Shown in pieces: positions 1 through 64,000 of a stretch of 64,000 bases of DNA. The translations under genes were made by a program, and so were the position numbers. This DNA is from Psilocybe cubensis. Lineage: Eukaryota. The DNA is taken from NCBI GenBank assembly GCA_017499595.2, contig CM039006.1, positions 1,550,001 through 1,614,000 on the forward strand, written 5' to 3'. The notes under the pieces are model-generated. The model ran no database searches, was not told the DNA's origin, and worked only from the letters and a program-made list of their open reading frames with translations. How positions within the stretch are numbered: position 1 is the stretch's first letter; every line of letters begins with the position of its first letter.

Positions 1-511
1 TCTGTGTAAATTACAGAAGCTAAATCATTTCGTCATTGTGCTCTCCGTATATAGCTATACGTATTATAGCCGTCGAGAAATGAGTGCCTGATGATCTATC
101 CAGAAAGGTATTCTGAGAGAAAAACAATCTTGTCCCTTGACTTCAAAGTGATACAGGGGAGAGTATATCTGAATTCTCACTCAATGGTTCTCTACCTATC
201 CGCAGCAATGATTGACGGATGATCTTCTCATAGTGAATCGCATTTTCATGGGGTTATCGACGCCGTATGTCAATCGAAGAACAAAATCGATAATCATCTG
301 CTTCCTATAATCTTTTTTAAACGTCACACTATCAAACGACGAGTATATATCATAAGAGAAATTCTAAAAAGCCTAACAGGCTAAGATTTTGATTCACTTT
401 ACTTCATTACATACATTGACTTGTTGATTCGATGATTCCAAGTGTTCCAATTGCATTGACAACACTATCGACTCTAGGAAATTCTCATTTTAACACATCT
501 ACGGTTTCCAA

Positions 512-810
512 GTTCAAAATTTTCACGAATATCCAGGATTCTCTGACTTTCGGAACAACTTCAGCATGAACCTTGCTTGTAGGATATAAGATTATTCAGC
601 TAACAAGGCAGACAGGCATCTTTAGCACATCTTACCAACACGGAGGTCGCCTAAACCTCAGTCACCGAATCCAATTTAATATTTTGTACATCGTGACAAA
701 ATAGTGACCGAGTTAGCTGCAGTATATTCGATCGCCACGCTTATTTATGCAGTTCATGCCTGACTGCAAACAAGTAGTCATAATATCGTTGTCACTGCTT
801 ACCACTCAAG
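512..810 (+). pseudogene. Decayed paralog fragment of the adjacent multi-pass membrane gene (1673-2965)
   Basis: Manual translation gives FKIFTNIQDSLTFGTTSA*TLLVGYKI and, after a frameshift near 698, KIVTELAAVYSIATLIYAVHA*. These align with FKNLTSIQTLVSFGTTAICTFLIGLKI and KIIVESAAVYSLVTLVYAIQ of the neighbour. TGA at 567-569 replaces a Cys. Boundaries approximate. Confidence 0.75.
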
Positions 811-1672
811 AATCAGGTAGAAGGTATACGGAAATGCAATGAAAAGCTCCCGGTAGACGCAATTCTCAGCAGTGCTTTCTTAATATATTAATATCCACCG
901 GAGATTTCTAAAGTTTAAGAACATCTGTATGATATTTGCTTACGTATATTCAAGGACTACAAAGCGGAATCAGTAATGGGAGTTCTAAAATCTACTAACA
1001 TGTTAGAATTACCCTCTGTTTCTGATAATCAAAACAAATGGCATTGATCTGATGAGACGCGGCATTCACACATATCTAGACCAAGGATTCTCGCCCTTCC
1101 GCTCGAAATAAATCCTTGCAGAGCGCCTGTATTTAATTAGTGTACAACTGATAAGCGTTTCTCACCAATTGTGAGTTATAATGGCGTGGACTGTACTTGT
1201 TGTCGTTCGTTGTGTAACATTACAGCGATGATCATAAAAGCGTTGTATTGCTATTACCAGGTGCCTGAATATATTTACCATGACATTTTGTGAGAAGTAT
1301 CACAGTATGAACCTCCGTTGCATTCTCATGTGAGGTACAGCCTGTGTGATCATTCGTGATATAGCATCCTAACTTGTACGAATCAGTGTAATAGGTGGTA
1401 CAGTTGGTGATTAATTTGGGTTCCCTCAGTTACTGATGTAAGGTGAATTGTATCTTTTAGTTGCTCCGTTAATGAAAGTCTCCAATGGGCCATGTTATAG
1501 GGATATGTGATGTTCTTATGTCAGTCTTGTCAATACATTGACGGATCGTTGGAATGTCCTGCCTCAAGGACGTTTCTCAGCCGTGGAAATCGATCTTGTA
1601 TCATAGTTTGTGAATTCGTATAAAAGCTAGACCAGCAACAACGGCGAATTCCAACACAAATCTTCAGGCCTC

Positions 1673-2965
1673 ATGTCAACCGAGTCTGATTCGCCTTTCT
1701 TCATACCTCAAAACATTCAGATCGCTGCAATTAGCGGAAATCTCAATGCCGTATTGGTTTCTACTCTTTTAACAGGTGAAATTCAATAAAATTTTAGGCA
1801 GAAATTTTCTAGCTTATGCGCTTAATCTTTACTTGTAGGATTCTATTCTGTGGTGTATCTGGGGACTATGTACCTTTATAGTATGTCTTTGATTATCGCT
1901 CTGATATATTTTTGTTATTCAAGTTTGCTATAGTCAGCCGAATGCCTACCAGCCAAGGAAAAATAGTCATACTTTCAGCAATTTCCCTTCTTTACGCGCT
2001 TTGTTTGGTACAGCAGGCCATCCAATGGTACTACATCAACTTAATTCTAATTTTCAACGGCGACACACGATTGGATATATTTTTTGCAGTGCTAGAACGT
2101 GGATCAGTCGCGGTATACGCAGTCTTTCAGTTCTCGTTCTGCTTTATTTTTGTGGTATCTGATGCGCTTCTGGTACGAGCTTCCCCATTTTCTTCATTGT
2201 ACAGGAATGATAATAAGTTTCCAATTGTCAGATTTGGAGGTGCTACCATGTCTGGGGGAAGTCATTCAAGATAATCATTCTTCCGTTAGCATTGATTCTT
2301 GGTGAAATGGGTAAGTGTTCAGCATTAACCGTCTAGACCTCATTTTGCCGACTGTCCACCTATAATCCATAGGCCTGTCCTTGGCAGTAACTTTGGTTCC
2401 AGTTGTCAAGCCTCCTACATTTACCAGCTCTATCTCTTCCTTCAAGAACCTTACAAGTATTCAAACGCTGGTTTCATTTGGAACCACGGCAATCTGTACC
2501 TTCTTGATCGGCCTTAAGATACATAAAGCATCCCATCAGAATTTTACTGGCAATGGAATCCGGTCTACCAAGCGATTGGGCCACATTATAAAGATCATAG
2601 TCGAGTCCGCTGCTGTATATTCTTTGGTTACTCTGGTGTATGCCATCCAAGGGATTATTCCGTTCTCACCAGAAACAATTGTAGAGTCGCCTCTCCTGGT
2701 AGAAGGCCTTTATATGCAGGTTATTATAGTTGCGGTGGCGGTAAGTGTTTGATCTGCTTCTTTGAATTGGTCAGAATCTAATAGCTTGCTCCCTACCGGC
2801 TCCCGATAGGGATTAGCTCCGACCGTAATTGCCGCACGAATTGCACTTTCGACTCCAAAGAGCACTTTCAGGGAGCCCACGACTCGTATTTCTGATATGA
2901 TTTTCCCAAACATCCAAGGGACCAACAGTGGCGGGACAGCCGTTATAACGAATATCAGGTGTTAA
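1673..2965 (+). CDS. Agaricomycete multi-pass (7TM-like) membrane protein, unknown function
   Basis: ATG 1673 (MSTESDSPFFIPQ...) and spliced exons giving SDALL|IWRCYHVW, IIVESAAVYS and GLAPTVIAARIAL, typical of this expanded family. Stop TAA 2963-2965. TATAAAA about 50 bp upstream. Confidence 0.8.
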
Positions 2966-4166
2966 ACTTTGTACGCTAGCGTAGCCGTTCTGAGATGTTA
3001 GACACGCAGAGATCCTAGAGTTTTATGTATAGCAGCACTCATTGCCTAGGTATTAGTTATTTAAATATTAGATGATTTAAAATGTCGTTTTTGACTTATT
3101 TTGAACCAAATCTAAATCACCAGGTTTCCGTTAGCACGAACAGTTCCACGCGGCACGCCACCGAGCATTTTCAGCGCACGTCAAGAACTTGAAGAAGAGG
3201 CACAATAATTCAGTAAGATTTCTACCCACTACATATGATTTGGAATGCTCAAGAAATGGTGATTGATGTACCAAGCTGCCCACAACTGCCGAGTCGTCCG
3301 TGTTGTGTCGCAATCCTTTCGAGATACGGTATCTCAGTTTCATATCCGTCAATACAGACCCAGCAAGACGCGACCGTGACAGATGATTCACGCCATGTAA
3401 CATCATGTGCATGTGACTCAACAATTCCGATTTCCAACGAGTTGTGTCTTTGGTCCTTTGACGACTTTCGTTCTATCGTATTCTTTTAGTTCCACCTCCT
3501 TCACGTATCGTATATACTTCAAGATGTCATGACAGTCAATTGAATTTGCCACGAAAAATACGCCCGCCTATACAAACATTATAGAAGCTGTTTTTAACAG
3601 CAGTTATGATGCTGAGCTCGCCGTGGTCGACTTCTGGAGGGCATATCAACGCCACGGATGGAAATCAGATTGTTGTGGAAAGTGCGCATATACATCAACA
3701 CTCACACCGCCGATGCATATGGTACATAGCAGATGTGGAGACGGGCAAATGGCAAGGATGTCGACGAACACGAGCGATCGGTAAGCAATCTCATCTGCTG
3801 ACACTAGGACAATCTCACAGTGTTAAAAAGCCTGCTTCCCTGTTTCTCGTAATGTTGGGCTCACCCTCCATGTCGAAATGCGGTCCATTCGGTTAAATAC
3901 CAATTTTGGCGGTGGGACCACACATTTCTACGCAACGATGGAAGCTTCATCTCCCGTATCCTCTCGCTGAAAGTAAAAATGGCCACAAGGATACCTCGTT
4001 TTCACCTTTATAACACCAGACGTTTCCAATGTAGAAAGGAAAGAACAAACGTATTTTAAACGAAGGCGTTAGTAAGTATTTTTATCTGTTTAACTCTTTG
4101 ATTTAAATAGTAAAAATGTTCCAAATCCACAATAGGCCGCCAACAATTAATGTCCGTTGAAAAGAA

Positions 4167-5809
4167 TTATATACTTAGGTGTTTTCCCTGCATAGTAGTA
4201 ACACAGTCCAAGCTGTCTGTCGTAAACACGTCGTCTTGCGCTGGAATGCATGGCTGCGTCACCGGTCTTTCAAGGTGCCGTTCTTCTCCTTTCGTCTCGT
4301 TACCTGCTAACGTTCTTTCTGGATCTTCAAGAGCTCTGAAACCCTCACTGCCTTGTTCAGCCAACGGGACACCACTCGCGCGCCATGAAGGATGGACAGA
4401 GGTGACGGTTCCAATTGTCTGTCCCACATCAACGTTGTAGGGACGAGTCACAATCATACAGAAGCAGATTCCCTGGATTAATCTGTCAGATCTAACTGAG
4501 TTCCCGTAACGAAACGCACTGACGATTGTCGGGCTTGTCTGTTCCAGATTATTGAAACTACGTTAGCAGTTGTCCCCAGCAGAAAATCCAAAACACGTAC
4601 GGCGCCTATGGTTATATAGACCGCTGTAGACTCTACTACGGAGAAAATTAGCGACAGAAGTGCCAGAAAGCTATGTCTTGTGAGCTTTCAATTAGTCATG
4701 CAATGTTTGAGTACTCACCAGTATAGGGCGGCGCTCTGGATGAGGATCTCCAGGTATTTCTATATCCACAAAACGCGACGGGTCAGTAAAGAAATAAAAC
4801 GTAGCCTTCAGCCATTATGTCACCTGTAGCTTCGTCGTCTTAGGATTGAGTTTCGTATCTCTCACACTGCGCTGAGCCAAAGCGATGCGCAACGCGATCA
4901 GAACTTGGTAGTATTAGAACCGTAACATGCACTGGCGAGTTCAAAACTTACAAGTGCAATATATATTACATCTGGAAGAGCACCGTAAGCGCAGACTGGG
5001 GCAAATTTAACCCTGATTCACTCACGCAAACGTCAAAGCGAAGGCAGAGACCAACCAGCGTCGCGATTTATCAAAAATAGTATTGAAGGATGTTCTAAAA
5101 AGATTGGCTGCCACAGCTTCCGTGACTGCAAAATACATTTTGACAGCTTTAGCTTAGATATACTTTACTGCGAGTAATGTCACTTACCCAGCAGAGCGAT
5201 ACACAGACAGACAGCCGGAATCGTGATCACGACATTCCTACCCCAAACAATGAACAGCCGGTATATCTGTTCAAGAACGTCAGATACAAAAGAGAAATTG
5301 GACGACGCATGTGCTACACACGAGAAATGCGTCCGCGACCACAGGAATAGGTATGTACATCGAGCTGTACGCGATGACCCAGTGAGAGCTCAACGACAGA
5401 TATCCTCTTTGATCAAACGGCGCATCTGTTGTCACACAGTTCACAAACGCGAGGAAGGAAGAGATGACAAGAACAATGAAGTGCTTTAATCAATCAACAA
5501 ATTAGAGCACTCTCGCGCCATACGTTAATGAAGCAGTGACTCTACCCCGGTGGCTATGATGAAGATCGTCGCGCCAACTGCGAACATGGGCGTCTTGAAC
5601 AGATTCTGCCCCGACGACTTGGAGCGCTTGCGCACGCTCTCCACATAGAGGAAGAAGTGGACCCAGTATACACCTTCCACACAGATATCGATGAGATCCG
5701 AGACGAATGCAAAGGTGAAGAATGACGTACCGGTCAGAACGCATTCAATGAAAAATCCAGTAAAGCGGGCAATATTCAGGGGTGGCTGATTCTTCAGTGG
5801 TGAGGGCAT
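4167..5809 (-). CDS. Agaricomycete multi-pass (7TM-like) membrane protein, unknown function
   Basis: ATG 5809 (MPSPLKNQPPLNIARFTGFFIECVL...GVYWVHFFLY), then hydrophobic exons incl. IYRLFIVWGRNVVITIPAVCLCIALL and LIALRIAL, then a polar C-terminal exon ending at 4167. Many introns; internal boundaries not all resolved. Confidence 0.7.
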
Positions 5810-6388
5810 TGGATCGAGCAGCGGGATCACATCGACCAACGTCTGGATAAACGCAGATTAAAAGAGAACAGGAACGCGCAGTATTGATTGTTTTAAATGC
5901 ATCTCACCACCCGTTATCTACCTCCCCCTGATGCGTTGCATACCGTATCCACAAAGAAATCGAGACTCAGGTGGGTCACTTGTAGTAAGTGAGACATAAG
6001 CCATTAGATGCAGTCATTTCACAGTAATCATTTTTAGGATGCTGCAATTTAAGGGCTTGGTTTTAGGGTTCCACAACGATGTCATGAATCAATCCATCTA
6101 ATTCAATGATCTAGCCAAGTATTCAAGATAACTCACAATGGGCTAACCCTGTTTTTCATAAAAGAAGGTACATCCTGCTTTTCATGCCCGCCTGGATATG
6201 TTTCTACTATCTGCGACATCAATCATACGCAAACCATTATTCATTTCTGCTCCTTATCTTAATTGGGAGCGTCGGGAATGAATCGAGCAACACTCAACTC
6301 CGCGGACCGTAAATAACTGATCGAATTAAGTGCCAAGAATGGCGATCGTCTATTTATAGAACGCATTTCGTCCTACGGAACCAGTAAT

Positions 6389-8747
6389 TCAGGTCGGTCC
6401 CGAAATCGTTCCAAGATACTCCCAAATGTCCTCCGAGAAGGATTTCACATCCTTAAGCAAACTATCGCTACCCGCGTTGATCTTCTCGTGCGTCGTCTCC
6501 ATCTCTTGATTGAGCTGGTTGACATCTACAGTTACGCGTTTATACTGAAGGAGAGTAGAGCACAACGAGGCATAATGTGAGACCTGTTCGGGCGTCGCTT
6601 TTGAACAGTACTGGGCGGAGATGTAAAAGAATACACTCGGAGCGTGGCGAGCAGTTTGTGTTTCCGAGAGCTCCTGAGATAGACGTCGCTCAAGATGAGC
6701 TGGGATAGCGTCCAAGAGGCTCCGGGTAGCAGATAGGCGTTCAGAAGCGGTGGAATGAATAGAATGCTCATGGGTTTGCATAGATGTCATATATACGAGA
6801 TGTGCAATCACAGGTATTAAAGCTATGAAATGGCTTTGTTGCGTCTTGATGTTCAAGGGAGGATCGACGTCGTCACGGTATCCCTCTTCCAGCTGGATCA
6901 ATAGCGCCAGTGCAAAATTGACGATCTGCCAGATAAAGTCTTAAACATATTCAAACATCAGTGACATCCCTTGCATTTAATTGATAGCTGGCCTTACCGT
7001 AATTTTGCGGGTCACGGAAAATAGGATTCAAGATATTCAATGAGTCGACAGACAAGCATGACGGACTATTCAGATCCGCAGCATGTACAGAAGCAATTGC
7101 CCGTTTCTCGAGATAAAAGTAGATCATCAGCCGAATGCCAATTTCTACCCTGTGAGTGGAAAGCAATTCAACTTCAGGATAGTAGGTGCTGCTAGAGCGA
7201 AGATAAAGAAAGGTGTTTTGCTGGCGTAAAATGTCAGAACCAAGAGTCGATCTATCCAGAATGCCAGAAGTGTCACCAGTCAACCAGCGACACAAGCTCA
7301 GATCACTCTTTAGACATTCATCATTCGTCAATAGCTCGTACAGATATTCCTCCTGATGCAGCCTATCATAAATATTTTCGAGTTCAGATATTTCAACGAA
7401 GCAATGGTGTGAAGAGACTGCCGAGGCCTTTTGCCAGCTCTGTGCCTGTAGTCCCCCAACGATATCGTATATCGGTGGTAGTTGAGGGTATTGACGCCCA
7501 AGAGTGGGTTCTCGGAAGAAAGGTTCCTTGCCGACCGCTCGCCGCATATACGCGTCGCGAATGTTCAGCCAGGCCTCGTCAAAGTCGATCCACCGCGGCG
7601 ACGCGTGCAGTGCCTGGTGAAGGTACCGCGTAAATTTGTCTTTTGGTTGCCAAACAGGATCTGAATTCGATTTTGGGAGATTCAGACACTTTCCAAGCTT
7701 TTCAATTAGATTTAAGATATGTGAATAGAGACGGCAGCAGAAAGAGGATACGAGACGGACGAGGACGAGAACGGCGCGTGATTGGGGTGATTTATACGGA
7801 CACTTGCTCGGACTGGATATCGGGCGAGATGGGCGGCCCTGTCTACCGGGAAAGTGGGTATAAAGAGAAAGAATCTGGAGAGAGGGAAGCAGGGTGGTAG
7901 CGACGAGAAATAGCAAGGTCAGGCCAACCACGACCGTTGCGGGCACGGTCACTTGGCGGAACCCCAACGAATGCAAAAAGTCGACTATGCCAGCGAGAAA
8001 CAGTACCAGCGCGCACTGCAGCAGCAGAGGCATGGCTGTGAAGATTTTGTCAACATGCCACTTTTTCAGTGCGTCCGCGCGCATGTAGTACGTTGCGTAT
8101 TTTTCACGAGGGGACAGGTCGGCGTAAACGAGATGCTCTCGCAACCATTGCAAGGAAATGATGCCTGCGAGTACACTCGTCAAGCTCAGCACGAGACTAA
8201 GAAACCAGAATGTGTTGACTCTGATTGCTGAGGGCGCTGGGGTAAAGAAAATTTGAGCTGGAGAGGAGTAGAGGCCAGCTGTAGCATTGATAGGACCGTC
8301 TAGTCGCAATGCAATCCGGGAAAGCAAGGAGATAATAGCATCGTTTGGATCTGGCTGGAGACTCTTGTATGACTCGACTATTAGCGCCGTAACAATTGCA
8401 GAGAACAATCCAGCCTGTAATAGTCAAGGATGTATGGTAGTGAACAGCCGAAGAAGCGCTCACGAAGATCAACAAATTCTGAACCTCGTCTTTCCATACA
8501 TCGCACTGCATTTTGTCCTTGCGAAGAAGGGGCTCCACTAATGTTGTCCAAGGGTCATCTTTAGGCTTCGGCGGGGCATACTGGTACGGCTCTCTCACAT
8601 TCCACAGCCTGGGTTGCTCTGTGGCACTATTAGGCGCTTTCGTGTCCTGATACATATCAAAGGGTATCAGAAATGCACTGGCATATCGAAGAAGAGGTCA
8701 CCGACCGTATGTACACCATCGAAACCGACCTTTGATTCTACCGACAT
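6389..8747 (-). CDS. DUF6535-like N-terminal transmembrane domain protein
   Basis: W..EVQNLLIF|AGLFSAIVTALIVESYKSLQPDP...AIRVNTFWFLSLVLSL...QWLRE...PLLLQCALVLFLAG...CPYKSPQS is the DUF6535 signature. Covers ORFs 8197-8655, 6951-8408 and 6389-6901. Start at 8747 is inferred through a short first exon. Confidence 0.8.
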
Positions 8748-8977
8748 GAAGAGAAAATTCGTTGTTTCCCTTGCTCGGCTCTGTAGCTTTCGAAAAATCG
8801 TGGTCGAACCCCGAGTCCCCGGCGAAACCTGTCTATTTGAAATCTTTGAGCTCTAAGTACTTTTCGAGTCAGACGTTTTTCTGTGTGTTGCTCCGTGACG
8901 AAGCTGTGTCACCCTCGAAGTCACGGTTGTCACTTTCGTCACAACCTGTGCTGGCGGCTCATTCTACAACGCCCACG

Positions 8978-11312
8978 ATGAGCGACAGGAAACGTGCGTT
9001 CGAGGGCAGCGCTGGCGATGGTCTCGCCGCAAAGAAACTGAAAAGGTACGTTTATTGTTTACGTCTATGATATGTGACTGATGTCCTGGCTCTAGCGATG
9101 TGAGTACCACCCTTTGTTGCTGAAAGGTAAATGCCCTTTGCATTCCTAACATCGTTGCTCCAACCCTCTTTTTCCTGCCCAGAACACCAGCAATGGTTCC
9201 AGCGCCGCCAAACCACCCGCTGCAGTGCGTGAATCTCTTATCTTCACCAATGGCCATCGTAGAATCTCACAGGAAGCACTAGGCATCAGCGATGGACCTC
9301 ATCGCTCAAAAGCGCGCTGAAATAGCTGCCAAACTCGCAGCCATGAACAAGAAGAACGTTTTGCCTTCAGGAACAACGTCCTTGTCCTCTTCTACTACCG
9401 CACGGGCCTTACCGGGTCTCGCAGCGCCCGTGCCCAAGGTGCCCATTGTTCCGGCGTCGCTGCCATCCAAGGTTGTGTACGCAGGAACCCCTTCGCCCAG
9501 CCTCTCCAGCGGGCCTACCCCCGCGTCTGGCTCTGGGGCACCCACACCCGCCATATCTGATGATCTCCTGCGCAAAGTCGCAGAAGCTAAACGACGTGTT
9601 GCAGATGCGCAGACGAAACTCGCAATCAAAGATAACCCGTACATGGTGTGCTCTATTCCACTGGCCCATAACGTCTCTAACTTTTTTTATTAGACCCTCG
9701 CGCAGTCCGCGAAGCGCAGCAGCAAATCGAGCACACCGCAAATCGAGCCGACACAGCAAGGCGCCGGGCTGAAAATGGCCGCGCACCCTCTGCTTCTAGA
9801 CACAACGCCCGTGCTGCCGCAGTCCAAAAAAGACAGATACAAGCCCATGCAGCCCAAATTTGCATCAATCAAAGCGAATGTGCGGAACCAGCCGTCGCCC
9901 TCTCCAGCTTCGATTGTCCCAAGTGTCGTACCGAGCCCTGCAGCTGCTGCAGGGGCGAATCCGTACATGGCCGGCGGGGTGGGTGTGGCGGGGGCCGCGG
10001 GTAGCGGGGGGAAGGAGGTGGGGATGTTCGAGGGTGCGCCAAGGGAGCGGCAGGGGCGTAAGTTCCATTTTAATCCCAAGGGCAAATACGTGGCGCTGGG
10101 GAACCAGATGAGACAGGAGAATCAGCTCGAGGCGCTTAAGCAGCGTATTGCCGAAAGTGCACGCAAGGCGGGGTTGGATGGGGATATGGGCATCGAGAAG
10201 ACTATCAAGGTGTGCATTGGCTTTTTTGTGTTGTTTATGTGTGAGGCTGAATGTGTATGTAGAGGGCTCCGCCTCCTGATTCAGAGTGGTGGGATGCAGC
10301 GCTGCTGCCGAGCAAGTCGTACAATGACATTGACACGTTTGGGCTCAACAAACTCAACATCCGCACGCCGGACTCACCTGTGACGATATATATCCAGCAT
10401 CCTATCCCCATCCCTGCGCCGAACGAGAAGAACAAGATTGAGCTCAAACCGATGATGCTTACCAAGAAGGAACAGAAGAAGATGAGGAAGTTGAGGAGGA
10501 AACAGGAGTTGCAGGATAAGCGGGATAGAATCCGTATGGGCCTCTTGCCACCCGATCCTCCAAAAGGTATTTTATTCCAACTACCATAAATGCTCTGATC
10601 TAACAATTTCATAGTACGCCTCGCCAATCTCATGAAAGTCCTCACATCAGACGCAATCCAAGACCCTACACGCGTCGAAGCGCGCGTACGCCGTGAAGTT
10701 GCGATGCGCAAACACACACACGAAAAGACCAACGCAGAGCGCAAACTTACCCCAGACCAACGACGCGCCAAGCTCGAGACCAAAAAAGCGGACGAGGACA
10801 GACGCGGGATAACAGGGCTTGTATTCAAAGTGCTCACGCTCACCGACCCGGCACATCAGTTCAAAGTGCGGAAGAACGCTGAGCAGTTGAATCTGACGGG
10901 TGTGTGTGTGTTTGGGCCGAGTTTCAGTGTGGTTTATGTAGAGGGTGCGGGCAAGTATATCAGGAATTATAAGCGGTTGATGATGCAGCGCATCAAGTGG
11001 ACCGAGGCGGCAAGGCCAAGGGGCGGTGAGGAGGAGGTTGAGCTGGAAAATCCAGAGTCGGAGGCCGAAGATACAGGAGAGACACCGAAAGTGAAAGCGC
11101 CAGAGTCGAGTAGTGGCGACGCGGCGAAAAACCTTGAAGACAACAAGTGCTATCTGATCTGGGAAGGCGCATTGCGTGACCGCGAATTTAGCAATTTCAA
11201 GGCGCGCAGCTGTCCCACGGACCGTGATGCGCGCGAGATGCTCGGTGATAGGATGAAAGGGTATTGGGATGTTGCGAAGAATTGGAAGCCTGAGGATGAG
11301 GAGATTTTCTAG
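8978..11312 (+). CDS. PRP3: U4/U6 snRNP splicing factor Prp3
   Basis: IQHPIPIPAP, LTKKEQKKMR..RR, GLLPPDPPK, VRLANLMKVLTSDAIQDPTRVEARVRREV..R...HE..N.ERKLT, HQFKVRKNAEQLNLTG and YKRLMMQRIKW are Prp3 motifs. Exons join in frame from ATG 8978. Confidence 0.95.
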
Positions 11313-11527
11313 TTGCTGTGCTTTGAATGTGTATGCTTTATTTTAATTGATGTTTTTACAAGAGCCTAAATTGGACCCTAGATCTGTTATTCACAGCCAT
11401 GGATCCAGTCGAGATGATTCCGAACAAGCTACATTATGAGACTTGACTTTGCAGGCGATACAATGTTCGATTGGATTACGACTATACTACATATTGTACA
11501 ACAGACGAAGAGGGTCCTTGTCTTTAT

Positions 11528-14440
11528 TTATCGAAGATTCTTCTTGTGGCTGATGGCATCATTTCGATTGGAGGATGGTTCTGAGCAAAGCCTTGGGGTG
11601 ATCTGGTTTTGACCGTCCATGTCGCTCGCGTGTCCAGTGAGTGAGATGGAGATAAAATCTGTGCGTATTTGATGTCAGTGATTTCACAGAATAACGTCGA
11701 TCAGAAAGTGCTTTTTAACCTGCTAGTTGACCGCCAAATTCAAGGGCTACTCCTTTGACTAAAAGGTCTCCCAGTACATAGGGCTTGTCCGAGGGAACCT
11801 CGAACTCGGCGCGCATGTACTAGAACATTAATCAGAACGATCCAGGTAAGAAAAGAAGAAGCTTCAGTTACAGTGCCCTCGCGGCCACGAGTCCACTTCC
11901 ACCATTTGCTTGGGTCATCACCGTCGGGAGCCTCTATTTGACCCCAGCTAATGCTACACACCGCAGTGTCAAGATATTCCTAACCGACACTGATGGAGAC
12001 CGTCGTACCTGTCTATGTATAACCCAACAGGGTTCTTGAGAGTGACCATCGCGCCAGACCGCGCAAACGTATTCACTTCTGCACCGATCTAGGTATGAGC
12101 AAAATAAGCGCCCAATGCGTCAGTGTACTGTGTAAAAGAAGTTCAATGACTGACATGGGGATCGGAATTCCGGTTGGGGTTTCCATAACCACTACAACGA
12201 ATTAGCTCATCTGCATCGGTGATAGGGGTACCATCTAATCGCTTGCGGAGCACAGTTGCCCGGGCCCCATCAGCAAAAGTGCTCGGATCCCCAAATGCCT
12301 TGACAAGGCATTTGGAGGCGTCCAAAGGCCCCAATGCCCGAAAGGCATTGTGCGGTTCGTAACGAGAGACTCCGAAGACTGAAAGGCTTCGAATTATTTA
12401 TTCCAAGCAAATGATTTAGGTAGTACTAAATATAGCCAAATCATTTGGTTAAAATTTGAGTGTCCGTAACATTTAGGCAACATTTGGGAGTCCCAAAAAC
12501 ATTTGGCAAACATTTGCCAGTGTTTAAATGTTTTACACAGTTCACATGGTTCATTATTTAGTGGATCCCTCAGATTATCATAGCAAGTAAAAAGAACTTG
12601 TTGCATTAAGAAAACTTATACTACAACATGACTCCAAAAGGTACAGAGAAGCGAGAAAGTGGTTAAATAACAAAATGATGCTGAGACGATGTCATCAATA
12701 GATGGTACCCATGAATTATAGGAGCTACTTTGGTCGCATAATGTAAGCAAGGTGTGTGTGCAGAAGTGCGCATATACTCACCTAAAAGTTTGGGAACTAG
12801 TGAATGATTATATACCAAGCCGGATATCCAGTAGATCTAAGGCAGAAGGAGAACGGTCTACGGAAAGGCAGATACATGGTCAGTTGAGGATGATCTAATC
12901 AGAAAGGAAGTGGCAGAATTACCTGTGAGTTAGATTCAGCTATGATATACGAAGACTTAGAGTTGAAAAGTCCAAGCCCAAGTCCCACCAAGCGTCGCCG
13001 GAGTAGTGAACATGAGAGTATGTGGAAAGAAAGAAACGGGGGTTGAAAGAGATTATTATGCACAAACAAACAAATATTTGATCTCCGATTCACTCCGATT
13101 CACGCTGATCGCATTGTGACTTCGTTGACAGTCGAGAAATTGTACAGACCGGGTGACCAACTGTACAGAATTCTAATTAGAACTAATGTGGCTGTATAGC
13201 CAGTAAATTTTGGTGTGGATGAATTATTTCATCAGCATTTGAAAGTCCTGTAAACATTTCTCATAACCGAAGTGTAAAACCAAATGTTTTGTGACCTCTT
13301 TTAATTTTGTTAAATGATTCCTTCAAGGTTGCACAGTGTACAAATTTTTTTTTGTAAATTGTAGTTACTAGAAATTATTTGGTGCTTGTTTTGTGATTCA
13401 AAAATGTTTGTGGGGCCTCCAAATGACCACCAAATGATTTGAGTGTTCCCAAATGTTGCCCAAATGTTTTGCGTGACATTACTGTGTCACGTAAAACATT
13501 GGCATGCCTTATAAGGCTCCCAAGGCATTTGGGGGTCTGGTCACTTTTGCTGATGCCCCAAGTCCACTTCCGCACCCAGTGTATTCGCGTCTTGAATCCT
13601 GCAAATAGGTTCTCCTTTAATTACGATGATTTCAAATAAACGAGTAGTGGTTTTTCACTGACAAATGCATGATGGATCCGGTATTGGTGTTGTTGTTCCA
13701 TTTGTTGCGAGGGTTGTATACTCCTTGTTGGTCGAAGAGATCTGCCTTCTTGATATCAAATCCGGGATTGAGAGTCTGATAAAGCTCCACCAGCGTATCT
13801 GGTTGATATTTCCCCAAGAACTTGTAGTACTGTTAAAGTCGACGAGAGGTATTCAATATCGTTGGATGAACTGAAATAGCTATGCTTCCTACCTCTGGGC
13901 CTTCGTTGCAGAATACGATTCTGAGCATTTTCCCTTTGTCATCCCTCTTGATGGACCTGGAAACCATCGATTTTGCAGCGTGATTGGTGAGGCCGGTAAA
14001 AGGAAAACATTAACATACCATTCGCAATATTCGTCCTGAACATCTCTGGCCGCGTCGGCAACCTTCCACCTCTTGTGGTCAGCCGGGTTGGCGATCTTAA
14101 CCTGAAGGGGAAACCTTGAGAATAAATCCAGAAGCTTTTAAACAAATCTGTTCCAACTGACCTGCTTGGGAAACGCGATCCAAGTAATCTTCGCGTCATT
14201 CTGGGGATCCTTTTCCATGACCTTGGTAGCATCGTAGAACTGGGGCTCCAAAGTAGGCGTCACACGATCAGTGAGCATGAATGAAGATATTTGTTGGCTC
14301 CTGTTAATTGGGCGGAAGTCAAACATTAGCGCTTAGCCTCGACATTGAGGTCGAAGTTTGATGAAGTCATACCATAATTTCTTGTTCTCCTCTGTGAGGT
14401 CATCAACGAATCCCGGTGGGTCGTGATACTTCAAAGACAT
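11528..14440 (-). pseudogene. Uncharacterised ~300-aa protein ('gene A', QDEYCEW / RNSDPHIG motifs), 10 exons, interrupted by a TIR element
   Basis: Manual splicing gives MSLKYHDPPGFVDDL...QFYDATK...ITWIAFPKQV...RWKVADAARDVQDEYCEWSIKRD...IVFCNEGPEYYKFL...YNPRNKWN...MHLIQDANTLGAEVDLG[insertion]ARATVLR...LIRCSGYGNPNRNSDPHIGAEVNTFAR...NPVGLYID...APDGDDPSKWWKWTRG...YMRAEFEVP...FGGQLADFISISLTG...KKNLR*. All nine introns are GT-AG and I found no lesion other than the insertion. Confidence 0.85.
12268..13555. mobile_element. Non-autonomous TIR DNA transposon (1,288 bp), CMC/CACTA-like architecture
   Basis: Left end CATCAGCAAAAGTGctcggatCCCCAAATGCCTTG; right end reverse-complement CATCAGCAAAAGTGaccagacCCCCAAATGCCTTG. 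Many subterminal CAAATG/CATTTG repeats in both arms. Removing the element plus 2 C's restores the V-D-L-G-A-R-A-T-V frame of gene A (2-bp TSD CC). No transposase ORF. Confidence 0.88.
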
Positions 14441-14823
14441 CGTATTTGGTGGATAGTTTTTGAAACTAGTTGAGTCTCTTTTTAAGGCTTTTAGGGCCTT
14501 AAACTCCTATGATTATGATTGGCGTTCTAATAAACGGACTGAGACTTGAAAATGTTGAATTTCCCTGGTAGAATCTAGCTGCCCACTAGGCTACCCTAAT
14601 AACAGTCCGAGACTTGCAAATATTAAATTGTCCTGGTAGAAAATGTCTACGGACATTGCTGAACTATGACGTCGTTGCTACGATGTTTATTTTATAATCA
14701 GTTTTGTCGGGCAGTCGTTGCAAAATTTACTCTTCTTTTCGTTCAATTGACAAGTTTTTAAAAACTTGGAACTACCTTATCTGACTCTCGTCTACTTGTA
14801 TTCACACTTGCTGGTTGAAACGT
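14441..14823. promoter_or_regulatory. 383-bp divergent promoter between genes A and B with a ~46-bp imperfect direct repeat
   Basis: ATGs at 14440 (minus) and 14824 (plus). Repeat copies: ctaataaacggactgagacttgaaaatgttgaatttccctggtagaa (14527-14573) and ctaataacagtccgagacttgcaaatattaaattgtcctggtagaa (14596-14641). Confidence 0.6.
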
Positions 14824-17082
14824 ATGGCCTCCTCCGAGCCTATACTGTCCTCCATTGCAGGGATTGACCCATCACCTCGCTATCTATCCCCTAAAGAGGT
14901 CGCTGAACTTACGGACTGGTTTGGCCAATGGCTAGCAAAGACTCCTATATCTAGTAGGCAGCTCACTCTTCGAAGTCTCCTCAAGGAGGTCCTCCCTGCG
15001 GACAGTTATTCAATCTTTGCTGTTGCTGATGGCATACCTATCGTCTATGACCATGCCAATCCTGACAACCCTCTCAATTCTGTTTCTCGTCATCTGCGCT
15101 TCATTATCATTGCTCTTCCAGACAAGGCTCTCCAAGAAACATTTAAGCTCAAGGAGGCTATTCTACGTCGGACGCTGTGTATTGTTGGGAGCTCTAGTCC
15201 TGATTCAAAGTCGAAATTTCTCCAGTGCGCAAGCTGGGATCCGAAAGGATTAAATCAGAAACACGGATTCGGCCTCATGCACTTTTACGAACGCTTAGGG
15301 CCGGATTGGATCTATGTTGGCAATAGTCTGAACGCGGTAAGTTGCAAACCTTACTCCTCTTTTCTCTTGTTTGACAATCTCTTAATGTCGTTCCCCCAAG
15401 TTCAATACCCTCTCAATCAACCGAGGTCCATTCGATGGGTGAGTAACTGGAGAACCTTTTTGCTCATATGCACGCAGCTTATGCGATGTTATAGACATGT
15501 GGGCGGTGGTTTAATTATGAAGGTAGGACAAAAGTTCTTCGCCTAAACATCCGATAACTAATCTCATTTCCTTGCAGGAACTCACGAGCCCATGGACTCA
15601 CTGGTTTGACACCAACCGCGACGATTTTATAAGCTCCCTGGGCTCCACCAAAGGTCATCCATCGAAATGTGACCCCAACAATGCTCTCAACGACGTGTTA
15701 TTCAGTGGACCCAATGGGCCTCCTCTTTCTCTCGTTGTATGTTTACTTAAGAGAGTCTCCGTAGAGTCTTCCTGATATTTTGTCTCCAGCGACGGGCAGA
15801 AGACTTAGAACCTATTGTCGAGTTGTCAGTCTCAAAGTGGTATGATGCCAGATTCGGTATGGGATCGTCGTCGTAAACCAGTCGTTATGATGTTTCTGAT
15901 TGCTGCGTCCAATTAGCGCATGACTTTTTAGACCCAGATGATCTCAAGCCTCTTCCAAAGACCACCGCTGTCAGAGATTGGGTTGGTCACATTTTACTCA
16001 GTCGCAGTATGAATATTGCTACCAGTCCAACGTCCAACGCCGAGGTTAAACAACAGGCTAATATCAACGGGATACCTGCGACGCTTTTCTTTAACTTGAA
16101 TGCTATAGAACGTCTGCTTCCTGATGCGGGTCCTTCGAAGGTGGGCAATCTAGTTGTTTTAAAGCGCGGTACATTTACCGGAGCCATCACAGGCATATAC
16201 CGTTGATAATGCAGTTTATGTTCAAGCTGTCGAGTCGCTGGGGTTAAGTTTGTATTACGATGATTTTTCAACTGATCCCCCGACACAGAGCCTTGCAGTT
16301 AAGGGATCAGAAGGACCCTTCGCTTTCCCAATCATCGAACCTGGCTTGGAAGATTATCAAGGTATCAGAACATTGGTTAACAAATCTAGCCTCGCAACTC
16401 TACTCCCACAAAAGGCCATCACAGCCATGCTGATGGTTGATTTTTAGTGCGTCAGACTGCCTGGATACTTTCGTCCATTGTGAGCCAATCCTAACAAGTA
16501 AACAGCAATCCCATCTACTCTGCTCGCCGCGAAGGCCTGATGCAGTACGTGCCCCATAACGCGTCCCTCAAGGAAGACGGGAAGACGTACGATGCATATG
16601 ATCAGTTCCTCGCCAACCTGAAAGCATCACCGGCGTCGAAAGACCCTAAGTCCGCCGAGTTCGAGCTCCTCCAACTTCTTGACACTCCGGATGAGTCCTA
16701 CGTCGAAATTTTCACCAAACGAGTCAATGCGTACCTCGAAAAAGTTGCGGAGCGGATGAACAGTGAAGCGAATATCAAGGTTTCAGCAGTGCAAGAATAT
16801 ATGACGCTCGCAGACGGTCGGAGGAGGTTGTATCGAGGTCGAGAGAACCAAAAAGAGTCAGCTGGGCTGAATGAATTCTTGCTCACTTTACCTATAATGG
16901 ATCAAGCCCTACCGCTCATTCGCATGATGGAAGATGGGACGGTTACAGACATGGATACTGCGGAGATTGCGTTTTTCAGCAAGAAGAATCAGGAGAAAAT
17001 ACATGCTTTGGATATGTGTTACGCCAGTGCCCCTGGATTGGGAGGTTGTCCAGCCATGATGGCACAGAGACATAGTCCTTAA
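14824..17082 (+). CDS. Uncharacterised ~600-aa protein ('gene B', GPFDGHVGGGLIMKEL..PW..W motif), 8 exons, intact
   Basis: Spliced product: MASSEPIL...FLQCASWD...MHFYERLGPDWIYVGNSLNA|FNTLSINRGPFDG|HVGGGLIMK|ELTSPWTHWFD...RRAEDLEPIVELSVSKWYDARF...ILLSRSMNIATS...PATLFFN...FAFPIIEPGLEDY...MLMVDFY|NPIYSARREGLMQYVP...RRR...GGCPAMMAQRHSP*. All junctions are GT-AG and in frame. Confidence 0.85.
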
Positions 17083-17212
17083 GCTTTGGTTTGGTCTGTG
17101 TAATTTGTGCATATCAGTACCAGCAAATATTTGTAGAAAGTTTGCCTGTCACATCATGCTTAGTAGAATCACCGAACGATGGGCACCTTGTACACATGCG
17201 CCACATGTCTCA

Positions 17213-17494
17213 CAGCGGGTGGGTTTGGCGCTTCTGGAGCTATTGCAACTATATATGCTAAACTTGGGCAGGAAAAAGAGGGTTGGAGCGACGATGTCAG
17301 GAACGCCGCGAAGGAGATTTACCTTTCAGCAATAAAGGACGGCGCTCACATCGCTGCAGTGTATCATAGAAGTACAATACACGAAACTTTTCAGTTCCTT
17401 TGTGGCGAGACCATTGTCGGTGCTCCCCCTCGAAGTTCGAACGCACTTTTCCTGTCGCATGGCCATCGTGGGCGTTGTGGAATGAGCCGCCAGC
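17213..17494 (-). pseudogene. Inverted, decayed copy of the PRP3 5' end (5'UTR, exon 1, introns, micro-exon, exon 3)
   Basis: The reverse complement aligns colinearly with 8950-9222. Shared blocks include gggcaggaaaaagagggttggagc, atttacctttcagcaa, ctcacatcgct, ggcgagaccat and catcgtgggcgttgt(a/g)gaatgagccgccagc. Indels and a damaged intron-1 donor are present. Confidence 0.88.
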
Positions 17495-17538
17495 GTGACT
17501 GACCAACAAAGTCACTCTCAACGTCTTACATAATCGTC

Positions 17539-18382
17539 ATGTTTTCTCTCTCCTCCCTTTCCCGGCGCACGCTGGGCGGGCTGTCCAGGGTGCTCGCCGC
17601 CCCCGCCCCCGCCCAAGCTCCCACCGCGCTCTCCCCGTTATCAATATTCACCCGTGCGCGCTCTCAGCTTGCGCCAAAACAGGTCAAGCACATCAAGCGG
17701 CACAAGGGCAGGGTGCCTATCCCGACGGGCGGGTCGACCAAGGGCACGACGCTCGCATATGGCGACTGGGGCATCCGCATCAAGGGTAACGGCGCGCGAC
17801 TGTCTGCGAAGCAGCTGACGACGGCGCAGGAGGTGATTGTAAAGAAGCTCAAAGTTCTCAAGGGGAGCAAGGTGTATTTGAGGGTCTTCCCGGACATCCC
17901 AGTGTGCATCAAGGTGCGTGTTTGCGCTGTGGTCTGTATGTGTGGATGGGGCGTTGATGGTCGTCGGACAGGGTAATGAGACGCGTATGGGTAAAGGAAA
18001 AGGAACGTTCGAGTTCTGGGCGACACGGTGAGCACCCCCGTCATCTACCCAACACACCGCCGCACGAGCCAACCCATGCTTTAGTGTGCCAACAGGCCGA
18101 GTCATCTTTGAGATAGGCGGCGTGCCCATCCGCGAGGAACTCGCCCGTGATGGTATGTATTCCATGCATCTTGTTCTCCACCCCTTGTTTTCCACCGGTC
18201 TCACACCACCTCCAGTCCTGCGCCTCGCAGCAGCCAAACTCCCCACGCAGATGGAATTTATTACCCGCTCGTCTCTTCCCCGCCTCGGAAATCTTCTTAT
18301 CCCACCACCACCCCCAAAACAGGTCGACGTGTCAGCTATCCCTGCAGCACCTTCAGCCGAATCTGCCCCACCCTCGGCATAG
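17539..18382 (+). CDS. MRPL16: Mitochondrial ribosomal protein uL16m
   Basis: Arg/Ser-rich presequence, then KRHKGRVPIPTGGSTKGTTLAYGDWGIR...RLSAKQL...YLRVFPDIPVCIK|GNETRMGKGKGTFEFWATR|VPTGRVIFEIGG...LRLAAAKLP. Confidence 0.95.
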
Positions 18383-19795
18383 ATTTTTTTGATTGCTATC
18401 AATCGTAGGTCGTTGACAAGTCGCGCATATATTTGCTGTCTACCCCCCGATATTGCTAATTAATACGATTCCTTGAATATTCCTGTGTCGCTTGCAGATA
18501 AGAAACGCTGGGGGACAGTCAACTTGCCTTTTTTCTTTGCTAGCAGCGCTACTATCCCACCTTTCATCTCGGGTTTAAACATACATTGGATTTCAATTCT
18601 ACCGTACCGTGAAATTTATCTCACATTCACGTGGTTCTCGGCCAAGCCAACTATCGCTCTTGCTCTAGCACCTTGTAACCCCAAAGCGCAAATCCTGGTT
18701 CAAACGCTTCCCAGAACCAGTGGTCACGGAGGGAACCATTGCCAATTAGTATAGACGCGAAATTGGCCTCTACCACTGGTACTGCAACACAGCAATTACG
18801 ACATTCGCAATTTTCCTCTTCGTATGCGTTTTGCGCCCCCTTGTCGATGGTCGTCCGTCTTCCATCGTTGTCCCATGGCTGATAACTGATGTTTCCTTGA
18901 ATGCTGCTTCTCTACGGTCCCATTTCTCTCAACGTCGACCTAAACCTCGACTCTTTAAAACATCTCGAAATTGTCGGCATACCCGATTGGCCCGTTTTGA
19001 CTCCCTGATCGTTACACACATATGCACCACGCACATCTGCATCGGAGCCAGCATCGTTATTATAACCAGAAACAGACGAACGAACTCAGGCTCAGTCGAC
19101 TCGACCTGGCCACTCTCACTCTTTTGCAATTTGTTGCACTGTTAATCTTGTTCTTCTGATTATTTGCACTGGATCATTGATCATTTATCATGATTGCGTT
19201 CGTTTTCTGAGAGAGAAAGCTGTGAAATATGAAGTGATGTGATAAGAACTGAGATGTTAACTGAGCTAAGGTATTGACAGATACTTAATACGAGGGTGAA
19301 GGTCCCCCACCCCCGCGACCGCGACGCCCGTCCACTCTACTCTACTCACAAGTACGCATCGTCCGCGATCAGCGAGATCAGTCGGAATCTAACCGGCTTC
19401 AAAACATTGTTTGGGTCGGTTGAGATTAACGCTCTTGTTCGTAGTTTGACGTTCGAAGTTTGACATGATAAGATGCTCTGGCCTCACCCCAGCAAATTTC
19501 CAACTGATTGTCAGAGTACGGACGATGTCGCTCGAAATCAACGTGCACTTGCTACAGACCCCAACGACTTCCGAACGTCCTAAGAATTTCGTACTCAAAA
19601 CAAAAAATGAACGTGTGTACAAAGCGTCCTTCATCCCCTCTGCGAGATAATGACTAGATCTAAAATGTAAATAAAATGTTAAACCATGCATCCACCGTCG
19701 AAAATGTACAACGTGAGGAACTCGAGCCGGTATGAAACCCTCTGTTCATGATACGGATACTACTAATAAGGTGCTTAATGTACTAATAGTGGGCC

Positions 19796-22028
19796 CTACA
19801 CCAGCGTGCTGCCAACCACTTTGTGTACGTGGACCTCCAAACCTGACTTTCCGTTCTGACTGCGCCGAGCATGGTCTTTGGTATCTAGCTCTATTACCTC
19901 GTGTATCTGTTGAAATGAGCACACACATACGCCAAGGCGACCCCAAAGAAACAAGTTAATATTTCGCTCACAAACACAAGCTGAAAAACAGCATCGAAAA
20001 AAACAAAAAAGGAGGAATTTCACACACTCACAGCAGTGTTCTTCCTATCACTCGAGCTAGCTCCTGCAGCTGCAATGTAAGACGGGCGGATGATCTTGCC
20101 TGGCGTGACGACGGCTGTGAGCCTTTTCGTGAGCCGCCCGAAAAGCAGGTTCGCATCGTTCTGGGTGATGCTACGCGCGGCGTCGGTTCCCACGCTCGCT
20201 GAGTTGCCGGTGTGTACTTGTGGGTCGCGCGAGTTTAGGCTGGGATAGAGTGCGAGGTGAGATGCGCCCACGAGAGTCAGTCCGTGCGATGGAATTCATG
20301 GGGAGAGGAAGCTTACGTTGACAGTAGAGAATTGGTGTATAGCTTGCACAGCGTAAAGTCGAAGACGAAATTGATGTTTGTTGCCTATTCCATTCCATTC
20401 GTAAATAAATTTATTAGGGCAAGGAAATAGAAATAAATGAAATTAGATGCGTACCGGAAGAAGGAGGAACACGATAAAATCTGCCAAGGCGAATATGGTG
20501 GTGATGGTCCCCGTCTGGATTGTAACTAACAGCCAAGAAACATACAGCATTCAGCAATCTTGCAGTATCCCTCCACAACCCAAACCATGTGCGGAGAAAC
20601 TATAAACAAACCCAAAAGAGAAAGGTACGCACACAAAATTATCCTTGTAATCCTATCATCAGTCGCTTTGATCCCCGTTCTGCATTTATACTGTGTAACC
20701 ACGTCTCAGCATAAGCGCCACACCTCATAAGCATGGATTCTCCGCGTACCAGAGACATGGACAGAGAAAGTGTGATAAGCGCGTCCGCCACGGCTGAGCT
20801 CCCAAGCCACACGATGAGCGCCGGCTCGACGACGGTGAGGTTCATGCGTTCGCTGATCTGTACCGTCATCACAAACACCGCTACTCCGCCAACTGCGAAA
20901 AAATGAAAAGGCCAAAAAAAAAAAAAAAGAATCATGGTCAGTAGGGTGTAACGACTGTATGGATTTGGATGCCGCCAGTGCTTTAACCAAGGCACCAATG
21001 ATCGCGGGAGTGTCAAGTGAAGGAACGCTGACGTACTAAAGGAACATATTCCGAAGAACACTATGATGGCTGGCATAATAGTCGATTGACTGACGACTTT
21101 AATCCGCCATGCAATGAAGAACTGGACTGGGGTCGAGAGCAGGACCTATAAACGGTATAAAACACGCAAAAGGTACTTAGAAAGCAGATATACACAAATA
21201 AAGGAACACCCCCTGTATTCGGGCACGGGCGCTTACGGTCACAATGGCATCTACGGAGAGTGCGAACACGAGGGTTAGCAATGTAAAAATAACTTCAAAC
21301 TCTCAAAAATCAGGTTTACCTGGCTTCATCACTGCCAGTGAGAGTTGGATGTTGTACTTTAGTCAGGAGCTGTTAATTTCAATGTGGTGTGCTTCTTACT
21401 CGTAGGGACCTGGCTTAATGCAACTGAGGCGCCTGTCCATTGGTTATTAGGAAATGATCAAGAAAAAACCAAATGGCATATTCTTTTTACCGAAGTTGAG
21501 TACAAGAGGTTCAAATACCACTGCGATGTCGAATACCGTGTTAATAGTCTCGATAATGAAGAGGTACAAGATCTAATTTGCAGTATGTCAAGTCCCAGTT
21601 CTAAACCTTTTAAAAATATAAAAAAAACATACAAAATAACGGATCCACTGGGGGTCCCTAGAATTATCTCAATTTTATGTCAAGATATTAGTATATTCAT
21701 GGCTACGCTACCTTCTGTACGTCCTGTAATAAGTGAACGACTTTGTAGATCAGCAAGATTAATGAGCGACTCCGGTGAGTGGTAAGTGTAACCAAGTCGA
21801 CTTACTTGGATCGCACAGACCTATTCATTAACGGGACGGTTGGTGTGAGCTTGTGTCTTATTTTCTTTCTCTACGAGCCTACTCACGCCGTACAACATAG
21901 AGTTAAGAATAGCCCCTATGAGAAGCGGGCCTAGACTACCTCAGAAATCGTTAAGCACAGTAAAAAAATGGATGCAATCGAAGAACGTAAAATATTTACG
22001 TGGCTGATACAGCAAACGGGACCGTCAT
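19796..22028 (-). CDS. DUF6534-like multi-pass membrane protein
   Basis: GPLLIGAILNSMLYG; VQFFIAWRIKVV; WLGSSAVADALITLSLSMSL; RTGIKATD; TIQTGTITTIFAL; KLYTNSLLSTLNSR. The start exon is uncertain. Confidence 0.75.
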
Positions 22029-23653
22029 GTCCGAGATTCAGAGGGGATACAATGGCACTAAGGTCGGAAAGGGTGGAGTGGAGCGCAAATAAGAGGATAT
22101 TTGTAGCAAATTCTTTGACCTTGAATTATTCCCAGCATCGCCTATCGAACCCTGCGAAAATGAAGAGTTCGAAGAAACCATCACCAACCGATGATAGACT
22201 AGCTTATGAGGTCGTATGTACATGGAATATATTTCAATTCTTGCGCCGCCGCAGTGTGGAAACCCGAAGGGCGCCAACGCCGCGATGTTCCAGGGCTAAT
22301 TATAGACAAACAATTTTGGGTGTTTTTGTGTCACAATGTCAAAGTGGCGTCTGCTTCCAGTGTATAATCTATTCTGCCATGGGTTCTGATGGCAACTCAA
22401 AGATTCGGTTTTACCCCAGAATTCTAAAGGTTTGCTTTTAATTGGCATATCCTACGCGTACATTCCTGCCTGCTTATTCAAGTTAGACATAAGAAGGCAC
22501 AGAACTCGCGATTCGTATGGAAAGCCGGAAGAGCGAGGTGGGCCTGCCTATAAGAACAAATAGCTTGAATAGCATAAGCCAAAACTATAGGGAATGACGA
22601 AAACGGGCGATAATAATCTCCAACTTTATGAAGCAACGTCCTAGAATACGCTGATGTCACTTACTTTCAAGTCAACGTGTGATGTATTTGTAACCTCACC
22701 CACCAAAACTTCCGACTTCCGAGTCCTGTGCCGATGAAATTTAAAGGAGTAATTCAAATCAAGCATGCAGTTGTGGTATATGTATTCATCATGTATACAG
22801 TGTCGTTCCAGATTGTAGGAGCTCTATCAATACCCAATCTCTATCGCGATCGAATCAGAAAACGGACAGTTAAGCATCATGTAGCAGGTAAACAGCGATT
22901 GAGAAGTCTTGATGTTCATTTTTGGTTTATTTTGGCTCTTAAGCCAAAACTACTCCAGCGGCAGGAACAGCAAAAGGGCAAATCCAACATCGCAATTACA
23001 ACAAATCGCGTCCAGAAGTTATACTTCATAGTCAGCATGCTTTGAGGTAGGTGTCAAACTCTGCTGGGTTGAGAGATCCAGCTCACTTCTCCCAGTGTAT
23101 ACTGTGCGTATGATTGAACTACACAATAGACCCTGCATTGTTCTTGAGCTCATACTTCCCGTGCGTGTAGCAAATCCGGTGATGGCGGTCATACATGCCA
23201 TATCGAGACAAGTTCTCCCTGACTGTTTAGGTGGGTGTTTCTAAAGTGTGATAAGCATTTGGGATCATTGTTATTGAAGCGAATATTGGAGCTTTACTGA
23301 GATACCTTTATGCAGCGTTCGACTTGACTGCGTTAGGATCTCACTTTATAATTCAACTTTACACGAGGATGAGAAAGTCTATTTATAGTTTTACAACAAC
23401 CCAACTTGAATCTTCGCTGTGCCACACGTTCAGCAATATCCACGACATCCACAATATCACCTCAAGCGGTTAGCGTGATAAATTATATCAATCTATTCCA
23501 TCGCTTCGTTGACATCTGAAAACTGCCTGAGAGTGCGGTGGCGATGGGGACTCTGTTATCCCCCTTCAAAGTATTGTATTTAGTTGCTCCACGTAAAGCA
23601 ATCCTTCAGGCTTCTCTCTTTGCTCCCCATCACCACTGATATCGTCGGAAAAG

Positions 23654-26142
23654 ATGAACGAAAAATCCGCGCTAGACTCAGTTAGCACATCCAGCAAGGG
23701 TCATGATTCGGCATCCGAAATTGACCTCTTGTCGTTCCACGAGCAAAGGGCAGGGCGTCTGATCATAGACCCCGAGTGCGCTTGTCTCTCCGCTCCCGTA
23801 TTCTTGACTGATTCTGACGTGTTGCCTATCACCATTTCTAGGGAAGCAAAAATCGAACTTGGAGAAGAAGTCGCGTCAAGGTTGAAGCTGTCTGCTGATG
23901 GGACCAAGGTTCTCTGGCCGCAGCCTACTGACTCAGATCTTGACCCACAAAACTGGAGTGATAGGCGAAAGAATATATTACTTCTTATAATAACTCTCGC
24001 TGCCATCGTGCCAGATTTTGACTCCGGAATTGGCATTGCTTGCATCTTTGCTCTAGCAAAGCAATTCAACACAACACCCGATGTTGTTAACAACATTTCA
24101 CAGAAGTGAGTCTCACGTTCTTCAGTAATGATATATGGCTATTATCAGTAACCTTTGTTTTGCTTTCAAGCTGGAGTATCTTTCTGATAGGTGGGTAAAT
24201 TCATCGGTTGACTTGTATTTCGCGTCGTTCTTATAATTCCTTTCACCAGGATGGGGAGGAATCTTTGCTGTAATGTTAGTGCGCAGAGTTGGCCGACTCC
24301 CTGTCCTCTTCTGGTCGCAGGTAGATACCACCTGCTAATTTATGATAGATACATTATATACTCAACCTTTCTTTAAGGTTCTTGGATTAGCGTTTTGCAT
24401 TGGCTGCACATTTGCCCCTAATCTCAAAACCTTTGCTGGTAAGTCCATTTGACTTCCGTATTGATTCTCAGCATTCACACAGTAATAATCACAGCTATGA
24501 GATGCCTGAATGGATTCTTTGCGTAATTATTTCTGCTGCATACATTGATTCCTTTTACCATTACTGAAATATTCTTTTAGGACAGCTCCTCAGGCTACTG
24601 TAAATAACTTTCATAATTTCAGCAAAGATACAATAAACTAATTATTTCCAGGGTCTTTACTGCGTAACGGATCTGTATCCCTTCCACCTCCAAGCACGTA
24701 AACTTAACATTTGGACCATGGGCTTCTTAGTTTCTCCTTTCCTGGCTGCTTTTGCGTTTGGTATGCTCGTGTCAGTTTCTTCCTGGCGATGGTCATATGG
24801 AATCGGCTCGATCTACTCTGCAATCGTTGTTCTTCTCATTATTTTCTTTATGGAAGAAACGTAGGTTTTTGTCAAGTTGGCTGAAAATGCGAGTACTAAT
24901 ATTCTTGGAAAGCATGTACGACAGGACAGTAAAACCAATTCCAGTTCCTACTACAAGTGGTCTTCGAAAACGATTTGAGGACCTCGTGGGAATTACCGGT
25001 CTGAAAATGCAGAAGTATCGTATCTCATGGCACGACTCGATTATGAGCCCTCTCAGGCTCGTGTGGAGACCCCACCTACTCATGGCCCTAATTTTTGAAG
25101 TGCGTATCTCGTTTTAGAAATTAACACAATTTCTGAACAAAACTTCAAGGCAATGTTATTCGGATTTAGCATTGGTATCAATGTACGTCTTTTTTGAACA
25201 TAATTACGAATGAATGCCAACCTACCTGGAACCAGGTTACAAATGTAGTTTTCCTAGGAACTCCTCTTCCGTTTGGTTATGGCTTCGACCAACTTTCTAT
25301 TGGTGCATCTTATGCGACGCCTATTGTAAGAAGCAGATATTTGTCACCATGTAGATGCTGTCCATATTAAACAGATGTTATCATAGGTCGGCGTCCTTCT
25401 GGGTGAAATCATTGGAAGATACACTAATGACTTCATTATGAACGTCAGTATAAGGCGTAACAACGGTGTTTTCGAAGCCGAGAGTCGGCTTTGGTAAGTG
25501 TTACAACAAGTCGGTATACGTATTTGCTCATCATCGTTCTAAATAGGGCATGTTATATAGCGATTCCATTATATATTTGTGGATTTGTTACCCTCGGTGC
25601 AGCTTTGGAAAGACATCTGAGCGTTGGGGCTTTAATTATGGGATGGGGGATTGCTGAATTTGCCGTCATGATCAATACAGTGGCTATCTATGCATACTGC
25701 AACGATGCCTTCCCAAAGCATCAGGTAGACGGTTTCGTAACCTCTTTCGCTCAAAGCTAAATCCAAAAATTCAGGGAGAAATAAGTGCTTTAATAAACAT
25801 TGCCCGCACCCTCGGCGGTAAGCTCACAATCACGCCTTTGTTTTGTTGCATTACTAACGGTTTCTCAGGGTTCAGCGTCGCATATTTCCAAATACCTTGG
25901 GCCTTGAAGCATGGTGCTATACAGACCTTTGGATGCGAGGCCGCGTAAGTGTCGCATCGTATCAAGATTGATAGAATTTAGATTACTGATCTTGACAACA
26001 GTATCGTTGCTGGTTTGTTTTTACTATTTGTGCCATTGCTACAATGGAAGGGGACTTCGTTAAGAGTAGGTCTACCTCTTCCATATGTCTTCCCACATAA
26101 TTTGCTGACAAAAATTTTTAGGCAAAATACTCCTTGCACTAA
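23654..26142 (+). CDS. MFS transporter (12-TM, DHA1/HOL1-like)
   Basis: LWPQPTDSDLDPQNWS..RK; RRVGRLPVLFWSQ; DLYPFHLQARKLNIW; EETMYDR; EAESRLW; YCNDAFP. Highly intron-rich. Stop TAA 26140-26142. Confidence 0.88.
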
Positions 26143-27132
26143 GTTAATAGATTTTTACAGTTTAGATAGTATTTTAGTAGTACCTGTGCGAGATATCTTT
26201 TTTTCAAAACATCGTATGATCCATTCAAGACTGAAAACTACTACTAAATAAGTAGACGTCTGGAGGCGAGTCTACTATGTTGCTACTATGAGTGCCTATA
26301 CGACAATACCCTTTGTGATCACATTCAATTTTACCAAGTTGATGAATTTATAATATATACAAAATATTGTTTGTTTAGGTTTCAATAGACACGAATGGAT
26401 TCAAACTTTCCTGCAACCTCTATGCTTTCAGGAACTCCGAAGAAGATATGTATCACGTGCATATTTGTCATGTCGTTTTGGCTCAGTCGCGCCACGTCGG
26501 CCCTTAGCGCCAGCGCCTCAGCCTTCAACCTCATTCAACGACTTTTATCATTTTTGTAGTGCAGGGACTCATACAGATCGTCACAAACTCGAGCGAAAAC
26601 TCATGGTACTTTGGCCTTCGGAGGACTTTAGTGAGTAAGAACGAGTGTCCTTCTTCTCTTTTTATTACGTGCTTGCCATCAAGTTTATTGACCAGGAAAG
26701 TCATCTTTCCAATATATCATCCCTCTGTCATCTCTTCCTTGATCTTCAAGCAATCTTCCAGCATCATCTTTCAGTCGAATCTTCGTCTCTGACGCAAATT
26801 GTATATCTTGTCGCACCGGAATTATTGCTACTGCCATTGGGGCACTATCTGTCATCGGAATTCCATCCATCATGTCCCCCACATCTCATGTCCCCCACAT
26901 CAGAGACTTCGTCCCTCTCATTATCGAGGCTTGGTCTTTTTTGTGTATCTCAGAATCTAACACTGGAATTCAAGTCTTTCTATCGTTTATGCAAACATCG
27001 TGTTTACAAAACTCGCCAACGTTCCTACTGTGTAACTCTGAAACTGCGACTGGTAAACTTCATGCGGGTGTCCGATCTCTGCATGATTATCATACTGGCC
27101 AGCTAATGCAATCACTTCCTTTACGACTGAGC

Positions 27133-27833
27133 TCATTGGCTGAGACTGCATTCGCAATCTACTTCGATATGTAGCAATCAGTTATAATCTACACTAAAAC
27201 ATGTGCAGATTTTGCGTACCGTTCAACGGAAGCACAAATGCCACGGTTCCTGCATCGACCCATCCTGCTGCCAGGAGAGAGGAATGCTCGTTCGTATCGA
27301 TGGTATACCAATGATCTCCTTTGCTCTGGAGGGATGCGCCTATGAGGGGGACGCTACCACAGACCTGTGTTGAATAGGCGTATCCAAATAACTCTGTGTC
27401 CGCGTTATCGAATCCGCTGACCACAGGAACGGTCCCGTCCGTGGAGAGAGCGATGATCCAGTCGGTGGTAACTGGATTGAATAATCGGTACATCGGAAAT
27501 GTGAAATCCTGAGGCGTCTGCCATGCCCGGAAAAGCGCTCCTTGAAGTTGCCAGTCTGCTCCTCCGAGACTGTGTTGGTTGACGAATAACCAGCGGGGGG
27601 CAACAACATGAAATGTGTTCTGCATACTATACCCTGCGAAAAACGTCACAGAGAGGCTTGGGTCTGCGCACGTCTGAGCTCCACGACCCTGTAAAATCAG
27701 AATGGTCAGAATGATCTTATGACTGACGAAGGAATACAGGTGGCCCTGATACCTGGTTGATTAATCCAGCAGCTTGAGTAACGGTGCATCCAACCATGGA
27801 CGATAGGAAAAAGGTAAAGATGCGCTTGAACAT
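27133..27833 (-). CDS. Small secreted protein with DUF5648-like repeat
   Basis: Signal peptide MFKRIFTFFLSSMVGCTVTQA; QTCADPS; PMYRLFNP...D; YSTQVCGSVPL...DHWYTID..E...L...GWVD.G..AFV. A last mini-exon DCECSLSQ* is inferred; the unspliced alternative ends at 27194. Confidence 0.72.
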
Positions 27834-29603
27834 TGTAGTTGTTAGCTTTTTGCAAATACTTGAGGGGTGATGTTTCTAACCTCCAACCTTCAAGGCTTTT
27901 ATACTGTTTTTCTGCATCTATGTTTATGCTTATGTCCTATGATACTCGATATTTTTTTCTCAAATGAATGTTGCGAGTGTTCGACCTGTCATCCAGAAGT
28001 TTTGTGATTACCCGTCTAGCATGGAACTACATTTCATTGGCTTGTGGGGCCATCATTAGTTCCAGCCTTCGCCGATCGTGCACACAGCGGTGTTCACACT
28101 TTCAACCTCCAAGGAAGCATGACCTCAGGACATATTGTACGAATATGGAAACCGGAAACATCACTACGCCGGAGGGCTATTATAGTTCACTGTAATCAGC
28201 TTTAGCACTGACTACTCACGATGGCCTGTTTGTCCTAGCTTTAATCGGAACTTTTCTACTGCGACTGACAGTTAAAGGGGTGCTAAGTTTGTAGATATTA
28301 CTGGGCTCTCATAGACACATTGTATCGTGTTTTTCCGTACAAGGTTGGCAATTTTTGGAGATGTGATGTCCGATAATTCGACGACACAGGTTGCTAGATA
28401 TTCTTTGTATATCGGAAGAAATATTTACAGGGTTAATACGACATATGCCATGGGTCAATAAGCTATCAAATTGTTTATCTACTTTAAAAGAGTCTACCGG
28501 TGTGGGTTTTTGCTCTCGGGACTTCATTCCAAACATCCGCCGGTGTTGGATTCCTAAGTATTATAGCTACTTTCATATCGATAGGCCTAACGTCAAAATT
28601 TACACATACACGGAAAATGAAATTTCAATAAGAGGGAGCGATTTCTTACAGATATAAGAGATGCTCAAAGTCGACAAACCATTGTGTTTGTCGATTTTAG
28701 GAAGCTGGAAATTTCTACAAGGGTATGATGAATCTATCCTGGTAATTTAATCGGATGTGATTCATGAGGAAGTGCGAATGAAAAAATGTGACATCAGCCT
28801 AACGAATCGCTCTTAAGGCAAATTTACGTCCTTCCACGATACACAGATTGCTAAGTGATCTAACAAATCTCTCAATGCACCAGGAAACAAAGCCGAAAGA
28901 GAACAAAATGGCTACGCGTGAATAAACCGAAAGACACGTGTATCAATACTACGTGCATTGTAGATGCTATGCGATGGCGCACGGACCCCTAATTCCTTAC
29001 GCATTCCCATCATGTAGGTTCATGCATTCATGTTCAAAACTCGAGCGTTCAAGTAACTCAGGCAACGCTGGACGTGAAATATTGGTCTTTGTATACCCCA
29101 CAGGCGCATACATCCACTTCTTTTCGTCACGACGCAGCTACTTGAGCAAAGTTGACGCTCTAGCCTCTAGAAGCTTGCTATTGAATCGCGTGTCCCTTCA
29201 CAATGGATTTGCAACCAATAGCCCGCTAGTTTGACACTGAGCGACTGAAACTCATAGTCGACAAAACCCAAATTATATTCTCCTGATGTGTTACGTCGAT
29301 ATCCTGACATTCAACCGCAGATCAAGTTCGATACAATCAATATTATCCAAAGCCAACTAAAGTAGTGCGTCCTTAACATACATTTTTCTACTATATCGTT
29401 CACTCAACTGTCCAGAAGGTTTCCCAAAAACCGACTACATCACCACCGGCAAATAGATAGACAATCAAATAGAAAAATAAATCACCCAGACATGCCAATC
29501 GGCCAAGAAAATACAACAACCTTCCCCCCTCCGAAGCAAGCAAGCATTTCGGGGATCAGTTGTCCATGAATATCGAAATATGAGGCCATCGAAGGATACA
29601 GCT

Positions 29604-32600
29604 TCAGAAATCGAACGCCTTGCTCTTCCATGTCCTTTCCTTGCCAGTTTTGTGTTCTTTTTTACTCCGGTCCTCCCACCTCTCCTCAGCACGCTGAACA
29701 GTGTTAAGCCCTTCACTGGCACCTTGGACAGCAGTATCGACAACCTTGTTGGTTGTATCCTTGACATCCTGAACGAATCCACGTCGTTCGTCCTCCCCAC
29801 TATGCTCTCCACTAGAACCGTCATATGGACCGGCCTTGCCAGGGAACAACTGTGCACCGGCTCCGACAGCAATTTGCACTGTTTCCTCTTCCTCGCGTTC
29901 TGCTTCATGAGGAACGTATGCGCCATCAACCGCGTCCATAGTCATATCAACGCGTTCCATCGAGTTGGTAGCTGGATGATACACCATGGCAGGGATCCCA
30001 CGTGGCTCCTCAGTCGTAGTGGTTGTGGTAGTAGTCGTGCTCGTGAATATCAGACCTTTGCTGGTAGCCTCTGTACTCGTGCTCGTTTCAATATGCTGGT
30101 TTCCCTCATCTCTGGTGCTATCGCTCTGTGACATGCGTTTCAGGGCAGCAGGACCCGTGTGCAGGACTGCACTCCACCAGTCACTGAGAATATCTGCAAA
30201 GCCGTCCGCCGCCGCAACCTCATCCTCCAGCTCGTGCTTGGTGAGCCCCAAACCAGCCATGACAGAATCTTTGCTGACAATTCCCTCTCCCTGCGCGATT
30301 CTCTCTCTGTACCTGTCGCGTCTCCTCGTTTCACCTTTGATCTTGGCGTCCCTGGCCACCTCGCCTAGACTGAGCGCAAGAACATCCAAGCTGGAACGGA
30401 TTTTCTCCTCAACAGCTTGCTTCACGATACGAGCGATTACAGGACCCGCAAGGGGCTGCAATACCAGTTTGTTGAGGATCCAGTGCCGGCTTTGGTCGAG
30501 CCTAAACCGTAGCCCACGAACGGCCGCAGAGATGTCCACAACGCGAAACAAAGGTTCTGCGGAACGATACAACCCGCGATCGCGCATCACATCGCGCTGG
30601 TGGCCGACAGCTGCGCCGACAGGTGCAACAGCCGTCTGCACATCCAAATTCGCAGGCTCGTCGACTGGCTTACTTTCCCCCGTCTCCTCGTCTTGGATGA
30701 CAATTTCTGGGACGTCGGGCCGATGACTGCTGTCGCTACTATGAGCAAAATTGGCGAGCGAAGAAGACGAGGAGGTTGCGTACAGTGACTTTGTGCTAGC
30801 TGATTCTGCGGCGTCAAAGCCAGCAGATGAATCGTCGTTGTCCATCTCAATTTCGACTTCAATATCCACGCCGAGCCCTCCATGCGGGGTACCCATCCCG
30901 ACATCCACACTGATCACACCCTCGTCCTCGTAGCCCACAATACCACCTTTATACTTGAAATAATATCCCATCCCTTCAACTCTCGCACGAACCCCGTCCA
31001 TGTGCAACCTCAATCTTGACGTCGTCTGTACACCTGGGTGTAGTGTCGTACCGGACAGACTTTCTCCATCATCATTTTCCTCCGCCATATCAATCTTAAC
31101 CTCCGTCCACTCCCTCAGTACCACCTCGTCAGGTACCAAGCTTGATTCCACCGGCTCGTGGTCCAGCGTTCCCTTCGCGATACCCTGCACAAACAACGCC
31201 TGCAACGCAACCTCCATCGTGTCCGTCTTTGCCTCAATTGATGGAACGGGAATTGCACTAGTCGGAAGCATACGCAGCAGCCGTGGAATCGCCCATCCAA
31301 CCCATGCCGTCCAGCCACGCATACCAGCGAGGCTCTGCATGAGAGTGCGCCTGCTCTGCTGCGCGCCTTGGGACACGAGACTTGAAAAATCTCCTCCGAG
31401 CGCCTCGAACGCACGCACGAGTCCCATTGTGGTCTTATCGTTCTCGAGAGAAGAGATGTAGGCCTCGATCTCGTTGCTGAGTGCCACAATGTCGTGTTTG
31501 AACCGTCTCTTAGCTTTCTCTTCGTGAGAGAGATTGTGCTGGGGAGAGTCGCCTGTGGTGCCGCTGGGTTCTATGGCAACATCCTCTGCGACGTTGATGA
31601 CTGAATCTCCGACGACACTGACGAGCTCCGCGCCCTCGTCAAATAAGGCTTCCAGTGCATTTGCACCATCAGCGGACGCTGCCCAGCCAGGTTCATCAAT
31701 AGCTCGATCTAGGTAAGCACCAAGGCGTCCGATATATACGCGGAATGGGTTTGGGTTGGATATCCCGTGTTTCTCTTCTTCCACTGGTGTGGACGGCGTT
31801 TCATCTTGGGATTGCGATGGAGAGATCGCAGGCGACGATAATGCTTGCTGTAGTGCAGCTCGCTGCTTTTTCCGCGCCTTCTTGTTCTTTTTGCGACTGC
31901 CGGTAGTAGGAGCAGGCACACCGAGAGGCTGGGGTGTAGGCGACTGGGGTTCAGGTGTCGAGGATGACGATGAAGCCTTTTTGTTAAGCGTGTTTTGGGA
32001 TTCGGTCGCGATGATCTCGGGCACGTCATTCAGATCGCGAATGACATGTCCAAATGCTGTGAACAAGCCGTCCAGAGAATGGCCTTGTGCTACGCGCTGT
32101 GCTACCTCCTTGAGGTCGCGCAGAATCTCGTCGGACTTGACATCGACTGTCGGTTTTGTTGATTGTGACTGTGGGTAAGGCTGAGGAGGGTAAGTGGGTG
32201 CTTCTGTTTCCTTAATCGCGTCCTTTGCCTCGGTGGCAACTCCTTCGAACGTTGACGAGATGACCTCGGAGCTGACAACCACCTTTTCTGCGTATTTACG
32301 TACAAGGATGAGGATCGCCCGCATAGCGGAACGTGATGCTCGATCTTGTTGTACTCGTGAGAGTACCTTTACAAGATATATGAGGTCAAAAAAAGCTAAA
32401 CCACTGGTTAAAATATTGAACTTGCCTCTCGAATTCGTTCCAATATCCGTTCTTTAGTTTTGTCTGCGACATCGCCTCCGACACCCACCCATTCCTTCTT
32501 GACATCTACGGCAGTAGACTTGAGATTGTTGGCGACTTCTTTTCCCTTGTCCTTGATAGTAGTGTCCATTTTTAGTTCCCCGTCGGGGCCCTTTCCTATG

Positions 32601-33443
32601 ATGTCATTGCCCCTACGCGCTTGCTCTTCGACACCGCGGGCAGCGTCCTGTACCTGCAAAGCTGCACGTCCGACGTCAGCAGCAGCGTGTGCGACGATGT
32701 CTCTGACGATGCCGAGGAGATCGTTGAGAACTAGACGGAACGCGGGCGACGTGACGCTGATCTGCGCGAGCGTCCGCACGGCGCTGAAAAATGTGGAAGC
32801 GTCGAACGCCAGCTGGTCCTTGGAGGGCACTGCGAAAGGTGTTATTGGGTTGGACGCGCTGAGGGACGGATGTAAGTCTTACATTCTCGCCCAAGATCGC
32901 TCGCTCCGCTTTTCGTGGCATCCAACGCCGATTGACCAGCTGCTGGAAGGTTTGCGTTGACTTCAATGGGGGCTTCGATGGAAGCAATGTGGAAATACAG
33001 TTCCTGAAGCTTGTTATCGGCTAGCAAACACGAACTCAGAACGCGATAGAGAGTAAATAGATTCGTTTCGCACCGTTTTTCTCCAAGCCGAAGCGTAAAA
33101 CAGCTTGTACGAGACCTTTCACGTCAGCTAAAACCTTCCGTCCCTGTTTGCTCGTTGGCCCGTTTCCGCTGATCACTTTGCCCTTGTCCTCCCTCAGAAG
33201 CTCAGAGTTGAGCAGTGCCTGCAGTAAGCGAGATATCTGGTCCTGACTAGGAAGCTTTCCAGCGTTCAGCGCGACAAGAACATCGACGACCTTTTCGACA
33301 ATAGGACGCTCCACATCCGCGGCGGTGGCCCGAGGCCTGGACGGCTCAGCAATGGCGTGGGGGCGATGTTTTGGGAGCAAAGGCTCGCGCTCGCCCGACG
33401 CCTTGGCTTTGGACTTTCCAAAGCAGGAGAGGCAGTAATCCAT
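29604..33443 (-). CDS. Large uncharacterised protein, DUF4449/DUF5923-like (possibly tubular lipid-binding fold)
   Basis: 906-aa ORF plus upstream exons: ALNAGKLPSQDQI...S.QGRKVLADV...EKNADNKLQE; TSPAFRLVLNDL; DEGVISVDVG; LFRVVDI...GLRFRL..SRHWILNKL. Confidence 0.7.
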
Positions 33444-33954
33444 GGGCGTAAAGTTTAGTGGAGAGGATTGTGGTTCAGAACCCCTCCTCGAAAGTGTCCC
33501 ACTTTACTTCTTAGGTCGCCGGCTGATCGAAATTTCTATATCAAGATGCCGTTGATCCCACGCGAAAAGGGCATAGGGGCTAATCATTCCCTCTGTCCTC
33601 TGTATTCTACTCGGGTGCGAGTAGGGATTGTGCATAACTACGGGGGCGATATTTTTTCCAACAGTGACCACGACTGTCTTAGCTGGCCTGTACTGGAACG
33701 CACCAGGCTCCAGCTAACTGCGAAATGTGGTGTGGCTTTAAAATGGCTTAAATATTAGAATTACTGAAACGATGGAACCCATGGAAGGAAATCGAACTCA
33801 AATCGAATCAAGGCGCGACGCTGAGCGAGAAGCGACCATTCCATGACACCTAACCAGTCGACACGTCACAACAGCGAAGACACATAACCAATTTATTCTA
33901 CAAGTAAAAAAAAATGTACTACATTTTGTACAAACAGCCACGCGTTGTACGCTT

Positions 33955-36089
33955 TTAAGAGGTAGGTCCACTCTGGGAGCCCGAGTTGGGCGCGAGGCAG
34001 GATTTCACGAGGGAAGTGTCGGTCCAGGTAGAGCCTGATTGAGTGGGGGTCTCGCCTAAAAGTCAACAAGACATTAGCATCAGAAGCGAAAGGTTGGCTG
34101 GACGACACTTACCAAGGACGTAGCCTGATACGGTGGAACGTCGCACAGTCAGCGAAAGTGAACATTTGATCGGAGAAAGCAAAGCAAACTCACTTGGGTC
34201 AAAGTTTCCAGCAGCCCATCCAACATATCCAAGGAACACTGTAGGTGTAAAGAATTATCGATTGAGCATCGTACAGGGGGATAAATAGAAGCAAGTCAAA
34301 GTTCTAATTTGCTTACCATCAGAGTTCTGGGCCTGGAAGGCAATTTGTTGGCAGAGATACTGGATGCACGAGGCGGTGTTTCCTCCACCAGTCTCAGTGT
34401 TGAATGCCTGGCGGCCATTGCAGCGGAGCCAGTTGGCAAGGGGTGCCCATGCTTCCTCAATGTTGTTCGTGACACATTCACTATTATATTGGATGATGCT
34501 GGGTGAGAAAATGCTCGAATTCCTCAAGTCAAAAACGCACCTGTTAGTACCGGAGTTGTCACTGTCCAAGTATTTGTGGACGTCAAAGATGAGACCGGTC
34601 GTGGATCCATCAGGGTTAACGACCTTCATCAACGCAGCTCCGGATCCGTTCGAGACAAAGGTTTGCGCGGACGTCCAGTTGTTTCCGGGAAGAAGGATGA
34701 GCTGAGTAGTCGCGCTGTTTAACAAGTTCTTCAATCCGTTGTTCATTCAACCTTTAGTAATTGATAAAGCTTACCCAGCTTTACGGATAGCGGTGACGGC
34801 TGCTTGAACGGATTGGGCCCAGAGGTTGATGTCAGGAACATCATGGGGTTCGTTCATCCTAGAATGAAAACATAAATACCACGAATGTGACGTTGAAGAA
34901 AGCGACGTACACTCCGAAGATGACTTTAGATTCCGAGGCGTATTTGGTGGCAAGACCAGTCCAGAGTTGAGCAAACACATCGTTGGAAGGACCACCTTGG
35001 CCGATGATCTACAGCCAGAGACACTTAGAAACATATTCTTCTGCTTGAGTGGACAATTGGTTGCTAACCTGACCGTTGAATCGTGCGTAGTTGTGGACAT
35101 CAACAATGCAGGAGGCGCCAGTGGCCAAGCATGCCTAGATGACAAAAATATAACTGTATAAATAGGCATCCAAAAATATGATTTCTGAAGCCACCCACCT
35201 GAACCAGGTCGTCGTATTTCGCCAAGTTAGTCTGGTTGATTGTGCCAGACATGGCGTCGTTCGTCAAGAACTGCCAGCCAACAGGCAGGCGGAAGGTGTT
35301 GAACCCGTCATCATTGACAAAGTGCTGCATCTGTCCCTCGCCATCGTGACCTGAAATATTACCACGTATGAGGTTTTCGCTCGCAAAACATCTCGAAATA
35401 AACAATGACACGTACCGTAGTACTTGAGGAGAGGAGGCCAGGCACCGCTAGCAGTGCAGCTCTATTCCCATAATAAAGAGAAACATATCATGATTAGCCG
35501 CCACGCAACGACGCCATGAAGGAGATTGGAGATGCAACGTACACCGTCAGAGTTGCATCCAAAGTCGAAACCAGCGATGTTGATTCCAACGTGCGAAAGT
35601 TTGCCAGTAGCTCTGGACGTCAGACTCGCGGAGCAAGTGGGCGAGGGTGCAGATGTTGATGTAGCGGGAACAGAGGTTGCAGGCTTGCTTGTGCTACTTG
35701 CAGTCGAAGTGGGCTTAGCGGTCGAAGAGCTCGAAGCGACGCCAGGCAGGCATTGAGAGTAGTCTGCACAAAATGTCACAGGTTGGTCTAGTTTGCAGCA
35801 GTTACGGACATACATGGGTTGGAAACCACGCAAGTAGCTCCAGAAACACAGGTTGTCGCGCCTGTCCAGCCCTATACATAGTGAAAATATAAGACATCAT
35901 GGCAGATTAACATAGTTAGGGGCGCGTACAGTGCCACCACCTAGAAAAGACATCACAGTCGAACGTCAATAAGTTAAAAACATGGCTAATAGCAAAAACA
36001 AAGCACGTACATTGGCCGTACAAGGGAGATTGCGCCTGGACAGCAACAGCGCCGAGGCCGAGCAAAAGGCTTATCGTCAGAAAAGACAT
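33955..36089 (-). CDS. CBM1-GH5 (subfamily 5) endoglucanase, copy 1
   Basis: Signal peptide; CBM1 (QSPLYGQCGGTGWTGATTC...YYSQC); Ser/Thr linker; GINIAGFDFGC; FRLPVGWQ; DVHNYAR; MNEPHD (acid/base Glu); FDVHKYLDSDNSG; NTETGGG (nucleophile Glu); GWAAG. Ends NSGSQSGPTS*. Confidence 0.95.
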
Positions 36090-36820
36090 CGCGTCGCTGA
36101 TTCCTGGATAGGCGATGTCCAAACCTCAAAACATACAGCCATTTAAGTACTTTGCGAAAAAAAGTCATAAATACAACAGCTATAGATTCTCCCCATGGTC
36201 CCGAGTCCTCCTAACCGACGAGTCTCCGAAAATGGCGAATGACAACCTTCGTCGAAACGCAACGAGACCCTGGCTACTCAGGCTCCTCCTGGTGACGATA
36301 CACCTGGTACGTGAAGGGTACTCACAGGGGTCAATATGCTGACCCTGCAACTTTTTTTTTGCCAGCGCGGTTGTATATCGCCTGAACATCGGCCCCCGCA
36401 CCATCCTTCCAGAAACAGCCACGGAGTCCGAGACCCAAACCCAATGTATAATTAGAACATCGCCATTAGACTCTCGTTATTTCCGTCGAGCGATAGCATT
36501 GTTTCCGGGAGGATTATGAAAGGACATGAACGGAGATGAGAAGCGAAATGTCCTTGACGACGTTTATCCGGCGGAGGCGTATGCGTGCGCAGTACACAGT
36601 TTCTTCTCGTGATCTAGAGTTGCAAGATAACATGATGTATTTTGGAGAGGACCACTCGACCACACGAGGTGTCTGATTTCAAGGTCATGTTGAAGTTGAC
36701 CACTGGCATTGAAGTTAGTGTGGCATCGGTGTGGACGAACCTCGAACAGGGAGATAACAAGTATCTTAATCTATGAGAAACCTTGTTAGCTAGAGCACAT
36801 AAATGGAGACTTTTGAACGT

Positions 36821-37046
36821 ACCGTCCACTGCTGGCGCTGATACATATTTGATAGAAAAATATGTATTGGTAATTATGTTTCCTGTTGGTTTTTGACGTA
36901 TTTTTCTCGTATATAGAGTCCGGGGTTACCCAATTAGGGAAGCCCGATGCCTATATTCCAATAAAATACGTCAAAAAAATGTAGGAAACATAATTACTGG
37001 GTCTTATTTTCTTTGAAAATATGTATGAGCGCCAGCGGTGGTCGGT
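36821..37046. repeat. ~226-bp imperfect palindrome (foldback/MITE-like)
   Basis: accgtccactgctggcgctgatacatattt...gtaattatgtttcct...tttttgacgtattt pairs with aaatacgtcaaaaa...aggaaacataattac...aaatatgtatgagcgccagcggtggtcggt. Symmetry continues to the centre (ccc aatt aggg, ~36933). Confidence 0.8.
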
Positions 37047-38879
37047 TCCGGAGATATTGTTGAGAGCAAAAGTAAAGAAACGGACGACTGCGATTAGTAA
37101 GCATAAACAGCTATTTTTAGACCATTCAAGAATCCGAGCATACTCTTTTCACACTTTTCACCATAAACCTTGGATAAACTGCAATAAAAAATGTATTCAA
37201 GTATTTAAAGAATGTATATACACTTAAGTGCCTTTAAAATTTGAGTAAGTGCTGTTGAATCAGTAGAATACGTATGGATGTTATCTGCCACCAATGTTAT
37301 CTGCCAGCCGAGGTGCCGCAACACAGCCACATTTGCGCACTTCCGTATTCAATCCATGCTCGACGGGCATCCTGGTTTGATTTTTTGAGGCTCTTTGAGT
37401 GATATTCTAGATCATATATGAAGTAAATAATACCCAGGTAAAAAATATCAGAGAAGCTTAGAGTACAGACAAAGTAAAAGGTATATGTTTACATGGACCA
37501 TTTCTCGGACGCGCGTCAGCGCCAAATTTTTGAAATTTGCCTCTCGTTTCACACGGTATTTCCCAAAATTTATGTTTGTGACAATCCGTACATATTGTCG
37601 AGTACTTTCAAGTCATTTCTCTTCAAAATTTTAACAAAAATAAAGCATCGTGAGTCTCTCTCTTTTTCTCTCCATTTTTTGGTCATTTCCCGTTTGGGAT
37701 ACCCACTCCTATGAACGGAAAACCAAAAAATATTCTGTATGAATGCAAGTGATCAATGTCGAGATTTACTGAGAAATTATGATACATATTTCTCCTGCGG
37801 TTTTATTGATATAGTATCTATTACATTCCTTTTTTACCATCGCGAATGGAGCCAAATCTACTATGGGTAAATCGCAGCAAAACGAGAATTTCACGGTCAA
37901 TAATCATTCAAAAGTGGGCTACTGTAGTTATTTTACTTTCCGAAACATTAATGTGTCATTTAGGGAAACACTTGGGGCGGTAATGCATCATATATAGGGC
38001 AAAGCTGGTCCCAGGAAGCTTTAACATTGAATGAGTAGCCGTCAAAAACATCACAGAATATAAGACTCACTAGGTGGCTTAGTGACTTTAGGTATATCTG
38101 CCACATCTTCGGCCATTACCACAGCTAAACCTCTTTTTTATTTATCAGTACACAGTTTTATAAGATGAATCAGTATAGAAAGGGCACGTACAGCTCGAGA
38201 TGCCAGTCGATATGACTAAATTGTGTCAACAATGGCATTAGCATCTCTTCACAAAACGGTTAAAGGGAAATTACCAATGAAGAATCCAAGGTCCAGGGTT
38301 GTCAGTTACGAAGCGAATTGTAACATTATCACTTGGTGACGTTCCAAGACTGACGACATCCCGCCTTACAGGATTCTCAAAATTGTATCCTGAACTTCCT
38401 GCACTTCGTACAACGGAGAAGCTATGCTGGAATTATAATGAATATAAGTAGGAAATTATTGAATACTGGAGAGACTTACACCATGTAAGTGGAATGGATG
38501 CTAGTAGCCATTGAAACGTGGTTATAAATTAGGGTCAAGAAATACTTCGAAAGGAACTCACAGGACTTCCAATCGAGCCACCCGGCATGGAAATCTCGAT
38601 AACCTTGTTTGGAGGCAACCCATAGATTGATCCAGCAGGCATCAAATCCTGCGCTGTCTGGGCACCACTGAGGATTTGCAGCAATACAGGGACCGTCGGC
38701 GGGATAAAGGTCGCACCATTCACTGTAAACTTGAGGGTGGATATGTTGAACAGAATATTTAGGTTAATGTTCACATCCGCTGCTCCAGGAATAGGCACTC
38801 CTGGAGCTGCTGGGTTAGACAGTGGATGAAGATTTGTCTCTACCAGAGGTAAAGTTGCGTTTGAAGTCGTGACAGGGTC

Positions 38880-39179
38880 TGTCAGAATCTAAGTAACGAG
38901 CGTGAAGCTCGATCTCAGTACGTATCGTGGAACGAACTGAGTTGCAGTATCTACCTAAGTAACGAGCGTGAAGCTCGATCTACGAAGTGATGTAATAAGT
39001 AAATAATGAATGTTTAATGAATAAACTTTAAGCATACCTCAGTACGTATCGTGGAACGAACTGAGGTATGAATCAAAGAGAAAACAAAGGAAATGGGGGA
39101 GCACGATACACGTGATGAAAGAAACGGATGAAGTAGTTAATCTATGTATACGGCGTATCCGAGTCGTCATATTCTAACA
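38880..39179 (-). repeat. 3' LTR (300 bp)
   Basis: Reads identical to 44080-44379; termini TGTCAGAAT...ATTCTAACA. Confidence 0.97.
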
Positions 39180-42100
39180 CTCCCACTCGTGTGAGGGCGT
39201 AATCCCATGATGTTGCAGAATTTCCAGTGTTTATCGTGAGATAAGGATTTGGTAAAAATGTCAGCGACATTATCTTCTGTGGGAACGAATCGTACTATCG
39301 CTTGACCCTTTCCAACGATGTCGTCTCGTAGATAGTGGTATTTCCGTTGAATGTGTTTGGTACGTGCGCGAAACTGTGCGTCTTTGGTGAGAATGATTGC
39401 AGCTTGATTATCGCAGAATAATTCTGTGGGACTGGACTGCTGGTGTCCGATATCCTCGAAGAAAGATCGCAACCACGCCAGATGTTGTCCGGCATGGCAT
39501 AATCCGATGTATTCTGATTCTGTGGACGAGAGAGCGACCATGCTTTGTCGTTTGCTTCCCCAACCGATTGCAGCTCTGGAGGTAATAAATACGAAACCGG
39601 ATGTTGACTTTGAGGTGTCTGTGTCGCCGGACCAGTCAGCGTCGGAAAACCCGTGAAAATTGAAATCGCCTTTGAAGTCCATATCCATTGAGACGTCATT
39701 TCCATCAAATTCGAGTGTCATGTCGGCCGTTGCTGATAAGTATCGTAGGACACGTTTTGCAGCTACCCAGTGATGTGCTTTTGGGTTTGCGCTGAATCTT
39801 CCCAAAACTCCCACTGTGTAAGCAAGGTCTGGTCGGGTTCCCATCATGGCATACATTAGCGATCCAACTACGCTTGCATATGTGACTTGTTTTCCGTCAA
39901 TGTTCATCTCGTAAACTGTTTCATTGTTGCCGTCGGGGCTGTCTGATGTGAGGTGTAAGTTGGGTGCCATTGGAGTATAGATCGATTTCGAGTTAGACAT
40001 GCCACATCTTTCGACCACAGTCTTGATGTATTGACTTTGGGATAAAGATATTGTTCTGGCCTTTCGATTTCGTGTGATTTGAATTCCCAGAATGTACGTG
40101 GCTAATCCCAAGTCTCGCATTTTGAAAGTTTCCGAAAGTTTTGATTTTATACTGTTCATGAATGGGCGTGAGTTTGCTGCAAGGAGGAAATCGTCGACGT
40201 AGACCACTAAGAAACAAACTTCGCCCTTTTTGCCTTTGAACACATAGAGACATGTTTCAGCATTTAATCGTATAAATCCGAGTTCTCTAAGTTTCTTGTC
40301 CAGCGTGTGGTTCCATGTCCTTCCCGCTTGCTTTAGGCCGTATAATGATCGTCGAAGTCGCCAGCAATGTCCTTTCGGAATCTCTACTCCAGCAGGCGGG
40401 TGCATGTACAGCTCTTCTTCGAGTTCTCCATTTAAATACGCTGTCGCCACATCCATTTGATCGAGCTCTAAGTCATATTTGGCTGCCAATGCAAGGATGA
40501 TTCGGATTGATTCAAGATTTGCTACTGGTGCAAATACTTCCTTGTAGTCAATCCCTTCCTTTTGTGAGAAACCACGTGCAACTATACGAATTTTATATCG
40601 TTCGACGTTTCCATTTGCATCGTATTTGACTCGCGGAACCATTTTTGACGTGATGGGTTTGACGTGCTTTGGAGTCTGTACAATTTCGTACACATGGTTG
40701 TCGTTGAGACTTTGGAGTTCTTCAGTTAGCGCTGCTCTCCAGTGATGTCCATTTGGTCCGTTGAGTGCATCAATCGCATTTGTTATGATCTCGCGAGCAT
40801 GTGGGCCAGTACTTGCAACACCAGCGAAGTAGATGTCTTCATGATCTACGTCATCAGGGTTTGTGTGATCGGCCCTTGATTCAGGGTTAGGGTCGACTTC
40901 CAAATTTGGACTGGCATTGTTTGGTGGTGATTCGTCCGTAATCCCCGAGTCCGATTCTTCTTCCTCGACAACTGGCCAGTTTTTCCTCTCGACATTTCCA
41001 CTATCTCTTGATTGCTCGGATTGTGTTGCGGTTTTGGATCTTAAAGTTTTAGTGTTTGCACGGTGAGTGTCCTGCAATTTCTTTGCACGGTAATAATCAT
41101 TGTTGGGTCTGTTTGGTAAGGGGTTTCGTCGAGGTCGGCTAGCTCCCACTGAGCTTGGGTCAGGTGTATAGGTCTTTCTCGGTCTTGTTATTTTTGGTGG
41201 TGGATCATTTACGGCGGTTGCTGCTGGAATGTCTGCAGGTGCGTCTTCTTGTTGTGTTTTAGCTCCCACTGACGCAATACTGCGCATGACTGTTTCAGCC
41301 ATGTCCTCCCACTCGTCGTTAGATCCACTGCCTTCCATGTTATTTAAGTCGTCCAATTCAAGATCGGTAGAAGGAGGCAAATTTGGAGCATCTGTGTGTC
41401 GTAGGATTTCGGATTTATTTTGTAGGATGTCGTGTGATTTGTTTGGGGTGTTTGGTGTGTCATATGAACTTAGATCAATGGGATTGTCGTTGTTCTCATC
41501 AAAGCGAACGTGCCGACAGTGAAATACTTTTCGAGTTGCAATGTTAAGAAGGCGGTATGCCTTTCGCCCTGTTGTGTAGCCAAGTAGCAAGGATTTTATT
41601 CCTTTCGACGAGAATTTTCCTTTTCGTTTGCTTTTGGGTATTAGCGCATAGGCGACACATCCAAACGGTCGGAGCCATGATATGTCCACTTTCACCTTAA
41701 AAAGTTTCTCATAGGGTATTCCTCCAGAAAGTCCGGCAGCGGGTGCTCGTGCCATGATGAACGCCGCAGTGAGCATTGCGTCGGTCCAAAAAGACATTGG
41801 TACATTTGAATCTTCAATCATTGCTGTTGCTAGGTTTACCAGTGTTTGGTTCATCCTTTCAGATATTCCATTCTGTTCTGGTGTATCCGGCGCTGTTATG
41901 CGGTAGGTGACTCCTGTACTGGCAAGTTCCTTTTTGAATTCTTTTGATAAGTATTCACCGCCGCCGTCAATTTGGAAGAATGAAACAAAGTTTGGTGAGA
42001 AGATTATTTGCCCAATCTCTTCGCCGAATTGAGCTTGAACATCTGAGCGCCATTGTTTGTAGATTCCGAGTGCTTCGCTCTTTTTCTTCATGAAATAAAT

Positions 42101-43921
42101 CCAAGGATATCGACTGTGATCGTCGATGAGTGTGATCCAGTATTTGTATCCATGTCGATCTTGGGGTTTGACAGGACCTCCCACGTCGGAGTGAATTATT
42201 TGGAGTGGTTTTGAGGCTCGTTCTCCTTCATGGGATTTGAAGAATGGCTTTTTCATCTTTGCGAGTATGCAAGGCTCGCATAGTTTGGGAATTCCAGTTA
42301 CTTTGTCAATGTTGACGATGTGGCCATCTGACACCATCTTTTTCAGCCTTTCCATTGATATGTGTCCCATTCGGCGATGTAGAATGTTTATATCAATAGA
42401 GCTGAGTGCGAATTCGGGATTGGTGTAGTCTCGTGGTTTTGCATCCAGTTGATATAGTCCATCCTTATCCGATCCTTGAAGAATGGATTTACGACCTTTT
42501 GACAGTTTGACTGTACATTTCCCATTCTTGAAGACTGAGTAACATCCTTTCTTATCGAGCTTGCGAACCGATATGAGTGTGAGTTTAAAAGATGGTATAA
42601 ACAGCACATTGCTTAATTTAGTTTCGATGTTCTTTCCTCGGATAGTATCACAGAGGGTTATTGATCCGATTCCAGTAGCGTTTACAAAAGATTTGTCGCC
42701 AAATTGAATTGGTTTTGGCGGGTCTAGTGTTTGGAATGTACTGGGATCAAACCACTCACGACATGGAGTCATGTGTGTCGATGCACCCGAATCAAGAAGA
42801 ATATCGTGTAATGTGTCTCTAGTCTCATTTGCTGCAAGGTAGGCTTGAATGCGTGTTTTCAATGCTCTATTTACGGACATGGGAGTAGGATTACTAGATG
42901 TGTATGCCAAACCCGAGAATTGGGCTTTGTCCATTGCCTCAGTATCCGATTCATCGTCGTCATCTGATGAGACGGCAGATTCATGCTTAGCCTTGTGTCC
43001 AGACTCCTTTTTCTTCCCCTTTGAAAGTGATGTGGATGCTGCCTTTGCCTTTTCTCTATCCATTCGCTTCTTAGCAAAGCACTCCTTTGTGCTGTGTGAC
43101 GTCGAATCTGGATGAATGTCGCAGTGTTTGGGAGTCTTTGTTTTTGACGCTTTTGATCGAGCGTTCAACGCTGACTCGGCATTGGTTGATCCTTGAATTC
43201 GAGTTGCTTCGGAAGCGAGGCGGTTGGATATTTCAGCAAAAGAAAGCTTTGAATCCTTTGGCAATGAGTTTAGGACGGTTGACTTGAAGGTTTGCCACAT
43301 TTGATCGTCGGGTAATGAGTGGAGTAAAAGGAATGCGAGAAATTCCGAATCGAATGGCTTCTTCATTGCAGTCAGTTTGGCATCCGCTGATGAAATCGAT
43401 GATATGTGGTCTTGGATCGTTGATACGTCTCCGTCCCATTTCTGACTAACCATGCCGACAAACGTGTAGAATGCGCTTACTCCAACGTTGGTGTTTTCGT
43501 GCATGTTGATGAGCTTAGAGAACAATGCGAATGCAGTTGTTTCCGATGCTGTGTCCAGTACCAGTCGATCAGATATGTGGTCGGTGATGATTCCGTGAGC
43601 CTTTGCATCGCGTATCTCCCACGAATCTCCGAAAATAGTTGTCAGGCCAGCAGCAGCTGCTCGAGCAGCATTTTCGGCTGCAACAGCGGCTGCCTGAAGC
43701 TGTGTATCGTCTGGTTTGGCATCTGCTGAGCTTCGAGCGGCTTGAGCGGCTGCTTGGGCTAGGTTGAGCGATGTTGAATCAGATGTGATTGGGGGTTTTG
43801 GAGTGATGGTGACATCAAAGACTTTCTCTCGTTTGAGTTTGGCGGATATTCTGAGTTTCCAGATCTGGAAGTTCTCAGCGCCAGTGAGAACTGGGCATTT
43901 GGAGGTGTCCGAAGTAGCCAT
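39167..43921 (-). CDS. Copia gag-pol polyprotein (1584 aa, uninterrupted)
   Basis: Gag (LTGAENFQIWK; variant knuckle CDIHPDSTSHSTKEC); protease LLDSGASTHMT; integrase HRRMGH..CEPC, HSDVGGP, DGGGEY, PEQNGISER; RT QMDVATAYLNG, SLYGLKQAGR.W, YVDD; RNase H FSDADW...RTKHI...ADIFTKSL. PR-INT-RT-RH order is diagnostic of copia. Confidence 0.97.
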   Translation of the reverse strand: MATSDTSKCPVLTGAENFQIWKLRISAKLKREKVFDVTITPKPPITSDSTSLNLAQAAAQAARSSADAKPDDTQLQAAAVAAENAARAAAAGLTTIFGDSWEIRDAKAHGIITDHISDRLVLDTASETTAFALFSKLINMHENTNVGVSAFYTFVGMVSQKWDGDVSTIQDHISSISSADAKLTAMKKPFDSEFLAFLLLHSLPDDQMWQTFKSTVLNSLPKDSKLSFAEISNRLASEATRIQGSTNAESALNARSKASKTKTPKHCDIHPDSTSHSTKECFAKKRMDREKAKAASTSLSKGKKKESGHKAKHESAVSSDDDDESDTEAMDKAQFSGLAYTSSNPTPMSVNRALKTRIQAYLAANETRDTLHDILLDSGASTHMTPCREWFDPSTFQTLDPPKPIQFGDKSFVNATGIGSITLCDTIRGKNIETKLSNVLFIPSFKLTLISVRKLDKKGCYSVFKNGKCTVKLSKGRKSILQGSDKDGLYQLDAKPRDYTNPEFALSSIDINILHRRMGHISMERLKKMVSDGHIVNIDKVTGIPKLCEPCILAKMKKPFFKSHEGERASKPLQIIHSDVGGPVKPQDRHGYKYWITLIDDHSRYPWIYFMKKKSEALGIYKQWRSDVQAQFGEEIGQIIFSPNFVSFFQIDGGGEYLSKEFKKELASTGVTYRITAPDTPEQNGISERMNQTLVNLATAMIEDSNVPMSFWTDAMLTAAFIMARAPAAGLSGGIPYEKLFKVKVDISWLRPFGCVAYALIPKSKRKGKFSSKGIKSLLLGYTTGRKAYRLLNIATRKVFHCRHVRFDENNDNPIDLSSYDTPNTPNKSHDILQNKSEILRHTDAPNLPPSTDLELDDLNNMEGSGSNDEWEDMAETVMRSIASVGAKTQQEDAPADIPAATAVNDPPPKITRPRKTYTPDPSSVGASRPRRNPLPNRPNNDYYRAKKLQDTHRANTKTLRSKTATQSEQSRDSGNVERKNWPVVEEEESDSGITDESPPNNASPNLEVDPNPESRADHTNPDDVDHEDIYFAGVASTGPHAREIITNAIDALNGPNGHHWRAALTEELQSLNDNHVYEIVQTPKHVKPITSKMVPRVKYDANGNVERYKIRIVARGFSQKEGIDYKEVFAPVANLESIRIILALAAKYDLELDQMDVATAYLNGELEEELYMHPPAGVEIPKGHCWRLRRSLYGLKQAGRTWNHTLDKKLRELGFIRLNAETCLYVFKGKKGEVCFLVVYVDDFLLAANSRPFMNSIKSKLSETFKMRDLGLATYILGIQITRNRKARTISLSQSQYIKTVVERCGMSNSKSIYTPMAPNLHLTSDSPDGNNETVYEMNIDGKQVTYASVVGSLMYAMMGTRPDLAYTVGVLGRFSANPKAHHWVAAKRVLRYLSATADMTLEFDGNDVSMDMDFKGDFNFHGFSDADWSGDTDTSKSTSGFVFITSRAAIGWGSKRQSMVALSSTESEYIGLCHAGQHLAWLRSFFEDIGHQQSSPTELFCDNQAAIILTKDAQFRARTKHIQRKYHYLRDDIVGKGQAIVRFVPTEDNVADIFTKSLSHDKHWKFCNIMGLRPHTSGSVRI

Positions 43922-44079
43922 TTTCGGGTACCAGCTGCTTGACAGCTGTGGGATATGTGTCGATCAGGTCTGATCTTGAGATCGCGATTGAATTGCGGAC
44001 ACTCGGAGGGTACGCAGTTGATACGAGTTCGTTTCGTTGTAGATCAGGGTTAAAATCGCGCTAGGCGGGGCCCATAACC

Positions 44080-44379
44080 TGTCAGAATCTAAGTAACGAG
44101 CGTGAAGCTCGATCTCAGTACGTATCGTGGAACGAACTGAGTTGCAGTATCTACCTAAGTAACGAGCGTGAAGCTCGATCTACGAAGTGATGTAATAAGT
44201 AAATAATGAATGTTTAATGAATAAACTTTAAGCATACCTCAGTACGTATCGTGGAACGAACTGAGGTATGAATCAAAGAGAAAACAAAGGAAATGGGGGA
44301 GCACGATACACGTGATGAAAGAAACGGATGAAGTAGTTAATCTATGTATACGGCGTATCCGAGTCGTCATATTCTAACA
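44080..44379 (-). repeat. 5' LTR (300 bp)
   Basis: Reads identical to 38880-39179; followed on the minus strand by the PBS. Confidence 0.97.
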
Positions 44380-46117
44380 GGGTCTGCATCGGGAGCGCCC
44401 TGGTACCTGAGGATAGCAGAATTGATACCTCCGTCGAATCCGATGGTACCAACATTAGGCGTAGCACGGATCCAATAATTCGCCACGGGATTGTTTGTGG
44501 TTAGAATGAACGAATAACGCTGGCCAACAAAAATTTGTATTTCATCCACAACGAGCGGTTGCACATTCTCGGAGTCCACTTCGATGATTGTCTGATGGTG
44601 ATGAAAATATGCTTGTTAAATTGGTCATCATGAGAGAAATAGGATAATACTGACCAGAGGGTGTCCATCTATCGAAAAGGTGAAGTTAGGATCGCATGAG
44701 ATGGAGATCAGGCGGAATCGATAACGTTTGTTGGGCAAAACGTTAATAACCTCCAGAGGGGTAGCAGGACCTCCGGGGTAGCGTCCTTTTCCGTTAATGA
44801 GTGTTGCATCGAAGGTTGGAACAATCTGCTTCTCCGCCTGGGGCGCCACGATGTGATACCTACAAGGTTCATTCTGAGGAAGCAAGACATACAGTAAGAG
44901 GCAAACACTTACCAGTCCGCCAGAGTGATAATTGTTGACTCTGCATAATTGAAATATCAAGTTAGCTGAATGCGGCGGCACTTTGTGAATGGCAAGTCCA
45001 TTTACCGTCATCGATATCATAACTGTGCGAGAACGATTGATGAGTTCTTATAAACTACGCGGTCCTTGAGCGATTTACTTACAGATTTTTATGTGGATCA
45101 TTTTGGTCGTACACCACCAAAGGACCCCTGAGTCCGTCGCAATATTGTGTCGCTTTAAATGTATAGAATTAGCGCAGAGAAAGAAGTCATTATTTGAATC
45201 ATACTCACAAAAATGGGAATGATACCAAAAAGTGCCTGCCTGTTCCCCTGTCGCGAATTCGTATAAAAACGAATGCTGAGGAGCTATGGGGCACTGTGTA
45301 ACGCCGACTGGACCATCGGCCCAACTTGTTTTGTTTTGAAAAAATCCATGCCAATGCTAGAATTAAACCGAAGTCAGAAAGTCTCGCCTTGGAGTATCTC
45401 AACATGATACGCACTATACTAGTGCTCAGCAACATGGACGTGTCAACCAATTGATCAATGACATTCATGCGAAAGATATCTCCCTGTAGAATTAAATTTA
45501 ATCATAAGCGATCAATTTATTCTTTACAACTCCAACAACGTACTTTGTGTGCCCGAATCAATGGCCCAGGGAAGGTTAGGGTATCTGATTTGGCTCCAGC
45601 AAGAACAGCACTAAAATTCGAGGCATTTAGCAAGTAATCACTATTAAAGCATAAAAATGTACTGACGATCTGTTGAAGCCATCTGGGGAGATTATTTTGT
45701 TTCCGATATAGAGGTCCGCTGCTGGTCCAATAGCACTTTTTTCGACTCCAGATCCTGTATTGTTCGCGTTTCCGGTATAGGCGATAGTTATATAGGACAA
45801 TAAGATGACGTTGGAAAAAACGCTTCGTCGCATCTTGTGTTCAAAGGGATTAACCGCAGAGAGAATCGAAAGTGTTAAGGGTTAGACGTTAGGCGTTAGT
45901 ATTTTATACTACCTAATTCGTGTCAGCCATAACCTCTCTCAAGTGTCCGCCACTACTGCACTCGATCATATTTCCGAACTAGTTGTCAGCCCTTCGGCAA
46001 AAATAACACATTCGTATTCGAATGTCAGCCACCATAGGTGTTTATATTGCGTTCCTTGGTTTTATACAAGACATCTCCCCACTACACGTTCATTCAACAA
46101 CCTAAATCGAAATCGAC

Positions 46118-46450
46118 ATGAAGACCGCTTATATTATTTTTACCCTTCTTCAAGCCCTCGCTTCCAACGCTGTAAGATTTATGAGTCTCGTTTTATTCCA
46201 ACACAGCTGATTCCTTCTCTGCAGTTAGCTCCTAGGGAGCCTGATACTGTCACCGCAGAAAGAGTATACCATACAATGATTACGGAGGCGCCTTACATGG
46301 TAGATATGACTACCACAGTGACTTGGACGTAAGTTTACATACACTCTACCCAAATTCACAATGCACAAAATGACAACGCTCCAACTTAGTGTTCCAAACA
46401 CCCAAATCCAATCATCGACCTCTGTTCCAACTGCATCAACCACCTCTTGA
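46118..46450 (+). CDS. Small secreted Thr-rich protein (~72 aa, 3 exons)
   Basis: MKTAYIIFTLLQALASNA|LAPREPDTVTAERVYHTMITEAPYMVDMTTTVTWT|VPNTQIQSSTSVPTASTTS*. Both introns are GT-AG and in frame. TTTATA upstream. Head-to-head with the laccase. Confidence 0.7.
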
Positions 46451-47018
46451 GCTTGCCCTTTAGTCGTTCCAATTACTTATCAGAACGAAGCGGAGGTTCG
46501 TGCTCTACATTGATGATAATGTCTTCTTCTCAAGTCAATAGGGTCGATAACTTTCATATACCCTTTTAGATCCTGAATGATAGTAGTACCATGGTGCCTC
46601 GATCTGTTTCCTGTTACAATCTTAAATATTGTTTCATGCATTTTGTTCAACCATATATCTCAGTGTTGATGGCCAGATGACCTTCGCGCATCTTTATACT
46701 CAGGGTCTACCAACCAAGGTTCCTAAGAGCAAGTTGAACTTCATTCAGGTATTTAACACGGTCACGAGAAAATCACGACACAAAGTTATCTTCGTTGTGC
46801 GCGCCGTGGTACTTAATCTTTCATAATATATCATTCATTTAAGCAGACCTGTCGGTTCTGACATTGTTGAGAATTGTTTGTTGTAAGTTCCAGAATCTCT
46901 TCAAGTTATTGTTGATAAAAATTCGATTTTATTATTGAGTGGGAATCAGAAATTACAACAGGTTGAGTACACAACGAGCATGTTATTTTCTTCCCAAGCA
47001 TTACAGTTTTCAACTCGG

Positions 47019-48973
47019 TTAAGACGTTGGGCCGCTCTGAGAGCCGGAGTTTGGAGAAATGCACTTTTGGACTAGTTGGGTGTCGGTCCATGAGTTGCCA
47101 TTCCAAGTTGGTGTCAAAACTGTGTGATAATTAGTACAGAAGCATATCAAATCAGTGCAAATTAACTCGTACCGAGCTCGTAAGCTACAAGACCAGAAGT
47201 CAGCCAATTGATCAAACTATATGACATAAACAAACTTACTCTGATCGAAAGAACCGGCAGACCAGCCAACGTAGCCGAGAATAACTGACAAAAGAGTTAG
47301 ATGCCACTTCCTGAGTCCAGGCAGACGAATGTACCATCAGAGTTCTGAGCCTGGAAAGCGATCTGCTGGCAGACATATTGCATGCAAGATGAAGTGTTTC
47401 CTCCACCAGTTTCAGTGTTGAGAGCTTGGCGTCCATTGCAGCGAAGCCAGTTAGCAAGCGGTGCCCAAGAAGATTGAATGTTGTTGGTAACACAGTCGCT
47501 GTAAACGTGATAAAATAAGATGTCACCGATCAAAAATAATAAATAGAGGGAAATCTTACGTGTGTGTTCCCGAATTGTCGCTGTCAAGGTACTTGTGGAC
47601 GTCGAAGATCAGGTTTGTTGTCGATCCGTCAAGGTTAACAACCTTCAAGAGGGCAGCTCCAGATCCGTTTGACACGAAAGTCTCTGCAGATGTCCAGTTG
47701 TTCCCGGGAAGCAGAATCATCTGAGATGTGGCCCTATCATCCGTACACTGCTTAGTTATTTGTTAAAATTGAGGAAGCTTGCACGTACCCAGCCTTGCGG
47801 ATTGCTGTGACGGAAGCTTGGACGGTTGCAGCCCAGGTGCTGATGTTAGGAATGTCATGGGGCTCATTCATCCTATAAAACATCAAGGAGTAAGCCCAAG
47901 GTAAGATCAGATGCGGTTATAAAATTCACGAACACTCCAAAGATTACTCTGGATTGGGAGGCATATTTCGAAGCGATGCTACTCCACAAGGAGGCAAGCA
48001 CGTCGTTGGAAGGACCACCTTGTCCGACGATCTTTCAAATAATCATTCAATACATTGGCACGTATGTTACATCGAGAGTGGTCATGGTACATACCTGTCC
48101 ATTGAACCTGGCATAGTTGTGGACATCAACAATGCAGTAGGCTCCAGTTCCAAGGCAAGCTTGTACAAGTGCGTCGTATTTGGCAAAGTTATTCTGGTTG
48201 AGAGTGCCGCTTTGTGCGCCACCAGTCAGCCACTGCCAACCGACTGGAAGACGGAAAATGTTCATTCCGTCGTTGTTGACGAAATGTTGCATTTGGCCTT
48301 GACCGTCAGGGCCTAGATGGTCATAATGTTCATCAGTCCCGTTTACCAAATTGCATATGGCCAAGTAACGAACCGTTGTATTGTTTGAGAGGTGGAACAA
48401 CCTTGGTAGTATCGCATGTCTATAAACAATGTCAGATTTCAGTCTCGTCGATTCAGTACAGCGACCTACTCCGTCTGTGCCACAACCAAAGTCGAATCCA
48501 GCGATATTGACTCCTGCGAATCTAAGTTTTCCAGTGGCACGGTTGACAAGGCTTGAGCTGCATGTTGGTGAAGGTGCAGAGGTTGACGTCGGGCCAGTAG
48601 ATGGATTGGAGGAGCTGCTTGGGCTAGCGGACCCAGGAAGACACTGAGAATAGTCTATCAGAGTAAGTGAGCATCATGTCGGAAAACACGAGGGAATTTG
48701 ACTCTACATGGGTTCGAATACGTGCAGACTGAACCAGAGGCACAAGTTGTGGCACCACTCCATCCCTTTGCGTGAGATGCATATGAGGATTAATATCGCA
48801 CGTTAGAGCTGTAAGAATGCCCACCTGCCCACCACCTAAGAAGGATGTCAAAATTAAGAAAATTGAGGCCATATTAATAAAATATGGTTGTACTTACATT
48901 GGCCATAAACCGGGGACTGTGCGTTTACCGCAAGACTAAGGCCCAAAAACACTGCGAGTGAAAGGAGAGTCAT
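47019..48973 (-). CDS. CBM1-GH5 (subfamily 5) endoglucanase, copy 2
   Basis: MTLLSLAVFLGLSLAVNAQSPVYGQCGGQGWSGATTC...YYSQC; GVNIAGFDFGC; FRLPVGWQ; MNEPHD; FDVHKYLDSDNSG; NTETGGG. Exons followed in frame to NSGSQSGPTS*. TATAAA about 40 bp upstream. Confidence 0.95.
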
Positions 48974-50440
48974 TATGTTGATGTTGAAGGGAATCGAGGT
49001 ATCTGCACACCTTTATAGAGTCTGAACAACCGCTGGCGACCAATTCCACATATTCTTTTCCCGATAACTTACCGAGAAGGGATGAGAGGAGATACGAAAG
49101 GAATCCTGTCGTCGTTGGTCAGAAGTACATTAATGGTAACCAGAATAGGATGCAAGTGAGGCAGCGAGTGGAATCGATACAAAACCAAAAACGGGTGATT
49201 TTCGCGCCATCATCGGTCGTCGCTATAGCGTCGAGGTTATTTTTAGACATTCATGAGATATTCACACTTGATTTTCCGTCATTGGGTGACTGACATGTAG
49301 AGTTAACGGTGGATTATCCGTATTAGCTCATGTGGTCTAAAGAGCGAAAGACATGTTTCGTCTCTTGTGACACAATCAGCAAGAAACTCGGATTTAAGAG
49401 GGGTGTAAAGGTATCTAACCTCTTCAACCATCAGCACTTCAGCACTGAAGCTGAAGTTATCTAAAAGTTTTACGAGGCCAACAGACAGCACATCTTCGGA
49501 AATCAATAAATGGAAGATAGATGACCATAGTCGGTGCATACTCGATGCTCGATATTTGGTATTTTGGAAAGAAAGGATTGTCAGAGTCACAGGGCACCGC
49601 TGGTGGCCGCCGGCCTGGGCCCCACTTAAATCGCCACCTGAGTATTCCCACGTGATCATGACATCAGCGTCACATTATGCGTCGCAGATGGGAAGAAAAT
49701 TCTACGACAGGATCGGAACACCCACTCTCCGAAATTTCATGGGCTAATGTGCATCACTACGCCAGTATCCGATCCACGGAGGAATCATCCAGATAGCTTG
49801 AGAAGTTTGCGATCCTTGAACAAGTAGAACGGTCTCAAGTTCATATCAATGGCCGGAAGGATGATTTTCTCAAGAATGAAAACAGCAGTCCCAGCCAAGA
49901 TCCCATTCAAGCGGAGAGGCAAGCTGTAATGTCTAGCGTTTCCTGTCCGTACGATTAAATTTAACAAATCAATCGTTGAGGGATGTAGAGATTCGCCAGA
50001 CTTTGTCGAAGAACCTATAGATGAAAGTGTGGTCGTACACTATCTAGATTGGTTATAACTCAAGGTCCAGTGGAATCTGATGTAGCGATCATCGACTGAT
50101 TTTGTTCACTATCGAGGCTGATCCCTTTAATGAGTGAAACAAGGTCAAGTGCCCCAGCAGTTGGTTCTCGAAGGAGGGAGATTACCGATCACTATAGTGT
50201 CCGGACACATACTCCATTCAAGAAGCTCATGGGACAGCAATCAGTACCCAAAGATCCTTGTGAGTGTCTCAATTGAATACAGAGAAAATGACACTAGAAA
50301 TTAGATAGTTTTTTTAAGAGTCCAATAATAACCACAGAGCGTTCGAGTAACGAAACAGGCAGCCAGAGTTGAGAGCGAGAGTATAGCAAACAGACCAGAC
50401 GATGAGGATGTGAAAGAGGCAGTGGTAGTTTTAGTGGAAT

Positions 50441-53040
50441 TCACGGAGTTTTCTTCTTAGAAGCGTATGTCAGAGATGGAGCGGGTGCAGAGGAAGAAAT
50501 GCCGTAGCCTCCAGCTTTCATAGCCTTTTTGGTCGCTGCCCTCTTCTGAACATAACGCCAGAATTTCTCGAGATCGTTCCATAGAGCCAAGGGAACCACA
50601 ATAATCATGATCGGGATAGCAATTTCCCAGAACCTATGAAACTGGATCAACAACATTGCTTTAAGTGGGGAACAGGTAGCAGAGTACGAACAGCAAGTCT
50701 GAGTGGTTGTCGACGGCAGGCATGGGTTTAAAATTCATTCCCTATATGTGGTGGTGCATACGCATAAGATAATGCTGGTCATTGATATAATAAAGCCAGT
50801 CCTGACGTACAAAGTAGCCGGTAAGAAGGGTCAAGGGTAAACATGTGATGGTGGCTGTAGTCAAACGGCGCCTGGAAGGTAAAGGGTAAGAGTCAGATAC
50901 CTTTTCATCGAAGAATGAATTGTCAACTTGCATCACGTCGTTCATCTCGTACGATGACATCTGGAAAAAATAAAATAACAGTCAACCGAGTGATCAAAAT
51001 CAGATCCAGCAAGTGGCTTACATTGAAAGAGTAATCAATCAGGTTCTGTGCAATTCCCGCAAAAATATCCAAACTAGAGAGAATATAATCCATATGATCA
51101 TATACGTCCGCCTGGAAAAAATGTACGTCTGAGCATGTAAAATGATACAGTGGATAATGTTGTTGGCATACGAGGTATATCTTTGCTTTGTGACTCATGA
51201 AGCCTACGACTTTGACGTTCTTATTCGCTGGATCAGAGAAATCAATGAGGGCCGCACAGCGATCGATATCATATCGTCGTAGACCATAGATAAGCGTTCT
51301 GATAGGATCGAGTGTGCGTTTGTGAAGGATAAGATCTCCAGACAAAATGTGCACTGGATGGTTTAACAGTCACAGGAAGTACGAGTAAGCAACGACTGTT
51401 TGGTTAGTATTCTGGAATTTGACGTACGATCCCTGACAGTGGCCATCTGAGGGCTGAGTAAACTCTCAAGTTCCATTTTATGGATGGTTGCATGATATGC
51501 TTCAACGACTTGAACAGCCTTGTCGACAACTGGCCAGTCATGAAATATACACATAAGCATTGAATTATTAGGTTATGCCAATGGCAGTGACAAAATATAC
51601 CCACCAAGGTCAAGTAATGCATGAAGTAGGAGGGACGGATCCGCAGAGCTTCTGAGAACAGTGTCACGACTCTTCAGTCGGAATGATATAGGGGCAGTTA
51701 AATTCAGGTGAGGAATCGGGCGAATAGAAATAATAGTGCCTTGAAAGAAACGTTGTAAAAATGCCTTCTGGATTGCAATCATATGACGGCTCACCATCTC
51801 GCAGCAAGAAGAAGAACATCGGTGTTACATCCACGGCAATACCAGATCCCTGCGTCATGTTGAGATTCTTGTTTCCATGGTCAGATAGCAGACTCTTACG
51901 CACCTGTTTGAGAGCCTGGATTGCAATTTCGTCTTTTTCACGATCTTTTCGAGACCGTTGATGCTAATCTGTTGTTAGAAGGATATCGTTTGCTACGTGA
52001 ATCTGACTCACAGCATGGTCTCTCATTATCAAAGCAGAGAGGTTACTTGCAATTTGTGTCCTTGATCCAATCAAGCGCGACGCCTTCAAATCATGTCGGG
52101 TGGAAGGTAAAAGAGAAGCTTGTCTATAACGTCTGACAAGCGACTCGACATGCAATAGAGGTTTCTTCCCAGGTTTTTCAAGCTCATCTGGCTCTTCAAT
52201 ACCTTCCTCCTCATCGTCTGGAGAATGACCATCTAGTGGTTCAGGAGAACTGGAGCGAGGTGCAGCAAAATATTGTGTACGAGAGGCTCTAGAAACCTTT
52301 TCTTCATCATCAAGAAGTTCGTGGCAGAGAAGGCGAAGAAAAAGATGTTGAGGGTAATAGTCAGCTTTGGACCGAGTCTTCGAATGTCCATGAAAAATGT
52401 CCTCCAAAGCGAGAGGATGTAAGTCTACAAGATAGCACAATGACCAGGTTGGGGACATTATTATCAAAAAGAAAAAGGAGCATCACGTACTGTACTTGAC
52501 AGCGAGTGATTTGACCACATCCCAACTAATACCTCCAATGTTAATCCATCTGACTTTGACCCATGGATCCCTTGAAGGCAGATCTGAAGAATCAAGGTCG
52601 CCAATAAATTCCACAAATTGTTCGTTGTTCATCCGCCGAACAGTACTTCGAACAGCAGAGTAATCCACAACCTCTATCTGGCACTGCTCCTTGATGTGGG
52701 CATAAGCAGCGTCTACAATTGGACGGCGGGGATCGATGCCTGGTTCTGCTCCGACACCTCCTACATTTCCCAGTAAGGAAGCCCCGCGTTGCATGGCCAT
52801 GACTTTGCGCACCGCCGCCCGAAATCGCTCCATTGGAGGCATTGGCCCAGATACTGTCCGAGGAATAGTAGACACTTTAGTTCGAGCCTTTGTTTTCAGT
52901 GTGTCGGAGCGAGGAGGAATGGTTTGTTCTGGTACATGAGAATAGTTTGGGAGCCCAGGTAAGGTTGTGCTCTCCTCTTCTTCCAACTCTGGGGTGAGGG
53001 ATCTCCCTTCTGAATCAGTGAGACTGTTCTCCCGTGGCAT
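50441..53040 (-). CDS. CorA-family Mg2+/divalent cation transporter
   Basis: PWVKVRWINIGG.SWDV; LHPLALEDI; RSKADYY; DPSLLLHALLDL; YLADVYDHM; MNDVMRRLT.ATITCLPLTLLTGYF|GMNF (GMN motif). Start at MPRENS (53040) is inferred. Confidence 0.9.
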
Positions 53041-53588
53041 ACTGGGCTCGTTGAGGGTTCTCTGATATGTGTCGAGAAAGTCTGGCAGCAGCAGCACAAA
53101 AAGGGCTATTTGAGGCCTCCGCTTTCATGCGGATTGCGGCGATTTTGCGTGTCGTCCATGAGTCTGTCTCGAGGCTGTCAATGGTTCTAAAATTGTGGGT
53201 GCCAACAAGTAAACATGCTGCTGAAGAAAAACTCGTAATAAAAAAAGAGGAAAAGCGCACATCTGATCCCAGATCTATAGTGGTCATACCTCAACTTCAT
53301 TTAATAGAAGCTAGGCATCGGCGCGCTTTTGTGGTGCGTTTAGCATTTGCAAAGCAATGTTGAACTAATGTTGAAGTCGACAAGGTGGCTCCAACGCGGC
53401 AAATTACCTGTCGTGGGAAAATTGTGCTGACTAATGTGTACAAACTACTACTAGTAAGGAAGGTTTAGGCAAACACGACAAAACAAGTGCTGCCGCTTGC
53501 CAAGGCATTTCAAGTGCAATACCATTAAAACCAACATTGACAATCTTGATTCTATCGCTACGACATTTGATATCCTTTATTGCTAAAA

Positions 53589-54923
53589 ATGTACCGCAAA
53601 AGATCTTTTGCTGTGGAAGAACACCACAGCTCGAGCGAAGACGAAGACATTGAGGACGATGAAGAGGTATCAGAACCCGAAGACTTGCCCAACGAAGGCA
53701 CCTCGGATGCGCGTCAAAAGGGCAAAGGAAAGGCGGGGTATCGTGCAGAGGAGAGCCAAATTATTGTAGAAACGGCTTTCGACGCGTATTTCTCGTACAA
53801 CAAACCTGGGCGAGTGCAAACTTCATCCAATGTTTATTCTCAACTCGTATTACCCCTGAGCCCTGAAGAATATGCAGAGTCTATCGGTACAAAATCCAAG
53901 GGAGTGGATTCCATCCAACCAAGCATACTGCACGAGAGCAACCGGAATGTAGTTTTCTCTCGTTATATGTGCGAACTCAATGAAGGTTTCAACATCCTTT
54001 GTTATGGCATAGGGTCGAAAAGACGCATCCTGAACCAATTCGCGACCAATTCCTGTTCAAAGAGAGGACATGTGGTCGTCGGGAATGGCTTCCAACCTGA
54101 TTTTACAATGAAAGACCTACTTAACGCTATCGAAAATATCCCCCCAATTCAAGAACTGGACCTTCCTTCTACTGCTATCGACAAACAAGCACGCAGAATC
54201 CACGACTTTTTCGCGGACCCTGACCAAAAGCAACATTTGTACATCATAATTCACAACATCGACGCATCCCCCCTCCGCAACCAAAAGTCCAAGTCAATTC
54301 TTTCTCTGCTTGCCCATAACCCCCGCATACACATCATCGCCTCTATCGACCACATCAATGCGCCTCTCCTTTGGTCTTCCTCCGAAGTGTATGCAAGAAA
54401 ACCAGACAATACTGGCAGCATTCCTTCCCGTGGATTCTCGTGGCTCTGGCATGACCTCACCACTCTCGTTTCTTACGACTTTGAGCTCGCGTTTGCCGAT
54501 CGTTCATCGCTGGCTGGTGCACACACAGGCGGCGCACGCCGCAAGACAGACACTCTCGCTGCCCAAAATGCCACCGCTATGAGCGAAACCGCTGCCTCCC
54601 ACATTCTGGCATCCGTGACCCAGAAGGCCCAGAAACTGTTCACTCTGCTCGGTGACCGGCAGCTGGAGGCCATCGATAATTCTGCTGACAGCGGTTCGAA
54701 CGATCTGCAGCAATTCGGGATGGCTTATGATACCCTGTTCCATGCGGCGAGAGATAACTTTATTGCAACTAGTGACACTGCTCTCCGTGCATTGCTGGGA
54801 GAGTTCAGGGATCACAGTCTTGTTGTGAGTGCACAAGCCACGACGGGCGGGGGAGAGGTTCTCTGGATACCAATGAGGAAGGAGCGGCTTGCGAATGTAC
54901 TTAGGGCACTAAACCCTACGTAG
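53589..54923 (+). CDS. ORC2: Origin recognition complex subunit 2
   Basis: GFNILCYGIGSKR; VVGNGF; IIIHNID...LR; IHIIASIDHINAPLLW; WHDLTT..Y..E; HILASVT; L.EFRDH. Intronless ORF; the N-terminus could extend further. Confidence 0.93.
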   Translation: MYRKRSFAVEEHHSSSEDEDIEDDEEVSEPEDLPNEGTSDARQKGKGKAGYRAEESQIIVETAFDAYFSYNKPGRVQTSSNVYSQLVLPLSPEEYAESIGTKSKGVDSIQPSILHESNRNVVFSRYMCELNEGFNILCYGIGSKRRILNQFATNSCSKRGHVVVGNGFQPDFTMKDLLNAIENIPPIQELDLPSTAIDKQARRIHDFFADPDQKQHLYIIIHNIDASPLRNQKSKSILSLLAHNPRIHIIASIDHINAPLLWSSSEVYARKPDNTGSIPSRGFSWLWHDLTTLVSYDFELAFADRSSLAGAHTGGARRKTDTLAAQNATAMSETAASHILASVTQKAQKLFTLLGDRQLEAIDNSADSGSNDLQQFGMAYDTLFHAARDNFIATSDTALRALLGEFRDHSLVVSAQATTGGGEVLWIPMRKERLANVLRALNPT

Positions 54924-56170
54924 ATGCTTTGCTTTGGTAATGGTTGTGACCATCTACATATATTTCCTTCGTTCCAAGATCGATAGTAAAAGTCTCCGAT
55001 GGGCCTCCTTGCGAATTCACCTTTCGAAATGTAATCGGCGTCAAGGGATGAGCTCTCTGGTGGGCTGACGAGTCGTCTGTATGAAAAGTGGGTATCGCGT
55101 CATTGTCGAACAGCCCTAGTTTGGTCTTCCTGAAGACGCGGCAAGCCATGATGTTCATGAGCATGATGTTAGGCCCAGCGAGCATTGTCCGATACGTCAC
55201 AGGAAGAGAAGGGAGAGCCATCAGGACGACGGTCAAGAGGTTGCTGGTCACCGTTGTACTATCGTTAAAAGGACATAAGCATACAGCTCACGCACCGTTC
55301 GTATGTCTGACTCACAGGTAATAAATCTGACCATCCTTCAACAATGCATGGGACAATGAAGGCATGCGTTGGCCGAGAATCATGGCCCGAAGGCGGAACC
55401 TATGCTTCTCCCCGACCACCGAGTTCTGCATCAGGCGCCACGAAATGGCCAGGAAAACCAGAGTATCGTTGACGAGTGGGGCAACCGCCGCGCTCGTCAC
55501 GTAACCTGCGACGTGCTCGCTGATGCAATATCCTGTTGATCCTATGCGGACCACGGTCACAGACTGAGTTGTCATCGCCGCTGTCCCGACCACGACCAGC
55601 CATAGGAATCCAAAGAACGTGGTGACACATTTGTCCCCTTTAAATATCGCTCTCACTCGCAATGTGAAAAGCAGTGAAGTGAAGGATATGGCGATTGTGT
55701 AGATCCCCGCCATCCAGCCTTCGAATCGCATGCATGTTGAAATTTGTGCGGCTGTTTGGAGGTTATGATGAGCCTGTATTTTCATAATGAGAGGAACGGA
55801 GTCTACTTTGGAAAACAGTGATCAGGACTACGAATGCGAGGGAAAAGATCCTAATTGTAAGATGATGGTGAATCGGTTATTGTGAGGCAAGTAACGAGAT
55901 CGTAAGTCAATAACAATACCTTGACACAAAATATACTACTGTAGGAACCTTGATACGATAATGGCGAAGAATTTTGTATTCGGCTTTCAAGTTATGCAAT
56001 ACATCCCATATCATGATCTGAATCAATATGTAAGAGCAAGTTTTGGGGTTGTAAGTTGGAAATGAAATGGGAGCAGGCTCACCAAGCCTTACCGCGCTGC
56101 ACGAAACATAGACATAAGACGCCAATTCTTTCTCGGTTTGTAAACCACCGTAAAAGGAAAGATCCGACAT
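54916..56170 (-). CDS. DUF6533-like 7TM membrane protein
   Basis: IWDVLHNLKAEYKIL...PTVVYFVSR; SLLFTLRVRAIF; GSTGYC; NDTLVFLAISWRL; LLKDGQIYYL; NIMACRVFR..KLG. Start uncertain. Confidence 0.8.
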
Positions 56171-56997
56171 TGATCTGGGCTACTGCTGCTGGGCTACGCC
56201 TATTCCTTGAATACGTATGCGCGGGTTGTCTACTGAATAATATAGTAACGGACAAGGAAGGCAGGTAAGTTAGTACGTCTGGGGGGTTGGTAAAGGACTT
56301 TCCAACCTCGAGCGGCATATATACCTCGTCCACTACGTAAACTCATACCCATTGAATATGGGGGAGGAATACCATTTGGACAAGCCCGACTGGAATAATC
56401 AACTCCAAATCTGACATGCGGTTTTTGAAGTATGAACCCATCTTCATCATTTATGTATACCTAGTACAGAGCTCAGGCGATTGGATACCAACCTCTTGAT
56501 ATACCTTCTCGTCGCAGCTGCCATGACGCTAACTGCTCAATACTTCCAGTTTCTCATAGACATATCTTGTTTAACGGAAGCCAGTCGTAAATAGCCGACC
56601 CCGACCTGTGTTTCCGGTTAAGTAGTACGTCCACAACTCGGGGTATGGAAATCCTTTCACGGTAATTGGTTGACGGATTGGCCGCTCGTCGACGAGGAAC
56701 ACTAAACTGGAACCTGGTAACGAGTTGCAGCAAAATTATAACGTCATTATTGGCTCGGTCGCACAGCCACTATAGGGAACTTGGCACATATACAAAATCC
56801 GATTTATTCTACCAAAACCCATTATTATTGACTCAATGCAACGACATGTGGGATTAGTGACGAGAAACCAAGAAAACAAAAGTGTAGTGTTATATGGGTG
56901 TCAAGTAAATGTACAAATGCGTGTTTCTGACAGGTAATGTGGATGTGGGGAGTAGTTGATACAGTAGAAAACGAAGATAAGGGGTAGTCTACTGTTA

Positions 56998-58623
56998 TCA
57001 AATTTTTAAAGGCCTTGTCGCGCGTTCGTCATTTGGCGACAGGCTTTCAGGTGCCTTTCCGGAAGCTTGGGATGCAGTATCGTCCTTGATCGAATTGGCT
57101 TCATCACCCCTGTATATCTGCAGAACAGCAATAAGAAAATGTCATGAGCAGCTGTAACCAGTCCCAAGTGTCCTATGTTCTCACATTTAAGTGGCTCATT
57201 GGAACCTCATCTTGCCACACCTGCTGGACGACCGTGCGGCCAATACGAATCTCTCCCTGGATGCGATCAAAATTGCGTGAATATGTTTTATTGTCGTCAA
57301 ACGAATTATCAACGTCTGAGAGCGGTGGTGGCCCGCCAACGGCGTCGGGACGGTTGTTGAAGGTGGCAACGATTGTAATAGCATAGAGCTTTGTGAGCAT
57401 GATGGCAGGGATGACAAAGTAGACGCTTGTCGTCATTTTCTCGCGGAAGCCCACAAAGAGGACTGCACTGCATATAGAGGCAGTGGCTTGAAAGGGTCGT
57501 GTAAGGCTTTTGAAACAATCAAATAAAATTCCAAGGGTATTACCTGTGAAAACACCTGTCTCAATGGTCAAGCGCATGATTCTTGTAAGCAGCAAATCGG
57601 TGTTTCTAAAGCCTGTTTGACTCCTCGATAGCTGTGTTTGCTTAAGATCAGCGGACACTCGGCATACTAAAGATGTAGCTTACACAGTAGGTCATACAAC
57701 CAGCAATTACTATGTCGCATGCAGCACCCAAGCCATTCCAGAGCTGCGAAATGTGTTAGTCAGTAATTTTCATTCATATGGCAATGCTGAAAACATACAC
57801 CGCAAACGAGATAGATGTGTTTGATCAGAACAAGGTTGGATAGGGACTGGGCGGAGTGCATTTTACCTCCAAAGACAAAAGCTGCAACCGCTCCGGCAAT
57901 CGCGAGCTAGAGCAGTCGGTTAGATAACGAACGCCACACATTGACAGAACCCGTCAAGGACTCACAGCGGCGATTATCACGCCTACAATCTTTGATCCTG
58001 ATAATAATGAAATGCGCCAAGCGAAGGTTAGATGGCATAACAGGCCAACTATTGTGAAGGATGTAAGTCTACTTTTAATTTGTCAGAAAATGAAGCGCAC
58101 TGACCTATTCCGCCCAGTATTGGAAGCGTGAGCCAAAGAAGGTGGAGATGATCCAAGGCCATCAGATCCCCATAGCCAGCAGCGAAAACCAGATGTGTAT
58201 CCCGAGTGACCATGAGCGTCTGTGCCAGTTCCAGAGCCAAACAAGAATACACCAGCCCCTTCATGTACTTGGGATCGTCGGGGAAGCTTAGGTAGTAGTT
58301 GTCTAGTGCATACGTGATGAGCGATCCATCCTTCAACGCTGAAGATATGGCCTATACTCACAAACTTGAACACACAACACCCCCTGCAAGCCCCATGTAA
58401 CGAGCCCACCGATCTGCTATTAATGAGAGAAAATCAGGTCAGGTTAATATTTCTGCTAGTTTGTGGCGCGCGTGTAGGTTCGACATACTAATGAGGTGAG
58501 CCTAGACAAATTAGACGCGTTAATATGATTCCAACGGAGGTTGATAGTATAAATATCGACTCACAAAGGCTGGGCTACGGCCAAAAGATCTGCGGCATTG
58601 ATGAACGGGTCGATGGGAGCCAT
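56998..58623 (-). CDS. DUF6534-like multi-pass membrane protein
   Basis: ATG 58623; YYLSFPDDP...K.LVY; FAWRI; WNGLGAACDIVIAGCMTY; TGFRNTD.LL.RIMRLTIETG..TA; KLYA......NNR. Last exon ends at 56998. Confidence 0.8.
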
Positions 58624-61600
58624 GGCTGAACAGATAGCCTGTGGGGTGCTTGTTTCGAAAACACGCCCCGCTATTATAGGAATTAGTACATCTCGGTGAG
58701 ATCGGCGCCTAGAATAACATCCCACGCCAGAAACTAGAGCTCTTTGTCGTGCATAAATCAATAGACAGATGTAGCTACATGTGGATTCAATTTGACGTTC
58801 ATCCAAACAGGTTATTCCTGTAATATGTCGGAGGTCCCCAAGAACGGACATTGCTGCATTTGGTTGAAGTCACGGCTAGCAACAACAGGTACATGCATCC
58901 TGACGGCGTATTAAACACCATAGAAGGTGGAAAGGGAGAATTGAATTTTCCATACGGTTGATTTTTTGGGGGTTACTTCCTTTTCCTGGAACCAATGTAT
59001 CCTGAGAAGAAAGCTAAGATTCGTCGAGTTCGCGACAAATTCGCAGTCGAAGGACGGCACAAATTCCCATATCCAGTGATGACATCTTTCTAGATCATTT
59101 TTCATTGTGGATGTCAAGGTAAAAATTCGGAACGCGTGCAGCGTTTAATTAGAAGACAGGATCCTGGGAGCAGCCCGAGCAAACGTGTAATTCTGACTGC
59201 ACACACCTGAAAATTCCGTCAATAACCATACACCCAACCTTTTGTCGCATACTGGACCCTGGGGCACAGGAAAAGATGAATGTGAGTGTCTGTAATGTTA
59301 GTAATGCGTCAATTGGTCCGTTCTTAATTTATCCATTTCGGTAGCCCACCTTAGTCACTCTTTTAATGTCCCTACTCGACGTCGTGCATATCTAGTGATG
59401 CGCTCGCTCTGTGCCCTGAGCCTACGAAAGAGCTAGTGTGAAACCTGATACATTACTTATCTCCAGGCCCAACCTTAGAAACCATAGCCCAAAAAACACG
59501 TTCGTTCATTTCCAAAGGTTTTGCGTCAACGAAAGGCAAAAAAATTCACTGATATCCTATTGGGTTTGTGGAGGCCAACGCAATCGGACAGGACATTGAC
59601 TTCGACATCGCCAGAAAATGCCGTCATCCATTACCTGAGAGGCTGTGTGGACTTTCACGATTGTCTTCCTGGATGTCCTACATATTACTCATATGTCAGC
59701 GGGAGAAGCGCCTCGGAGGGCCAACGAGGCAGGCAAAAGAGATAAAACAGCAAAAAACGTCGAGCTGCTTTACTCACCGCTCCGCTCCAAGTCCGCACGC
59801 TTCAAAAAGTCTGATTTTAATTCTGCGTAACAGAAAATATTCCTGAACACTTTCTTTTTTTGATCATGATATGCCCAACCTCCGTCGGCCATCAGCCCGT
59901 CAGCGGCTGCGCCGGAGCAGAAAAGAAAGAAAGAAAGAAAACACAGAAATTGTAAGTAACAGAAAAGCGATATTTGAAAATGAAGCGGCGATCGTCCAGA
60001 CCTTACGGATAGACCCATGCTTTCATCAATGGGTCGAAAATGCTCAAGATTCATCAAGGAGGCCAGGCCGAGGCACAAGTTCCGGACATATGTTAGAGTG
60101 AGCGGTCGTTCGAAGTCTTCTCTGACGTGGTCAATGAGAGATAGGATTGGGTTCATGGGGATGGATTGTTTGAAAGGCCTGCAGCGGAATGTGTGTCATG
60201 GCTTGGGCGAACCAATCCGCGTGTTTCGATGCCCAACTAGTCTCCAACTTTGGCTGGATATGGATAACGAGACCACCAGGGACCAAGCTCGCCGCTCGGG
60301 TAGCCTGAGACGGCCAAGTGGCCAAGTCGTCACATGAAAAGGAAAAGCTAAACTTAAAAGCTTAAAACTGTGATGCTGAGGAAACTGGGGTATAACAATG
60401 TCATGATGAATCGCCAAAAACGACATTTTCGCCTTGTGAAGCAAGAACAAGAAAAGGACAAAACACGAGAATTGTTTTAACTCGCCTGAAAAGAAATAGC
60501 CAAAGGTAAAGAAAGAGCAAGCACAACACATGCATCGTCTGACGACTTCCTGAACTCAAAAGCCGTTGAATCAGACACGTACAAGGACTCAGAACACCCA
60601 AAAAAACACATACCTGCCACGATTGCTTCACTGAATGCCACAGGAACTCTGATTGAATTAAAGAAAGCACTCTAGACCCCAGAACGAGCGGAGCCGACGA
60701 CCGATTGGGTGCTGCACTGATAGTCATGATCACGATCATGAGCACTGTGGTTAAAAACACGCACCGGGCATCATTATTCACGAAAAGCGTGGCGTAACAA
60801 GCTGATCAGCAACCAATCAGAGTGAACAGAGATTATGCAAAAAGAAAAAAAGGGTAATGCCCTCATGAATGGCCTCGTTATCGAGCCGTTATCATCAGGG
60901 AAGAAACTCTTTCTTTCTTTCAAGATGCTGCTCCTGGAAAACTTTTGACTTTCAGACTAATTGCTATCTTCTACGGTGGACTTTATTTGACTCAGTTTTC
61001 GAACTATATCATTTTACCATTATGATTGTAAACGATACACCGCGCTGCTCAGGCGGGGGGTTCGTTGTACGTACGATCAACAAAAATATCACAGACCAGG
61101 TACAACAGAAGGGCGGAGCAATCATAGGACTAGGCTAGGACAGGGTAAGGGTAAAGACAGTGTGTAGCGTGCATGTAAGCGTGGCTATATAGTATGTGTG
61201 AAGAAACCGTATCGGTGGAAGGGGTGATGGGGGTTTGTAGTGGTAGCGTAATTGACACAAGATCTGGAGGAGTGAGACTACAGAAAACACTGACAACAAT
61301 GGCGACAATGATGGGAAACCGAAAGAGCCGGAGATGAAACCAAGGGGGATGAGAGTGGGAAGGGAAAAGAGATAAAAGTCGGGAGAGAAGGGAAGAAAAG
61401 GGGGATGAGAGGGGATGGGTAAAAAATCGTGACGTCAGGCTACAAGGCAGTTGGTAAAAACAAAGCAACGTCCCGAAAGATGATGAACGAAGAAAGATAA
61501 ACGGAATAAAATGGTGTAGCTGGGTGGCTGAAGTGGATGAAAGGATGGCGTAAGGTACATTTATACAGCCATAGAAAAGGTAATAGGAGGGAAGGCGTAA

Positions 61601-62481
61601 AAAGATCACAAAAGAGGAAGGCTGTAACATATAAATGAGGTGAAAAAGAACGAAGAAAAAGGTAAAACCAAAAAAAAAGACAGAAGAATGACAGGAGAAA
61701 ATGGCTAGGAATACACTGTATGCGTTTTTATGTACTAAAAGAGTCATTTGAACGAAGTTGGGTGTTGGTGTTGGTGTTTGCATTGGTATTGATTGCGTTT
61801 GAGGATGACTTGATTGGAATTATATGAGGGCGACCAGATGATTGAGGATGGGATTGTATGACGACTTCCAAGCTGAGACGTTGTGGAATGGGAGGCCGAG
61901 GTTGTTGGGATAGATGATAAAAAAGCAGCAAAAACCAGTGATCGTAATCAGGTGTCCAAAATACTTAATGTATTTCACGTTTCGTTGGGTTTGTCGTCGT
62001 AGGCAGTAAGAGACCAAAAAAAGAGACTGATTCCCGTCATAAATCAAGATAAAGAAAATGAGGAGGTTGGATGGAGGCAAGCAGAGGCAAGGGTTCGTGT
62101 AGTGATTCATGGAAGGGTATTCCAAGAGAAAGAACCTAGGATGATTGAGATGCGTGAAGGCGATCAAGGTTTGAGAGGTTGTGTCGGCGTTGACGTCGGT
62201 GGATGGGTGATTAGGGGTTCGACGATCTTGATTGGATATTTGACAGATGTGGCTGGCAGATATTGAACTAATAACAGTGCCGGTGTGTGATAAACAAGTA
62301 AAGAAAATTAAATTAACCATTTGATGGATGCTGGATGGATGGGTGGATAGTCTGAGACTAATCGGTTGATTAAGTCTGGTGCGTATTTTCGCTCAATGAC
62401 GACGGATGAACTGGAAAGGAGGACGAAAAGCGGGCAATGTGATTGAGGGCAATTAACTATGCCGTGACCGTGCTCGAGTTC

Positions 62482-64000
62482 CTAAACACGACGTGCCATA
62501 TACTCTTGCCAGAGAGTGTCAACAAACGATTTGTCAGTCTAGGCAAAAAAGGACAAATTGTCAGCAAACAAAAAAAGTTGACGAAGAGAAAGAAAAATTC
62601 ACGTGTATGAGAGTCAACACTTCCTTCACAAATTCGTTCCTTTCCATCTTCCCAATAGGATTCGGCTGCGCTTCCACGGCCGCAAGCAGACTCCCGCTCA
62701 CGGCCTCTGCATCCACTTGGGTTGCATGTCCGTTTGCTTTCGCACGTCCATTAGGCACGGCCTTGCCTTTGCCCTTGTTGGGCGAAGCAATGTTGCTATT
62801 ATAGCCATGGCCATTCGCGTGTCCCAGCAACACATTGGCGTTCATCGTAGGCGTCTTCATCTCCGGTATACTCTGTTGGTGCTGCGAGTAGTTCTGGTTC
62901 TCAGGCGACGGGCACGGAGATGGCGAGGCAGGTGGGAGGTTCATGAGATCCTGATGAGATATCGCCCTATTCGTAGCAGGCGACGGCATAGGCAAGTCCC
63001 AACTCCTCTCTAACTCCTCCTTAGCCTTGGCGTCTCTCTGCTCCTTCCTGCTTTTCTTTGACTTGCGTCCCTTTGGACTCTCGTCCACACCACCGTAGCC
63101 CGCGTGCCCGTTCTGATACGTAGCAGTGCCGTGCCCGTTGGCTTGCCCTCGCAGACTGACCGCGCTCCTCCTATTCTTCAACACCTTGTCGAATGCAGCC
63201 GGATCGCTCAGCACACTCGTCTCCTCAAAGCTCAGCTCAACAATCTCTCCATCTTCTCCAGCTTCCGAGGCAGACGACTCTTCGACTGGAGCACGCGAAT
63301 ACGGCCATAGTTCTGAATCAGGCTCAAAAGGCACGAGAGTCCTGTTTGCTCTTGGCTTCCCATCAGAACCACCAGTCTCAGGAGTGCTCTGCGCTACTGC
63401 CGAGTCTGCGCGCACAGTCGATATCGAGGACGCGGTCTCGATAGCTGAGGGGAACTGTGGGCGCTGAAGGGCATTGTTGAATGGGCCGCGGGGAGTGACG
63501 TCACCGTTGATTTTCCCGTGCTGGCCTAATCGAGGTGGTGCGAGTCCGAGTGTCTGGAGCAACTCCTGTCCGCCAAGTCCTCTGCGCTGGTTCATTTCTG
63601 GCGTCTCATCCATTAGTCCTCCGGGAGATTCGCTCTCTCCATCGTCTTCGTTGTCGCCTTCGCGAGAGCTGGGGTGTGAGACAGCCGATGCCGAGGTGCT
63701 AAAGGAGGACGCAGCGGATGCCGTTCGGGTGGGCGGCAACCCAAGAAGGTTTGACAAGACATCCTGTGTGAGTACTTGAGGGGCTGAGGTTGATGGCTGA
63801 GGAGCGTATATCGCTGGCTGCTGCTGTTGTTGCTGTGATCCAGCAGAAGCAAAGATAGTATTAAGCAGCGATTTTCCGGTGTTCGAGGTTGCGTAAGGAG
63901 AAGATCCTCCCGAGGATGGACTGGAAGCTGAAGCGAATAAGGTATTGAGACTGATATTCGTGGATTGTTGTTCGTAGGGTTGTTGGTGTATATGCGAGGG
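62482..64000 (-). CDS. DCP1: mRNA decapping activator Dcp1-like protein, 3' part (runs off window)
   Basis: Long low-complexity ORF open to the window edge. The spliced C-terminus MERNEFVKEVLTLIH|TDKSFVDTLWQEYMARRV* resembles the Dcp1 C-terminal trimerisation domain. The EVH1 domain would lie outside the window, so the call is indirect. Confidence 0.65.

What the first reader, a model, noticed from the sequence alone, without database searches (positions are those of the whole stretch)
11528..17082. Candidate undescribed two-gene system: divergent pair of motif-rich, non-housekeeping proteins
Seen: two multi-exon genes head-to-head across 383 bp, wedged between PRP3 and MRPL16. Neither has a signal peptide, an obvious TM helix or a domain I can name. 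Both carry enzyme-like motifs: gene A has QDEYCEW, F.NEGPEY, YNPRNKWN, MHLIQ..NTL.AE, C..YG.P.RNSDPHIG and NPVGLYI; gene B has FLQCASWD, FYER, GPFDGH.GG.LIMKEL..PW..W, EP..ED and MVDF.NP.YS.RR..L..YVP. Unverified recollection: both motif sets resemble hypothetical proteins found patchily in bacteria and ascomycetes, where I recall them as neighbours. Inference: a two-component functional module, possibly metal/redox-dependent or defensive, kept as a co-regulated pair and possibly acquired horizontally long enough ago to gain 9 and 7 introns.
Basis: partly seen in the sequence, partly recalled or inferred. Interest (0 to 1): 0.88.

Follow-up and report, generated by a model that had tools for sequence, protein, structure and literature searches.

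The report
Orphan two-gene module shared with bacteria
Two neighbouring mushroom genes of unknown function are the two halves of an undescribed module that soil bacteria carry as one operon, often on plasmids. One half elsewhere pairs with a haem peroxidase instead, so the module most likely does oxidative chemistry.

Summary
The window is Psilocybe cubensis. Gene A (11528-14440, minus strand) is JR316_0009928 and gene B (14824-17082, plus strand) is JR316_0009929. They lie head-to-head across 383 bp, between PRP3 and mitochondrial L16.

A and B are obligate partners:
- B lies beside A on the same strand in 78 of 80 bacterial loci from 8 phyla.
- Single-chain A+B fusions exist in both orders.
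- The A and B trees mirror each other, and fungi form one clade in each.
- The pair is adjacent or on one contig in five other fungi.

Neither protein matches a local Pfam or NCBIfam model, and neither matches a solved fold, although both models are confident (pLDDT 91, best Z 3.7 and 3.2).

A sister branch of family A sits directly upstream of a D-type DyP haem peroxidase in 59 of 80 metagenome loci, and once beside a tyrosinase. S8 or trypsin proteases, nucleases, PLD, EAD1, NB-ARC and LRR are recurrent additions.

Best reading: an accessory, mobile, oxidative two-protein unit. No chemistry or target is shown.

It is absent at this site in three other sequencing runs.

The parts
11528..14440 (-). 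Gene A (JR316_0009928; Pfam PF26676 by precomputed label). Annotated exons: 14440-14373, 14300-14162, 14101-14019, 13956-13893, 13829-13663, 13598-13568, 12298-12155, 12088-12009, 11953-11872, 11819-11720, 11658-11528. The ancestral sixth exon is 13598-13556 joined to 12265-12155.
   Evidence: Spliced mapping of P0001. Homologues read NTLGAE-VDLGARATV across the insertion site. X1 contigs skip 11659-11719, 11820-11871 and 11954-12008.
12268..13555 (.). Non-autonomous DNA transposon of 1288 bp with 35-nt terminal inverted repeats and CAAATG/CATTTG sub-terminal repeats, inserted in a coding exon of A. The annotated protein keeps 'AFGDPSTFADG' from its end in place of 'VDLG'.
   Evidence: Inverted repeat I2. 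Contigs of runs X2, X3 and X4 join 12265 to 13556, skipping 1290 bases. Depth over the element is about 13-28 times single copy. There is one copy in the window; GC is 39.5% against 46.1% for the window. No ORF above 81 aa lies inside it.
14441..14823 (.). 383-bp spacer between the two divergent start codons, presumably a shared promoter region.
   Evidence: Coordinates. The promoter function is an inference and was not tested.
14824..17082 (+). Gene B (JR316_0009929, 619 aa, no family). Exons: 14824-15336, 15401-15438, 15495-15522, 15578-15736, 15790-15856, 15917-16140, 16193-16446, 16506-17082.
   Evidence: Spliced mapping of P0004. X1 contigs skip the first four introns at GT..AG.
10599..11312 (+). 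Last exon of the flanking PRP3 gene (context only).
   Evidence: Prp3_C E 4.7e-44 and PRP3 E 3.1e-17.
17539..17973 (+). First part of the flanking mitochondrial ribosomal protein L16 gene (context only).
   Evidence: Ribosomal_L16 E 3.4e-16.

Best explanation
SHOWN: A and B are the two parts of one ancient, accessory, mobile module of bacterial type. In bacteria it is a B-then-A operon, sometimes a single fused chain. In Dikarya it survives as a neighbouring gene pair of single origin.

INFERRED mechanism:
- A is about 370 aa and very conserved, with many invariant Trp, Tyr, Asp, Glu, Arg, Asn and His residues. It is the constant hub and probably carries the active or reactive site.
- A needs an oxidising partner enzyme. 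In this branch the partner is B. In the sister branch it is a D-type DyP haem peroxidase, occasionally together with B. In one case the neighbour is a tyrosinase.
- The pair therefore most likely performs an oxygen- or peroxide-dependent oxidation. The target would be an aromatic small molecule or A's own aromatic residues, as in making a protein-derived cofactor or cross-link.
- In bacteria the unit is repeatedly wired to cytoplasmic S8 or trypsin-like proteases, nucleases, PLD, and EAD1, NB-ARC or LRR proteins. I therefore read it as an accessory antagonism or stress module, not as housekeeping metabolism.

In this P. cubensis strain the A copy is interrupted by a transposon. Three other sequencing runs of the same species label carry the uninterrupted exon, so the pair is dispensable.
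For: Partnership:
- In 80 bacterial loci found with an A relative, 78 hold a B relative on the same strand. In 77 B is immediately upstream; in L074 it is just downstream. The 2 misses are contigs of 1.2 and 1.6 kb.
- The median B-stop to A-start gap is 17.5 nt by my ORF calls.
- 8 of the 9 proteins of 700 aa or more among B's best 150 hits also contain A, in either order. L029 is a B-A fusion in a bacterial MAG.
- Bacterial subclades recur in both trees. Fungi form one clade in both: A 99, B 100 SH-aLRT.
- Locus tags are adjacent in P. cyanescens and Marasmius. The two genes share a contig size in Collybia nuda, Rhodocollybia and Sphaerosporella.

Oxidative link:
- A relatives that keep the same motifs lie directly upstream of D-type DyP peroxidases on plasmids of Bacillus, Mycetohabitans, Ralstonia, Acaryochloris and Sinorhizobium. 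The DyP identity rests on PDB matches of E 7.5e-66, 1.7e-54 and 4.6e-27.
- In 80 metagenome loci, 59 have DyP directly downstream, 12 have B directly upstream and 3 have the order A, DyP, B.
- A tyrosinase lies just upstream of an A-like gene in Paracoccus. There is a B+tyrosinase protein in Neonectria and ferritin-like+B+A proteins.
- Galactose-oxidase-like and GMC oxidase genes are operonic neighbours.

Accessory or conflict flavour:
- 7 of 151 Streptomyces species genomes hold A.
- 38 plasmid records hold A, 23 of them predicted conjugative.
- S8 or trypsin ORFs occur in 15 of 78 loci. About 1.4 and 1.7 ORFs are expected from 61 and 77 matches in 43.1 Mb of five host genomes.
- S8 ORFs occur in 5 of the 80 DyP-type loci, against about 0.6 expected.
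- In L007, A is fused to trypsin, EEP and Endonuclease_NS domains, with an EAD1-trypsin gene next to it.
- A-PLD fusions occur with flanking S8 genes.
- Trypsin+Endonuclease I genes lie next to the pair.
- An NB-ARC gene lies upstream in Acaryochloris, and there is a DyP-LRR fusion in Sinorhizobium.
- The transposon-free allele exists in runs X2-X4.
Against: - No cofactor, substrate or activity is shown for A or B.
- B is not a DyP. hhalign probability is 0.2-0.45%, the B profile gives no DyP hit against PDB sequences, and there is no fold match.
- B co-occurs with DyP in 3 loci, so it is not simply DyP's substitute.
- Only about a fifth of the bacterial loci carry a protease or nuclease.
- PADLOC has no model for A or B. 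The 96 scanned neighbours are not a classic defence island.
- The fungal locus has no protease, nuclease or peroxidase beside it; its flanks are PRP3 and L16.
- A is conserved at about 45% identity between fungi and bacteria, which is higher than usual for immune genes.
- Many loci come from related Streptomyces, so the counts are not independent.
- The fungal 'fusions' may be merged gene models.
- Physical binding of A and B was not tested.
Confidence: 0.5

Rival explanations
1. The pair is a plain catabolic or secondary-metabolic enzyme of soil organisms. It would oxidise lignin- or humus-derived aromatics or make a pigment, with no role in conflict. The proteases and nucleases nearby would be coincidental island neighbours.
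For: - DyP, tyrosinase, galactose-oxidase-like, GMC, amine-oxidase and LodA genes lie beside A or B relatives.
- The hosts are soil saprotrophs and root associates.
- A is strongly conserved, with 43 invariant columns in 56 sequences.
Against: - Fusions of A to trypsin, two nucleases or PLD in one chain, an EAD1-trypsin neighbour, an NB-ARC neighbour and a DyP-LRR fusion are hard to explain for a catabolic enzyme.
- No transporter or regulator is conserved next to the pair. The next most common gene family occurs in at most 7 loci.
- The pair is rare within a genus: 7 of 151 Streptomyces genomes.
Confidence: 0.25
2. A-B is a non-redox sensor or signal-generating core of a bacterial conflict (immunity or cell-death) system. 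The proteases, nucleases and PLD would be its effectors. DyP would be one more effector, not a clue to A's chemistry.
For: - Variable effector-type domains are fused or operonic to a constant core.
- The trypsin+Endonuclease_NS+S8+EAD1 pattern matches 'System 3' of Kaur et al. 2020 (PMC7159879, section 32 read).
- An earlier scan note places an A-like stretch in a Pirellula EAD5 protease-NTPase operon.
Against: - 59 of 80 loci of the sister branch carry one and the same partner, DyP, not a varied effector set.
- Most B-A loci have no effector (63 of 78).
- There is no NTPase, repeat or nucleotide-cyclase-like feature in A or B.
- The two conflict-system papers searched do not mention peroxidases.
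Confidence: 0.12
3. B is an endogenised viral capsid gene, as the UniRef label 'Major capsid protein' on the Collybia nuda homologue suggests, and A is an unrelated neighbour.
For: Only the database label on P0009.
Against: - No match with E <= 0.001 to solved structures or to predicted viral structures.
- No relative was confirmed in viral contigs with one pattern.
- No A relative was found in 50,697 phage records.
- B is an operon partner of A in 8 bacterial phyla.
Confidence: 0.01
4. The pair processes a ribosomal peptide (RiPP), with the S8 protease as leader peptidase.
For: S8 peptidases recur. Two radical-SAM neighbours occur among the 96 scanned.
Against: - No small ORF next to the pair is conserved beyond a single bacterial family.
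- The nuclease fusions do not fit.
- The fungal locus has no candidate precursor.
Confidence: 0.04

Closest known systems
D-type DyP (dye-decolorising) haem peroxidases and their operons
   Same: Relatives of A are co-operonic with D-type DyPs in 59 of 80 metagenome loci and on five plasmid lineages. The A hub therefore belongs with peroxidase chemistry.
   Different: The mushroom pair has B, not DyP. B shows no sequence, profile or fold likeness to DyP. I found no paper that describes an A-type partner of DyPs. That rests on one full-text search, listing only, and on searches for PF26676 and five locus tags that gave nothing.
Prokaryotic conflict systems with EAD adaptors, in particular 'System 3' (trypsin + NucA endonuclease, with or without S8 and EAD1) of Kaur, Burroughs, Iyer and Aravind 2020 (PMC7159879; section 32 and passages read)
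   Same: Some bacterial B-A loci carry exactly these parts, fused to A or in the next gene: L007, L056, L062, L005 and L076.
   Different: The paper's text for that system names no A- or B-like component. Neither that paper nor its 2021 sequel mentions peroxidases. Most B-A loci, and the fungal locus, lack these parts.
Protein-derived quinone cofactor systems: MauG with methylamine dehydrogenase, and QHNDH with the subtilisin-like QhpE (recalled from general knowledge, not from a call)
   Same: In these systems a haem or oxidising enzyme, and sometimes an S8 protease, act on a partner protein rich in conserved aromatic residues. That would explain why unrelated oxidants (B, DyP, tyrosinase) can partner A.
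   Different: There is no homology to any of these proteins. The Cys of QDEYCEW is not invariant: it is L or F in several members. This is purely an analogy.
Pfam PF26676
   Same: P0001 and all 120 listed relatives carry this precomputed label.
   Different: The model is not in the local Pfam copy, so its name and description could not be read. No function is attached in any source name seen; all are 'hypothetical protein', apart from one 'COBW/P47K family protein' label on P0024.

Membership tests
Pfam PF26676 (gene A) | Match to the family's HMM | tested here: met
   The precomputed Pfam column gives PF26676.1 for P0001 and for all 120 listed relatives. I could not rescan it, because the local Pfam copy lacks the model.
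DyP-type peroxidase (as identity of gene B) | Sequence or profile match to DyP | tested here: not met
   A true DyP partner against the B profile gives hhalign probability 0.2%. The Ralstonia DyP gives 0.45%. The B profile against PDB sequences gives no DyP hit. Local Pfam finds nothing for B.
DyP-type peroxidase (as identity of gene B) | DyP (ferredoxin-like two-domain) fold | tested here: inconclusive
   Foldseek against the PDB has no match with E <= 0.001. VIA wide gives a best Z of 3.7 to cytochrome P460. The 619-aa model was searched whole, not by domain.
Kaur et al. 2020 'System 3' conflict system | Trypsin-like peptidase and NucA (Endonuclease_NS) in the same operon or chain | tested here: not met
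   In the window the flanks are PRP3 and L16. The feature is met only in some bacterial relatives, such as L007.
Known anti-phage defence systems (PADLOC-DB 2.0.0) | HMM match of A or B to a catalogued defence protein | tested here: not met
   0 families for two bacterial A, two bacterial B, P0001 and P0004.
Viral major capsid protein or encapsulin shell (label on a B homologue) | Capsid-type fold, or relatives in viruses | tested here: inconclusive
   No match with E <= 0.001 in the PDB or BFVD. No relative was confirmed in viral contigs with one pattern.
LodA/GoxA-type quinoprotein oxidase with flavoprotein partner | LodA_N domain in one protein and an FAD-binding partner | tested here: not met
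   No Pfam or NCBIfam match for A or B. LodA-type genes appear only as occasional neighbours.

The most novel reading that the evidence does not exclude
A is the hub of an unrecognised oxidative immune or cell-death weapon that is shared by bacteria and fungi. In this reading a protease-gated unit pairs A with an oxidant enzyme: the new-fold protein B, a DyP peroxidase or a tyrosinase. The unit would make a toxic oxidised product or cross-link, as a microbial counterpart of the arthropod phenoloxidase cascade. B would then be a new class of oxidase or peroxidase with a new fold, and mushrooms would have kept the bacterial pair as a dispensable self-defence or incompatibility locus.
Probability: 0.2. 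Interest if true: 0.92.

Novelty: categorically new. Interest (0 to 1): 0.78.

Why it matters
Two confidently modelled proteins without any known fold or characterised family form a partnership. It is conserved from at least eight bacterial phyla, often on conjugative plasmids, to mushrooms, truffles and moulds.

The alternative pairing of the same hub protein with D-type DyP peroxidases gives a concrete, testable handle on a large 'hypothetical protein' family: 610 A relatives and 393 B representative clusters.

It would also give DyPs, whose natural roles are poorly understood, a conserved partner.

If the link to proteases, nucleases and STAND/LRR/EAD parts reflects function, this would add oxidative chemistry to the repertoire of microbial conflict systems. 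It would also add another bacterial module retained by fungi.

The natural transposon allele in P. cubensis offers a ready-made loss-of-function comparison.

Tried and rejected
Family and sequence searches that gave nothing:
- Pfam on ten exon pieces gave nothing above cut-off.
- PDB sequence searches with single proteins and with profiles gave no relative.
- Local Pfam, NCBIfam and PADLOC gave nothing for A or B.

Fold searches that gave nothing:
- Foldseek against the PDB for both models, and against BFVD for B, gave no match with E <= 0.001.
- VIA wide gave a best Z of 3.7 (B; cytochrome P460, 108 residues aligned, rmsd 3.7) and 3.2 (A; solute-binding protein, 107 residues, rmsd 7.0). Both are below what unrelated models usually reach. 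B was searched whole although it exceeds 400 residues.
- The ESM Atlas gave only unnamed bacterial clusters for B and no usable hit for an A homologue.

Steps that could not be run:
- Complex prediction for A+B was not folded and returned no verdict.
- No whole genome is held for the window.
- No RNA run is on record as such. Only X1, a guessed RNA run, holds parts of the stretch. Contigs cannot rank expression, and the 5' half of A is uncovered in X1.

Ideas tested and dropped:
- Viral capsid idea: one pattern scan of viral contigs confirmed no relative, and phage records gave no A match.
- RiPP idea: no conserved small ORF across phyla.
- Third conserved gene: clustering of 827 ORFs from the 80 loci gave no further family in more than 7 loci. 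My ORF filter kept antisense shadow ORFs in high-GC loci, so that screen is crude.
- hhalign of the Paracoccus downstream 502-aa protein against the B profile gave no match, and it has no PDB relative.

Literature:
- PF26676: no paper.
- Five locus tags: no paper.
- VioB/ferritin-like search: listing only, nothing useful.
- DyP gene-context search: listing only, nothing on an A-type partner.
The supplements of Kaur et al. 2020 list domain architectures that could include A or B.

First A tree: the L076 row was mistrimmed by me (A-PLD fusion) and sits on a branch of length 10. It should be ignored.

Full report
WHAT IS IN THE WINDOW

The region holds two divergently transcribed, multi-exon genes. 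An exon of each finds the public Psilocybe cubensis proteins JR316_0009928 (A: P0001, 362 aa) and JR316_0009929 (B: P0004, 619 aa) at 98-100% identity.

Mapping these proteins back onto the window gives the following:
- B runs from 14824 to 17082 on the plus strand, with 8 exons and 7 introns of 52-64 nt.
- A runs from 14440 to 11528 on the minus strand, with 11 annotated exons.
- The two start codons are 383 bp apart.

The flanks are PRP3 and mitochondrial ribosomal L16.

Contigs of run X1 (labelled RNA only as a guess) skip three A introns and four B introns exactly at GT..AG. Both genes therefore yield spliced transcripts. Contigs cannot say how much, and the 5' half of A is not covered there.

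A TRANSPOSON INSIDE GENE A

A 1288-bp element lies at 12268-13555. It has 35-nt inverted ends (89% complementary) and no ORF above 81 aa. Its GC content is 39.5% against 46.1% for the window.

Homologues read NTLGAE-VDLGARATV without a break. The window encodes ...VDLG on one side of the element and ARATV... on the other. The annotated model splices out 1269 bp and keeps 11 residues from the element's end.

In three runs of one study (X2-X4) a contig joins 12265 to 13556, which restores the frame. Depth over the element is 13-28 times single copy. The insertion is therefore a polymorphism of a multi-copy family, and this strain's A is at best altered.

A AND B ARE OBLIGATE PARTNERS

Family A has 610 relatives with E <= 0.001. 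They occur in Agaricomycetes, Pezizomycetes, the alga Klebsormidium and many bacteria, at about 45% identity.

A genome scan with a bacterial A returned 80 loci from 8 phyla.
- 78 of the 80 carry a B relative on the same strand. In 77 it is immediately upstream; in L074 it is just downstream.
- The other two loci are contigs of 1.2 and 1.6 kb.
- Clustering of all flanking ORFs found no third conserved gene. The next family occurs in at most 7 loci.

Family B has 393 representative clusters with E <= 0.001. Of the 9 hits of 700 aa or more among the best 150, 8 also contain A, as B-A or A-B. The ninth is B plus a tyrosinase domain. L029 is a B-A fusion in a bacterial MAG. The fungal fusions (Arthrobotrys, Myotisia, Geoglossum) may be merged gene models.

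In fungi the two genes have adjacent locus tags in P. cyanescens and Marasmius tenuissimus. They share a contig size in Collybia nuda, Rhodocollybia and Sphaerosporella. B also occurs in Aspergillus, Penicillium, Chaetomium, Dactylonectria, Kalaharituber and Funneliformis.

In both trees the fungal rows form one clade (A: 18 rows, SH-aLRT 99; B: 10 rows, SH-aLRT 100), and the bacterial subclades repeat between the trees. The trees are unrooted and do not show fungi nested inside bacteria. Horizontal origin is likely from the patchy distribution, but its direction is not shown.

NO KNOWN FAMILY OR FOLD

- Local Pfam, NCBIfam and PADLOC give nothing for A or B.
- A carries the precomputed label PF26676, a model that is not in the local copy. 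No paper mentions it.
- AlphaFold2 models are confident: B has pLDDT 91.1 and pTM 0.91; A has pLDDT 91.3 and pTM 0.89.
- Foldseek finds nothing with E <= 0.001 in the PDB. For B it also finds nothing in BFVD.
- The exhaustive VIA search gives a best Z of 3.7 for B and 3.2 for A.
- Profiles against PDB sequences give nothing.
- The UniRef label 'Major capsid protein' on one B homologue has no support.

THE NEW LEAD: A'S OTHER PARTNER IS A HAEM PEROXIDASE

A is found on 38 plasmid records, 23 of them predicted conjugative. It is found in none of 50,697 phage records.

The more distant plasmid copies keep all A motifs, but they are followed within a few bases by a D-type DyP peroxidase. Examples:
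- Bacillus thuringiensis.
- Mycetohabitans endofungorum.
- Ralstonia.
- Acaryochloris, which has an NB-ARC gene upstream.
- Sinorhizobium meliloti, where the DyP is fused to leucine-rich repeats.

The DyP identity rests on PDB matches.

In Paracoccus a tyrosinase gene precedes an A-like gene.

A metagenome scan with these proteins gave 80 loci:
- 59 have DyP directly downstream on the same strand.
- 12 have B directly upstream.
- 3 of the 59 have the order A, DyP, B.
- 9 have neither. Of these, 7 have under 300 nt of flank on the needed side.

DyP and B are unrelated.

Other oxidative neighbours or fusions are a ferritin-like domain, galactose-oxidase-like genes and GMC oxidase genes.

CONFLICT-TYPE COMPANIONS

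Operonic neighbours or fusions of the bacterial pair include the following:
- S8 peptidases: L045, L046, L052, L055, L059, L076 and L029, plus Microvirga.
- Trypsin-like peptidases, alone or fused to Endonuclease I: L044, L056, L062 and L005.
- An A chain extended by trypsin, EEP and Endonuclease_NS domains, with an EAD1-trypsin gene next to it: L007.
- A-PLD fusions: L076 and Microvirga.
- Caspase-family neighbours in 3 of the 96 neighbours scanned.

With local HMMs, S8 or trypsin ORFs occur in 15 of 78 loci. From 61 S8 and 77 Trypsin_2 matches in 43.1 Mb of five host genomes, about 1.4 and 1.7 ORFs would be expected. The thresholds differ and the loci are not independent.

S8 ORFs also occur in 5 of the 80 DyP-type loci.

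The N-termini of these proteases printed show no obvious hydrophobic signal peptide. This was judged by eye and not tested with a predictor.

The trypsin/NucA/S8/EAD1 pattern is 'System 3' of Kaur et al. 2020. Its text names no A- or B-like part. Neither that paper nor its sequel mentions peroxidases.

An earlier scan note (e1-2698263) places an A-like stretch in a Pirellula EAD5 protease-NTPase operon.

Against a classic defence island: PADLOC finds little else among the neighbours, and 63 of 78 loci have no such companion.

READING

Shown: A and B form a self-contained, accessory, mobile two-gene module of single origin in fungi. It is present in 7 of 151 Streptomyces species genomes.

Inferred: A is the constant hub, and its partner supplies oxidising power. 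The partner is B here and DyP or tyrosinase elsewhere. The unit performs an oxidation, and in bacteria it is often coupled to proteases and nucleases in the manner of conflict systems.

Unknown: whether the target is a small aromatic or A itself, and whether B binds haem or a metal. Binding of A to B could not be modelled.

I put 0.5 on the oxidative-module reading. The rest is spread over a purely catabolic role, a non-redox conflict core, and minor alternatives.

Noticed in passing
window 12268-13555: The transposon family is multi-copy (about 13-28 times single-copy depth in X2-X4) and seems transcribed. An X1 contig of 1677 nt at depth 454 ends in the element's right arm and runs on into other sequence. 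The size of the target duplication is ambiguous (2-3 bp) because the element sits in a run of C.
   Followed up: partly
window 15576-15736: One X1 contig matches B exon 4 with 19 differences in 161 bases. It carries a variant of exon 3 (25 other letters between its joints). This suggests a second B-like gene or a divergent allele that is expressed in that sample.
   Followed up: no
window 17167-17502: An open frame of 111 aa between B and the L16 gene has no Pfam match. It may be 5' leader or upstream exon sequence of the L16 gene, or nothing.
   Followed up: no
L046 and its contig (G002:C47): The Bradyrhizobium B-A operon lies in a protease-rich stretch. Two S8 and three Trypsin_2 matches fall within about 55 kb of one contig, one S8 directly downstream of A.
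   Followed up: partly
L158:2-5143: A stop-free frame of about 1700 aa in a metagenome contig holds an S8 match and runs through the A match. It may be an S8-A fusion.
   Followed up: no
P0011 (P. cyanescens A) and P0059 (Klebsormidium A): The P. cyanescens model carries a 21-residue insert that looks like an unspliced intron. The algal protein has an N-terminal extension of about 100 residues that looks like a transit peptide.
   Followed up: no
L083 (Mycetohabitans endofungorum plasmid): A bacterial endosymbiont of fungi carries the A-DyP operon next to an integrase, a GH108 lysozyme and a LodA/GoxA oxidase. This is one conceivable contact route between bacterial and fungal gene pools.
   Followed up: no
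P0209 (Funneliformis geosporum record): A B-A fusion of 1047 aa is filed under an arbuscular mycorrhizal fungus, but its A part is 52% identical to a bacterial A. It may come from an endobacterium or from contamination.
   Followed up: no
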